This document shows positions 1-32,000 of a stretch of 32,000 nt of DNA, in pieces. A program made the position numbers and the translations under genes. How positions within the stretch are numbered: position 1 is the stretch's first letter; the number at the start of each line of letters is the position of its first letter. Source of the stretch: Candidatus Woesearchaeota archaeon (GTDB lineage Archaea > Nanobdellota > Nanobdellia > SCGC-AAA011-G17 > GW2011-AR20). The notes under the pieces are model-generated. The model was not told the DNA's origin, made no database searches, and was given only the letters and a program-made list of their open reading frames with translations. The stretch spans positions 3,115 to 35,114 of the forward strand of contig JACQNJ010000007.1 of NCBI GenBank assembly GCA_016203115.1. The letters run 5' to 3'.

Positions 1-435
1 CACATTAATATTTTCCCCTTTTAATCCCGGAATAACAGCATAGACTGATTGAGAATCATCAGGAATTAAGCCTAGATTGCTGATTACATGGAAATTCAAG
101 TTAGGAATATCTTCGAGAGATAACCTAATTTCCCAAAAGCATTTGTCTCCATAAAGTTTATCAAAAATTATTTTAGTTCGCTCATCAAGTTTGCTAAAAT
201 CATTTGTATAATAACTGTAAATTATTAAATCAGCCATAGAAAATTCAAGTTCATTGACAGCAACAGAAGTTCTAAGATAATTTAAAAAATTAATATCCAG
301 GCTAGAATCTCCCGAATAACCTTGGATATCTGTGCTAGATTTGAAAGAAAAAAGAAAAAGTGCAATTAATAATGTGACAGCGAGAATAGATATCCCATAA
401 ACAAGCATAAGGTATTGGTATTGCCCCTTTTTCAT
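1..435 (-). CDS. Pilin-like protein with class III (prepilin-type) signal peptide; partial, 3' end runs off the window
   Basis: Not in the ORF track because it has no stop inside the window. Minus-strand ATG at 435..433 overlaps the TGA of the upstream ORF (ATGA). 145 open codons run to position 1. N-terminus MKKGQYQYLMLVYGISILAVTLLIALFLF is a short basic leader ending in G followed by a ~22-aa hydrophobic helix. Confidence 0.55.
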   Translation of the reverse strand, partial: MKKGQYQYLMLVYGISILAVTLLIALFLFSFKSSTDIQGYSGDSSLDINFLNYLRTSVAVNELEFSMADLIIYSYYTNDFSKLDERTKIIFDKLYGDKCFWEIRLSLEDIPNLNFHVISNLGLIPDDSQSVYAVIPGLKGENINV

Positions 436-959
436 TTTTTAAATCCTATAATCTTAATATTTAATAGTCCTGCTCTAAGTTGATTGTTTTCATAAACAAT
501 TATATAAACATCCTCACTACTGCATTGAAAAGAACCACGAGATGAACAAAAAACAATTCTATCAGTCATTTGCTTGTTAACAAAGATCTCAGAGTTTTTG
601 TTATCATATTTTAAATCAAGAACAACACCATAAGAATCCCCGCTAAGGTCTAAGCATCTCTGAACAGCATCCTCACGAAAAGTAGTGAGATCTATAATGC
701 CCGGATAAGACCTCTCATCTCTATAGGCTAAGCAATTATAAAGCAAGTTTTTCTTAATAACAATATGATTGGCATTGCTTGCATCAATTTGTGCATAAGA
801 ACTTGGAATAATTAAAAAGACAACTACTCCTAAAGAAACAAAGATAATAGGAATTACTAGGAGTAGTGACATTTGTTCTGTAGTAAAATTAAGCAATGCT
901 TTTTTATTCGACAAGTATCTTCCCCTCTTTCTTCTCAATATGTAGAGTAGTATTAACAA
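432..959 (-). CDS. Pilin-like membrane-anchored protein (class III signal-peptide-like N-terminus)
   Basis: Track ORF containing ..SNKKALLNFTTEQMSLLLVIPIIFVSLGVVVFLII. The ATG at 959 would overlap the upstream gene by 56 nt. A TTG at 914..912 (MSNKKALLNF..) gives an 11-nt overlap and a canonical short leader, so the true start is uncertain. Confidence 0.55.
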   Translation of the reverse strand: MLILLYILRRKRGRYLSNKKALLNFTTEQMSLLLVIPIIFVSLGVVVFLIIPSSYAQIDASNANHIVIKKNLLYNCLAYRDERSYPGIIDLTTFREDAVQRCLDLSGDSYGVVLDLKYDNKNSEIFVNKQMTDRIVFCSSRGSFQCSSEDVYIIVYENNQLRAGLLNIKIIGFKK

Positions 960-1296
960 AAAGACCTACATCTCTATGCTCTAAATAGTTGTTTTTAACA
1001 GCATAAGCATCACCCATAATATTGCTCCCTTCTCTATGAACAGAAATCCCACTTCCTTTGATATTTAAAGTATAAGGCTTATCTTCTGTATAGCTAATAT
1101 TAGCATAACCCGGTGCAGCCTCAACAAGTCCATAGGCGAAAGCGATAGTTTCAGCAGTATATTGATTATAAAACTCATTACCTGTAACTCTACCATCCAA
1201 AAAAGTAAATAAAGTATAAAGTATAGCAAGTGTAATAACTAAATAGGTTAAATACAAAAAAGGGATAGCTATCACCTCTTTTCCTTGTTTATTCAT
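904..1296 (-). CDS. Pilin-like protein (class III signal-peptide-like N-terminus)
   Basis: MNKQGKEVIAIPFLYLTYLVITLAILYTLF is a basic leader ending in G followed by a hydrophobic helix. The gene sits inside the tightly packed operon. Confidence 0.55.
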   Translation of the reverse strand: MNKQGKEVIAIPFLYLTYLVITLAILYTLFTFLDGRVTGNEFYNQYTAETIAFAYGLVEAAPGYANISYTEDKPYTLNIKGSGISVHREGSNIMGDAYAVKNNYLEHRDVGLFVNTTLHIEKKEGKILVE

Positions 1297-1330
1297 ACAG
1301 ATTAAAGTAACTAGTAATTTATATTAGTTT

Positions 1331-1888
1331 TTAATTAGCGAGTTCCTTAGAGTTTAAAGAATTAATATAAATACTGTCTTTTTCCTTTTTAACTGCTAAA
1401 GTAGCTACAACATTAGGTTTAACAAATAGAATCCCACAATCAGACTTGGTATCAACAACATCTTGCTCAAAAGGCATACAAATATCTCCCTCTAAAACAC
1501 ACACATCCTTGGTGAATACATTTTTTTCACAAAGGCAAATGCATCCTTTTCCTTTGCATTTAAGTTGTTTTTTAATTTCTAGGGAAACGCCATCACAGTT
1601 TCCAGAAAAAACCTCTTGGTCCTTCCTAAGACCTACAAGTACAAAATCTTCATTCAAAGAAAATAACATTTCAGTTTTGGTTCCTTCTTTCATCTGAGCA
1701 ACAGTATCACTTAATCGCGTATAAAACTCCTTAGTAGACTGGCTAGGATCTTCTTTCTCAGAAAAAAGCAAAAACCACGCTCTAGAAAGAGCAGGTGCAA
1801 CAAGAACTAAAACAATCGCAAAAAGAACCAAGCCTACAACAGTCAAACCAGCACTGCTTGAACTCTCCTCAGATCTTTTATCCATCAA
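1331..1888 (-). CDS. Cys-rich pilin-like / secreted protein
   Basis: N-terminus ..SSSAGLTVVGLVLFAIVLVLVAPAL. Eight Cys lie within ~55 aa (NCDGVSLEIKKQLKCKGKGCICLCEKNVFTKDVCVLEGDICMPFEQDVVDTKSDCG). There is a 1-nt gap to the upstream gene. Confidence 0.55.
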   Translation of the reverse strand: MMDKRSEESSSSAGLTVVGLVLFAIVLVLVAPALSRAWFLLFSEKEDPSQSTKEFYTRLSDTVAQMKEGTKTEMLFSLNEDFVLVGLRKDQEVFSGNCDGVSLEIKKQLKCKGKGCICLCEKNVFTKDVCVLEGDICMPFEQDVVDTKSDCGILFVKPNVVATLAVKKEKDSIYINSLNSKELAN

Positions 1889-1889
1889 A

Positions 1890-2075
1890 TCACCTGTTTA
1901 CCAGATCTTTTACATCAACATCACTAGCAGTATCAGTAATCCCGCTAGTAAGACTTTTCAAGCTATTAACAAGGCCAATAATCTGCTCTCTAAAAACAAT
2001 GCTAAGAACTACTAAAACAATCAATAGTAAAATCGTAGTTACAATTACAGTCATGCTTAATTCAGCTTTTTTCAT
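1890..2075 (-). CDS. Short pilin (61 aa), essentially helix-only
   Basis: MKKAELSMTVIVTTILLLIVLVVLSIVF. The N-terminus is near-identical in pattern to the adjacent 2093..2473 product (AELSM-VIV). Confidence 0.6.
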   Translation of the reverse strand: MKKAELSMTVIVTTILLLIVLVVLSIVFREQIIGLVNSLKSLTSGITDTASDVDVKDLVNR

Positions 2076-2092
2076 AGTAATAAAAAGAAAGG

Positions 2093-2473
2093 CTATATGG
2101 TTTCAAAGTCATTATACTTGTTCTGGCAAAGCTGCGTGACTCCAGGACATTGTTCTCCTATTTCACTTGACCAGCAATGATGCTCCTGATCTGCTTTACC
2201 ATCACCATCGCTATCTACCTTAACAAGCTTTCTACAATAAGATGATCTCTCCTTTGCATTATCCCCTGGTAAACTTTGGGCGACAAGGCATTTAGACGAA
2301 CAGTCCTGAATGGCAGAATCCTTATTATCAGGTCCAACACTTTTAATCCTATCAACTAATTGAGAAAATCCTCCTAAAAAGAATGCAACCAAAACAACAA
2401 GAACAATGACAAGAATGATTACTATGACAATAACATTCATTGATAACTCTGCACCTTTTTTTCCTCTGACCAT
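2093..2473 (-). CDS. Pilin-like protein with Cys-rich, DxDxDG-containing C-terminal domain
   Basis: MVRGKKGAELSMNVIVIVIILVIVLVVLVAFF. The C-terminal part has six Cys plus VDSDGDGKAD, a DxDxDG Ca-binding-like loop. Confidence 0.6.
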   Translation of the reverse strand: MVRGKKGAELSMNVIVIVIILVIVLVVLVAFFLGGFSQLVDRIKSVGPDNKDSAIQDCSSKCLVAQSLPGDNAKERSSYCRKLVKVDSDGDGKADQEHHCWSSEIGEQCPGVTQLCQNKYNDFETI

Positions 2474-2510
2474 TCAAACCACTTTTTTAATAGTCTGTTT
2501 AATCTTATTA

Positions 2511-3089
2511 TTAAATCTTTCTATTTCTAATCTCTCTTTCTATATGACCCAGTGCCCTATTTAGCTTTTTATGCTCTCTCTTTATTGGTTTTTCATAAAA
2601 ATGAATTACTTTCAGCAGTCTAGGCAATTTAGATATAGGCCTAGCTATTCTTGCAAATTTTTCTGTCCTCACAAGTTTTCCTCCCTCTTCAAGTTGCCCT
2701 ATTAGCCTTCCTTCCCTTGTAATCTTTTCTAATTCAACACCAGTATGTATAATTCTTTGCCCTTCGCTAAATTCACTGCCAATTCTAAAAAGGGAAATTA
2801 CTTCATCAAATACTCTAAATAATAAGAAAAAGGGAAACACAGCAATTATATCTATCCAGTATTTTTTTATAAAGAGATTGAATTTCCTGACTCTGTTAAA
2901 CTTAAAAATTAAATCAATTAAAAATATGCCTACAACAATATAATCTCCAATTTCAAAGTGCAGTTCATACTTAGTGTAAAACTCCATAAAAAAGAAATCA
3001 GTTATTATTATAAAAAGTAAAAAAACTACTGCATAAGGCACAAGCTTGTCTATAAAGTGTTCTGCCTTGTATAAACTGTTATTTTCCAT
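2511..3089 (-). CDS. Ion-transport-family voltage-sensor-like (S1-S4) membrane protein without a pore module
   Basis: Hydrophobic helices LVPYAVVFLLFIIITDFFF and DYIVVGIFLIDLIFKF. S3-like segment KKYWIDIIAVFPFFLLF. S4-like segment KFARIARPISKLPRLLKVIHF has basic residues every 3rd or 4th position. At 192 aa there is no S5-P-S6 and no selectivity-filter motif. Confidence 0.45.
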   Translation of the reverse strand: MENNSLYKAEHFIDKLVPYAVVFLLFIIITDFFFMEFYTKYELHFEIGDYIVVGIFLIDLIFKFNRVRKFNLFIKKYWIDIIAVFPFFLLFRVFDEVISLFRIGSEFSEGQRIIHTGVELEKITREGRLIGQLEEGGKLVRTEKFARIARPISKLPRLLKVIHFYEKPIKREHKKLNRALGHIEREIRNRKI

Positions 3090-3095
3090 AAAAAA

Positions 3096-3668
3096 TCATT
3101 TTTCGCACTTTTTAGGCTTATTTTTAAAATCGCTAACAATAAAGCATAAACTGCCTTGTTTTTTATAAAGATTATCTATTGCTAAAATTCTTATCTTGTT
3201 ACCAAAAAAACTTTCTTTAGGTACATAAGCGCCTTTTTCATCAAAGTTTATCTCCAAAAAATCTTCCACAAAAAACCCGTCATTAGTAACATAACAAGCA
3301 GTATGTTGAATCTTCTCCTTAGCTAATGTAACCTCACTTCTGTCTTTCACAATTTCTATTTTCACCTCTTCCTGAGATGCCTTAATTGCATGAGTGCTAA
3401 AAAAGCCAGTTAAGGGGGCATTACAAATACAATTATCTTCCTTATATTGCGAGCATTGCCTCAAATTTTTAATAAGCTCTTTAAAGCTAGTCTGAGCTTC
3501 TTTATTCTTTTGAGCAAGATCAATATCCTCACTTAGTCCAAGCATTTTGAGGACAGATTTGCCAATACCAGTAGTAGAAAAAAGATAAGGAACAAGCAAG
3601 GCAAGAACTAAAAAAATTAAAATAATAGGAACAATATACTTAAGCGCATTTTCACCTTTTCTATTCAT
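3096..3668 (-). CDS. Pilin-like protein, Cys-containing globular domain
   Basis: MNRKGENALKYIVPIILIFLVLALLVPYLF. The body contains about six Cys. There is a 2-nt gap to the upstream stop. Confidence 0.55.
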   Translation of the reverse strand: MNRKGENALKYIVPIILIFLVLALLVPYLFSTTGIGKSVLKMLGLSEDIDLAQKNKEAQTSFKELIKNLRQCSQYKEDNCICNAPLTGFFSTHAIKASQEEVKIEIVKDRSEVTLAKEKIQHTACYVTNDGFFVEDFLEINFDEKGAYVPKESFFGNKIRILAIDNLYKKQGSLCFIVSDFKNKPKKCEK

Positions 3669-3670
3669 TT

Positions 3671-3820
3671 TTAGAGTCCAAAAAGATCTCGTATAGATAC
3701 AAGAATCTTATCAATTCCTCCTTTAAAGAGTGATATAAGTAAAAAAACAATAACAATTGCTAGAAGTAATAAAATAAACTTTGCAATTTCCCCCCATTCA
3801 AAGCTTCCTTTTTTATGCAA
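3671..3820 (-). CDS. Mini-pilin (49 aa) with class III signal peptide; re-started relative to track ORF 3671..3904
   Basis: A TTG at 3820..3818 overlaps the TAA (3813..3815) of the upstream gene. It gives (M)HKKGSFEWGEIAKFILLLLAIVIVFLLISLFKGGIDKILVSIRDLFGL. The track's ATG at 3904 would add a 28-aa extension lying entirely inside the upstream gene. Confidence 0.45.
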   Translation of the reverse strand: MHKKGSFEWGEIAKFILLLLAIVIVFLLISLFKGGIDKILVSIRDLFGL

Positions 3821-4703
3821 TCTTAGCACTCTCCAATATTTTTTTATTCGGTTTAAAATGAATTCCCGAACACTCCAGACTGGCAACATCATCAGTAGTT
3901 GCAATAACTAAACCAGGATAGGCATAGTTTTTTCCAAAACTTGCTTCTGTACTAGAATAAATAAAACCAAAAAGTGCCCCCGCCTTTGCTACATGAAGGT
4001 TCCTAGTGGTAAGAGCAGCTAATGCAGTAGTAGTCAAAGTTTTCTCAAAAACGCTAGAAAAACCATCAACAACTTGTTCACTAACAGAAGGCGCTGTATT
4101 TGTTTTCAACACAGTAAAAATAGTGTAAACTTTAGATCCCTGTTTTAATGGAATTTTTCCTTCCCCAAAATCAATCTTGGAATTTTTTGATTCAGTAAAG
4201 TAATCAGTATAAGTCTTTTTTTCACCCAAGATTTGTCCGGGGGCTTTATTTTGAGACAAATAAAGTTCAAAAGTATCTAAATCAAACTCTTTAAGCTTTA
4301 CATCTTCTCCTATAGTTATTTCAGAACAGACAAAGCAGTAAGTTCCTTCATAAAAGGGGTTTATTGCTATCCAATCGCTTATAAAATCAACATTTCCTCC
4401 TCCATATTTAGAAGAACAATGATAAGCTTTTTTCGCAAAATCTGCATAAACTTCAGAACTCTCCTTATTTTTTAAAGTATCAATTTCAGTTGTACACGGA
4501 TTGTTTATAGTGATAGATCTTATCCCTCCAACCTTAGCTCTAGCTTGTAAACGAGTCCAAGCCTCGCAAGTACTATCATCCGTTTTCACTGCTAAATCCC
4601 AAAATAGAGGCGTAAAAATTGCTAGGAACAGAACTGCAACAAGTGCAAGAGCTACTAATCCTAAAATTGTGTTGTGGGTTTCCCCCTTCTTATTGAAAAA
4701 CAT
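3813..4703 (-). CDS. Large pilin-like protein (296 aa)
   Basis: MFFNKKGETHNTILGLVALALVAVLFLAIF followed by a globular domain of about 260 aa with about six Cys. Confidence 0.55.
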   Translation of the reverse strand: MFFNKKGETHNTILGLVALALVAVLFLAIFTPLFWDLAVKTDDSTCEAWTRLQARAKVGGIRSITINNPCTTEIDTLKNKESSEVYADFAKKAYHCSSKYGGGNVDFISDWIAINPFYEGTYCFVCSEITIGEDVKLKEFDLDTFELYLSQNKAPGQILGEKKTYTDYFTESKNSKIDFGEGKIPLKQGSKVYTIFTVLKTNTAPSVSEQVVDGFSSVFEKTLTTTALAALTTRNLHVAKAGALFGFIYSSTEASFGKNYAYPGLVIATTDDVASLECSGIHFKPNKKILESAKIA

Positions 4704-4797
4704 TCTTCAATCCGCCCCTGAAAATAAGGACTAATAAAAAAACAAGTACTAGCAGTAAAATCATAATAAAAGTTATAGATAAAGCCCCTTTTTTCAT
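4690..4797 (-). CDS. Mini-pilin (35 aa), first gene of the pilin operon
   Basis: Not in the ORF track because it is too short. I translated it by hand as MKKGALSITFIMILLLVLVFLLVLIFRGGLKNVFQ*. Its 3' end overlaps the ATG of 3813..4703 by 14 nt. A TATA-like CTATTTAAAA lies about 25 nt upstream. Confidence 0.5.
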   Translation of the reverse strand: MKKGALSITFIMILLLVLVFLLVLIFRGGLKNVFQ

Positions 4798-4817
4798 AAA
4801 CTATCTAATAGTTTTTG

Positions 4818-4827
4818 TTTTAAATAG
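4818..4827 (-). promoter_or_regulatory. TATA-like box of the pilin operon
   Basis: CTATTTAAAA on the minus strand, centred about 25 nt upstream of the ATG at 4797. Confidence 0.4.
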
Positions 4828-4828
4828 T

Positions 4829-5088
4829 TTACTTAAATGACATAATCTGAAATTCATATTTTTCAACTTCTTCTTTGGAAAAGTATGGCAGCTCTTTCGT
4901 TCTCATTACATATTTCATTTCTTTCTCCATAACTCTTCCCGTATATTTTTAGTTTTAGGGTCAAATTCTTTCAATACTAAAATATCTCCTGTATTGCACT
5001 CAAAATCAGCCACTCTTAATTCAATATTCTTAGTCCCATCTAGAACTTTCTGAAATGCTTTAGGTCAGGTCTTCTTCTCAATTCTCAT
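4829..5088 (-). pseudogene. ASCH / DUF3850-like (PUA-fold) small protein, inactivated
   Basis: Hand translation: MRIEKKT*PKAFQKVLDGTKNIELRVADFECNTGDILVLKEFDPKTK then, after a -1 shift in an A5 run (plus-strand T5 at 4946..4950), KYTGRVMEKEMKYVMRTKELPYFSKEEVEKYEFQIMSFK*. The in-frame TGA (5065..5067) sits where this family has a conserved Trp. The 260-nt length is not a multiple of 3. Confidence 0.55.
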
Positions 5089-5130
5089 AAAAATAAAAGG
5101 TATATAAAGTTTAAAAGTATTTGTAATAAA

Positions 5131-5724
5131 ATGAATCAAAAAGAAGTCTGGAACAAAATAGCTCCTTCTTGGAACAATTTCAGGAATAAGCCATTAAAAG
5201 AATTAAAAGGTTTAAACTGGAAAAGAGGAAAAATCTTAGATTTGGGCTGCGGAAACTGCAGGAATTTATTGCCTTTTAAAAATTTAGATTGTTATGGTAT
5301 AGATTTCTCAAAAGAGATGCTGAAAGAAGCAAAGAAATTCACAAAAAAACACAATTTCAATGTGAAGTTAAAACAGGCAGAAATAACAAAAGTACCGTTT
5401 AAAGATAACACATTCAATTACATCCTAGCAACAGCAACACTGCATCATTCAAAAAATCCGGAAAAAGCAGTAAAAGAAATCCACAGGGCTTTAAAGATAA
5501 AAGGAGAGGCTTTTATCACAGTATGGAATAAATTGCAACTAAGATTCATCTTAAAAAAACAAGAAACATATATTCCATGGAAACAAAAAGAAAAAACTCT
5601 TCAGAGATATTACAACTTCATAAGTTACTTTCAACTAAAAAAAATGATAAAAAAATACAAGTTTAAAATAATAAGCTCAAAATTTTTGGGAAAAAATATT
5701 ATCTTTAGAATTAAAAAGATGTAG
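5131..5724 (+). CDS. Class I SAM-dependent methyltransferase
   Basis: Motif I ILDLGCGNCRN, acidic motif II GIDFS, post-motif ATLHH. Size and layout are typical of Methyltransf_11-type enzymes. Confidence 0.8.
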   Translation: MNQKEVWNKIAPSWNNFRNKPLKELKGLNWKRGKILDLGCGNCRNLLPFKNLDCYGIDFSKEMLKEAKKFTKKHNFNVKLKQAEITKVPFKDNTFNYILATATLHHSKNPEKAVKEIHRALKIKGEAFITVWNKLQLRFILKKQETYIPWKQKEKTLQRYYNFISYFQLKKMIKKYKFKIISSKFLGKNIIFRIKKM

Positions 5725-7903
5725 AAGAAACAGGCACAATTGAAGACACTAAAAGAGTAAAGACAACAGTAACAATAACTGCTAAGATAAAGTATAATAT
5801 TGAAGATGAAAACAGATTGCTGCTCATAGTGTATTGCTCTTGTAAAGGATCAAGACCATATTCAATTCTAGTTGACAATAAAGACAGTATTATCACAATT
5901 TCAACTAAATACAATCCAATAATCAGCTGCATATAATAGCTTGGAATAATGTTAGAAATGTTGAATATGCCTGCAATAGCATCAAGATTTCCAGGCACAG
6001 CAACATCAGTGCCCTCTGTGTTTGAACCAGAGAGAAGAACAATTAATTGCACAATAATCGTAACAATCATAGTGCTAATACCAACAACAATGCCTGAAAT
6101 AATAGGGCTTAAAAAACTGATTTGGCTTTTCATGCTGGATAGTGTATCATTCAATAAATCCTTCAGTCTTTCATTTACTTGATGAATTCTGTTGACATAA
6201 GTAGAAATGCTGATCAATGACTTGGCAACAATCGTAGTTCCCTTCCTGCTGCTCTCCAATAAAACTTTCATGCTTGTTTCAATTAAACTGCTAGGAAACA
6301 TCATGATTGCGCCATTGCTTCCAAATAAGGCGCTCTTGACACTCATTCCCAGTCTCTGAATGTTATAGCTTACAGCCCTAAAAAAATCACCAGTAGGAGT
6401 TCCTTCCATATTCTGTGCCACATCATTAAAAGCTACTTCAACAGGCACTCCATCTCCAACCCTATTCCCTAGTTGAAACAGGCCCCCTGAAAATTCTTTT
6501 TCCAAATTCCTGATATTATTTCTCAAAGTAATAAGATTTTTACTTCTTAGCCTATAGTAAACTCCAATTCCCAAAGCCAATCCTAAAGGGAGAAACAGCC
6601 CAAATAAAACAGCACCAGGACCAAAAGGACCAAAGCAATTTGAACCAAAACTACAAGATTTTCCTTCAGCAGAGGTCATATTCACAACATCAACACCTAA
6701 AAGGGAAAAGTCATTGCCGCTCAACATCATGAAAAGTGGAATTAAGCCAATAAACCCAATAACTAAAAAAACAAAAAACCCAATCCAGAAAGGATGAAAT
6801 AAAATTTCTTTGCCTCCAAAATTAAAAACGATATAGGAATATTTTCTAAGTCTTGGGTTTTTCTTTAGAATATCTGCTTCGCTATATCCAGTAGGTCTTT
6901 TAGATAAAATGCTAGTTCCATACAAGTACAAAAACACAGGCAAAAACATGTTGTAAAGTAAAAATAAAATAAGCGCTTTAATTGCCCCACTTCCCTGAAC
7001 TAAGCTTCCTAGCAAAGGTAAGATAACCAGTCCTAAAACAGGCAAAACAACACCGAGCATATTCAAGATAGTAATAGGATTTTGCAATTCATGCGCATAA
7101 TGCAGCATCCTCTCATACATCCCATCTAATATCACTTCCAAAGATTTTTCTAATAAACTTATTCTCCTGTCATCGCTCTCTTCCAACAAGCTTCCCTCAA
7201 TTAAATGAAAAGCCTCAACAAATTCTAAGTTATAGTCTCTCCATTGCACTAAATAAAAATCAAGGCTTTCTTTAATAGTAGAATATTTCCCAGTTTCAAC
7301 ATCCCAAAATATTTTCCTCAAATCTAATGACAAAGGATTACCAACATGATCTGCGGCAAACTTCAGGGCATGTTCTAAATTTGATGTATGCCTCATATAC
7401 ATAACAACATAAAGAATACATAAAACCATCTGATTTCCTGCTTTTAATCTCCATCCATTTGCAAGATAATTTGGAATGCCAGTTAAAGGCTTCAACAATA
7501 AAGCTCCTATCAAAAAGAAAATTAAAAACACAATTAAAATAGTAAAACTAAACTCCTCGGTAATAATCCAAATAAGACTGCTCAAAATTAAACCTATAAA
7601 AATAGTAGACAAAGAAATAAAGCTCGCAAAACTTGCAGCACCTTCAGGAGTAATATCTAAGTGGATAGTATCAATACTTTTTTTCAAAGAATCATAATCC
7701 TTATCCTTTACTCTAATACTCAAAACATCTTCAAGATTATTGCATGCATTCTCATACAAATTTTTTCCACTACTCAACGAATCTCTTCTAAAAACCCGGT
7801 ATTCTCTTGAAAAAGTATCAGGATTATAATTTTCTGCATCCTCCATAGAGATATTGCTCTTTAATTTCTTCTGATACTTCCTGATAATATCCTCTTCTCT
7901 CAT
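5711..7903 (-). CDS. Type IV pilus/archaellum-class membrane platform protein (PilC/TadC/FlaJ-like, T2SS-F-type repeats)
   Basis: 730-aa polytopic protein with two cytoplasmic helical domains, each followed by TM bundles. Its start overlaps the ATPase stop by 4 nt. Confidence 0.7.
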   Translation of the reverse strand: MREEDIIRKYQKKLKSNISMEDAENYNPDTFSREYRVFRRDSLSSGKNLYENACNNLEDVLSIRVKDKDYDSLKKSIDTIHLDITPEGAASFASFISLSTIFIGLILSSLIWIITEEFSFTILIVFLIFFLIGALLLKPLTGIPNYLANGWRLKAGNQMVLCILYVVMYMRHTSNLEHALKFAADHVGNPLSLDLRKIFWDVETGKYSTIKESLDFYLVQWRDYNLEFVEAFHLIEGSLLEESDDRRISLLEKSLEVILDGMYERMLHYAHELQNPITILNMLGVVLPVLGLVILPLLGSLVQGSGAIKALILFLLYNMFLPVFLYLYGTSILSKRPTGYSEADILKKNPRLRKYSYIVFNFGGKEILFHPFWIGFFVFLVIGFIGLIPLFMMLSGNDFSLLGVDVVNMTSAEGKSCSFGSNCFGPFGPGAVLFGLFLPLGLALGIGVYYRLRSKNLITLRNNIRNLEKEFSGGLFQLGNRVGDGVPVEVAFNDVAQNMEGTPTGDFFRAVSYNIQRLGMSVKSALFGSNGAIMMFPSSLIETSMKVLLESSRKGTTIVAKSLISISTYVNRIHQVNERLKDLLNDTLSSMKSQISFLSPIISGIVVGISTMIVTIIVQLIVLLSGSNTEGTDVAVPGNLDAIAGIFNISNIIPSYYMQLIIGLYLVEIVIILSLLSTRIEYGLDPLQEQYTMSSNLFSSSILYFILAVIVTVVFTLLVSSIVPVSSTSF

Positions 7904-10188
7904 GTCTTAAAATTCTTAACCTCTTTTTTTAGCCAGTTTCCCCATTCAAAGAAAATACGCTTGCTATCCAAGCTTCCAGTTTTCTCTCTCACATCATCCA
8001 TCAGCTGGTGAAACGAATCATTGCTCTTTACAACAAAATCAGCTTCCAATAACTGGTAATTATTAGTCTTATTGGCCATTTCAACTAAAGCTCTTTTTAT
8101 ATTTGCTCTTAACTGGATATTGTCAAGCACTGCATCCCAATTTCCAGTAAATTCTTTTATTTGGGAAGCAATAGACTTCAAAACATCGCTATCCCCTTGA
8201 AGCAAAGCCTCTGTTGGCTTCAAAAGATCATCTTTGACATCATATTTCATCAAATCAACAAATCCATTTTCTCTTAAAGGATCATTTTCCCAATGTTTTC
8301 TGACTTCAGTAATTTGTAAAATCCTTCTTTGTTTATGTAATCCCCCGCTAGTCTTAACCGGATTGCTAATTACAATAATATCTGTTGCTTTAAAGCTAGT
8401 TTTAGGTACTTCCAAATCATTTACAACTCTGTCATATACAGCATAGGGGCTAGCCCCATGGATAGTTCCCGCTACAAGATTAGCTAATGCCCCTATTCTC
8501 ATAGCCTCATAAAGTGCTTTACTCTCTGTCGATCTTATTTCGCCAATAATCAGGCTGCTATCTCCAAATCTTAAGCTTGTTCTTATTCCCTCATCAGCTC
8601 CAACTTCGCTTCCTCCTTTAGTCAAGGCACTCCTAACTTTCATGGCCTGGATGTTGTATCCTATTTTTCTTAAGTAATCATTTGGGATCTCCTGTGTATC
8701 CTCTACAACAATAATTCTATGCTTTCTCATTAACTCAACTAAAGTGCTTCCTAACAAAGAGGTTTTTCCAGATCCTCTTGTCCCAGCAAAAAGCACTGCT
8801 CTTCCTCCATCAACTAAAAAGCTTAATAAACCGGCTGCATAAGGCCCCATCATCCTGTTAGAAATAAATAAAGGATATGTCCAAGGGTTGTCTCTGTGTC
8901 TTCTAAAAGCAAAAGCTAATCCCGAAGGATTCAAAGGTTTGCCCATTACAGCAACTCTTGCTCTGGCATAAGGTAATATAAGCTCTGTATCTAAAACAGG
9001 GTTAGCTTCATCTAATGGTCTCCCACTAATAATCCTAAACTTGGTAGCCCAACTTTCTCCATCTTCTCTTGCAGGAATAATATTAGTAGTGCATTCATCA
9101 TAATCCCCATGAACAATAAACAAGGGCGTTTCTCCAATCGGTCCATTCACATTGATATCCTGGATATTTTTATCTTTCAATAAAAGCTCAACAAATCCAA
9201 ATCCTACAGTATACCTGACAAGAATATGGGCAAGTTCGTCAATTTCAGCATAGCTTAAATCATAGCCTCTGTGCTCAGCCAATTCAGTAAGCATATCTTT
9301 TCCAATGTTAAAGAAAGTTCTTCTCATTTTTTCAGGATCAGTAAATTCTTCTTTCTTAGGTTTGTATTCAAGCATAGAATTTCTGGCTAAATCTAAAAGA
9401 ACATACTTCTCCTCAGAAATTTTAAATTCTGGAGGACTTAAATGATAATAGTATTTAATATCATTTGGAATTTTATAAATAGTTACATCAGTTCCTGCAT
9501 CTAAGTTATAAGCATCAATTTCTTCCGCATATAAAGGAATTTCTGCCATTAACCTTGTAAAAACAAAGTCCGGTCCAATTTCAGGCTTAAAAACAGTTCT
9601 ATAAATTCCTCTGCTTCCAACAACATGCCCTGCAAGAGAATTCCTGACAAGAGAAATTAAGGTTGCTCCATCTAAAAGTTTGATAAGATAGTTCAATGTT
9701 TCAACATAAGCAGATCTCGCATGAACATCATCCAAAGATTCAGTTTTCCTTATCTTGATTTTCTCATCTCTTAAAATCCTTTTAAGCTCGACATAAGCAC
9801 CTATAGGGTCGCTTTTTAGCAAATTGTATATAAGAAAGTTCAGAGTTTCCCTCCACTCCTGTGAATAAAACTGAAAAGCTTCTGTCTGCTCAAAAAAGCT
9901 CAGAGATAGGATTTTCTTTTGTTTCGTCAAATAGCTATAAAGCCCTGCAATTTCATTTAAAATATTAGTTTGTTCATAGCTGTACACATAATTTCTTCGT
10001 TGAGTAAAAAGAATTGTATTGACTCCGGGAGATTCAACAAGAATATCCATAACTTTCGCCATTGTAGCATCACTATCCTCTATGCTGGGAATAGAAGGGT
10101 ATCCATCATAGTTTATCTTAAGAAGAGTATTTGCACCTTCTTTTTCAATTACATAACCCCCAGGTTTAACTTTCTTATCAAACAACAT
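7900..10188 (-). CDS. Type II/IV secretion-family ATPase (FlaI/PilB/VirB11 class) with long N-terminal extension
   Basis: Walker A GTRGSGKT (residues 469-476), Asp box RIIVVEDTQEI, Walker B SLIIGEIR, His box GTIHGAS. Confidence 0.9.
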   Translation of the reverse strand: MLFDKKVKPGGYVIEKEGANTLLKINYDGYPSIPSIEDSDATMAKVMDILVESPGVNTILFTQRRNYVYSYEQTNILNEIAGLYSYLTKQKKILSLSFFEQTEAFQFYSQEWRETLNFLIYNLLKSDPIGAYVELKRILRDEKIKIRKTESLDDVHARSAYVETLNYLIKLLDGATLISLVRNSLAGHVVGSRGIYRTVFKPEIGPDFVFTRLMAEIPLYAEEIDAYNLDAGTDVTIYKIPNDIKYYYHLSPPEFKISEEKYVLLDLARNSMLEYKPKKEEFTDPEKMRRTFFNIGKDMLTELAEHRGYDLSYAEIDELAHILVRYTVGFGFVELLLKDKNIQDINVNGPIGETPLFIVHGDYDECTTNIIPAREDGESWATKFRIISGRPLDEANPVLDTELILPYARARVAVMGKPLNPSGLAFAFRRHRDNPWTYPLFISNRMMGPYAAGLLSFLVDGGRAVLFAGTRGSGKTSLLGSTLVELMRKHRIIVVEDTQEIPNDYLRKIGYNIQAMKVRSALTKGGSEVGADEGIRTSLRFGDSSLIIGEIRSTESKALYEAMRIGALANLVAGTIHGASPYAVYDRVVNDLEVPKTSFKATDIIVISNPVKTSGGLHKQRRILQITEVRKHWENDPLRENGFVDLMKYDVKDDLLKPTEALLQGDSDVLKSIASQIKEFTGNWDAVLDNIQLRANIKRALVEMANKTNNYQLLEADFVVKSNDSFHQLMDDVREKTGSLDSKRIFFEWGNWLKKEVKNFKT

Positions 10189-10207
10189 ACTTAATTTAAA
10201 CTTAAGC

Positions 10208-10217
10208 TATATAAAAA
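10208..10217 (-). promoter_or_regulatory. TATA box of the ATPase/platform operon
   Basis: TTTTTATATA on the minus strand, centred about 24 nt upstream of the ATG at 10188. Confidence 0.4.
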
Positions 10218-10266
10218 CATTATGAAAAGCAAAATGTTTTTAAGCCGGTATAGCGTGCAAATATAA

Positions 10267-10647
10267 ATGCAAGAACAGCTTCAAATAGATCCATCAGAAA
10301 GAATTAGGTTGTTAGAAGCAAGATACGACAACCTAAGGGATAGAGTATTGATAGTAAATCAGAATATGATCGCAGAATACAAAAAGCTTCATCAAGAGAT
10401 AAAAGAAGTGAACCAAGACGTCAGAGAGTTAAAGACAGATATATTTGAAATAAAAAGTTCAATAACAAAAATAGCAGAAGAACTGAGATTTTTTGCAAAA
10501 AAAGAACACTTAAAAGTATTAGAAAAATACATTGAATTTTGGAGTCCATTAAAGTTTGTAACAGAGTCTCAGTTGCAAAGCATTTTAGAAAAGAGGGGTG
10601 ATAAAAATACCAGAACAAAAAAAAGAGCCTTACAGCCAAGAAGCTGA
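10267..10647 (+). CDS. Coiled-coil protein, unknown function
   Basis: Heptad-rich sequence such as LHQEIKEVNQDVRELKTDIFEIKSSITKIAEEL. A TATA-like TTTTTAAG lies about 26 nt upstream of the ATG. Confidence 0.5.
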   Translation: MQEQLQIDPSERIRLLEARYDNLRDRVLIVNQNMIAEYKKLHQEIKEVNQDVRELKTDIFEIKSSITKIAEELRFFAKKEHLKVLEKYIEFWSPLKFVTESQLQSILEKRGDKNTRTKKRALQPRS

Positions 10648-11194
10648 TCAAAATTCAAATGAAGAAAAACCTGTAAAGCAGCAAAATATTTTAGATACTC
10701 TAGATCAGTTTACAACAAGTTCTCCCCAAAAGCCCCAAAAGGCAAAAGAAAATCAGGAAGATGCTGAACAAGAACTGATGGAAGAAGCTCCTTCTCCCTG
10801 GGAAGAAAAAACCCAGTTCCCAGTAATTGAGCAGCATTACAGTCCGCAGCAATATTACCCGCAATCTTCGACAACAGAAGAAATCCAGGAGATCGCAGAG
10901 TCTATCATAGAAGAAAGATGGCAGGAATTTATGGCAAGAGCAGGCGATTTTGAAATCTGGAAAGAAAGAACAGACAGAGAAATAATTTCCATGAAACAAG
11001 AGATCATAAGAACTCAAGATAGGTTTAACAATCTTCAAAAAGCAGTATTAGGGAAAGTTTCTGAGTATAATGAAAATATTTTAAATATTGGCACAGAAAT
11101 GAAAGCCTTAGAAAAAGTATTTGAAAAAATATTAGATCCCTTAGTAACAAATATAAAAGAATTAGAGAGGATAACAAATAAGTTAAAAAAATAA
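10598..11194 (+). CDS. Acidic Q/P/E-rich linker plus C-terminal coiled-coil protein, unknown function
   Basis: The track ORF has a GTG start and overlaps the previous ORF by 50 nt in the +1 frame. The C-terminal 100 aa are strongly heptad-like. Confidence 0.5.
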   Translation: MIKIPEQKKEPYSQEADQNSNEEKPVKQQNILDTLDQFTTSSPQKPQKAKENQEDAEQELMEEAPSPWEEKTQFPVIEQHYSPQQYYPQSSTTEEIQEIAESIIEERWQEFMARAGDFEIWKERTDREIISMKQEIIRTQDRFNNLQKAVLGKVSEYNENILNIGTEMKALEKVFEKILDPLVTNIKELERITNKLKK

Positions 11195-11758
11195 TTATTT
11201 CATAGGTACTACATTCTCTGAAATTAAGCGAATAGCAAAAGCCGCAATAATTAATAAAAATAGAGCTCCTAAAACCCTGGGATGCACAATCGCCTGCAAT
11301 CCTTCAGAAGTAGCAGAGCCACTATCTCCTTCTATAACAATCTTCTTGCCAGATTCATCAAATTGCCCAGGCAGATCAGAGCCAAACACCTGTCCAATAG
11401 AGACAAACAAGATGATAATACTAATAATAATTATAGTCCAGTACACTCTGGGGTCAGTCATAACCTGCTCACTTATTACTTTTGTAGATACTCCAAAAAA
11501 AACAAAGAAGCTAATAATAAACAAACCCACTACTAGCATTATAATAAACCAGGGGGTTATGAAACTAACAAACCTCATGGCATCTCCTGCAAACAAAAAC
11601 ACCATCGCTATTGAAAAGGCAATTGCAGCATGAATCCCCTTATTGTCCCCAACAAGTTTAAACTTGTCCATCATTGCATATACCAGTGTAAATACAAAAA
11701 TAAAGGAAAAAATAGGTGCAATAAGCCTCAATAAGCTTATATCAATAACAGTTGCCAT
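11195..11758 (-). CDS. Polytopic membrane protein, divergent member of a tandem paralog trio
   Basis: Same length and TM layout as the two upstream genes. The N-terminus IAPIFSFIFVFTLVYAMMDKF is weakly related to their LPFLLVF..VFA.LEKT motif. Confidence 0.6.
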   Translation of the reverse strand: MATVIDISLLRLIAPIFSFIFVFTLVYAMMDKFKLVGDNKGIHAAIAFSIAMVFLFAGDAMRFVSFITPWFIIMLVVGLFIISFFVFFGVSTKVISEQVMTDPRVYWTIIIISIIILFVSIGQVFGSDLPGQFDESGKKIVIEGDSGSATSEGLQAIVHPRVLGALFLLIIAAFAIRLISENVVPMK

Positions 11759-11760
11759 AA

Positions 11761-12327
11761 CTATTTGCTCCTTGGACCCCTTCCAAACAAAAGCTCTAAT
11801 GCATCATGAGTATCCTTAAATGTCGTTTTATCCCTGCCACTACCAACAACTGCAAAAATAACAATTGCAATAATCAATAATACAAGAATAAGGGCACCAT
11901 TATCCTGCACCCAATAAGGAACTCTGAAGTCTAAGCTAGGTCCTAAAGCCCAATAAGTAGCAACTATTGAAATAATCGCCGCAAGTAACAGTAAAAATCC
12001 ACCTAAACCACTTTCTACATTAGCACCAAATAACCCAAACAATATCAACACCATCAAAGCAATAATAATGAAAAAAGATATCTTTGGTAAAAACGTATTT
12101 AAAGTTTGAATTATTTCAAATTGATTGACAATAACTAATCCCATGACTAATGCAACTACAGCATTGATATTTCTCTTAGATTCCCCCCCCTTAGTTTTGC
12201 CAAAAAGAAAAGTTTTCTCCAAAATAGCAAAAACAATAGTAAAAACTAATAAGAAAGGCAGTATAAAATCATATAATCCAATATCCTGTAATTGAGCAAA
12301 AACATCTTGTACTTGTGAAACCATCAT
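11761..12327 (-). CDS. Polytopic membrane protein, tandem paralog 2
   Basis: GLYDFILPFLLVFTIVFAILEKTFLFGK parallels GLFDVVLPFLLVFSLVFAVLEKTMILGK of the upstream gene. The two genes overlap by 4 nt. Confidence 0.6.
   Translation of the reverse strand: MMVSQVQDVFAQLQDIGLYDFILPFLLVFTIVFAILEKTFLFGKTKGGESKRNINAVVALVMGLVIVNQFEIIQTLNTFLPKISFFIIIALMVLILFGLFGANVESGLGGFLLLLAAIISIVATYWALGPSLDFRVPYWVQDNGALILVLLIIAIVIFAVVGSGRDKTTFKDTHDALELLFGRGPRSK
12183..12190 (-). repeat. G8 homopolymer (C8 on plus strand) inside the paralog-2 coding sequence
   Basis: Codons AAG GGG GGG GAA (K-G-G-E). This is the longest G/C run I found in the window. Confidence 0.8.
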
Positions 12328-12911
12328 TCATCAGCTCCTTTTTTCTTTTTTTCTGGCTCTCCACTAGGAGAATTCGTGACATAATATATCGCACCTAGTA
12401 TAACTAAAAAGATTATAATAGAGGAAAACACAGCTCCACTCCACTGAGTAAGAATAAAATCCCAAACAAAGTCTAACCAACTTTTTCCAGAGTCAGTAGG
12501 AATTGCATCCAAAAATACTAAAACAACTCCAAGAAACATAATGACCACAATAAACTTGTTTGCTTTGCTGTGGCTTTCAGAAAATTTAAACTCTCCAGTC
12601 CCAACAAAAATTCCAATAAGTAGTAAAAACATTAAGGAAACAACAAGCAATAGCATAATATTAGGTAATGCTGTATTGATAATGCTCACAATTCTTGTAC
12701 TCGCAATAACTAGCATTGCAATGACAAAAGCCATAGAAGCATTCAGGTTTTTATTAGGAATATCTTTGTTACCATGGCTCTCTTTCCCCAAGATCATAGT
12801 TTTTTCAAGAACAGCAAAAACAAGAGAAAAGACCAGAAGAAAAGGCAAAACTACATCAAATAACCCAAACTCTTGAAAAAATTGAAGAGCATTCTGCAAA
12901 GACGAAGCCAT
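12324..12911 (-). CDS. Polytopic membrane protein, tandem paralog 3 (first in operon)
   Basis: See paralog 2. A TTTATATA box at 12934..12941 lies about 26 nt upstream of the ATG. Confidence 0.6.
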   Translation of the reverse strand: MASSLQNALQFFQEFGLFDVVLPFLLVFSLVFAVLEKTMILGKESHGNKDIPNKNLNASMAFVIAMLVIASTRIVSIINTALPNIMLLLVVSLMFLLLIGIFVGTGEFKFSESHSKANKFIVVIMFLGVVLVFLDAIPTDSGKSWLDFVWDFILTQWSGAVFSSIIIFLVILGAIYYVTNSPSGEPEKKKKGADE

Positions 12912-12943
12912 AAAAAGCTTTTGATTTCAGAACTATATAAATT

Positions 12944-13216
12944 TTACTCTTCCTCTTCGCTTTGTTCTTGTTGAGGAATAGCTTCTCTGCTGATTAAGAC
13001 TACATCTCCAAAAGACTTAATCATTTGATGCGGAACAATAACTCCTTTAGCTCCACCCAAAACTTTGCTCAGATGAGACCCCTTTGTAGCCCTCACCTTC
13101 CATCCAAAAACCTTATTGGAAGACAAAATGCTTTCTTCAACATCCCCAAAGTAATTTCCATCATCAGTGAAAACCTTCATATCGTAAACTTCAGTGACTC
13201 TTTTTGTTCTTAACAT
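12944..13216 (-). CDS. PRC-barrel domain protein with acidic tail
   Basis: VTEVYDMKVFTDDGNYFGDVEESILSSNKVFGWKV is a typical PRC-barrel core. The C-terminus is QQEQSEEEE. Confidence 0.7.
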   Translation of the reverse strand: MLRTKRVTEVYDMKVFTDDGNYFGDVEESILSSNKVFGWKVRATKGSHLSKVLGGAKGVIVPHQMIKSFGDVVLISREAIPQQEQSEEEE

Positions 13217-13233
13217 AGCTCCTCTACATTCAC

Positions 13234-13247
13234 TTTATATATTTAAA
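13234..13247. promoter_or_regulatory. Near-palindromic shared TATA element between divergent PRC-barrel and traB genes
   Basis: TTTATATATTTAAA sits in the middle of the 46-bp ATG-to-ATG spacer, about 24 nt from 13216 and about 23 nt from 13263. Confidence 0.4.
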
Positions 13248-13262
13248 GATTTCTCTTATCAC

Positions 13263-13934
13263 ATGCTATCATACAAAAATATATATCTCCTTGGAACCTC
13301 TCATATAGCTCAAGAATCAATAGATAAAGTCAAGGAGGTTATAGAAACAAAAAAGCCGGATATTGTAGCAGTAGAGCTAGACAAAAAAAGAGTTTACGCC
13401 TTATTTAACAAAAGAAGGCCAAGCATAAAGGATATAAAAGTTTTAGGAATAAAGGGTTTTTTTATAAGTCTTATAGGATCCTATATTGAAAAAAAGCTTG
13501 GAAAGTTAGTGGGTGTAGCTCCTGGAAGTGAAATGAAAGCAGCAATAAACTTGGCCAGAAAAAATAAGATAGCAATAGCATTAATAGACCAAGATATAGG
13601 TATTACCCTCAAAAAATTATCAAAAAGCATAACATGGAGAGAAAAGCTAAGATTTCTTAAAGAGATAATAAAGGGGATAATAACAAGAAAGCCACAGATA
13701 GAGCCTTTTGACATCAGAAAGGTTCCTCCGAAAGAAACAATAGAAAAAATGATCAAAATGGTAAAAAAATCTTATCCTAATGTCTACAAAGTGCTAATAG
13801 AGGAAAGAAATGAGGTGATGGCAAAAAACTTATATAGCCTAATGACTAACAACCAAAATAAAACAATTTTCGCAATAGTTGGCGCAGGGCATGAAGAAGG
13901 AATCATTAAAGTTCTCAGGGGAAATTCTAGATAG
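13263..13934 (+). CDS. TraB/PrgY/Tiki-like family protein
   Basis: YLLGTSHIAQES, DIVAVELD, EERN and VGAGHEEG motifs. I prefer the ATG at 13263 (MLSYKNIYLLGTSH). The track start at 13194 would overlap the divergent PRC-barrel gene. Confidence 0.8.
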   Translation: MLSYKNIYLLGTSHIAQESIDKVKEVIETKKPDIVAVELDKKRVYALFNKRRPSIKDIKVLGIKGFFISLIGSYIEKKLGKLVGVAPGSEMKAAINLARKNKIAIALIDQDIGITLKKLSKSITWREKLRFLKEIIKGIITRKPQIEPFDIRKVPPKETIEKMIKMVKKSYPNVYKVLIEERNEVMAKNLYSLMTNNQNKTIFAIVGAGHEEGIIKVLRGNSR

Positions 13935-14649
13935 CCTAATTATAATAATTCTTTTAACATTAATTTTTGCTTATAATGACAGAAAAGAGGTTACAACTCT
14001 AGTATCTTGGCTCGCAAATCTCTTTAGAACATTCATAATTGTTGCAATATCTGTGCAAGTGCTTATACTCGGTTATAAGTTAGCAGCAAAATATTACAGG
14101 GTTTCATTAAAATTCACTCTTTGGAAGATAATAGAGCAAGAAAAAAAGATTTCATTGAAGGCATTTCATCTCCCTCTACCAACATATCTAGGGCAGATAA
14201 TGGCAATAATAGTAACACTAGTATCATCAGGCTTGCAATATTTCACTGCAATCTCCAGATTTTCACTAGACACAGAAAGAATTGACAGAAAATATAAGTA
14301 CGTAAGGGACCATGAGGCTTCAATGATATCAATCGCAGGAATACTGAGCAGTTTCATAGCCTTAATTTTCTTCAGGCAGATAAACTCAGAAACAGGCACT
14401 ATTGTAAACACCTGGATAATCATTGGCAACTTAATTCCTTTTTCAACGCTTCCTGGAAATTATATCGCAATGCACTCAAGAACTAGTTATGTTTTTGTAG
14501 CATCAATAGTAATAATTACATTAATTTTAGTGGGGGTTCTATCTGCAAAAATAGCATTAATTCTTGCATTAATTGCCGCCATGATCCTCACTTTAGCTTA
14601 CTTCAGGTATATAGAATATGGTAAAAAGATGTTCTCAGACAAATTTTAA
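13891..14649 (+). CDS. Polytopic membrane protein resembling a catalytically dead M50 (site-2 protease) domain
   Basis: VLILGYKLAAKYYRV aligns to the M50 consensus xHELGHALAAKxYGV with H, E and H replaced by L, I and Y. NLIPFSTLPGN aligns to NLLPxxPLDGG with D replaced by P. The ATG at 13891 (or the track TTG at 13879) overlaps the traB 3' end in another frame. Confidence 0.5.
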   Translation: MKKESLKFSGEILDSLIIIILLTLIFAYNDRKEVTTLVSWLANLFRTFIIVAISVQVLILGYKLAAKYYRVSLKFTLWKIIEQEKKISLKAFHLPLPTYLGQIMAIIVTLVSSGLQYFTAISRFSLDTERIDRKYKYVRDHEASMISIAGILSSFIALIFFRQINSETGTIVNTWIIIGNLIPFSTLPGNYIAMHSRTSYVFVASIVIITLILVGVLSAKIALILALIAAMILTLAYFRYIEYGKKMFSDKF

Positions 14650-14912
14650 AAAAGGGAAAGAATACCCTTTTGCAGCAGCCATAATGCAAAAAGTAGATTA
14701 AAAAAGCTATAAAAGTTAAACAGAATCAAAATCATAAAAACAACAGCAACCATATCTATCCAGCTAGACCAGTTCATCAAAAAAATTAAGCTTTTTAGCA
14801 GGAGTAAAAATGTTATAAGAATAAAAGCTCCCGTAAAAACAATATCAAATCCAGCGAGTATAAAAAAAGCCGCAGCAAAAAGATCAACAAGCCCAAGAAG
14901 TTTGGCAATCAT
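14646..14912 (-). CDS. Small three-TM membrane protein, unknown function
   Basis: 88 aa, almost entirely hydrophobic. A TATA-like box lies about 26 nt upstream. Confidence 0.45.
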   Translation of the reverse strand: MIAKLLGLVDLFAAAFFILAGFDIVFTGAFILITFLLLLKSLIFLMNWSSWIDMVAVVFMILILFNFYSFFNLLFALWLLQKGILSLF

Positions 14913-14923
14913 AAGGCAAATAG

Positions 14924-14942
14924 TTTAAATAGGTTTTTAAAT
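14924..14942. promoter_or_regulatory. Back-to-back TATA boxes for hef helicase (+) and the 88-aa membrane protein (-)
   Basis: TTTAAATA (14924..14931) lies about 25 nt upstream of 14953. ATTTAAAAA on the minus strand (14933..14942) lies about 26 nt upstream of 14912. Confidence 0.4.
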
Positions 14943-14952
14943 CTTTATACAA

Positions 14953-16461
14953 ATGTTTGAAATTAAGAATTACAAACCAAGAGGGTACCAGGAAAACATA
15001 GTAAAAACTGCGCTTTATCATAATACATTGATTATTCTTCCTACAGGCCTAGGAAAAACAAAAACAGCAATATTGCTGGCAGTAAAAAGGTTAAATGAAT
15101 ACAGTAATACGCAAGTACTTTTTCTTACACCCACAAAACCTTTAGCAGCACAGATTATAAAAGAATTCCAGGAAAATACAAACATAGAAGAGGAATATGT
15201 CCAAATGCTCACAGGAGTAATATCTCCTAAAAAAAGAATAGATGTATTTAGGCAAAGCAAGATAATAATAGCAACACCGCAAACAATTCAAAAAGATTTA
15301 GAAAATAGCAGAATAAGCTTGGAAGACGTTTCCCTCTTAGTTATTGATGAGGCCCATAGGTCAAAGGAGAATTACGCAAATACAAAAGTAGCATCTTTTT
15401 ACAGCAAACAAGCAAGGAATCAAAGAATAATTGCTCTAACTGCCTCTCCAGGAGGTACAAAAGAAAAGATAGATGATGTCTGCAAAAATCTCTTCATAGA
15501 AAAAGTAGAAATTAGAGAAGAACAGCATAAAGAAGTATCAAAATACGTGCAAAAGAAAGAAATAAAATGGATAGAAGTAGAATTGCCAAAAGAAATGAAA
15601 GAAATTCACAAAGCAATAAAAGAAGTATACAAATCAAGATTAAAAGATCTTACAAAACTTGGATTTCATAAACCCATGAATGTAATAAGCAAAACAGACA
15701 TCCTCAAATTGCAGGTACAATTAAGAAAAGAAATAGAAAATAGAAATCAAATAGCATTTTATGGTATATCCTTAACATCATACCTGCTTAAAGTAGACTA
15801 TCTCTTAGAACTTCTAGAAACGCAGGGATTAGAAGCAGTTCAAAAATATTGGGAAAAGCTAAAAACAGAAAGTTCAAAAGCTGCAAAAGCTTTATTTAAT
15901 AATAAAGAAATAAAGGATATTATGGAAAAAAATAATGAGCTGATAAAAAAAGGTATGAAACATCCAAAGCTGGGCATATTAAGAGAAACTGCAATTAGTG
16001 AGTTAAATTCAAATCCCGAGGCAAAGATAATTATTTTCGCGAACTATAGAAGCACGATAGAAGAAATATTAAGATACATAAATGATGAAGGGGGTATAAA
16101 AGCAGTTAAGTTAATAGGGCAAAAGTCCGGACTATCACAAAAAGAGCAGATAGAAACAATAAAAAGTTTCGCGGAAGGAAAATATAATGTAATGGTAGCC
16201 TCACAAGTGGGTGAAGAAGGACTGGATATCTGCGGGGCTAATTTAGCCATAATGTTTGATCAGGGATCCAGCTCTGAAATCAGGAAGATACAAAGGTATG
16301 GGAGAGTAGCCCGCCTAGAATCAGGGAAGATAATATCTCTGTTAACAAAGGATACAAGGGAAATTGGATATTACTGGGCAATCAAAAGAAAGGAAAATAC
16401 TATGAGGGGAATACTTCGAAAGATGCAAGCGGATAAAGAAAGCCAATCAATATTAAGATGA
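14953..16461 (+). CDS. hef: Hef-type (FANCM/Mph1-like) superfamily 2 helicase, helicase part only
   Basis: Motif I LPTGLGKT, motif II VIDEAHR, TASPG, an inserted helical domain between the RecA lobes, VGEEGLDI, and QRYGRVAR. Confidence 0.85.
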   Translation: MFEIKNYKPRGYQENIVKTALYHNTLIILPTGLGKTKTAILLAVKRLNEYSNTQVLFLTPTKPLAAQIIKEFQENTNIEEEYVQMLTGVISPKKRIDVFRQSKIIIATPQTIQKDLENSRISLEDVSLLVIDEAHRSKENYANTKVASFYSKQARNQRIIALTASPGGTKEKIDDVCKNLFIEKVEIREEQHKEVSKYVQKKEIKWIEVELPKEMKEIHKAIKEVYKSRLKDLTKLGFHKPMNVISKTDILKLQVQLRKEIENRNQIAFYGISLTSYLLKVDYLLELLETQGLEAVQKYWEKLKTESSKAAKALFNNKEIKDIMEKNNELIKKGMKHPKLGILRETAISELNSNPEAKIIIFANYRSTIEEILRYINDEGGIKAVKLIGQKSGLSQKEQIETIKSFAEGKYNVMVASQVGEEGLDICGANLAIMFDQGSSSEIRKIQRYGRVARLESGKIISLLTKDTREIGYYWAIKRKENTMRGILRKMQADKESQSILR

Positions 16462-16462
16462 A

Positions 16463-17560
16463 TTAAATAGCCCACTTATGTGGAATAGGGCCAGCACCTT
16501 CAATTTTTTTAATATTGCCGAATGCATAAAGACCATTCAAATGTTTTATGGTGTTCCTATAAGAAAAACTGAATCTTCTCTGAATTTCAGATGCGGTAAA
16601 AGAACCTGTTTTATTTTTTAACAGAAAAAAGATAATCTTTTCTTTATTTAAACCAGGAATTTTGCTTTTTCTTAATTTTTTAAATCCGCATATGAGTTTC
16701 TTTTTTCTTAACACATGATACCTAAACAAGTCTAAAAACACAAATGTACCTAAGTTCTTATAGCCAGTTATGCATACATCATATTTATTTTTCCTATTTC
16801 TTGAAACTACGCCAAATTCATAAAGTAGGTTAGCAATGAGAATTCTTTCCTCTTCTCTTTTAGAGGTATAAGTAACCATATTCAAGGAACCAGTACGGGT
16901 AATATTGGGAGAACCTTCTCCTGCAAACGCCCCTCTTAAGAAAAAAAGAATGTATTCTTTAGGAATATTCGAAAGAATTTTTGAGAGGTTATTCAAAAGT
17001 CCAGTTATCAGTAATTGAAAAAGTATAGAATTGGCCTCCAAATGTAATGTTCCAAATTCTTTTATTTTTCCATTACCAGCAGATTTCTTAGTTCTTATGC
17101 CAGTAATGTTGCTGGGTTTAAGAAAAGTATTACTAATCCAAAAAGAGATAACTTCTTTTTGATTTTTGGTGGATCTTTCATGTAGTTGGATCCAAGCAGA
17201 TAGAGTACTCTTTCTAACTCCAAGAAGTTTAAAAAACTTAACAGCTTGATCAATTATTAAAGGTTCACTATTAGTTATTTTAGATCTCCTATTTCTAGAA
17301 CCTTCAGCAAGGTAGATTCCTAACCCGACCATAAAGTCTTCATTAATCCTTGAATAAATCGGAATTTTTAATGGCAGTAAGGAATGAGAATATTTGTAAC
17401 TATAAAAAACGATAGCATAACCATGATTAATTGTAAATTGTATTTTATGTTGTTTATATCTATCTGGAAATAAAAGGAGATTATTAATATAAATCTTGTT
17501 TTTAAAGTTGACAATTAAACTTCCATTAAGTTTGTCTCTAAAGACAATTTTCTCTCTCAT
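16463..17560 (-). CDS. LAGLIDADG-like double-motif protein with C-terminal winged-helix-like domain (free-standing homing-endonuclease-like)
   Basis: Two xxGxxxxEG blocks: FMVGLGIYLAEGS and FFLRGAFAGEGS. The C-terminus FTASEIQRRFSFSYRNTIKHLNGL is wHTH-like. Its stop codon lies 1 nt from the Hef helicase stop, in convergent orientation. Confidence 0.5.
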   Translation of the reverse strand: MREKIVFRDKLNGSLIVNFKNKIYINNLLLFPDRYKQHKIQFTINHGYAIVFYSYKYSHSLLPLKIPIYSRINEDFMVGLGIYLAEGSRNRRSKITNSEPLIIDQAVKFFKLLGVRKSTLSAWIQLHERSTKNQKEVISFWISNTFLKPSNITGIRTKKSAGNGKIKEFGTLHLEANSILFQLLITGLLNNLSKILSNIPKEYILFFLRGAFAGEGSPNITRTGSLNMVTYTSKREEERILIANLLYEFGVVSRNRKNKYDVCITGYKNLGTFVFLDLFRYHVLRKKKLICGFKKLRKSKIPGLNKEKIIFFLLKNKTGSFTASEIQRRFSFSYRNTIKHLNGLYAFGNIKKIEGAGPIPHKWAI

Positions 17561-17603
17561 AGTGTTAATACGAGATTCAGCAATATATAAACCTCGAGCG
17601 TGA

Positions 17604-18368
17604 GGTTGTCCGGTTGACTAGTGAATAGAAGGCTATATGAATATGAGATGATGGCAAGGGCTTGGGAACTATACTATAGAGGTCTTTCTCTCAGAAATAT
17701 TAAGCAATATTTGAAGATTCACTTTGGAACTAAGAATCTAAGTCATTCAACAATATTCTACTGGGTACAGCACTGCTCGGAAATTATGAATAAATATACT
17801 ATTCAGTTCCTTCCTAAAAGTATTGATACTCTCCATGCCGATGAAACTACATTAAAAGTGGCTGGAACTATGCATAAAGGATATTGCGATGCATGGCTAT
17901 GGGTTGGCATAGACTTAAAATCAAAATTACTAGTTTCAACCTACATTTCTCAAGGAAGAACCTTGACTGATGCAACAAAATTTGTGAATGGGATTCCAAT
18001 TACACCAAAAAGAGTTATTACAGATGCTTTACCTTCTTACATAATCCCAATTAAACAAAAATGGAACAATAAAGCAAGACATATTGTTGTAAAGAATATT
18101 TCTTCAAACATTACAAATAATGTAATAGAGAGATTTAACGGATTCGTAAAAGACAGGACAAAACCAATGAGGGGCTTTGGAGCAATGCACTCTGCTGAGA
18201 CTTACTTCAAGGGCTTATCTGTTTATAATAATTTTATTAAGCCACATAGCTCTTTAGACGGTAAAACCCCTGCTGAATTTTTAGGTATTGATTTGGGCTT
18301 GGCTGATAATCCTGTTTTGGATATATTAAAAAGAAGCATTTAATATACACATTTTATAGAACGCAACC
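17604..18368 (+). mobile_element. IS6-family insertion sequence (boundaries approximate)
   Basis: About 765 bp with a single DDE transposase. The termini begin GGTTGTCCGG.. on the left and, as reverse complement, GGTTGCGTTC.. on the right. Only the first 5 nt match cleanly, and no flanking direct repeat was seen. Confidence 0.5.
17621..18343 (+). CDS. IS6-family DDE transposase
   Basis: N-terminal HTH (LSLRNIKQYL..SHSTIFYWV). D74 (HADETTLKV), D135 (VITDALPSY) and E170 (NNVIERFNGFVKDR) have 34 residues between the second D and E. MRGF follows the E. Confidence 0.8.
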   Translation: MNRRLYEYEMMARAWELYYRGLSLRNIKQYLKIHFGTKNLSHSTIFYWVQHCSEIMNKYTIQFLPKSIDTLHADETTLKVAGTMHKGYCDAWLWVGIDLKSKLLVSTYISQGRTLTDATKFVNGIPITPKRVITDALPSYIIPIKQKWNNKARHIVVKNISSNITNNVIERFNGFVKDRTKPMRGFGAMHSAETYFKGLSVYNNFIKPHSSLDGKTPAEFLGIDLGLADNPVLDILKRSI

Positions 18369-18407
18369 AATAGAAGATATATATTAGAAAATATATAAAA
18401 AATAATA

Positions 18408-18863
18408 TCAATGACTAGGGTTCATATTCTCCATATACCCATCTAAAAATTTTGGTAAATCAGTTTGAGATATATCCTGTACAGGTCTAGTAAAAAATTC
18501 GTGTGTTGGAATATCATTCAAAGCAGAGGTAAGAATTCTCTCTATAAACCTAGCTTGATGAGCATTTCTAGTTTTAAAATATACACCAACTAAAGTACCA
18601 TCTAAAATTAAAGGGTGCATAATATCCCTACCACCATTAAAAGGAAATGCATCCATATAGTTCCCGTGTTGTCTAGAAGCAGGAGCATAGTTTCTATCCG
18701 GAAAATCAAAGTAAACCCCATCTCCAAAAGGGAGTACATTAGTAACGCAAACCTTCACTGTATCAAGAATTGCTTTACCATCTTGAGATTCAATCGCTCC
18801 AACATCATTTAAACCCATAAAAGTCAAAGTCAATAAAGAACCAACAACATGTCTCATTCTCAT
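18408..18863 (-). CDS. Hypothetical protein, compositional outlier (ORFan)
   Basis: A 151-codon ORF in a stop-rich AT genome with only 4 Lys. I recognised no motif. A TTTTTATATA box at 18886..18895 lies about 27 nt upstream. Confidence 0.5.
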   Translation of the reverse strand: MRMRHVVGSLLTLTFMGLNDVGAIESQDGKAILDTVKVCVTNVLPFGDGVYFDFPDRNYAPASRQHGNYMDAFPFNGGRDIMHPLILDGTLVGVYFKTRNAHQARFIERILTSALNDIPTHEFFTRPVQDISQTDLPKFLDGYMENMNPSH

Positions 18864-18885
18864 AAAAATGCATAATAAAGATAAG

Positions 18886-18903
18886 TATATAAAAATTTAT
18901 ATG
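18886..18903. promoter_or_regulatory. Back-to-back TATA boxes for the ORFan (-) and the Hef nuclease (+)
   Basis: TTTTTATATA on the minus strand (18886..18895). TTTATATGG on the plus strand (18896..18903). Each lies about 25-27 nt from its start codon. Confidence 0.4.
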
Positions 18904-18924
18904 GTATAAAGATTACAAATAAAC

Positions 18925-19584
18925 ATGGAAATAATAGCAGATTATAGAGAAAAGAAGATTATTTTGGAACTATCTAAAAAGCATATCAAAGTTACTGCAA
19001 AAAGTTTAATTTCTGCAGATTTTATAATTCAATCAAAAACAACAGAAGGAAGGGTTGTTTTAGTAGGTATAGAGAGAAAGACAATAACTGATTTTTTAAA
19101 TTCAATAATAGACAAAAGAATAATCATCCAGTTATTAACATTAAAAGAAAATTTTGATACACCTATTTTATTAATAGAAGGGGAAGAAAATATTTACCAG
19201 GTTAGAAATTTTCATCCAAATTCAATAAGAGGAATGCTTTCAGCCATAGCAATAGACTTGCAAATACCAACATTATACACTAAAAATGAAAAAGACACTG
19301 CTTCATACATAGAAACAATAGCAAAAAGGATGGAGAGTAAGAGAAAAGATATTAGTTTATTAAAAAAAAGAAAACCACTTGAATTAAATGAAATGCAGGA
19401 GTATCTTATTGAATCATTTCCGGGAATAGGCCCAACAATAGCAAAGAATCTACTTAAGAAGTTTAAAACAGTAAAAAGAATAGTAAACGCTAAAGAAAAA
19501 GAATTATTAGAAGTGGAGAAATTAGGAAAGAAAAAAGTCAAAGAAATCAAGAGGGTTTTGGAAGAGAATTACGAAAAGGGTTAA
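18925..19584 (+). CDS. hef: XPF/Hef-type ERCC4 nuclease with C-terminal (HhH)2 domain
   Basis: ADYRE, SADFII and GIERKT (ERCC4 GDxn-ERK signature). HhH segments FPGIGPTIAKNLL and VEKLGKKKVKEI. It has its own TATA box (TTTATATGG at 18896..18903) about 25 nt upstream. Confidence 0.85.
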   Translation: MEIIADYREKKIILELSKKHIKVTAKSLISADFIIQSKTTEGRVVLVGIERKTITDFLNSIIDKRIIIQLLTLKENFDTPILLIEGEENIYQVRNFHPNSIRGMLSAIAIDLQIPTLYTKNEKDTASYIETIAKRMESKRKDISLLKKRKPLELNEMQEYLIESFPGIGPTIAKNLLKKFKTVKRIVNAKEKELLEVEKLGKKKVKEIKRVLEENYEKG

Positions 19585-20008
19585 ATTCTTCTTTTAAGGG
19601 GTTGAGTCTAGCCCTTTCATATTCCAAACAAGCTTCAAGGTCCATAGTATAATGAGAACTACATCCAGTAAGGGTAAGTTTTCTCTCGGGGTCATCAATT
19701 AACAGTATAACATAAGGTCTCATTTCCCTATAAAGTCTTAATCTGGATTCAATATCAGAAGAAAAGGCTTCACCCAAGTGTTCCTCATGTACATACATAG
19801 ACCTACCATCTAAATTTATACTACTCAATGCTTGTTTAATCAACATTAAAACAATGCTCCTATACTTATCCGGACATTTACCAATAGTGACACCAAGAAA
19901 ATTATAGCCTCTTCTTTCAAGTTGATCTATAATTGCATCTCTTGAACTATGAACGATATTAGTTAAAAATCCCAATTCATTAAAAGAAACAATTTTTTTA
20001 ACATACAT
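19547..20008 (-). CDS. Hypothetical protein (ORFan)
   Basis: A 153-codon ORF whose 3' end overlaps the nuclease gene 3' end by 38 nt in convergent orientation. I recognised no motif. Confidence 0.5.
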   Translation of the reverse strand: MYVKKIVSFNELGFLTNIVHSSRDAIIDQLERRGYNFLGVTIGKCPDKYRSIVLMLIKQALSSINLDGRSMYVHEEHLGEAFSSDIESRLRLYREMRPYVILLIDDPERKLTLTGCSSHYTMDLEACLEYERARLNPLKEEFNPFRNSLPKPS

Positions 20009-20108
20009 AAATCTTCAAAAATTAAAAGTATTAATTTGGTTTAATAAGCATTATTAAACTAGTAAATATAATAATGAACAACAATTATCTGTTTAAACTG
20101 AAAGATAT

Positions 20109-20666
20109 TTATACCTTTTTTGTTTTAAATTCCCCTATCGTAAAATATTTTGAACCATCTCTATGTAGCTCACTTCTATATAACCCAAAAGAAGTTACTT
20201 CCTGCCCAATATTTTTTACATTAATTTTTTTAATCTCTGAAATTAATTTATATGTTTGTTTAGAATAACCTACTCTAGCCATAGTAATATGTGCCTTAAA
20301 TTCGTTATCCCTGTTAATGGCTCCCAATAAAGATTCATCAATTTCTCTTTGCAATTTCAAAACATCAGTTACTGGATTAATTCCAACCCAAAGAACTTTG
20401 ACAACACTTTCATTTGGAAAAACACCTATATGAGAAATATTAAATTTAAAAGGCTTAAATTGGATTTCTCTCGCTTTATTTTTCACTTCTTCCAACTTGT
20501 CTTCCTTAATCTCGCCCAAAAACATCAAAGTTATGTGTAAATTCTTCTTAGGTACAAATCTTATTTTCAGATTACAGCCCCTTAAATCGTTCTTTAGTTT
20601 ATACATTAATTCATACAGATAATCCTTAACTTCATCGCTTAAAGGAATAGCAAAAAAGCATCTCAT
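20109..20666 (-). CDS. ligT: 2H phosphoesterase (RNA 2',3'-cyclic phosphodiesterase / 2'-5' RNA ligase family)
   Basis: Two HxTx motifs (HITLMFLG and HITMARV) at the expected spacing. The length of 185 aa is typical. Confidence 0.8.
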   Translation of the reverse strand: MRCFFAIPLSDEVKDYLYELMYKLKNDLRGCNLKIRFVPKKNLHITLMFLGEIKEDKLEEVKNKAREIQFKPFKFNISHIGVFPNESVVKVLWVGINPVTDVLKLQREIDESLLGAINRDNEFKAHITMARVGYSKQTYKLISEIKKINVKNIGQEVTSFGLYRSELHRDGSKYFTIGEFKTKKV

Positions 20667-21085
20667 CTTATCTCTATCTTATCTCCTAATTTTATATTAT
20701 TCTCCTCAGTAAAGCCTTCATTTACCTCTAAAACATATTTAGCTTTGCCCCTTGAATCATAGGTCCTGCATGGGTCTTCCTCACAAGGAATTGCATACTG
20801 AATATCTACTATAGTAAAATTTTCATCAATAAAGACAATATCTAAAGGTATAAGGGTGTTTTTCATCCAGAAGGATATATAATCTAGATCATCAAAAATA
20901 AAAAGCATACCGCAATTTTTGCATATGTTCTCTCTAAACATTAAACCCCTAGACCTCTTATCACCAGTATCAGCTACCTCTATTCTTATTTTTACCTTCT
21001 CATTTTGAGAAGTTTCTATTTCCAAATATTTTGAAGTGCATCCAGCTAGAAAAACTAACAAAACAAAAAACAGTATAATTCGCAT
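20663..21085 (-). CDS. DUF192-family lipoprotein
   Basis: Lipobox LAGC in MRIILFFVLLVFLAGCTS. DUF192 blocks RGLMFR, MLFIF and FWMKNTLIPLDIVFID. It has a 4-nt overlap with ligT. Confidence 0.75.
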   Translation of the reverse strand: MRIILFFVLLVFLAGCTSKYLEIETSQNEKVKIRIEVADTGDKRSRGLMFRENICKNCGMLFIFDDLDYISFWMKNTLIPLDIVFIDENFTIVDIQYAIPCEEDPCRTYDSRGKAKYVLEVNEGFTEENNIKLGDKIEIR

Positions 21086-21120
21086 AATTAAATAAACTAA
21101 GCAGTATATTTAAAATTAAT

Positions 21121-21882
21121 TCAAAAAAAAGTGGATAATATTTTAGAGCCGCAATCAATGGTTATATCATTAAAATCCTTATCCGGGTTGACTTCCACAA
21201 GGTCAATTCTTCTCAGATTTCTCATTTTTTTGATTCTCTGCAATAAAAACAGCAATTCTCTAATACTCATACCTCCAGGTTCTCTATATCCTGTTCCAGG
21301 TGCAAATGCAGGATCTAAAACATCAATATCAATGCTCAGATAAAGATCAGAAAAGCCAAGAGCAAATTCAGTGATGTCATCAGCTGTCTCTTTTATCCCA
21401 TTTTCAAATATCAGTTTCATAGGTATGCACTTAATCTTATTCAACTTGATAAACTCCATTTCATTCTTACTAATATTCCTAACTCCAACCAGCAAAACAT
21501 TTTCTTTCCTTACTTTGCCTTCTTCTATAAGCATTCTCAAGTAGCATTCATGATCAGGTGTGCTAGTTCCAACTTCTAAATCAGGATGCGCATCTAAGAT
21601 TACAATCCCTTTATTTCTCCCAAGTAGAGAGTTAAAACTAGAGTAGGTAATTGAATGGTCTCCTCCAAGATAAATATCTCCAGGCTCATTTGATAGGTTT
21701 TTAGAGGTAAAATCAAGATTATTTCTATCTACTTTGACTTTTGAAAAATCAAATGTAATAAGATTTCCATCCTCATTTAAAGACATGCCTCTTAATCCTT
21801 TTGCAATTAAGTCTGGTGCTTTCTCGCAGCCTTCATTTTTTCCTAGACTTCCAGAATCAAAGGGAACTCCAATAATTTTCAT
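21121..21882 (-). CDS. speB: Arginase-family ureohydrolase, probably agmatinase
   Basis: Mn-binding blocks GGDHSITY, LDAHPDL and SIDIDVLDPAFAPG. Confidence 0.75.
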   Translation of the reverse strand: MKIIGVPFDSGSLGKNEGCEKAPDLIAKGLRGMSLNEDGNLITFDFSKVKVDRNNLDFTSKNLSNEPGDIYLGGDHSITYSSFNSLLGRNKGIVILDAHPDLEVGTSTPDHECYLRMLIEEGKVRKENVLLVGVRNISKNEMEFIKLNKIKCIPMKLIFENGIKETADDITEFALGFSDLYLSIDIDVLDPAFAPGTGYREPGGMSIRELLFLLQRIKKMRNLRRIDLVEVNPDKDFNDITIDCGSKILSTFF

Positions 21883-21968
21883 AATTCCTCCATTATAACA
21901 AAAGCTTTAAAATTTGCTAAACTAGTAATAGAACGTATATACTAGACCAAAATTAGTTATCCCTTAGA

Positions 21969-22316
21969 ATGAACGAATCATCAATTTTTAAACTTTCATT
22001 AGCTATCTCACTTACAGGAATACTTCTTCTCCTAGTAATAGTAGAAACCACAGAAATACAGGAGATTGGAATAGAAGATATTAGTAATAAAAAAGAAGAT
22101 GAAACTGTAAGGATAGTGGGAAAAATAGAAAGTATTAAAGAAACCCCAGGATTATATATTCTAAACATAGAAGACAAGAGTGGAAAAATAAATGTGATAG
22201 TCTTCAAAGAAGATAAGCTTAACATAAGTAAGGGTAATCAAGCCGATATAGAAGGAACAGTAAAAGAATATCAGAACAAAAAAGAATTAATAGCCAAGAG
22301 AATAAGCATAATATAA
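21969..22316 (+). CDS. Membrane-anchored OB-fold (tRNA_anti-like nucleic-acid-binding) protein
   Basis: N-terminal TM segment LSLAISLTGILLLLVIV. OB pattern VRIVGKIESIKE..LYILNIEDKSGKINVIVFKE..ADIEGTVKEYQNKKELI. Confidence 0.65.
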   Translation: MNESSIFKLSLAISLTGILLLLVIVETTEIQEIGIEDISNKKEDETVRIVGKIESIKETPGLYILNIEDKSGKINVIVFKEDKLNISKGNQADIEGTVKEYQNKKELIAKRISII

Positions 22317-23512
22317 TGCTTGAGCTGCTTGTAGTAATAATATTGGGAATTCTCTTAGGGATTATATGCGGCATTATCCCAGGTCTTCACCCAAATGCAG
22401 TAAGTGTTATTCTAATATCACTCTCTCCCTTGTTATTAAATTACTTATCCCCTGTGGCATTAGCCGCGTTAATAGTCACTGTAGCAGTTTCTAACTCAAT
22501 TATAGATGCACTTCCATCAATTTACCTAGGTGCTCCGGATGCAGATAGCAATGCAATGAACGTCTTGCCAGGTCACAAAATGCTGCTAGAAGGAAAAGGG
22601 CATGAAGCAATAGTGTTAACAGTAACAGGTTCTCTTCTCGGCTTGCTCTTTGCAATAGTTGCAATCCCTCCACTAGTCATTCTCCTAAAAAGTGGATATC
22701 CAATCATTAGGAGCTACTTGGCGTTTATCATTATAGGCGTAATGGTGTTTCTTATATTAAGAGAAAAAAATAAATTATGGGCACTGATTATCTTCCTCCT
22801 CTCTGGTGTTCTAGGAATCGCAACAATAAATGCACAGATAAAAGAACCCCTATTTCCTTTATTTTCGGGCCTGTTTGGAATAAGTACGTTAATCCTAGGC
22901 TTAAAAAATAAAGTAAAAATACCAAAACAAGCACATGAAGAGATAAAAATCAAAAAAAGGAATGTGTTTAAGGCAGTGCTAACAAGCTTAATATCAGGAA
23001 GTATAGTCTCCATGTTGCCAGGATTAGGGAGTGCACAAGGAGCAATTCTAGGAAGTAGTATTGTTAAAGAAAAAGATTCAAAAAATTTTCTTATAATGGT
23101 GGGAGGAATAAGTACTGTAGACTTTATAATAAGTTTTGTGTCTATTTACACATTAGACAAAGCAAGAAATGGTTCAATAGTAGCCATATCAAAGATACTA
23201 GAATCATTTACCATTAATAATTTAATTCTTTTTATAGCAATCGCACTTATCGTAGGAGGAGTTTCTGCAATAATCACTATTAAACTATCAAAAGTTTCAA
23301 GTGAATACATTCCAAAGATAAACTACCAAGTTCTAAGTATAATCATAATTCTAGGAATAACAACTGCAGTAGGAATAATCTCAGGATTGATAGGGTTACT
23401 TGTATTAATTACAGCAATAAGTCTAGGAATGCTCCCAGACCTAAAGGAAACAGGAAAAAGTCATTTAATGGGTTCTCTAATACTTCCAGTAATCCTATAT
23501 TTTCTATTATGA
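22316..23512 (+). CDS. TctA/DUF112-family polytopic membrane transporter
   Basis: The N-terminus GILLGIICGIIPGLHPNAVS is characteristic. The protein has about 10 or more TM helices. The TAATG overlap with the OB-fold gene indicates co-translation. Confidence 0.7.
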   Translation: MLELLVVIILGILLGIICGIIPGLHPNAVSVILISLSPLLLNYLSPVALAALIVTVAVSNSIIDALPSIYLGAPDADSNAMNVLPGHKMLLEGKGHEAIVLTVTGSLLGLLFAIVAIPPLVILLKSGYPIIRSYLAFIIIGVMVFLILREKNKLWALIIFLLSGVLGIATINAQIKEPLFPLFSGLFGISTLILGLKNKVKIPKQAHEEIKIKKRNVFKAVLTSLISGSIVSMLPGLGSAQGAILGSSIVKEKDSKNFLIMVGGISTVDFIISFVSIYTLDKARNGSIVAISKILESFTINNLILFIAIALIVGGVSAIITIKLSKVSSEYIPKINYQVLSIIIILGITTAVGIISGLIGLLVLITAISLGMLPDLKETGKSHLMGSLILPVILYFLL

Positions 23513-23573
23513 AAATGAAACATCTCAATCGCAACAAGCTGCGGGGTAAGTCCCAAGAAGGAATATATTTTAT

Positions 23574-24170
23574 TTAGTATCTTCCACCAAGGTAAACACT
23601 TTTTATTTTACTATGTTTTAAAATATCCTTTCCTCCTTTTAGAGCAATTTTTCCATCCTCTAATAAATAAGTCTTATCAGCTATCTGTATTGCTTTCTTT
23701 GCATTTTGCTCAACAATTAAAATAGAAATTCCATCTTCCTTTAATTTCAAAATCATTTTAAACAATTCTTTTTGCAATTTAGGACTTAAACCTAAAGAAG
23801 GCTCATCCAACATTAACAAAAAAGGGCTCTGCATTAATGCCATCCCTAAAGCTAGCATTTGTTGCTGCCCGCCACTTAAAGTAAAGGCTAAATCCTTCTT
23901 CTTTTCTCTTAATACTGGAAATCTTTTATAAACTGAATTTAAATTTCTTTTAATTATTTCTTTATCTTTAATTAATTCTGCTCCAATTTCTAAGTTCTCT
24001 TCTACAGTTAAAGAGCTAAAGTTTATTCTTCCTTGATTAACATAACTTATCCCTAAGTTTAATAGCTCATGTGTTTTTAATTTTGTAATATCTTTATTCT
24101 TGAAAATAATTTTCCCTTTTTTTACATCAGCAATATTAAAAACAGACTTTATAACTGTACTTTTCCCCAT
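23574..24170 (-). pseudogene. LivF-like ABC transporter ATP-binding protein, 5'-truncated remnant
   Basis: Signature LSGGQQQML, Walker B LLMLDEPS and the LivF/G-type ILIVEQN are present. The ORF begins MGKST, in the middle of Walker A. About 35-40 N-terminal residues are missing and an in-frame TAG lies 8 codons upstream. No permease or binding-protein gene is nearby. Confidence 0.7.
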
Positions 24171-25539
24171 CCATTTGTTGCCATTTTGATTCTATTTCTT
24201 CAGGCATAACTCTACTTACAGAATACATCCAACTATCTAGGTAATCACGGCCAACACTATGGACTACCCAGTATAACTCCGCATCCATATCCTTAATTGT
24301 AGGTTCCAAAGTTTCATAATCTGTTTTTCCACCATTAATCCTAACTGCCCTATGTAAGATTTTTAGATTAATATAAGCTGCAATAGCAGTTCTTGTATCT
24401 CCAAATCTATCGACCAACGCAGAAAGTCTAGCTTCTCCTAAAAAATTACTCACATCTGTATGATATTCTCTATTCCTCAGAAGGTATAGTTTAACTATCT
24501 CTTGTTTTTCTTGAAGACTTAATCTTTCTTGAGTTTCATTGACCGTATTTTCTAATTCTTTTCTCTCAGAGTCTAAATGAAAATAACCCCCGACTAAACT
24601 TCCCAAACTCAAAAGAGAGGCAGTAATAATTCCCCATCTTCTCACTCTTACAATTGGTCTAGATTTCTCATACTCTCTAACCGCTTTCTCTAATCTTATA
24701 GAAAGTTCTTCACCATTTTGTATTCTTCCATCTTCATCACATAAACAATTTTTTAACAAACCTCTAAAAGCCTTAGGAACGCTCTTAGCATTTCCAACCC
24801 TTTGGTTTATAACTGCATTCCAAGAACCTCTGTCTAAATAAAGAGTTTCAATAAATTGTTCTAAATTTTTCATTCCAAATTCTCTTTCAAAGACATATTC
24901 TCCTGTAAACAGTTTATACAAAACAGAACCAAAAGACCATATATCAGAAGCAACTTCAGCTTCTCCATTTCCAAATCTCTCGGGCGCTCTAACTCCTAAA
25001 AAGCCCACATTTCTTCTATCATGGTCTCCAACAGTAGATGCACCAAAGTCAGATATTTTTACTTCTCTATCTGTACTATAACCAATATTAGCAGGTTGCA
25101 AGTCTGAGTGTGCTCTTCCTAATACCTTATGCATTCCTCTCAAACCAGAAGCTAATCCTCTACTTATCTGAACAATTTCCTCAACAGTAGGTGTATTATT
25201 TTCTAAATAATTAGATAAAAATCTATCAATTGGTTCTTCTCTTAAAAACGGAGTTCCATCATCTGCATATTCAACAGAACCATATGCCACATTTGGCAAG
25301 GATTTAGTATTTCCTCCAAGAGATTCTTTAGCCCATAATTCTCCATCTGTCAACCTTCTCTCCTCTATCTGTCTCCTTGCTAATTCACTGGGGTCAAGAA
25401 ATTTGAATGCATATTCTGCCATTGTTGTCCTATTCCTATACAAATATACAGGAGTCCATTCTCCTCTTCCCATAAGTCTAATTAATTCATATCCTTTAAC
25501 TTCAGGAGGTACAAATTCCTTTCTAGTTCTTTCTGTCAT
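24136..25539 (-). CDS. Membrane-anchored Hanks-type Ser/Thr protein kinase with atypical catalytic loop and unknown C-terminal domain
   Basis: G-loop GRGEWTPVY, AFK (K46), catalytic loop HSDLQPAN (144-151), DFG (164-166), APE (185-187), DIWSFG. TM segment WGIITASLLSLGSLVGGYF (302-320) followed by a tail of about 145 aa. Confidence 0.85.
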   Translation of the reverse strand: MTERTRKEFVPPEVKGYELIRLMGRGEWTPVYLYRNRTTMAEYAFKFLDPSELARRQIEERRLTDGELWAKESLGGNTKSLPNVAYGSVEYADDGTPFLREEPIDRFLSNYLENNTPTVEEIVQISRGLASGLRGMHKVLGRAHSDLQPANIGYSTDREVKISDFGASTVGDHDRRNVGFLGVRAPERFGNGEAEVASDIWSFGSVLYKLFTGEYVFEREFGMKNLEQFIETLYLDRGSWNAVINQRVGNAKSVPKAFRGLLKNCLCDEDGRIQNGEELSIRLEKAVREYEKSRPIVRVRRWGIITASLLSLGSLVGGYFHLDSERKELENTVNETQERLSLQEKQEIVKLYLLRNREYHTDVSNFLGEARLSALVDRFGDTRTAIAAYINLKILHRAVRINGGKTDYETLEPTIKDMDAELYWVVHSVGRDYLDSWMYSVSRVMPEEIESKWQQMDGEKYSYKVCF

Positions 25540-25666
25540 TTTCTAAAAATTTTTTTATAGAATACTCTATTACATGACTTTTATTTCTAAAAATTCCCTC
25601 CTCCAGGACTTCTTCTATCTTCTTTAAAGTCTCTTCTTCAATAGAGATGCTAATCTTAGTTTTCAT
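25523..25666 (-). CDS. Ribbon-helix-helix (CopG/Arc/MetJ-type) small DNA-binding protein, 47 aa
   Basis: Not in the ORF track. Hand translation: MKTKISISIEEETLKKIEEVLEEGIFRNKSHVIEYSIKKFLENDRKN*. The pattern is beta-strand (KISISI), helix (LKKIEEVL), then RNKSHVIEYSIKKFL. Its 3' end overlaps the kinase ATG by 17 nt. A TTATAAAG box lies about 26 nt upstream. Confidence 0.6.
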   Translation of the reverse strand: MKTKISISIEEETLKKIEEVLEEGIFRNKSHVIEYSIKKFLENDRKN

Positions 25667-25688
25667 AAAAAGTAGGAAGAAATCATAC

Positions 25689-25696
25689 TTTATAAG
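25689..25696 (-). promoter_or_regulatory. TATA box of the RHH-kinase cassette
   Basis: TTATAAAG on the minus strand, centred about 26 nt upstream of the RHH ATG at 25666. Confidence 0.4.
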
Positions 25697-25735
25697 CCTT
25701 ACTATTTGTCATTTCTTTAGAGTAGTAACTCATAA

Positions 25736-28700
25736 TTAGTACCAGCTTCCTAGTCCAATTTGTCTTTCTTTATCTTTTCCAAATACACTTTCAATTCTCA
25801 TTTTTGTTAGTTCTAAACTCTGTTTTAGATAATTTGGTAATTCATATTTTTGTGCTAAACTTATACTTGGCTCTAAATACTTAACAACACTTCCCTCTGA
25901 AACAGTAAACAACAATCTCCCTCTGCATTTAACACAATGACCAAGCAAGGGGGGCCTTCTGTATTTTTCATTACAGCTGACACATCTAAATTCTTGTGTA
26001 GAAAATTTTCTTAAATTTCCTTTAATATCTCTAATAAAATGCCTGTCAATCACCAATCTTGCAACATCCATTTCATCAACAGCCCTAATTTTCTCAGCAA
26101 TATCTAATTGACCAAAAACTTTCTGCTGCATATCTGGGATGCTCTTATATGCGCTGCAAACAACACCGGAATTTATATTGCTTACATCATGTGTAAACAT
26201 CCATCCTGTTTGTTCATTTTCTTTTCCTAACCTATCTCTCATCTGCTCAACCTTGATTTCCCATGGCATTTTATATTCCAAAGCAGATTTATATAATTCT
26301 AAAGGATATTTTGCTGTTATATCGACATCAAAAACCATATCATCTATTTCACTAGGAATTAATGTAGAGCTCAAAACTAATGGTGCATCTTGTGTTGCTC
26401 CCCTGTGTGCAGGTAAATATACTCTTGAAAAATTAATCAGAGCATCTAATAATAACATGAATGCCACTTCATCACCATCTGCATCTCTCCTAACAGCGCA
26501 ATGCAACATAGGATGAGCATAAAATCCTTGTGTATTGCTAAACCCAATGATCCTGCATATTATCCCTGCAGAAATATGTGGAGCAATTGCCATAATCAAA
26601 TGACCTACTAAATCTTCTCGCTCATCTACATTATAAAAAGGTTCAAGATTATACATGTATTTTAACATCCCATCAATGAACTTACATGATCTTAACAGTA
26701 TATCATCACCACCTTCATCTAAAGACTCCTTGCATGCAGGGATGATAACATCTTGTGGCTTTATCTCAATGATTTGGGTATCTTTCTCTAATGGATTCCC
26801 ATAAATATCATATCCATACCCCAGTTCTTTTAATTTTTCAATCTTTGTTCCTATCTCAACAGGTTTAAAATGTGTTATCACTAATTCTGTAGCATCATAT
26901 CTTATTGTTCCGTCTTTATTGACATATACATCATTTGCTGCTCTTAATATCCCTTTAATTAAATTTTCAGGAATATGCTCCTCACTGCTTAAACCTCTTA
27001 TGCCCTTGATTAATTCGGGAAGTTCATTTATTCCTAATTTATCCTGGGCTTGTTTAAAATAATCTTTTATTAATATCTCTCTTCGCTTATACTTCTTTAC
27101 TGTATCTACATGCCCACATTTTTCAGTTTCCTTCTTGCAGATATAACAGTAAGATTGTTTTTCAGTTTTCACATTACATTTAGCACATATAGGGTATATT
27201 GAGTCAGTATTGCAATTATTGCACACATATAGGGGAAATTCTGCAGTAACTTTACCAACCCCAATTGCACTTTGAAAAGATCTCATTCTCCCGCCTTCTT
27301 CACCTACTGGAAATAAGCAATGTGGCTTTCCTGTCATCTTTCTCAGTTTTGCTTTTTCAGGCCTTCCCATTCTTGCTCCGATGAATGTGCCAGATTTATC
27401 TCTCTGAGTAATATGGCAAATTTTATTTACAGTATCAAGTCCATTTTCTAATACTTTATCTTCTTTAAAATCTAGACTATTCAAAGAAAGAACAAGTGCT
27501 TTTGCATAATCTCCCTCAACAACAACATGTTCTTTTCCAACAAATTTATGTGGAACTCCCAATAGCTCAAGAACTCTCTTAGGATCAGTATCCATTAAGT
27601 CAGAATTAATATCATAGACAAAGGGAAGTACTATTTTGTCTTCATTGATTGTTCCTTGTCTTACCCATGAAACAAAACTATTAAACTGATCCTTGTTTAT
27701 GTCCTTCCAATGATAAGTGAGCCTTGGCACAAAAGGAACATCTAGTTTTTCAGAAATCTTAAGCGCATTTGAAAAAGACACATTAAATGGATCTAAAAGG
27801 ATTCTTTGAATTTTAACATCGACAAATTCGCTTGCCTTTTCAATATTTCCATTGAATTTCTTTTCAATTGCTTTTTCAATCTCTCTTGCCCACCATTCCT
27901 CATTATAACCACAAGGAACCAGCATATGCGCTCTGTTAAAAAAATCACCGTAACTGATTAAAATATCTCCTAGAAATAAAATTTCCTCAACATCATCTGC
28001 ATATTTTTTTGCTTCTTCAGCATCATTTAATAACATCACACTCTGATTCTTCAGTTTAATAATTGGGCCCTCTATAGTATCGCATAAACTTAATGCACTT
28101 GCCTTCCCCGGCCTCTCCATTTTTATTTGAGTCCCTACAGCAATATAATTATTTAGTACAAACATAGTGGCAGGGTGAATTGCATTAGAACTTAATCCTG
28201 TATTTCTTGCTCTTCCATATCTTAGTCTAAATCCTCCAGTTCTTAATGGATGAGTTAAAACAGGTCTTCCTGCAACAAGATCCTTTATGAATGTATAGTC
28301 TGGTTTTATCCTTGCACCATCATCAACTTTTTTTACTTCTTCTCTTGCTTTTAACTTCTTTTGGATCTTCAAAAATTCTTCTAAAAATTTCCAATGCCCT
28401 AAATCCATATCTTTTCCCCACTTATCCAGCTGCTTCAATAACTTCGGAGCTTTCTGACATAGACCCTCTCCTAAAACTAGACAGGGACCATTTCTTATTT
28501 TATTAGTCTCGACTCGTTCCAAATCCTTGTAGTTGCTTACATCATATTTCTCACTCGGATCTCCATCTATTTGTACTGCTAAATTTGAAACCATAAACTC
28601 AAGTTCCTCTGCACTTGGAAAATATTGTAAATTAGTTACTTTTTCATGATAGTCCGTTAGTTCAGTTGTAAACCTTTTTATTTCTCTTTCATCAGGATCA

Positions 28701-29224
28701 AATTCAGCATAGCCCATTTTCTTTCTTATATAATCCCCAATAATAACAGAAACACTTGCACCGGTTCCACCTGCACTCCTTATTGGACCTGAAAAATAAA
28801 GAGCAAAATATTCTTTCCCATCTCTCCTCTTTCTTATTTTTAATTGAGTGAATCCTTCTAAAGGACTTGCAACAACACCATTTGTAACATATGCAATCCC
28901 AACTCTTATTCCAACTTCCATTGCTTCTCTTTTATCTTTGAATTTACAGAATTTTTCTCTTGCAACCTCTTCCGCAATATTCAACGCTACTCTCCAATCA
29001 AGTTTCCCAAACTTAATCTCAAATTCATGTATTCTCTCTACCATTCCACTCCCTCTCACTTGTGGAGCAACAACGCTGATTAATCCTTCTACTCTCTCAG
29101 CCATATTCTTCGCAATAGGAATCTCTACTTCATCTCTTGGGTCCAGTCCCTGAATTCTTGCTTTTTGTGCAATACTATATTCAATCTTCAGTTTATCATT
29201 GAGTTCCTTATGGTATTTTTCCAT
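25736..29224 (-). CDS. polC: DNA polymerase II (PolD) large subunit DP2
   Basis: 1162 aa. Cys clusters CNNCN..CAKCN, CYICKKETEKCGH and CVSCN..CVKCRG. Catalytic-core block RRDADGDEVAFMLLLD and GARMGRPEKA. It lies immediately downstream of DP1 with no spacer. Confidence 0.95.
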   Translation of the reverse strand: MEKYHKELNDKLKIEYSIAQKARIQGLDPRDEVEIPIAKNMAERVEGLISVVAPQVRGSGMVERIHEFEIKFGKLDWRVALNIAEEVAREKFCKFKDKREAMEVGIRVGIAYVTNGVVASPLEGFTQLKIRKRRDGKEYFALYFSGPIRSAGGTGASVSVIIGDYIRKKMGYAEFDPDEREIKRFTTELTDYHEKVTNLQYFPSAEELEFMVSNLAVQIDGDPSEKYDVSNYKDLERVETNKIRNGPCLVLGEGLCQKAPKLLKQLDKWGKDMDLGHWKFLEEFLKIQKKLKAREEVKKVDDGARIKPDYTFIKDLVAGRPVLTHPLRTGGFRLRYGRARNTGLSSNAIHPATMFVLNNYIAVGTQIKMERPGKASALSLCDTIEGPIIKLKNQSVMLLNDAEEAKKYADDVEEILFLGDILISYGDFFNRAHMLVPCGYNEEWWAREIEKAIEKKFNGNIEKASEFVDVKIQRILLDPFNVSFSNALKISEKLDVPFVPRLTYHWKDINKDQFNSFVSWVRQGTINEDKIVLPFVYDINSDLMDTDPKRVLELLGVPHKFVGKEHVVVEGDYAKALVLSLNSLDFKEDKVLENGLDTVNKICHITQRDKSGTFIGARMGRPEKAKLRKMTGKPHCLFPVGEEGGRMRSFQSAIGVGKVTAEFPLYVCNNCNTDSIYPICAKCNVKTEKQSYCYICKKETEKCGHVDTVKKYKRREILIKDYFKQAQDKLGINELPELIKGIRGLSSEEHIPENLIKGILRAANDVYVNKDGTIRYDATELVITHFKPVEIGTKIEKLKELGYGYDIYGNPLEKDTQIIEIKPQDVIIPACKESLDEGGDDILLRSCKFIDGMLKYMYNLEPFYNVDEREDLVGHLIMAIAPHISAGIICRIIGFSNTQGFYAHPMLHCAVRRDADGDEVAFMLLLDALINFSRVYLPAHRGATQDAPLVLSSTLIPSEIDDMVFDVDITAKYPLELYKSALEYKMPWEIKVEQMRDRLGKENEQTGWMFTHDVSNINSGVVCSAYKSIPDMQQKVFGQLDIAEKIRAVDEMDVARLVIDRHFIRDIKGNLRKFSTQEFRCVSCNEKYRRPPLLGHCVKCRGRLLFTVSEGSVVKYLEPSISLAQKYELPNYLKQSLELTKMRIESVFGKDKERQIGLGSWY

Positions 29225-30727
29225 TTAATCCTCAAAATTTAAAATTTTTACCTCCCTTGTTTGTAAATTAACCAGAATTACTCTGTTAGGGTCTGGGACA
29301 ATTCCTCTTTTTTCCTGATCTCCAGTTTGGTCAGTCCAGCAACCACAGCCTATTAAAGTCACATTTCTATAATTATTTACAACGGTTTTATGAATATGGC
29401 CGCTAATAAAAAAATCAGGTACTCTATCAATGACTAAATGGTCTTCATTCCCAGGAACATATAATGTAGAGGTATGACTAACTGCCAAATGTCTTCTTTG
29501 CAACAAATATTTCATTATAAGGTCAGGTCTGTCCAATCTCCCATTCTTTCTTATACTATCAACATTCTCAGAAATATAAGGAAAGCTTCCCCCATGATAA
29601 AGTAAAATATTAAATCCTGGAAAACCCCCTCTTGAAAAAATATTAACAAAAGAGGGGTTAGTTAAAAAAATAACATTCTCTAATTCATACAGACCAGGGG
29701 CAATCTTTTTATCAACTACTGGTTGTGGTTCGCTTAATCTCAATGCATCATGATTTCCCCCTATAGTAATTATTTTGAGATCTTTTCTTATCTTAGAAAG
29801 GTATTCTGTTAATTTATTATACTGATCATATACATCTTGAATGATTAAATCTTTATCCTGATTCGGATAAATCCCAACACCATCCACTAAATCTCCCCCA
29901 ATAAACAAATATTTGACCTTCTTTGCAATTTCCTTATGTTCTTCATTCCCATACTCCCCATTCAACCAAGATATAAATTTTAAAAAATTATTTTCAAAAA
30001 AAACTTTGCTGCCTATATGTAGATCAGAGGTAAAAACAATATATTCTTCTTTATCTAACTTTTTTAATTCATTATTAAGGGGGATATCAGGAAATAATAT
30101 TTCATTTACAAACACAATTTTTTCACTATTAGCTCCTAGAATTCCTATAACTTCATCAAGCAAAATATCTCTTGTAGATTCAAAAAGTTCAGGTTTATTT
30201 TTATTGATTAAAACTTTAATTTCACCAGTAAGGTCTTCTAATGTAATCATAAGGTTCCCGTTCTTGGTCGTTGACTTATCCTTTACTATCCCTATTAAAG
30301 CCACTCTGTCCTTATCCCTTTTATTTAATATCCTATTAATAGATGTGGCATTCTGCAACTCCGGTCTGTTCATTAATAAATTTTTTAACGAATTATATCT
30401 CGCTCTAAAATAATCTACAAAGTCCATTACTTCCTTTTTCTTATTTACCTCAACGTAATTTTTTAAGATTAGTAATTTATTTTCTTCTTTTTCCTCGGAA
30501 ATAATTTCAAAATTTGCATTATCAACAGAATCTTTCTTTTCTTTCAAAGATAAAAAAACTTCTTCCGAGAGAATAAAGGGCTTAGGGTCACAGCTCTCTA
30601 ACTTTTTACATAGTTCTTCCACATCAAATTCTTCTTTTATTTTATCAAAAAAATCATAGCTTACCAAGAACCCCCTTGAAACTAAATATTTTATAATTTC
30701 ATCCTTATCTTCAGTAAAAGATAGCAT
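29225..30727 (-). CDS. polB: DNA polymerase II (PolD) small subunit DP1
   Basis: Calcineurin-like phosphoesterase motifs SDLHIGS, GGDLVDGVG, GGNHDA and SGHIHK, preceded by an OB-like region (ALIGIVKDKSTTKNGNLMITLEDLTGEIKV). Confidence 0.9.
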   Translation of the reverse strand: MLSFTEDKDEIIKYLVSRGFLVSYDFFDKIKEEFDVEELCKKLESCDPKPFILSEEVFLSLKEKKDSVDNANFEIISEEKEENKLLILKNYVEVNKKKEVMDFVDYFRARYNSLKNLLMNRPELQNATSINRILNKRDKDRVALIGIVKDKSTTKNGNLMITLEDLTGEIKVLINKNKPELFESTRDILLDEVIGILGANSEKIVFVNEILFPDIPLNNELKKLDKEEYIVFTSDLHIGSKVFFENNFLKFISWLNGEYGNEEHKEIAKKVKYLFIGGDLVDGVGIYPNQDKDLIIQDVYDQYNKLTEYLSKIRKDLKIITIGGNHDALRLSEPQPVVDKKIAPGLYELENVIFLTNPSFVNIFSRGGFPGFNILLYHGGSFPYISENVDSIRKNGRLDRPDLIMKYLLQRRHLAVSHTSTLYVPGNEDHLVIDRVPDFFISGHIHKTVVNNYRNVTLIGCGCWTDQTGDQEKRGIVPDPNRVILVNLQTREVKILNFED

Positions 30728-30728
30728 C

Positions 30729-32000
30729 TTACAAACCCAGGCCCTCTCTCAAAGTTTCTTCTATTTTAGGAAGAGTTGAAGAGGGTATTCCTAAGGTTAT
30801 ATCTTTTGTTCTCCCATATCTGCCTTTACTAACAACACGAGCATGAATAATCCCAAACATATCAAGCTCTGCGATAATATCACTAATCCTTCTCTGGGTT
30901 AATGGTTTTGCACCAACTTGCTTACAAATATCTTTATAATAATCATAAACATCTCCTGTAAAAATATGGTTGCCATTCATACATACTTTAAGAATAGAAT
31001 ATAAAGTAATCTGGCTTTGTTTGGGTTGTGTCTTTACAACATCTAAAACCGTATCCTTCTCAATTTTTTCCTCTGCTTCATCAATATGTTTAATTCTAAT
31101 AATCTCACTATTAGAACGTTCTGCAAGCTCACCAGAAACCCTCAAAAGTTCTAGCGCTCTTCTCGCATCGCCATGTTCTCTAGCAGCATAGGCAGCACAT
31201 TTTTCTATGACCCCTGGCTCAATTGTATTTTCACGAAAAGCGATGCTTGCTCTCTCACGTAAAATATCTTGAAGTTGAATCGCATTATATGGAGGAAAAA
31301 CAAGCTCTTCTTCACTCAGGCTTGATCTAATTCTGGGGTCTAAATCATCAGTAAAAAGTAAATCGTTACTAATCCCTATAATACTTAACTCACAATTTTT
31401 AAGTTCTGAATTAAGTCTCGTGAGATTATATAAAACTCCATCTCCAACTCTACTAACAAGTTGGTCAATTTCATCAAGAATCAAGATAATAAGTTTCTTC
31501 TCCTTACTATCAATAGCCCTAACAAAAATTTTATAGACCTCTTCTGTAGGTAATCCTGTTGCAGGAACTTCTACATCAAAATTTCTGGCAAGTTCGGCCA
31601 TTAAACGATATTCGGTATCTGCAACTTTTTTTAGTTTACAATTTAAGTAGCATATTTTCAAATCTAAATTTTTATTTTTACTCAATTCATTAATTTGAGA
31701 AGTGATATAATGAGTAACACATGTTTTTCCCGAACCAGTTTTCCCATAACAAAAAACATTACTGGGCTTTTCCATACGCAAAGCAGGTGCAAGAATACTA
31801 GCTAATTGTTTAATCTGCTCATCTCTATGAGGTATATTTTCAGGAGTAAAATTCCCTTGTAAAGCCCTTTTATTAAGAAAAAGAGGATTTTTAGTAAGAT
31901 ATTCCTCAAAAAAAATAGATAACCCCTTTTTCATAAAAACAGAAAGCACATTTTGTTTATAAGCATTATCATTCAAAAATATATACTCACACACCAACAT
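30729..32000 (-). CDS. cdc6: Orc1/Cdc6 replication initiator
   Basis: Walker A GKTGSGKT, Walker B LILDEID and a C-terminal winged helix (RRISDIIAELDMFGII). The real start is probably the internal MKKGLSIFFEEYL near 31934 rather than the ATG at the window edge. Confidence 0.9.
   Translation of the reverse strand: MLVCEYIFLNDNAYKQNVLSVFMKKGLSIFFEEYLTKNPLFLNKRALQGNFTPENIPHRDEQIKQLASILAPALRMEKPSNVFCYGKTGSGKTCVTHYITSQINELSKNKNLDLKICYLNCKLKKVADTEYRLMAELARNFDVEVPATGLPTEEVYKIFVRAIDSKEKKLIILILDEIDQLVSRVGDGVLYNLTRLNSELKNCELSIIGISNDLLFTDDLDPRIRSSLSEEELVFPPYNAIQLQDILRERASIAFRENTIEPGVIEKCAAYAAREHGDARRALELLRVSGELAERSNSEIIRIKHIDEAEEKIEKDTVLDVVKTQPKQSQITLYSILKVCMNGNHIFTGDVYDYYKDICKQVGAKPLTQRRISDIIAELDMFGIIHARVVSKGRYGRTKDITLGIPSSTLPKIEETLREGLGL

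What the first reader, a model, noticed from the sequence alone, without database searches (positions are those of the whole stretch)
14953..19584. Hef is split into separate helicase and nuclease genes with 2.46 kb of mobile/accessory DNA between them
Seen in sequence: 14953-16461 encodes a complete Hef-type SF2 helicase module (502 aa) and 18925-19584 a complete ERCC4+(HhH)2 nuclease module (219 aa). They are on the same strand and in the same order as in fused euryarchaeal Hef (helicase N-terminal, nuclease C-terminal; about 720 aa combined). The intervening 16462-18924 carries three units: a minus-strand LAGLIDADG-like gene ending 1 nt after the helicase stop, an IS6-family element, and a low-Lys ORFan. 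The nuclease half has its own TATA box about 25 nt upstream, so both halves look expressible. Inference: either an ancestral fused hef was broken by insertion and then repaired into two genes, or an ancestrally split pair became a landing pad for mobile DNA.
Basis: partly seen in the sequence, partly recalled or inferred. Interest (0 to 1): 0.65.

Follow-up and report, generated by a model that had tools for sequence, protein, structure and literature searches.

The report
Homing-endonuclease-like gene wedged in split Hef
In this tiny archaeon the DNA-repair enzyme Hef is made from two neighbouring genes, and the gap between them holds an imported 3-kb patch carrying a homing-endonuclease-like gene that occupies this same gap in many related lineages.

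Summary
A 502-aa Hef-type helicase gene (14953-16461) and a 219-aa ERCC4+(HhH)2 nuclease gene (18925-19584) lie on one strand, separated by 2,463 nt. That DNA holds a minus-strand LAGLIDADG gene, an IS6-like transposase gene and a true ORFan. Four of the five genes, all except the transposase, have a TATA box about 26 nt upstream of the ATG.

This insert did not cause the split. All 120 best helicase homologues are about 500 aa with no nuclease domain. In the closest relatives (67-77% identity, same synteny) the two genes abut or overlap (+2 to -10 nt).

The LAGLIDADG gene is not a random passenger. Its homologues lie in this same slot, convergent with the helicase, in at least 20 Woesearchaeota loci from three deep clades. 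They co-diverge with the locus and keep both catalytic glutamates and an I-DmoI-like fold.

The window's helicase is a mosaic. Codons 1-320 group with the sister lineages (100% bootstrap). The last ~490 nt, next to the insert, do not (6%), with a breakpoint near nt 15972 (p<0.0005). So a patch of about 2.95 kb came in by recombination, as in endonuclease homing. Whether this gene family originally broke a fused Hef is unresolved.

The parts
14953..16461 (+). Hef-type SF2 helicase gene (502 aa), a stand-alone subunit with intact motifs
   Evidence: DEAD + PF21210 + Helicase_C; NCBIfam Hef model positions 16-510/781, 524.8 bits; all 120 best homologues are ~490-510 aa without ERCC4.
15972..16461 (+). 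Foreign 3' tract of the helicase gene (about codons 341-502), contiguous with the insert; inferred co-conversion tract
   Evidence: Nucleotide identity to sister L010 drops from 82.6% to 60.8%. The max-chi2 breakpoint is at ~15972 (chi2 92.2 against a null maximum of 23.6 in 2000 codon permutations). Bootstrap for window+sisters is 100% for aa 1-320 and 6% for aa 321-502. The sisters diverge evenly across both partitions, and the distance to the outgroup L047 is unchanged.
16463..17560 (-). Free-standing two-motif LAGLIDADG gene with a C-terminal winged helix (365 aa); short form lacking the N-terminal HTH region of most homologues
   Evidence: LAGLIDADG_3 in 12/12 family members; motifs GLGIYLAEG and FLxGAFAGEG, with E86 invariant and E215 nearly invariant; pLDDT 89.3; best PDB matches E-DreI, I-DmoI, PI-SceI, I-SceI; homologues occupy the same helicase/nuclease slot in at least 20 loci.
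17584..17591 (-). TATA-like element about 27.5 nt upstream of the LAGLIDADG ATG (approximate coordinates)
17621..18343 (+). IS6-like DDE transposase gene (240 aa from GTG, or 231 aa from the ATG at 17648); element ends undefined
   Evidence: DDE_Tnp_IS240; NCBIfam IS6 model 2-202/202, 118.8 bits against a cutoff of 125; no terminal inverted repeats; no second copy in the window; the identical protein is found only at this locus.
18408..18863 (-). ORFan (151 aa, Lys-poor) with its own TATA; function unknown
   Evidence: no homologue; no family hit. AF2 pLDDT 41.9. TATA centred 26.5-28.5 nt upstream.
18864..18924 (.). 61-nt divergent promoter region with back-to-back TATA elements (about 18885-18895 for the ORFan, 18896-18903 for the nuclease); it gives the nuclease its own promoter
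   Evidence: In the sister lineages this region does not exist, because the nuclease ATG abuts or overlaps the helicase stop.
18925..19584 (+). Hef-type ERCC4 + (HhH)2 nuclease gene (219 aa), native to this lineage from its first codon
   Evidence: Hef model positions 572-780, 205.6 bits; the first 20 residues are identical to L010 and L005, and the first 60 nt are 93% identical to L010.

Best explanation
Hef in this Woesearchaeota lineage is an old two-gene enzyme. The helicase gene and the nuclease gene normally abut or overlap by a few bases, which implies a single transcript.

The junction between them is the home site of a dedicated family of free-standing LAGLIDADG genes. These encode a two-motif nuclease core, a C-terminal winged helix in one clade, and usually an N-terminal HTH. 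I interpret the family as homing endonuclease genes, or very recent derivatives of them.

In the window's lineage, an empty junction was converted by homologous recombination with a divergent donor that carried an occupied junction. The result is a patch of about 2.95 kb (about 15972-18924). It comprises the last ~490 nt of the donor's helicase gene, the LAGLIDADG gene, an IS6-like transposase gene and an ORFan. The last two may have arrived with the patch or landed in it later. The right-hand crossover lies at the nuclease start codon.

Because the element sits between a stop codon and a start codon, neither Hef half is damaged. The nuclease lost its direct abutment with the helicase gene and is now served by a TATA box that lies in the inserted DNA.

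Shown: the split is ancestral; the insert is lineage-specific; the LAGLIDADG family is tied to this site; the catalytic residues and the fold are conserved; the helicase is a mosaic; each gene except the transposase has a promoter-like element.

Inferred: the LAGLIDADG protein cleaves empty junctions; that cleavage drove the conversion; both Hef halves are expressed and work together.
For: Ancestral split. All 120 best helicase homologues are stand-alone. The sister loci L005-L010, L003 and L004 have the genes at +2 to -20 nt. Synteny is conserved on both sides.

Site-specific family. Of 29 protein homologues and 16 metagenome loci, every locus with enough flank has the order nuclease, LAGLIDADG, helicase, with a 4-24 nt 3' overlap with the helicase.

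Nuclease competence. Both motif glutamates are conserved. The model is confident and resembles I-DmoI and E-DreI.

Patchy distribution. The three nearest lineages and L003/L004 lack the gene. Some copies are broken or shortened, for example L020 and L032.

Recombinational import. The helicase is a mosaic with a sharp breakpoint; the sister-lineage and outgroup controls argue against rate acceleration.

Own promoters. Reproducible assembly.
Against: The LAGLIDADG genes co-diverge with the helicase (r = 0.80) and evolve no faster than the host genes. Their three deep clades mirror the helicase clades. That pattern fits long vertical residence, or even a host function, as well as it fits homing.

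No donor is sampled. The closest LAGLIDADG homologue is only 53% identical, and the foreign helicase tract is only about 61% identical to anything known.

No target site, cleavage activity or population polymorphism was shown.

The window copy lacks the N-terminal HTH region found in most homologues, although at least two other natural copies are equally short, so it may be inactive.

Homologous recombination between sequences about 60% identical is inefficient.
Confidence: 0.6

Rival explanations
1. Deep fission by the endonuclease gene. An ancestor of this LAGLIDADG gene inserted into the short linker of a fused Hef, just after the PIP-like motif, and thereby created the two-gene form, possibly more than once. 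Empty abutting junctions would then be secondary losses. The window would have regained or retained the original state.
For: Occupied junctions occur in all three deep split clades, and the LAGLIDADG tree mirrors those clades. The split clades are not recovered as one group (9% bootstrap), and each is closer to some fused forms than to the other split clades. Fused forms exist in the same phylum, and the one locus examined (L051) has the same convergent LigT neighbour. There is a precedent in phage Aeh1, where mobE splits nrdA (PMC3045599).
Against: The backbone of the NJ tree is unresolved, and the distances are near saturation. The clade B and C loci were found by searching with the LAGLIDADG protein, so their full occupancy is a sampling effect. 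Overlapping stop/start junctions such as TAATG (-1), -8, -10 and -20 are what a point-mutation fission would leave, and precise excision of the element is a less natural way to produce them. No fused gene was found with a LAGLIDADG remnant. The mosaic helicase shows the window's copy is a recent import, not a relic.
Confidence: 0.2
2. Domesticated partner. The LAGLIDADG-wHTH protein is no longer mobile. It is a DNA-binding regulator, or a third component of the Hef system. For example, it could control the divergently transcribed nuclease gene, as WhiA is a LAGLIDADG-derived transcription factor.
For: It co-diverges with the locus at host-like rates. HTH or winged-helix domains are present at one or both ends. 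It is divergently arranged with the nuclease, as many regulators are with their targets. WhiA appears among the structural matches.
Against: Both catalytic glutamates are conserved, whereas domesticated LAGLIDADG proteins such as WhiA have lost theirs (my own knowledge). The gene is absent from the nearest relatives and from most sampled clade A loci, whose Hef genes look intact. At most 3 of the 120 top helicases share a contig length with a LAGLIDADG hit. Broken copies exist. The window's copy arrived by recombination.
Confidence: 0.15
3. One reading: in this lineage a fused hef gene was broken by the insertion of this mobile DNA and then repaired into two genes.
For: Fused Hef is the common euryarchaeal form, and fused forms exist in Woesearchaeota.
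Against: Sister lineages at 67-77% helicase identity already have two separate genes with no insert. The nuclease N-terminus is identical to theirs. The helicase tail type (ESQSILR) also occurs in relatives that have no LAGLIDADG gene, for example L047.
Confidence: 0.03
4. Assembly chimera: the helicase and nuclease are really adjacent, and the intervening DNA was joined in by misassembly at a repeat.
For: One Logan assembly breaks inside the transposase gene.
Against: A contig from run SRR12113384 spans 15626-19477, from the helicase to the nuclease, at 100% identity. Contigs from two further runs cover the transposase-ORFan region and its flanks, also at 100%. The two contigs of the broken assembly overlap by 30 nt, the amount expected at a k-mer graph branch.
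Confidence: 0.01

Closest known systems
Free-standing homing endonuclease genes between or within essential phage genes (T-even mobE between nrdA and nrdB; Aeromonas phage Aeh1 nrdA split by mobE; PMC3045599, PMC2988022)
   Same: An endonuclease gene sits at the boundary between two pieces of one enzyme. The host function survives as two polypeptides. Spread is by double-strand-break repair with co-conversion of flanking sequence, matched here by the mosaic helicase 3' end. Promoter elements come in with the insert.
   Different: The host here is a cellular archaeon (Woesearchaeota), not a phage. The enzyme class is LAGLIDADG with extra HTH domains, and mobE belongs to a different endonuclease class (my own knowledge). 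The split exists without the endonuclease gene in close relatives, so insertion is not shown to be its cause. No insertion-derived tails are seen on the two halves. The family co-diverges with its host locus over deep time.
'Fractured genes' (Dassa et al. 2009, PMC2677866)
   Same: [quoted passage not shown]
   Different: Fractured genes are bounded by split-intein halves that re-ligate the protein. Here no intein or Hint sequence is present: the helicase end and the nuclease start are flush with relatives that lack any insert. So the two halves stay separate polypeptides. Those loci are mainly from phage.
Archaeal Hef / FANCM-XPF-MUS81 family, including helicase-only Thermoplasma Hef (PMC4838364)
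   Same: It has the same helicase core with the Hef-specific helical insertion and the same ERCC4+(HhH)2 nuclease. The split point falls just after the position of the PIP box described at the end of the helicase domain. Many split helicases here end in a single-aromatic PIP-like motif, as taHef does.
   Different: Canonical Hef is one polypeptide with a longer linker. taHef has no nuclease partner. Here both halves are kept as neighbouring genes. The window's own helicase tail has no aromatic residue.
I-DmoI-type monomeric LAGLIDADG homing endonucleases
   Same: Two LAGLIDADG motifs with conserved acidic residues, and a pseudo-dimeric fold. I-DmoI and its chimera E-DreI are the best PDB matches.
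   Different: I-DmoI is intron-encoded and about 190 aa. This family is free-standing, intergenic and on the opposite strand to its host genes. It has an extra N-terminal beta-rich region, a C-terminal winged helix and usually an N-terminal HTH. Sequence identity to I-DmoI is about 14%.

Membership tests
Hef (NCBIfam NF010337 / PRK13766) | SF2 helicase core with the Hef-type helical insertion | tested here: met
   DEAD, PF21210 RNA_helicase_helical, Helicase_C. Hef model positions 16-510.
Hef (NCBIfam NF010337 / PRK13766) | C-terminal ERCC4 nuclease plus (HhH)2 | tested here: met
   ERCC4, HHH_5; model positions 572-780; it scores higher against Hef than against short XPF (205.6 against 118.6 bits).
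Hef (NCBIfam NF010337 / PRK13766) | Both modules in one polypeptide that scores above the curated cutoff (610 bits) | tested here: not met
   Two genes score 524.8 and 205.6 bits separately. Model positions 511-571 (the linker) are absent.
LAGLIDADG homing endonuclease | One or two LAGLIDADG motifs carrying the catalytic acidic residue | tested here: met
   GLGIYLAEG (E86 invariant) and FLxGAFAGEG (E215 in at least 90%). PF14528 in 12/12 members.
LAGLIDADG homing endonuclease | Pseudo-dimeric alpha-beta-beta-alpha-beta-beta-alpha fold | tested here: met
   pLDDT 89.3. E-DreI, I-DmoI, PI-SceI, I-SceI and I-CreI at Foldseek probability 0.96-1.00 in most rows.
LAGLIDADG homing endonuclease | Occupies one defined genomic site, with patchy presence among relatives | tested here: met
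   always at the helicase/nuclease junction; absent from the nearest lineages.
LAGLIDADG homing endonuclease | Spread by gene conversion with co-conversion of flanks | tested here: inconclusive
   Searches show a foreign 490-nt helicase tract contiguous with the insert. That is consistent with homing, but any recombination event would give the same pattern. No tract is seen on the nuclease side.
LAGLIDADG homing endonuclease | Site-specific double-strand cleavage of the empty allele | not testable with these tools
   This needs biochemistry.
IS6-family insertion sequence | IS6-type DDE transposase | tested here: inconclusive
   full-length match to NF033587 at 118.8 bits, just below the cutoff of 125. 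DDE_Tnp_IS240, E = 6e-12.
IS6-family insertion sequence | Terminal inverted repeats and flanking target duplication | tested here: not met
   the best candidate is 14 nt with 2 mismatches and lies inside ORFs.
IS6-family insertion sequence | Multiple copies in the genome | tested here: not met
   there is a single copy in the window; the identical protein is found only at this locus. The rest of the genome was not available.
Fractured gene (split intein + endonuclease gene) | Split-intein halves at the two broken ends | tested here: not met
   no intein or Hint domain; both ends are flush with relatives that have no insert.
WhiA-like domesticated LAGLIDADG regulator | Loss of the catalytic acidic residues, with an HTH retained | tested here: not met
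   the acidic residues are retained. The HTH is present.

The most novel reading that the evidence does not exclude
A single family of LAGLIDADG endonuclease genes has specialised on the domain boundary of Hef across Woesearchaeota. It may have been the agent that broke a fused Hef into a helicase gene and a nuclease gene, possibly independently in up to three clades. That would be a cellular, intein-free counterpart of phage 'genes in pieces'. The element would persist for very long periods by cycling between occupied and empty junctions.
Probability: 0.2. Interest if true: 0.75.

Novelty: new variant of a known kind. Interest (0 to 1): 0.55.

Why it matters
Three reasons.

First, free-standing homing endonuclease genes wedged between the pieces of an enzyme are known mainly from phages. 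Archaeal LAGLIDADG enzymes are known mainly from introns and inteins. This would be a phylum-wide family tied to one intergenic junction in a cellular genome, with a visible conversion tract. It would give a natural system for studying how such elements persist and how they shape gene architecture in reduced DPANN genomes.

Second, Woesearchaeota carry fused, abutting-split and interrupted-split Hef in related genomes. That makes them a natural experiment on whether the helicase and nuclease of the FANCM/XPF family must be physically linked.

Third, the predicted enzyme, if active, would be a new long-target nuclease scaffold with accessory HTH domains.

Tried and rejected
1. The small minus-strand ORFs in the same slot in L047/L048 (113 aa) and L049/L050 (62 aa) might have been decayed LAGLIDADG remnants. 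BLASTX and a family HMM found no similarity. Rejected.

2. The insertion might have rewritten the helicase C-terminus and destroyed a PIP box. The window's tail type (ESQSILR) also occurs in relatives without any LAGLIDADG gene, such as L047 (…ESQTTLI), and in the P0010 group (…ESQSTLI). It is a property of the donor-like lineage. Rejected as stated.

3. The IS6-like gene might have truncated the LAGLIDADG gene. No remnant of the missing N-terminal region exists anywhere in the window, and two other natural copies (P0123, P0131) start at the same domain boundary. Unsupported.

4. The LAGLIDADG gene might derive from the intein endonuclease in the L004 helicase. There is no sequence similarity. 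Rejected.

5. The ORFan might be related to the 153-aa ORF downstream of the nuclease, or to spacer ORFs in other loci. An all-against-all BLASTP found nothing. The AF2 model was too poor for a fold search. PHROGs, Pfam and NCBIfam gave no hits.

6. Terminal repeats of the IS were not found.

7. Resolving whether the split has a single origin failed. NJ trees of the helicase alone and of the concatenated halves leave the backbone unresolved.

8. Literature searches for a described split Hef, or for this LAGLIDADG family in DPANN, found nothing specific.

9. The first tree script timed out, and the first redraw contained invalid distances. Neither was used.

Full report
**1. Observation**

The window has about 33% G+C. 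Its closest relatives are metagenome-assembled Woesearchaeota (DPANN archaea).

The 502-aa protein carries DEAD, the Hef-type helical bundle (PF21210) and Helicase_C. It matches the NCBIfam Hef model over positions 16-510 of 781 (524.8 bits). The 219-aa protein carries ERCC4 and (HhH)2. It matches Hef positions 572-780 (205.6 bits), a better score than against crenarchaeal-type short XPF (118.6 bits). Only the linker, positions 511-571, is missing. Helicase motifs I, II (DEAH), III and VI, and the nuclease DxRE and ERKxxxD motifs, can be read in the translations.

Between the two genes lie three others:
- **LAGLIDADG_3 protein.** 365 aa, minus strand. Its stop codon is 1 nt from the helicase stop.
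- **IS6-like transposase.** 240 aa, matching the IS6 model end to end at 118.8 bits (cutoff 125).
- **ORFan.** 151 aa, Lys-poor, with no homologue among 5.8 billion protein clusters.

No inverted repeats or second copy define an IS element. The locus is not a misassembly. A contig from a sibling run (L044, SRR12113384) spans it from helicase to nuclease at 100% identity. Contigs from SRR12113383, -85 and -424 cover its parts, also at 100%.

**2. The split is older than the insert**

All 120 best homologues of the helicase are 490-510 aa and lack ERCC4. The closest relatives (67-77% identity) share the gene order on both sides: T2SSE … TraB … helicase | nuclease | variable ORF | LigT | DUF192 | arginase | OB-fold | TctA. 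In them the two genes abut: a 2-nt gap (L005-L007), a 1-nt overlap TAATG (L010) and a 10-nt overlap (L009). More distant genome relatives overlap by 20 nt (L003) and 8 nt (L004).

The window's nuclease begins with the same 20 residues as L010 and L005, and its first 60 nt are 93% identical to L010. Alternative 2, a split pair used as a landing pad, holds.

Fused Hefs of 733-748 aa do exist in the phylum, for example MCD6589791.1. In the one fused locus examined (L051), the gene is followed by the same convergent LigT gene. Their linker is only 10-20 residues and contains a Q-x-x-[LI]-x-x-F motif. [quoted passage not shown] The fission point lies just after it.

**3. The LAGLIDADG gene is a site-specific resident of this junction**

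A search with the 365-aa protein returned 29 homologues at 39-53% identity. Three of them share contig lengths with helicase hits. Look-ups showed each lies between a Hef helicase and a Hef nuclease, on the opposite strand, with its 3' end overlapping the helicase 3' end.

A metagenome scan added 16 family loci. Every one with enough flank has the same order. Their helicases are only 35-53% identical to the window's.

The family has these features:
- Two LAGLIDADG motifs with conserved glutamates (GLGIYLAEG and FLxGAFAGEG).
- Usually an N-terminal HTH region, which the window copy and two other natural copies lack.
- In one clade, a C-terminal winged helix.

The AlphaFold model is confident (pLDDT 89.3). 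Its best PDB matches are E-DreI, I-DmoI, PI-SceI, the bI3 maturase, I-SceI and I-CreI. WhiA appears lower in the list. The protein is unrelated to the intein endonuclease that interrupts the L004 helicase. More distant relatives are single-motif HTH-LAGLIDADG proteins of about 225 aa.

**4. Vertical or mobile?**

Pairwise identity of the LAGLIDADG proteins tracks that of the neighbouring helicases (r = 0.80) and nucleases (r = 0.68), with similar absolute values. NJ trees recover the same three deep clades (A, B and C; 98-100% support) for both the helicase and the LAGLIDADG protein. So the gene has travelled with the locus for a long time and is under purifying selection.

Within clade A, however, the window is sister to L005 and L010 (98%), with L009 as the next branch (100%), and all three have empty junctions. 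L003 and L004 are also empty. L047-L050 carry unrelated small ORFs in the slot. Some copies are broken, for example L020 and L032. This patchiness, together with retained catalytic residues, is what a homing-endonuclease life cycle predicts. It does not by itself exclude a dispensable host function.

**5. The insert came in by recombination**

Sliding-window comparison showed that the window's helicase is a mosaic. Residues 1-320 are 82-86% identical to the closest sisters (P0002-P0006) and 72-75% to P0007-P0009. Residues 321-502 are only 53-58% identical to all eight. In that region the nearest sequences are a different group (P0010-P0020) at 59-61%.

Bootstrap support for 'window plus sisters' is 100% for the first partition and 6% for the second. 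In the second partition the sisters form a clade that excludes the window in 99% of replicates.

At nucleotide level the maximum-chi-square breakpoint is at about nt 15972 (chi² = 92.2). The largest value in 2000 codon permutations was 23.6.

The controls argue against local rate acceleration:
- The sisters diverge evenly across both partitions: 84.7 and 86.3% for L010 against L005, and 72.4 and 70.7% for L010 against L009.
- The window's identity to the outgroup L047 does not drop (61.6 and 62.8%).

The nuclease is native from its first codon. The foreign patch is therefore about 15972-18924 (2.95 kb). It comprises the helicase 3' end, the LAGLIDADG gene, the transposase gene and the ORFan. 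This is the pattern left by homing with one-sided co-conversion, or by any homologous replacement from a divergent donor with an occupied junction. The donor is unsampled.

**6. Consequences for expression**

TTTATATA-like 8-mers (at most 1 mismatch) have a density of 0.002 per nt per strand. Despite that, one is centred 25.5-28.5 nt upstream of the ATG of the helicase, LAGLIDADG, ORFan and nuclease genes, and of three other genes in the window that have an upstream intergenic gap. The transposase has none.

This implies leaderless transcripts. It also means the nuclease, which presumably shares a transcript with the abutting helicase gene in sister lineages, is served here by a TATA box in the 61-nt ORFan-nuclease spacer. 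That promoter lies in the inserted DNA. Expression itself is inferred.

**7. The spacer is a cargo site**

In other occupied loci, the stretch between the LAGLIDADG gene and the nuclease ranges from 66 nt to more than 2 kb. It holds cargo that is unrelated from one lineage to the next:
- a TrmB regulator (L018)
- an Exo_endo_phos enzyme (L021)
- an AsnC-type regulator (L028)
- an HNH homing endonuclease (L027), in a locus where the nuclease is not within 5 kb

The window's transposase and ORFan fit this pattern. Whether they arrived with the patch or later cannot be told.

**8. Did the family cause the fission?**

With 41 fused forms added, clades A, B and C remain solid (98-100%), but 'all split forms' is recovered as a clade in only 9% of bootstraps. 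Each split clade is nearer to some fused forms than to the other split clades. This leaves room for independent fissions, each associated with the LAGLIDADG gene.

The evidence is weak, for three reasons. The trees are NJ on near-saturated distances. Clades B and C were sampled through the LAGLIDADG gene. Overlapping stop/start junctions are what fission by point mutation would leave. I put this reading at about 0.2.

**9. Comparison with known systems**

The nearest precedents are phage free-standing endonuclease genes at enzyme-gene boundaries (mobE at nrdA/nrdB, and the Aeh1 nrdA split; PMC3045599, PMC2988022) and 'fractured genes' (PMC2677866). This case differs from them in five ways:
- The host is a cellular archaeon.
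- The enzyme is a LAGLIDADG protein with added HTH domains.
- There are no split inteins and no insertion-derived tails.
- The gene co-diverges with its host locus over deep time.
- The split exists without the element in close relatives.

Helicase-only Hef is known from Thermoplasma (PMC4838364). I found no description of a two-gene Hef, or of this LAGLIDADG family, in the searchable literature.

**10. Verdict**

The more interesting content is a junction-specific LAGLIDADG family and a demonstrable recombinational import. I rate it a new variant of a known kind, interest 0.55.

Noticed in passing
L004:6006-9128 (Woesearchaeota CAYNBR010000006.1): The orthologous Hef helicase carries an intein of about 540 aa with a LAGLIDADG endonuclease domain, inserted in helicase motif II (…LLIVDEC|ITGDSQ…IVHN|CHRSKENY). 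It is unrelated in sequence to the junction LAGLIDADG family. The hef locus is therefore hit by two different mobile-endonuclease strategies.
   Followed up: partly
L009:1-2265, compared with window 7900-10188: The T2SSE-type ATPase upstream is 1272 aa with Intein_splicing and LAGLIDADG_3 hits in L009, but 762 aa with no intein in the window. This is another intein presence/absence polymorphism in the same neighbourhood.
   Followed up: no
window 16426-16458 and the helicase C-termini of homologues: 54 of 117 stand-alone helicases have [LIMV]-x-x-[FYW] in their last 9 residues, for example QSNINRFL and QSDLTDFA. That resembles the single-aromatic PIP box of Thermoplasma Hef. Fused relatives have the motif in their short linker. 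The window (…ESQSILR) and a group of relatives (…ESQSTLI, …QTTL) end without the aromatic residue, which may mean PCNA binding is lost or works differently.
   Followed up: partly
window 19547-20008 (-): A second 153-aa ORF with no family hit overlaps the nuclease 3' end by 38 nt. The same slot, between the nuclease and LigT, holds ORFs with no detectable mutual similarity in the relatives compared: 127, 107, 289 and 209 aa, and 80-148 aa in clades A and B. It looks like a second variable hotspot flanking the nuclease.
   Followed up: partly
L047:6484-6825, L049:6487-6675: Relatives at 57-58% helicase identity have small minus-strand ORFs (113 and 62 aa) in the helicase/nuclease junction. These overlap the helicase 3' end by 8 nt and are unrelated to each other and to the LAGLIDADG family.
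   Followed up: yes
L027:3418-4089: In a clade C locus, an HNH endonuclease with 'homing endonuclease associated repeats' lies just upstream of the LAGLIDADG gene, and no Hef nuclease is found within 5 kb. The nuclease half may have been displaced further away or lost.
   Followed up: no
window, whole: Seven genes have a TTTATATA-like box centred 25.5-28.5 nt upstream of their start codon. This suggests mostly leaderless mRNAs in this organism.
   Followed up: partly
L020:3620-4817; L032:1488-1795; L008:3390-4024; L013:2843-3482: There are apparent frameshifts in some LAGLIDADG copies (L020, L032) and in some nuclease copies (L008, L013). They could be real decay or assembly errors.
   Followed up: no
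L033-L043: Distant relatives of the family are proteins of about 220-230 aa with an N-terminal HTH and a single LAGLIDADG motif (GLGIYLGEGSK). Their genomic contexts were not examined.
   Followed up: no
window 19325-19584 (nuclease 3' part): The (HhH)2 part of the nuclease is more divergent than the ERCC4 part in all pairwise comparisons among sister lineages (for example L010 against L009: 75% then 66% nt identity). No window-specific breakpoint was seen there.
   Followed up: partly

What the first reader, a model, noticed from the sequence alone, without database searches (positions are those of the whole stretch)
24136..25666. Unannotated RHH gene translationally overlapped with a membrane-anchored, catalytic-loop-variant Hanks kinase: a possible two-gene regulatory or toxin-like cassette
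Seen in sequence: a 47-aa ORF (25523-25666) that the ORF track misses has a textbook ribbon-helix-helix pattern, and its last 17 nt overlap the kinase ATG. The kinase keeps the G-loop, the AFK lysine, DFG, APE and DIWSFG. Its catalytic loop reads HSDLQPAN instead of HRDLKPxN, so R is replaced by S and the catalytic-loop Lys by Gln. One TM helix (302-320) and a tail of about 145 aa with no motif I recognise follow the kinase domain. The kinase is R/G/E-rich in a K/I/N-rich genome. The cassette sits between the polD operon and a decapitated ABC gene, which looks like an insertion. Inference: a small RHH repressor coupled to an enzyme is the classic antitoxin/toxin or autoregulated-module grammar. 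HipBA is the kinase precedent, but HipA has a different fold and HipB is an HTH protein. I know of no described RHH + Hanks-kinase module in archaea.
Basis: partly seen in the sequence, partly recalled or inferred. Interest (0 to 1): 0.7.

Follow-up and report, generated by a model that had tools for sequence, protein, structure and literature searches.

The report
Self-regulated membrane kinase operon, partner deleted
A tiny DNA-binding protein gene and a membrane-anchored protein kinase gene form a real, conserved two-gene operon in this Woesearchaeota genome; it looks like an ordinary self-regulated signalling unit, not a toxin-antitoxin pair, and a recent deletion has removed its usual third partner gene.

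Summary
The sequence observations hold. A 47-aa CopG-like RHH gene (25523-25666, minus strand) overlaps by 17 nt a 467-aa Hanks-type kinase (24136-25539) with loop HSDLQPAN, one TM helix and an all-alpha tail.

The RHH is a real gene: dN/dS is 0.06 against a 92%-identical relative. It sits upstream with a 4-17 nt overlap in 6 of 10 kinase lineages examined. A palindrome (AAGTAGGA-N5-TCCTACTT type) lies between TATA box and ATG. It recurs at RHH promoters even where no kinase follows, so the RHH is most likely an autorepressor.

The toxin-antitoxin and insertion readings fail:
- The RHH has no toxin-binding extension and also heads unrelated operons.
- Four kinase lineages lack it.
- The locus is syntenic with relatives.
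- The decapitated ABC gene results from a deletion, estimated at 2.4 kb. It clipped the last 30 kinase codons and, by comparison with relatives, removed a convergent ~300-aa AbrB-domain gene (next to the kinase in 9 of 10 lineages) plus a binding-protein gene.

Loss of the catalytic-loop Lys is a family trait: K in 30, another residue in 26 of 56 top hits. Q occurs only in this lineage.

Verdict: an undescribed but unexotic archaeal signalling module.

The parts
25689..25696 (-). Archaeal TATA box CTTATAAA. It lies 22 nt upstream of the RHH ATG, so the transcript is probably leaderless or nearly so.
   Evidence: Sequence. TATA-like elements sit at the same place in the RHH promoters of relatives. 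The 69-nt intergenic region is 66/69 identical to L003, although dS of the flanking genes is 0.2-1.1.
25670..25690 (.). Candidate operator: imperfect palindrome AAGTATGA-tttct-TCCTACTT between the TATA box and the start codon.
   Evidence: Inverted repeat I2. The pattern AAGTAGGA-N5-TCCTACTT with <=3 mismatches occurs six times in 116 kb of archaeal loci. Five of the six lie within 35 nt upstream of RHH start codons: window, L003, L110, L007 and L109.
25523..25666 (-). 47-aa CopG-like ribbon-helix-helix gene (GenBank MBI4158796.1, hypothetical protein), the predicted autorepressor.
   Evidence: dN/dS is 0.06 against L003, with 8 synonymous and 3 non-synonymous changes.
25523..25539 (-). 17-nt overlap of the RHH stop with the kinase start, implying translational coupling.
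   Evidence: Overlaps of 4-17 nt occur in L003, L001, L007, L010 and L110.
24670..25491 (-). Cytoplasmic Hanks-type kinase domain, residues 17-290. It retains K46, D146, N151, D164 (DFG) and APE. The catalytic loop HSDLQPAN is encoded at 25087-25110.
   Evidence: Pfam Pkinase E=2e-23; motif positions; invariant columns in the family alignment.
24580..24636 (-). Single transmembrane helix, residues 302-320. The flanks are net +3 before and net -3 after, so the topology is predicted N-in, C-out.
   Evidence: Sequence. Topology is inferred from the positive-inside rule. The helix is conserved in the family alignment.
24169..24579 (-). Extracytoplasmic all-alpha tail domain, residues 321-457, with the family motif FGDxRTAIAAY...GGKTDYETLEP.
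   Evidence: AlphaFold model of the tail of the closest relative (P0001): all-helical, mean pLDDT 67. No Pfam, PDB or Foldseek match.
24136..24168 (-). Ten novel C-terminal codons plus the stop, read out of frame from the ABC gene. They replace 30 ancestral residues.
24167..24169 (.). Deletion junction. Homology to L003 (kinase side) ends at 24169 and homology to L105 (ABC side) starts at 24167. The parental sequences share AATGG.
   Evidence: The same junction is present at 100% identity in two Logan assemblies.
23574..24170 (-). Remnant of a LivF-like ABC ATPase, 198 of 235 residues, lacking the first 37 residues and part of Walker A.
   Evidence: dN/dS is 0.018 against the intact L105 copy, so the truncation is recent.

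Best explanation
This is an autoregulated two-gene signalling operon, not a toxin-antitoxin pair.

Proposed mechanism:
- A promoter with a TATA box at 25696-25689 drives a probably leaderless bicistronic mRNA.
- The first product is a 47-aa CopG-like RHH protein. It is inferred to bind as a dimer or dimer of dimers to the palindrome at 25690-25670, between the TATA box and the start codon, and so repress its own operon.
- The kinase is translated by coupling through the 17-nt overlap.
- The kinase is a receptor-type membrane Ser/Thr kinase: an N-terminal cytoplasmic catalytic domain, one TM helix and an extracytoplasmic all-alpha domain. It belongs to an uncharacterised archaeal family.
- The family's most constant neighbour is a convergent ~300-aa AbrB/SpoVT-domain protein, often followed by Liv-type transporter genes. 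I infer that this regulator is the kinase's substrate or working partner.
- In this genome a recent deletion, estimated at about 2.4 kb, removed that partner, a binding-protein gene, the last 30 kinase codons and the first 37 ABC codons.

Shown here: gene reality, conservation of the overlap, the palindrome, the synteny and the deletion.
Inferred: DNA binding by the RHH, kinase activity, and the AbrB-domain protein as the target.
For: RHH gene:
- It is real and constrained: dN/dS 0.06.
- It is CopG-like over its full length.
- An RHH lies upstream with a 4-17 nt overlap in the window, L003, L001, L007, L010 and L110.

Operator:
- The palindrome with <=3 mismatches is found at the RHH promoters of the window, L003, L110, L007 and L109, with only one other hit in 116 kb.
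- L109's RHH is not followed by a kinase, so the palindrome tracks the RHH.
- An unbiased 4-mer test gave 61 of 2000 shuffles reaching the observed maximum.
- The promoter is 66/69 identical to L003.

Kinase:
- The domain is a Hanks-type kinase.
- K46, D146, N151, DFG, the Pro-Glu of APE, and D199/W201/G204 of the DIWSFG motif are invariant in the family alignment.
- dN/dS is 0.19 for the domain and 0.32 for the tail.
- The exhaustive profile search gave 208 representatives at E<1e-30. Among the 44 I read, most share the kinase, TM and tail architecture.

Partner gene:
- The AbrB-domain gene is convergent downstream in 9 of 10 lineages.
- Its N-terminal domain matches PF04014 in 34 of 34 members.

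Deletion: shown.

Precedent: Hanks kinases phosphorylate AbrB in Bacillus subtilis (PMC6213207).
Against: - No experiment or structure shows that the RHH binds the palindrome.
- The palindrome consensus was derived from the window site, so part of its fit is post hoc. L001 and L010 do not match it.
- Catalytic activity is unproven. The catalytic-loop Lys is Gln and the HRD Arg is Ser.
- The AlphaFold model of the full protein was poor, pLDDT 56.
- The kinase-AbrB link rests on adjacency only, and the genes are convergent, so they are not co-transcribed.
- AbrB-family proteins (more than 230 hits) appear to outnumber kinase clusters, so many probably work without this kinase.
- Gene context was obtained for only 10 kinase lineages, a small sample of the family.
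Confidence: 0.6

Rival explanations
1. Type II toxin-antitoxin-like cassette. The kinase would be a growth-arresting toxin, and the RHH both its antitoxin and the operon's repressor.
For: Small RHH gene first, larger enzyme second, overlapping stop and start, and a palindrome at the promoter. Weak RHH similarity to ParD and to the RHH antitoxin Rv0298.
Against: - The RHH is only 44-62 aa across the family, the size of CopG, with no C-terminal neutralising segment.
- Close RHH homologues head unrelated genes: a 497-aa Walker-A protein in L107 and small unknown proteins in L109.
- Kinases in L004, L005, L013 and L113 have no RHH and no remnant of one.
- The kinase has a TM helix and an outside domain like receptor kinases.
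- The locus is syntenic and compositionally native.
- PADLOC finds nothing for the RHH.
Confidence: 0.05
2. Decaying relic. After the deletion removed its partner and clipped its C-terminus, the kinase (already carrying Q for K) is a non-functional pseudokinase on its way to loss.
For: The partner gene and 30 C-terminal residues are lost. Outgroup polarisation gives 27 window-derived against 14 relative-derived amino-acid changes. Q at the catalytic-loop Lys position is seen only in this lineage.
Against: - The ORF is intact and all other catalytic residues are kept.
- dN/dS is 0.19-0.32.
- The relative P0001 has the same Q together with an intact partner gene, so Q predates the deletion.
- The breakpoint lies after the last invariant tail residue, and family member P0179 is naturally 469 aa.
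- The 27 against 14 difference is only marginal, roughly p=0.06 by my own binomial estimate, not run with a tool, and mostly involves conservative changes.
Confidence: 0.15
3. Anti-virus defence kinase of the PD-T4-6, Stk2 or mad6 kind, with the RHH as its transcriptional switch.
For: PADLOC kinase-domain hits: mad6 at E=8e-28 and PD-T4-6 at E=3e-21. NCBIfam MADS6 scores 54 bits.
Against: - The scores are those of generic kinase-domain similarity: MADS6 54 bits against a cut-off of 460, and PD-T4-6 74 bits against 83.5 bits for Pfam Pkinase.
- There are no other defence genes nearby.
- Synteny is stable next to polD and transporter genes.
- The TM-plus-tail architecture is conserved and the family has a constant AbrB-domain neighbour.
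Confidence: 0.05

Closest known systems
CopG (pMV158) and other minimal RHH autorepressors (Pfam RHH_1, PF01402)
   Same: About 45 residues. The strand-helix-helix pattern aligns end to end (hhalign 86%). It is the first gene of the operon it is predicted to repress. The operator is palindromic and overlaps the core promoter.
   Different: The host is archaeal and chromosomal. The operator lies between the TATA box and the start codon of a probably leaderless mRNA. The cargo is a membrane kinase or, in relatives, other genes, rather than a plasmid replication gene. The window protein scores just below the Pfam cut-off.
Bacterial receptor-type Hanks kinases (PknB, PrkC, Stk1)
   Same: N-terminal cytoplasmic kinase domain, single TM helix and an extracytoplasmic C-terminal domain. 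There is a weak NCBIfam match to the PknB_PASTA kinase domain.
   Different: There are no PASTA repeats; the tail is an unrelated all-alpha domain. The kinase is non-RD (HSD or HGD in the family). The catalytic-loop Lys is replaced by Q here, and by H, N, A, S, T, I or R in 26 of 56 top family hits. No adjacent PP2C phosphatase was seen in the window.
HipBA
   Same: A small DNA-binding protein gene precedes a kinase gene in one operon.
   Different: HipA has a different kinase fold, and only Pkinase-type Pfam models match here. HipB is an HTH protein, whereas this regulator is an RHH. The kinase here is membrane-anchored, and the pairing is facultative.
Kinases with a non-lysine catalytic loop: Haspin (HRDLHWGN) and tyrosine kinases (HRDLAARN). 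From my own knowledge, not tested here.
   Same: Family members read HGDLHPxN, like Haspin, or HGDxAPKN, with the basic residue two positions later as in tyrosine kinases.
   Different: There is no evidence of common descent with either. The window protein has Q and no compensating basic residue at +2 (HSDLQPAN).
AbrB phosphorylation by PrkC, PrkD and YabT in Bacillus subtilis
   Same: A Hanks kinase functionally linked to an AbrB-fold DNA-binding regulator (PMC6213207).
   Different: The link here is only a conserved convergent gene pair. The archaeal protein has an extra ~250-aa C-terminal domain. JGI labels it 'phosphate uptake regulator', which I could not verify. The gene is missing from this window.

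Membership tests
Hanks-type / eukaryotic-like protein kinase (PF00069) | Profile score above the curated cut-off over the whole domain | tested here: met
   83.5 bits against 31.7; residues 17-269 match profile positions 1-247 of 263.
Hanks-type / eukaryotic-like protein kinase (PF00069) | ATP-anchoring Lys (VAIK), catalytic Asp and Asn, DFG Asp, APE, and subdomain IX DxWxxG | tested here: met
   K46, D146, N151, D164, APE 185-187 and DIWSFG 199-204 are present. In the 7-sequence family alignment K46, D146, N151, D164-F165-G166, P186-E187, and D199/W201/G204 are invariant; the Ala of APE is not.
Hanks-type / eukaryotic-like protein kinase (PF00069) | Canonical catalytic loop HRDLKxxN (RD arginine and catalytic-loop lysine) | tested here: not met
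   The loop is HSDLQPAN. In 56 top family hits the Lys position is K 30, H 11, A 4, N 3, S 3, Q 2, T 1, I 1, R 1, and the Arg position is mostly G.
Hanks-type / eukaryotic-like protein kinase (PF00069) | Phosphotransfer activity | not testable with these tools
   Needs an in vitro kinase assay.
RHH_1 / CopG family (PF01402) | Profile match | tested here: inconclusive
   The window protein scores 19.0 bits against a cut-off of 20.5, E=1.3e-3. 20 of 30 family members match at E<=0.01, best 3.4e-6. hhalign against CopG gives 86%, E=6e-6, over 43 of 45 columns. A family profile against PDB sequences gives only E~0.4-0.5 for CopG and Rv0298.
RHH_1 / CopG family (PF01402) | Symmetric operator at its own promoter | tested here: met
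   Palindrome at 25670-25690, recurring at four further RHH promoters. Binding itself was not tested.
Type II toxin-antitoxin system | The antitoxin has a toxin-neutralising segment in addition to the DNA-binding domain | tested here: not met
   The protein is 47 aa and aligns end to end with the 45-aa CopG. Family members are 44-62 aa.
Type II toxin-antitoxin system | Obligate pairing of the two genes | tested here: not met
   The RHH heads other genes in L107 and L109. The kinase has no RHH in L004, L005, L013 and L113.
Type II toxin-antitoxin system | Growth arrest by the toxin, rescued by the antitoxin | not testable with these tools
   Needs heterologous expression.
HipBA | HipA-type kinase fold and an HTH HipB | tested here: not met
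   At E<=0.1 only Pkinase-type Pfam families match the kinase and only RHH families match the small protein.
Defence kinases (PD-T4-6, mad6, Stk2) | Specific, not merely kinase-domain, profile match plus a defence-island context | tested here: not met
   NCBIfam MADS6 scores 54 bits against a cut-off of 460. PADLOC PD-T4-6 at 74 bits is below the generic Pkinase score. The neighbours are polD, transporter genes and an AbrB-domain gene.
PknB-like PASTA receptor kinases | Extracellular PASTA repeats | tested here: not met
   No Pfam domain in the tail. The tail of the closest relative is modelled as all-alpha.

The most novel reading that the evidence does not exclude
The RHH, the receptor kinase with a lysine-less catalytic loop, and the convergent AbrB-domain protein form a three-part phospho-signalling system in Woesearchaeota and related archaea, whose small genomes are generally thought to encode few signalling systems (my general knowledge, not checked here). 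In this reading the kinase senses an external cue through its all-alpha domain. It then phosphorylates the AbrB-domain regulator, and possibly the invariant Ser residues on the DNA-reading strand of its own RHH repressor. This would control the adjacent Liv-type transporter genes and the kinase's own level. It would be a functional counterpart of a two-component system built from Hanks-kinase parts.
Probability: 0.2. Interest if true: 0.65.

Novelty: new variant of a known kind. Interest (0 to 1): 0.4.

Why it matters
Little has been described about signalling in DPANN archaea such as Woesearchaeota: my literature searches found nothing on this module.

This locus defines a compact, recurring module:
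- a minimal RHH with a recognisable operator;
- a receptor-type kinase family in which the 'essential' catalytic-loop lysine is freely replaced;
- a constant AbrB-domain neighbour.

Each element gives a directly testable hypothesis about sensing and gene control in these organisms. The family is also a natural experiment on how dispensable the catalytic-loop lysine is. For genome annotation, it shows that the 'RHH plus enzyme' gene order does not by itself indicate a toxin-antitoxin system. The window also documents a fresh microhomology-mediated deletion that created a chimeric kinase C-terminus and a headless ABC gene, both of which are annotated as ordinary genes in GenBank.

Tried and rejected
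1. Compositional island or insertion. G+C of the kinase equals that of polD, and the order polD-RHH-kinase is shared with L003. Rejected.
2. Assembly chimera at the kinase/ABC junction. The same junction is present at 100% identity in two Logan assemblies, and only 5 nt of microhomology are shared, too little in my judgement to cause a k-mer misjoin. I judged this unlikely, though the read sets may come from the same sample as the MAG.
3. Tail as a degenerate lytic-transglycosylase (SLT) domain. The idea came from the FGD..ALAAY(N) motif and from Foldseek hits to Cj0843 at E~5-9. The tail profile against PDB sequences gave no SLT hit, only a spurious influenza HA2 match at E=0.015. Rejected.
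4. AlphaFold model of the whole kinase. It reached pLDDT 56 with the catalytic region below 50, so I did not use it for fold search.
5. PhoU identity of the C-terminal part of the AbrB-domain protein. There was no Pfam, NCBIfam or PDB sequence hit. The JGI label 'phosphate uptake regulator' stays unverified.
6. RHH remnants upstream of kinases that lack an RHH: none found.
7. A second copy of the AbrB-domain gene in the window: none found.
8. Rfam scan of the window: no match.
9. Collection scans with kinase patterns returned mostly generic bacterial kinases. Only L013 and L025 were family members.
10. The word-indexed protein search understated the family with 6 members. The exhaustive profile search corrected this.
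Full report
**What is there**

On the minus strand the window reads as follows:
- polD small and large subunits (30727-25736);
- a 69-nt spacer with a TATA box, CTTATAAA, at 25696-25689;
- a 47-aa ORF (25666-25523);
- a 467-aa ORF (25539-24136) that starts 17 nt before the small ORF ends;
- a 198-aa ABC ATPase ORF (24170-23574).

The contig is a GenBank MAG of 'Candidatus Woesearchaeota archaeon'. There the kinase is MBI4158795.1. The small ORF is annotated as hypothetical protein HY500_00885, MBI4158796.1.

Pfam Pkinase matches at E=2e-23.

The protein is richer in Arg and Glu than eleven other window genes: R 9.0% against 4.5%, E 10.3% against 6.6%. Its G+C is ordinary, 0.35.

**The small ORF is a real CopG-like RHH gene**

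- Against the closest relative (L003, 92% nucleotide identity) it shows 8 synonymous and 3 non-synonymous changes, dN/dS 0.06.
- A search found 27 homologues of 44-62 aa, all of the form MKTKISISIEEETL..G.FRNKSHVIEY.
- The window protein alone falls just under the Pfam cut-off (19.0 against 20.5 bits). However, 20 of 30 family members match RHH_1 at E<=0.01, best 3.4e-6.
- The family profile aligns over 43 of 45 columns with CopG: hhalign probability 86%, E=6e-6.
- A profile search of PDB sequences was only weakly suggestive: CopG E 0.5 and the RHH antitoxin Rv0298 E 0.4.

**The kinase family**

The word-indexed search found six relatives. The exhaustive profile search found 208 representatives at E<1e-30. 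Among the 44 I read, most share the kinase domain, one TM helix and a tail.

There are two tail types. The window's type carries the motif FGDxKTAxAAYLNP...GGKTDY. The tail of the closest relative (P0001) is modelled as all-helical at moderate confidence, pLDDT 67. It has no Pfam, PDB-sequence or Foldseek match.

The flanks of the TM helix carry net +3 before and net -3 after. By the positive-inside rule the kinase domain is therefore cytoplasmic and the tail outside (inference).

In the family alignment K46, D146, N151, DFG, the Pro-Glu of APE, and D199/W201/G204 of the DIWSFG motif are invariant. The catalytic-loop Lys position is not conserved. Among 56 top hits it is K 30, H 11, A 4, N 3, S 3, Q 2, T 1, I 1 and R 1, and the HRD Arg is usually Gly.

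Q occurs only in the window and its 89%-identical relative P0001. So the unusual loop is a trait of this archaeal family, not a peculiarity of this gene. Whether such members are active cannot be decided here.

**Gene context**

I obtained context for ten kinase lineages:
- An RHH gene of this family lies directly upstream with a 4-17 nt overlap in six: the window, L003, L001, L007, L010 and L110 (translations).
- Four have none and no remnant: L004, L005, L013 and L113.
- Nine of the ten, all except the window, have a convergent gene of about 300 aa immediately downstream of the kinase.

The N-terminus of that downstream gene is an AbrB/SpoVT/MazE-type domain; 34 of 34 members match PF04014, best 2e-9. 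Its C-terminal 250 residues match nothing in Pfam, NCBIfam or PDB sequences. JGI labels the family 'phosphate uptake regulator', which I could not verify.

This pair persists in a G+C-rich MAG labelled Methanosarcinales (L013), whose kinase has the canonical HGDLKPEN loop and no RHH. In L110 and L113 the AbrB-domain gene is followed by a Liv-type binding-protein gene, and in L113 by a permease as well.

Conversely, RHH homologues of 59-76% identity head other operons. L107 has a 497-aa Walker-A protein downstream, and L109 has two small unknown proteins.

**The junction with the ABC gene is a deletion, not an insertion**

- L003 is collinear with the window from the end of polD to 24169 and then continues into 30 more kinase codons and the AbrB-domain gene.
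- L105, from the same sample as L003, carries the intact 235-aa LivF-like gene preceded by a binding-protein gene. It matches the window from 24167 onward.
- The two parental sequences share only AATGG at the crossover.
- The window therefore lost the last 30 kinase residues (replaced by 10 out-of-frame residues), the AbrB-domain gene, at least the binding-protein gene, and the first 37 ABC residues. By analogy with L110 this is about 2.4 kb.
- The junction is reproduced at 100% identity in two Logan assemblies.
- The ABC remnant shows dN/dS 0.018 against the intact copy, so the event is recent.
- The breakpoint lies just after the last invariant residue of the tail, and one family member is naturally 469 aa. 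The kinase may therefore still work.
- Outgroup polarisation gives 27 window-derived against 14 relative-derived substitutions. This is at most a hint of relaxed constraint.

**Candidate operator**

Between the TATA box and the ATG lies the imperfect palindrome AAGTATGA-tttct-TCCTACTT, at 25690-25670.

I scanned 116 kb of archaeal loci for AAGTAGGA-N(3-8)-TCCTACTT with at most three mismatches. This gave six sites. Five of them lie in the 35 nt before RHH start codons: the window, L003, L110, L007 and L109.

L109's RHH has no kinase downstream, so the palindrome goes with the RHH. The RHH-less kinases in L004 and L005 have a different palindrome.

Other evidence on the operator:
- An unbiased 4-mer test on six promoters was modest: 61 of 2000 shuffles reached the observed maximum.
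- CTAC occurs in 5 of 6 RHH promoters against 3 of 98 control upstream regions.
- The consensus was derived from the window's own site, so part of the fit is post hoc.
- L001 and L010 do not match it.
- The spacer is 66/69 identical to L003, and the whole stretch from TATA box to ATG is identical, while dS of the neighbouring genes is 0.2-1.1.

**Interpretation**

The best-supported reading is an autoregulated signalling operon. A CopG-like repressor sits on its own core promoter, and a receptor-type membrane kinase is translated by coupling. The kinase's usual working partner, possibly its substrate, is the neighbouring AbrB-domain regulator. Hanks kinases are known to phosphorylate AbrB in Bacillus subtilis (PMC6213207). 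In this genome that partner has just been deleted.

DNA binding, kinase activity and the kinase-AbrB link are all inferences.

**Rival readings**

- Toxin-antitoxin. This fails on three tested criteria: there is no neutralising segment, the pairing is not obligate, and the 'toxin' has receptor-like architecture.
- Defence kinase. This rests only on generic kinase-domain similarity.
- Decaying relic. This cannot be excluded. However, the same Q loop occurs in the relative with an intact partner gene, and dN/dS is well below 1.

**Novelty**

I found no paper describing an RHH plus Hanks-kinase module or a kinase plus AbrB-domain pair in archaea. The parts are ordinary. The combination, and the kinase family with its variable catalytic loop, appear to be undescribed.

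I rate it a new variant of a known kind, of moderate interest.

Noticed in passing
window 21969-23512 (+ strand); L110 1231-2770: The overlapping OB-fold and TctA gene pair lies after the ABC remnant in the window. In L110 it lies between polD and the RHH. The kinase block has therefore been rearranged relative to this pair within the clade.
   Followed up: partly
L013 2235-5509: The G+C-rich MAG labelled Methanosarcinales carries two tandem membrane kinases of 581 and 510 aa. Both have canonical Lys loops, and they sit in front of the convergent AbrB-domain gene.
   Followed up: no
P0002 (L001 5001-6887), tail: The tail motif FGDxKTAxAAY...GGKTDYxTLEP is duplicated in tandem in this 628-aa relative, which suggests a repeat unit of about 40 residues.
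   Followed up: no
L107 2555-2577, 5125-5147, 5982-6004: The 20-mer AAGAAAAATGGATCCTAGTT recurs three times, each about 40-65 nt after the start of one of three consecutive genes around the RHH homologue. These are probably paralogous N-termini. A palindrome-like site also lies inside a gene at 5715-5738.
   Followed up: no
L004 2060-2153; L005 4900-5000: Kinase genes without an RHH have a different, perfect palindrome upstream of their TATA box (ATCACTT-CT-AAGTGAT), and AAGCTTAA...CTTAAGCT downstream. This suggests control by another regulator.
   Followed up: no
window 23574-24170: The headless ABC ORF is annotated in GenBank as an ordinary 'ATP-binding cassette domain-containing protein'. 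It also carries Arg to Met in the conserved LGRAL stretch after the signature motif.
   Followed up: partly
window 24170-25833 vs L003; 23577-24167 vs L105: Synonymous divergence is uneven across adjacent genes: kinase 0.22, RHH 0.43-0.48, ABC 0.66 and polD end 1.08. L003 and L105 may come from different strains, or the kinase gene may have been exchanged more recently.
   Followed up: no
P0211 (458 aa): One family representative has the kinase N-terminus fused to an unrelated C-terminus (…GEFFITQSRPITTLK). I did not scan it against any family library. It is possibly a chimeric gene call.
   Followed up: no
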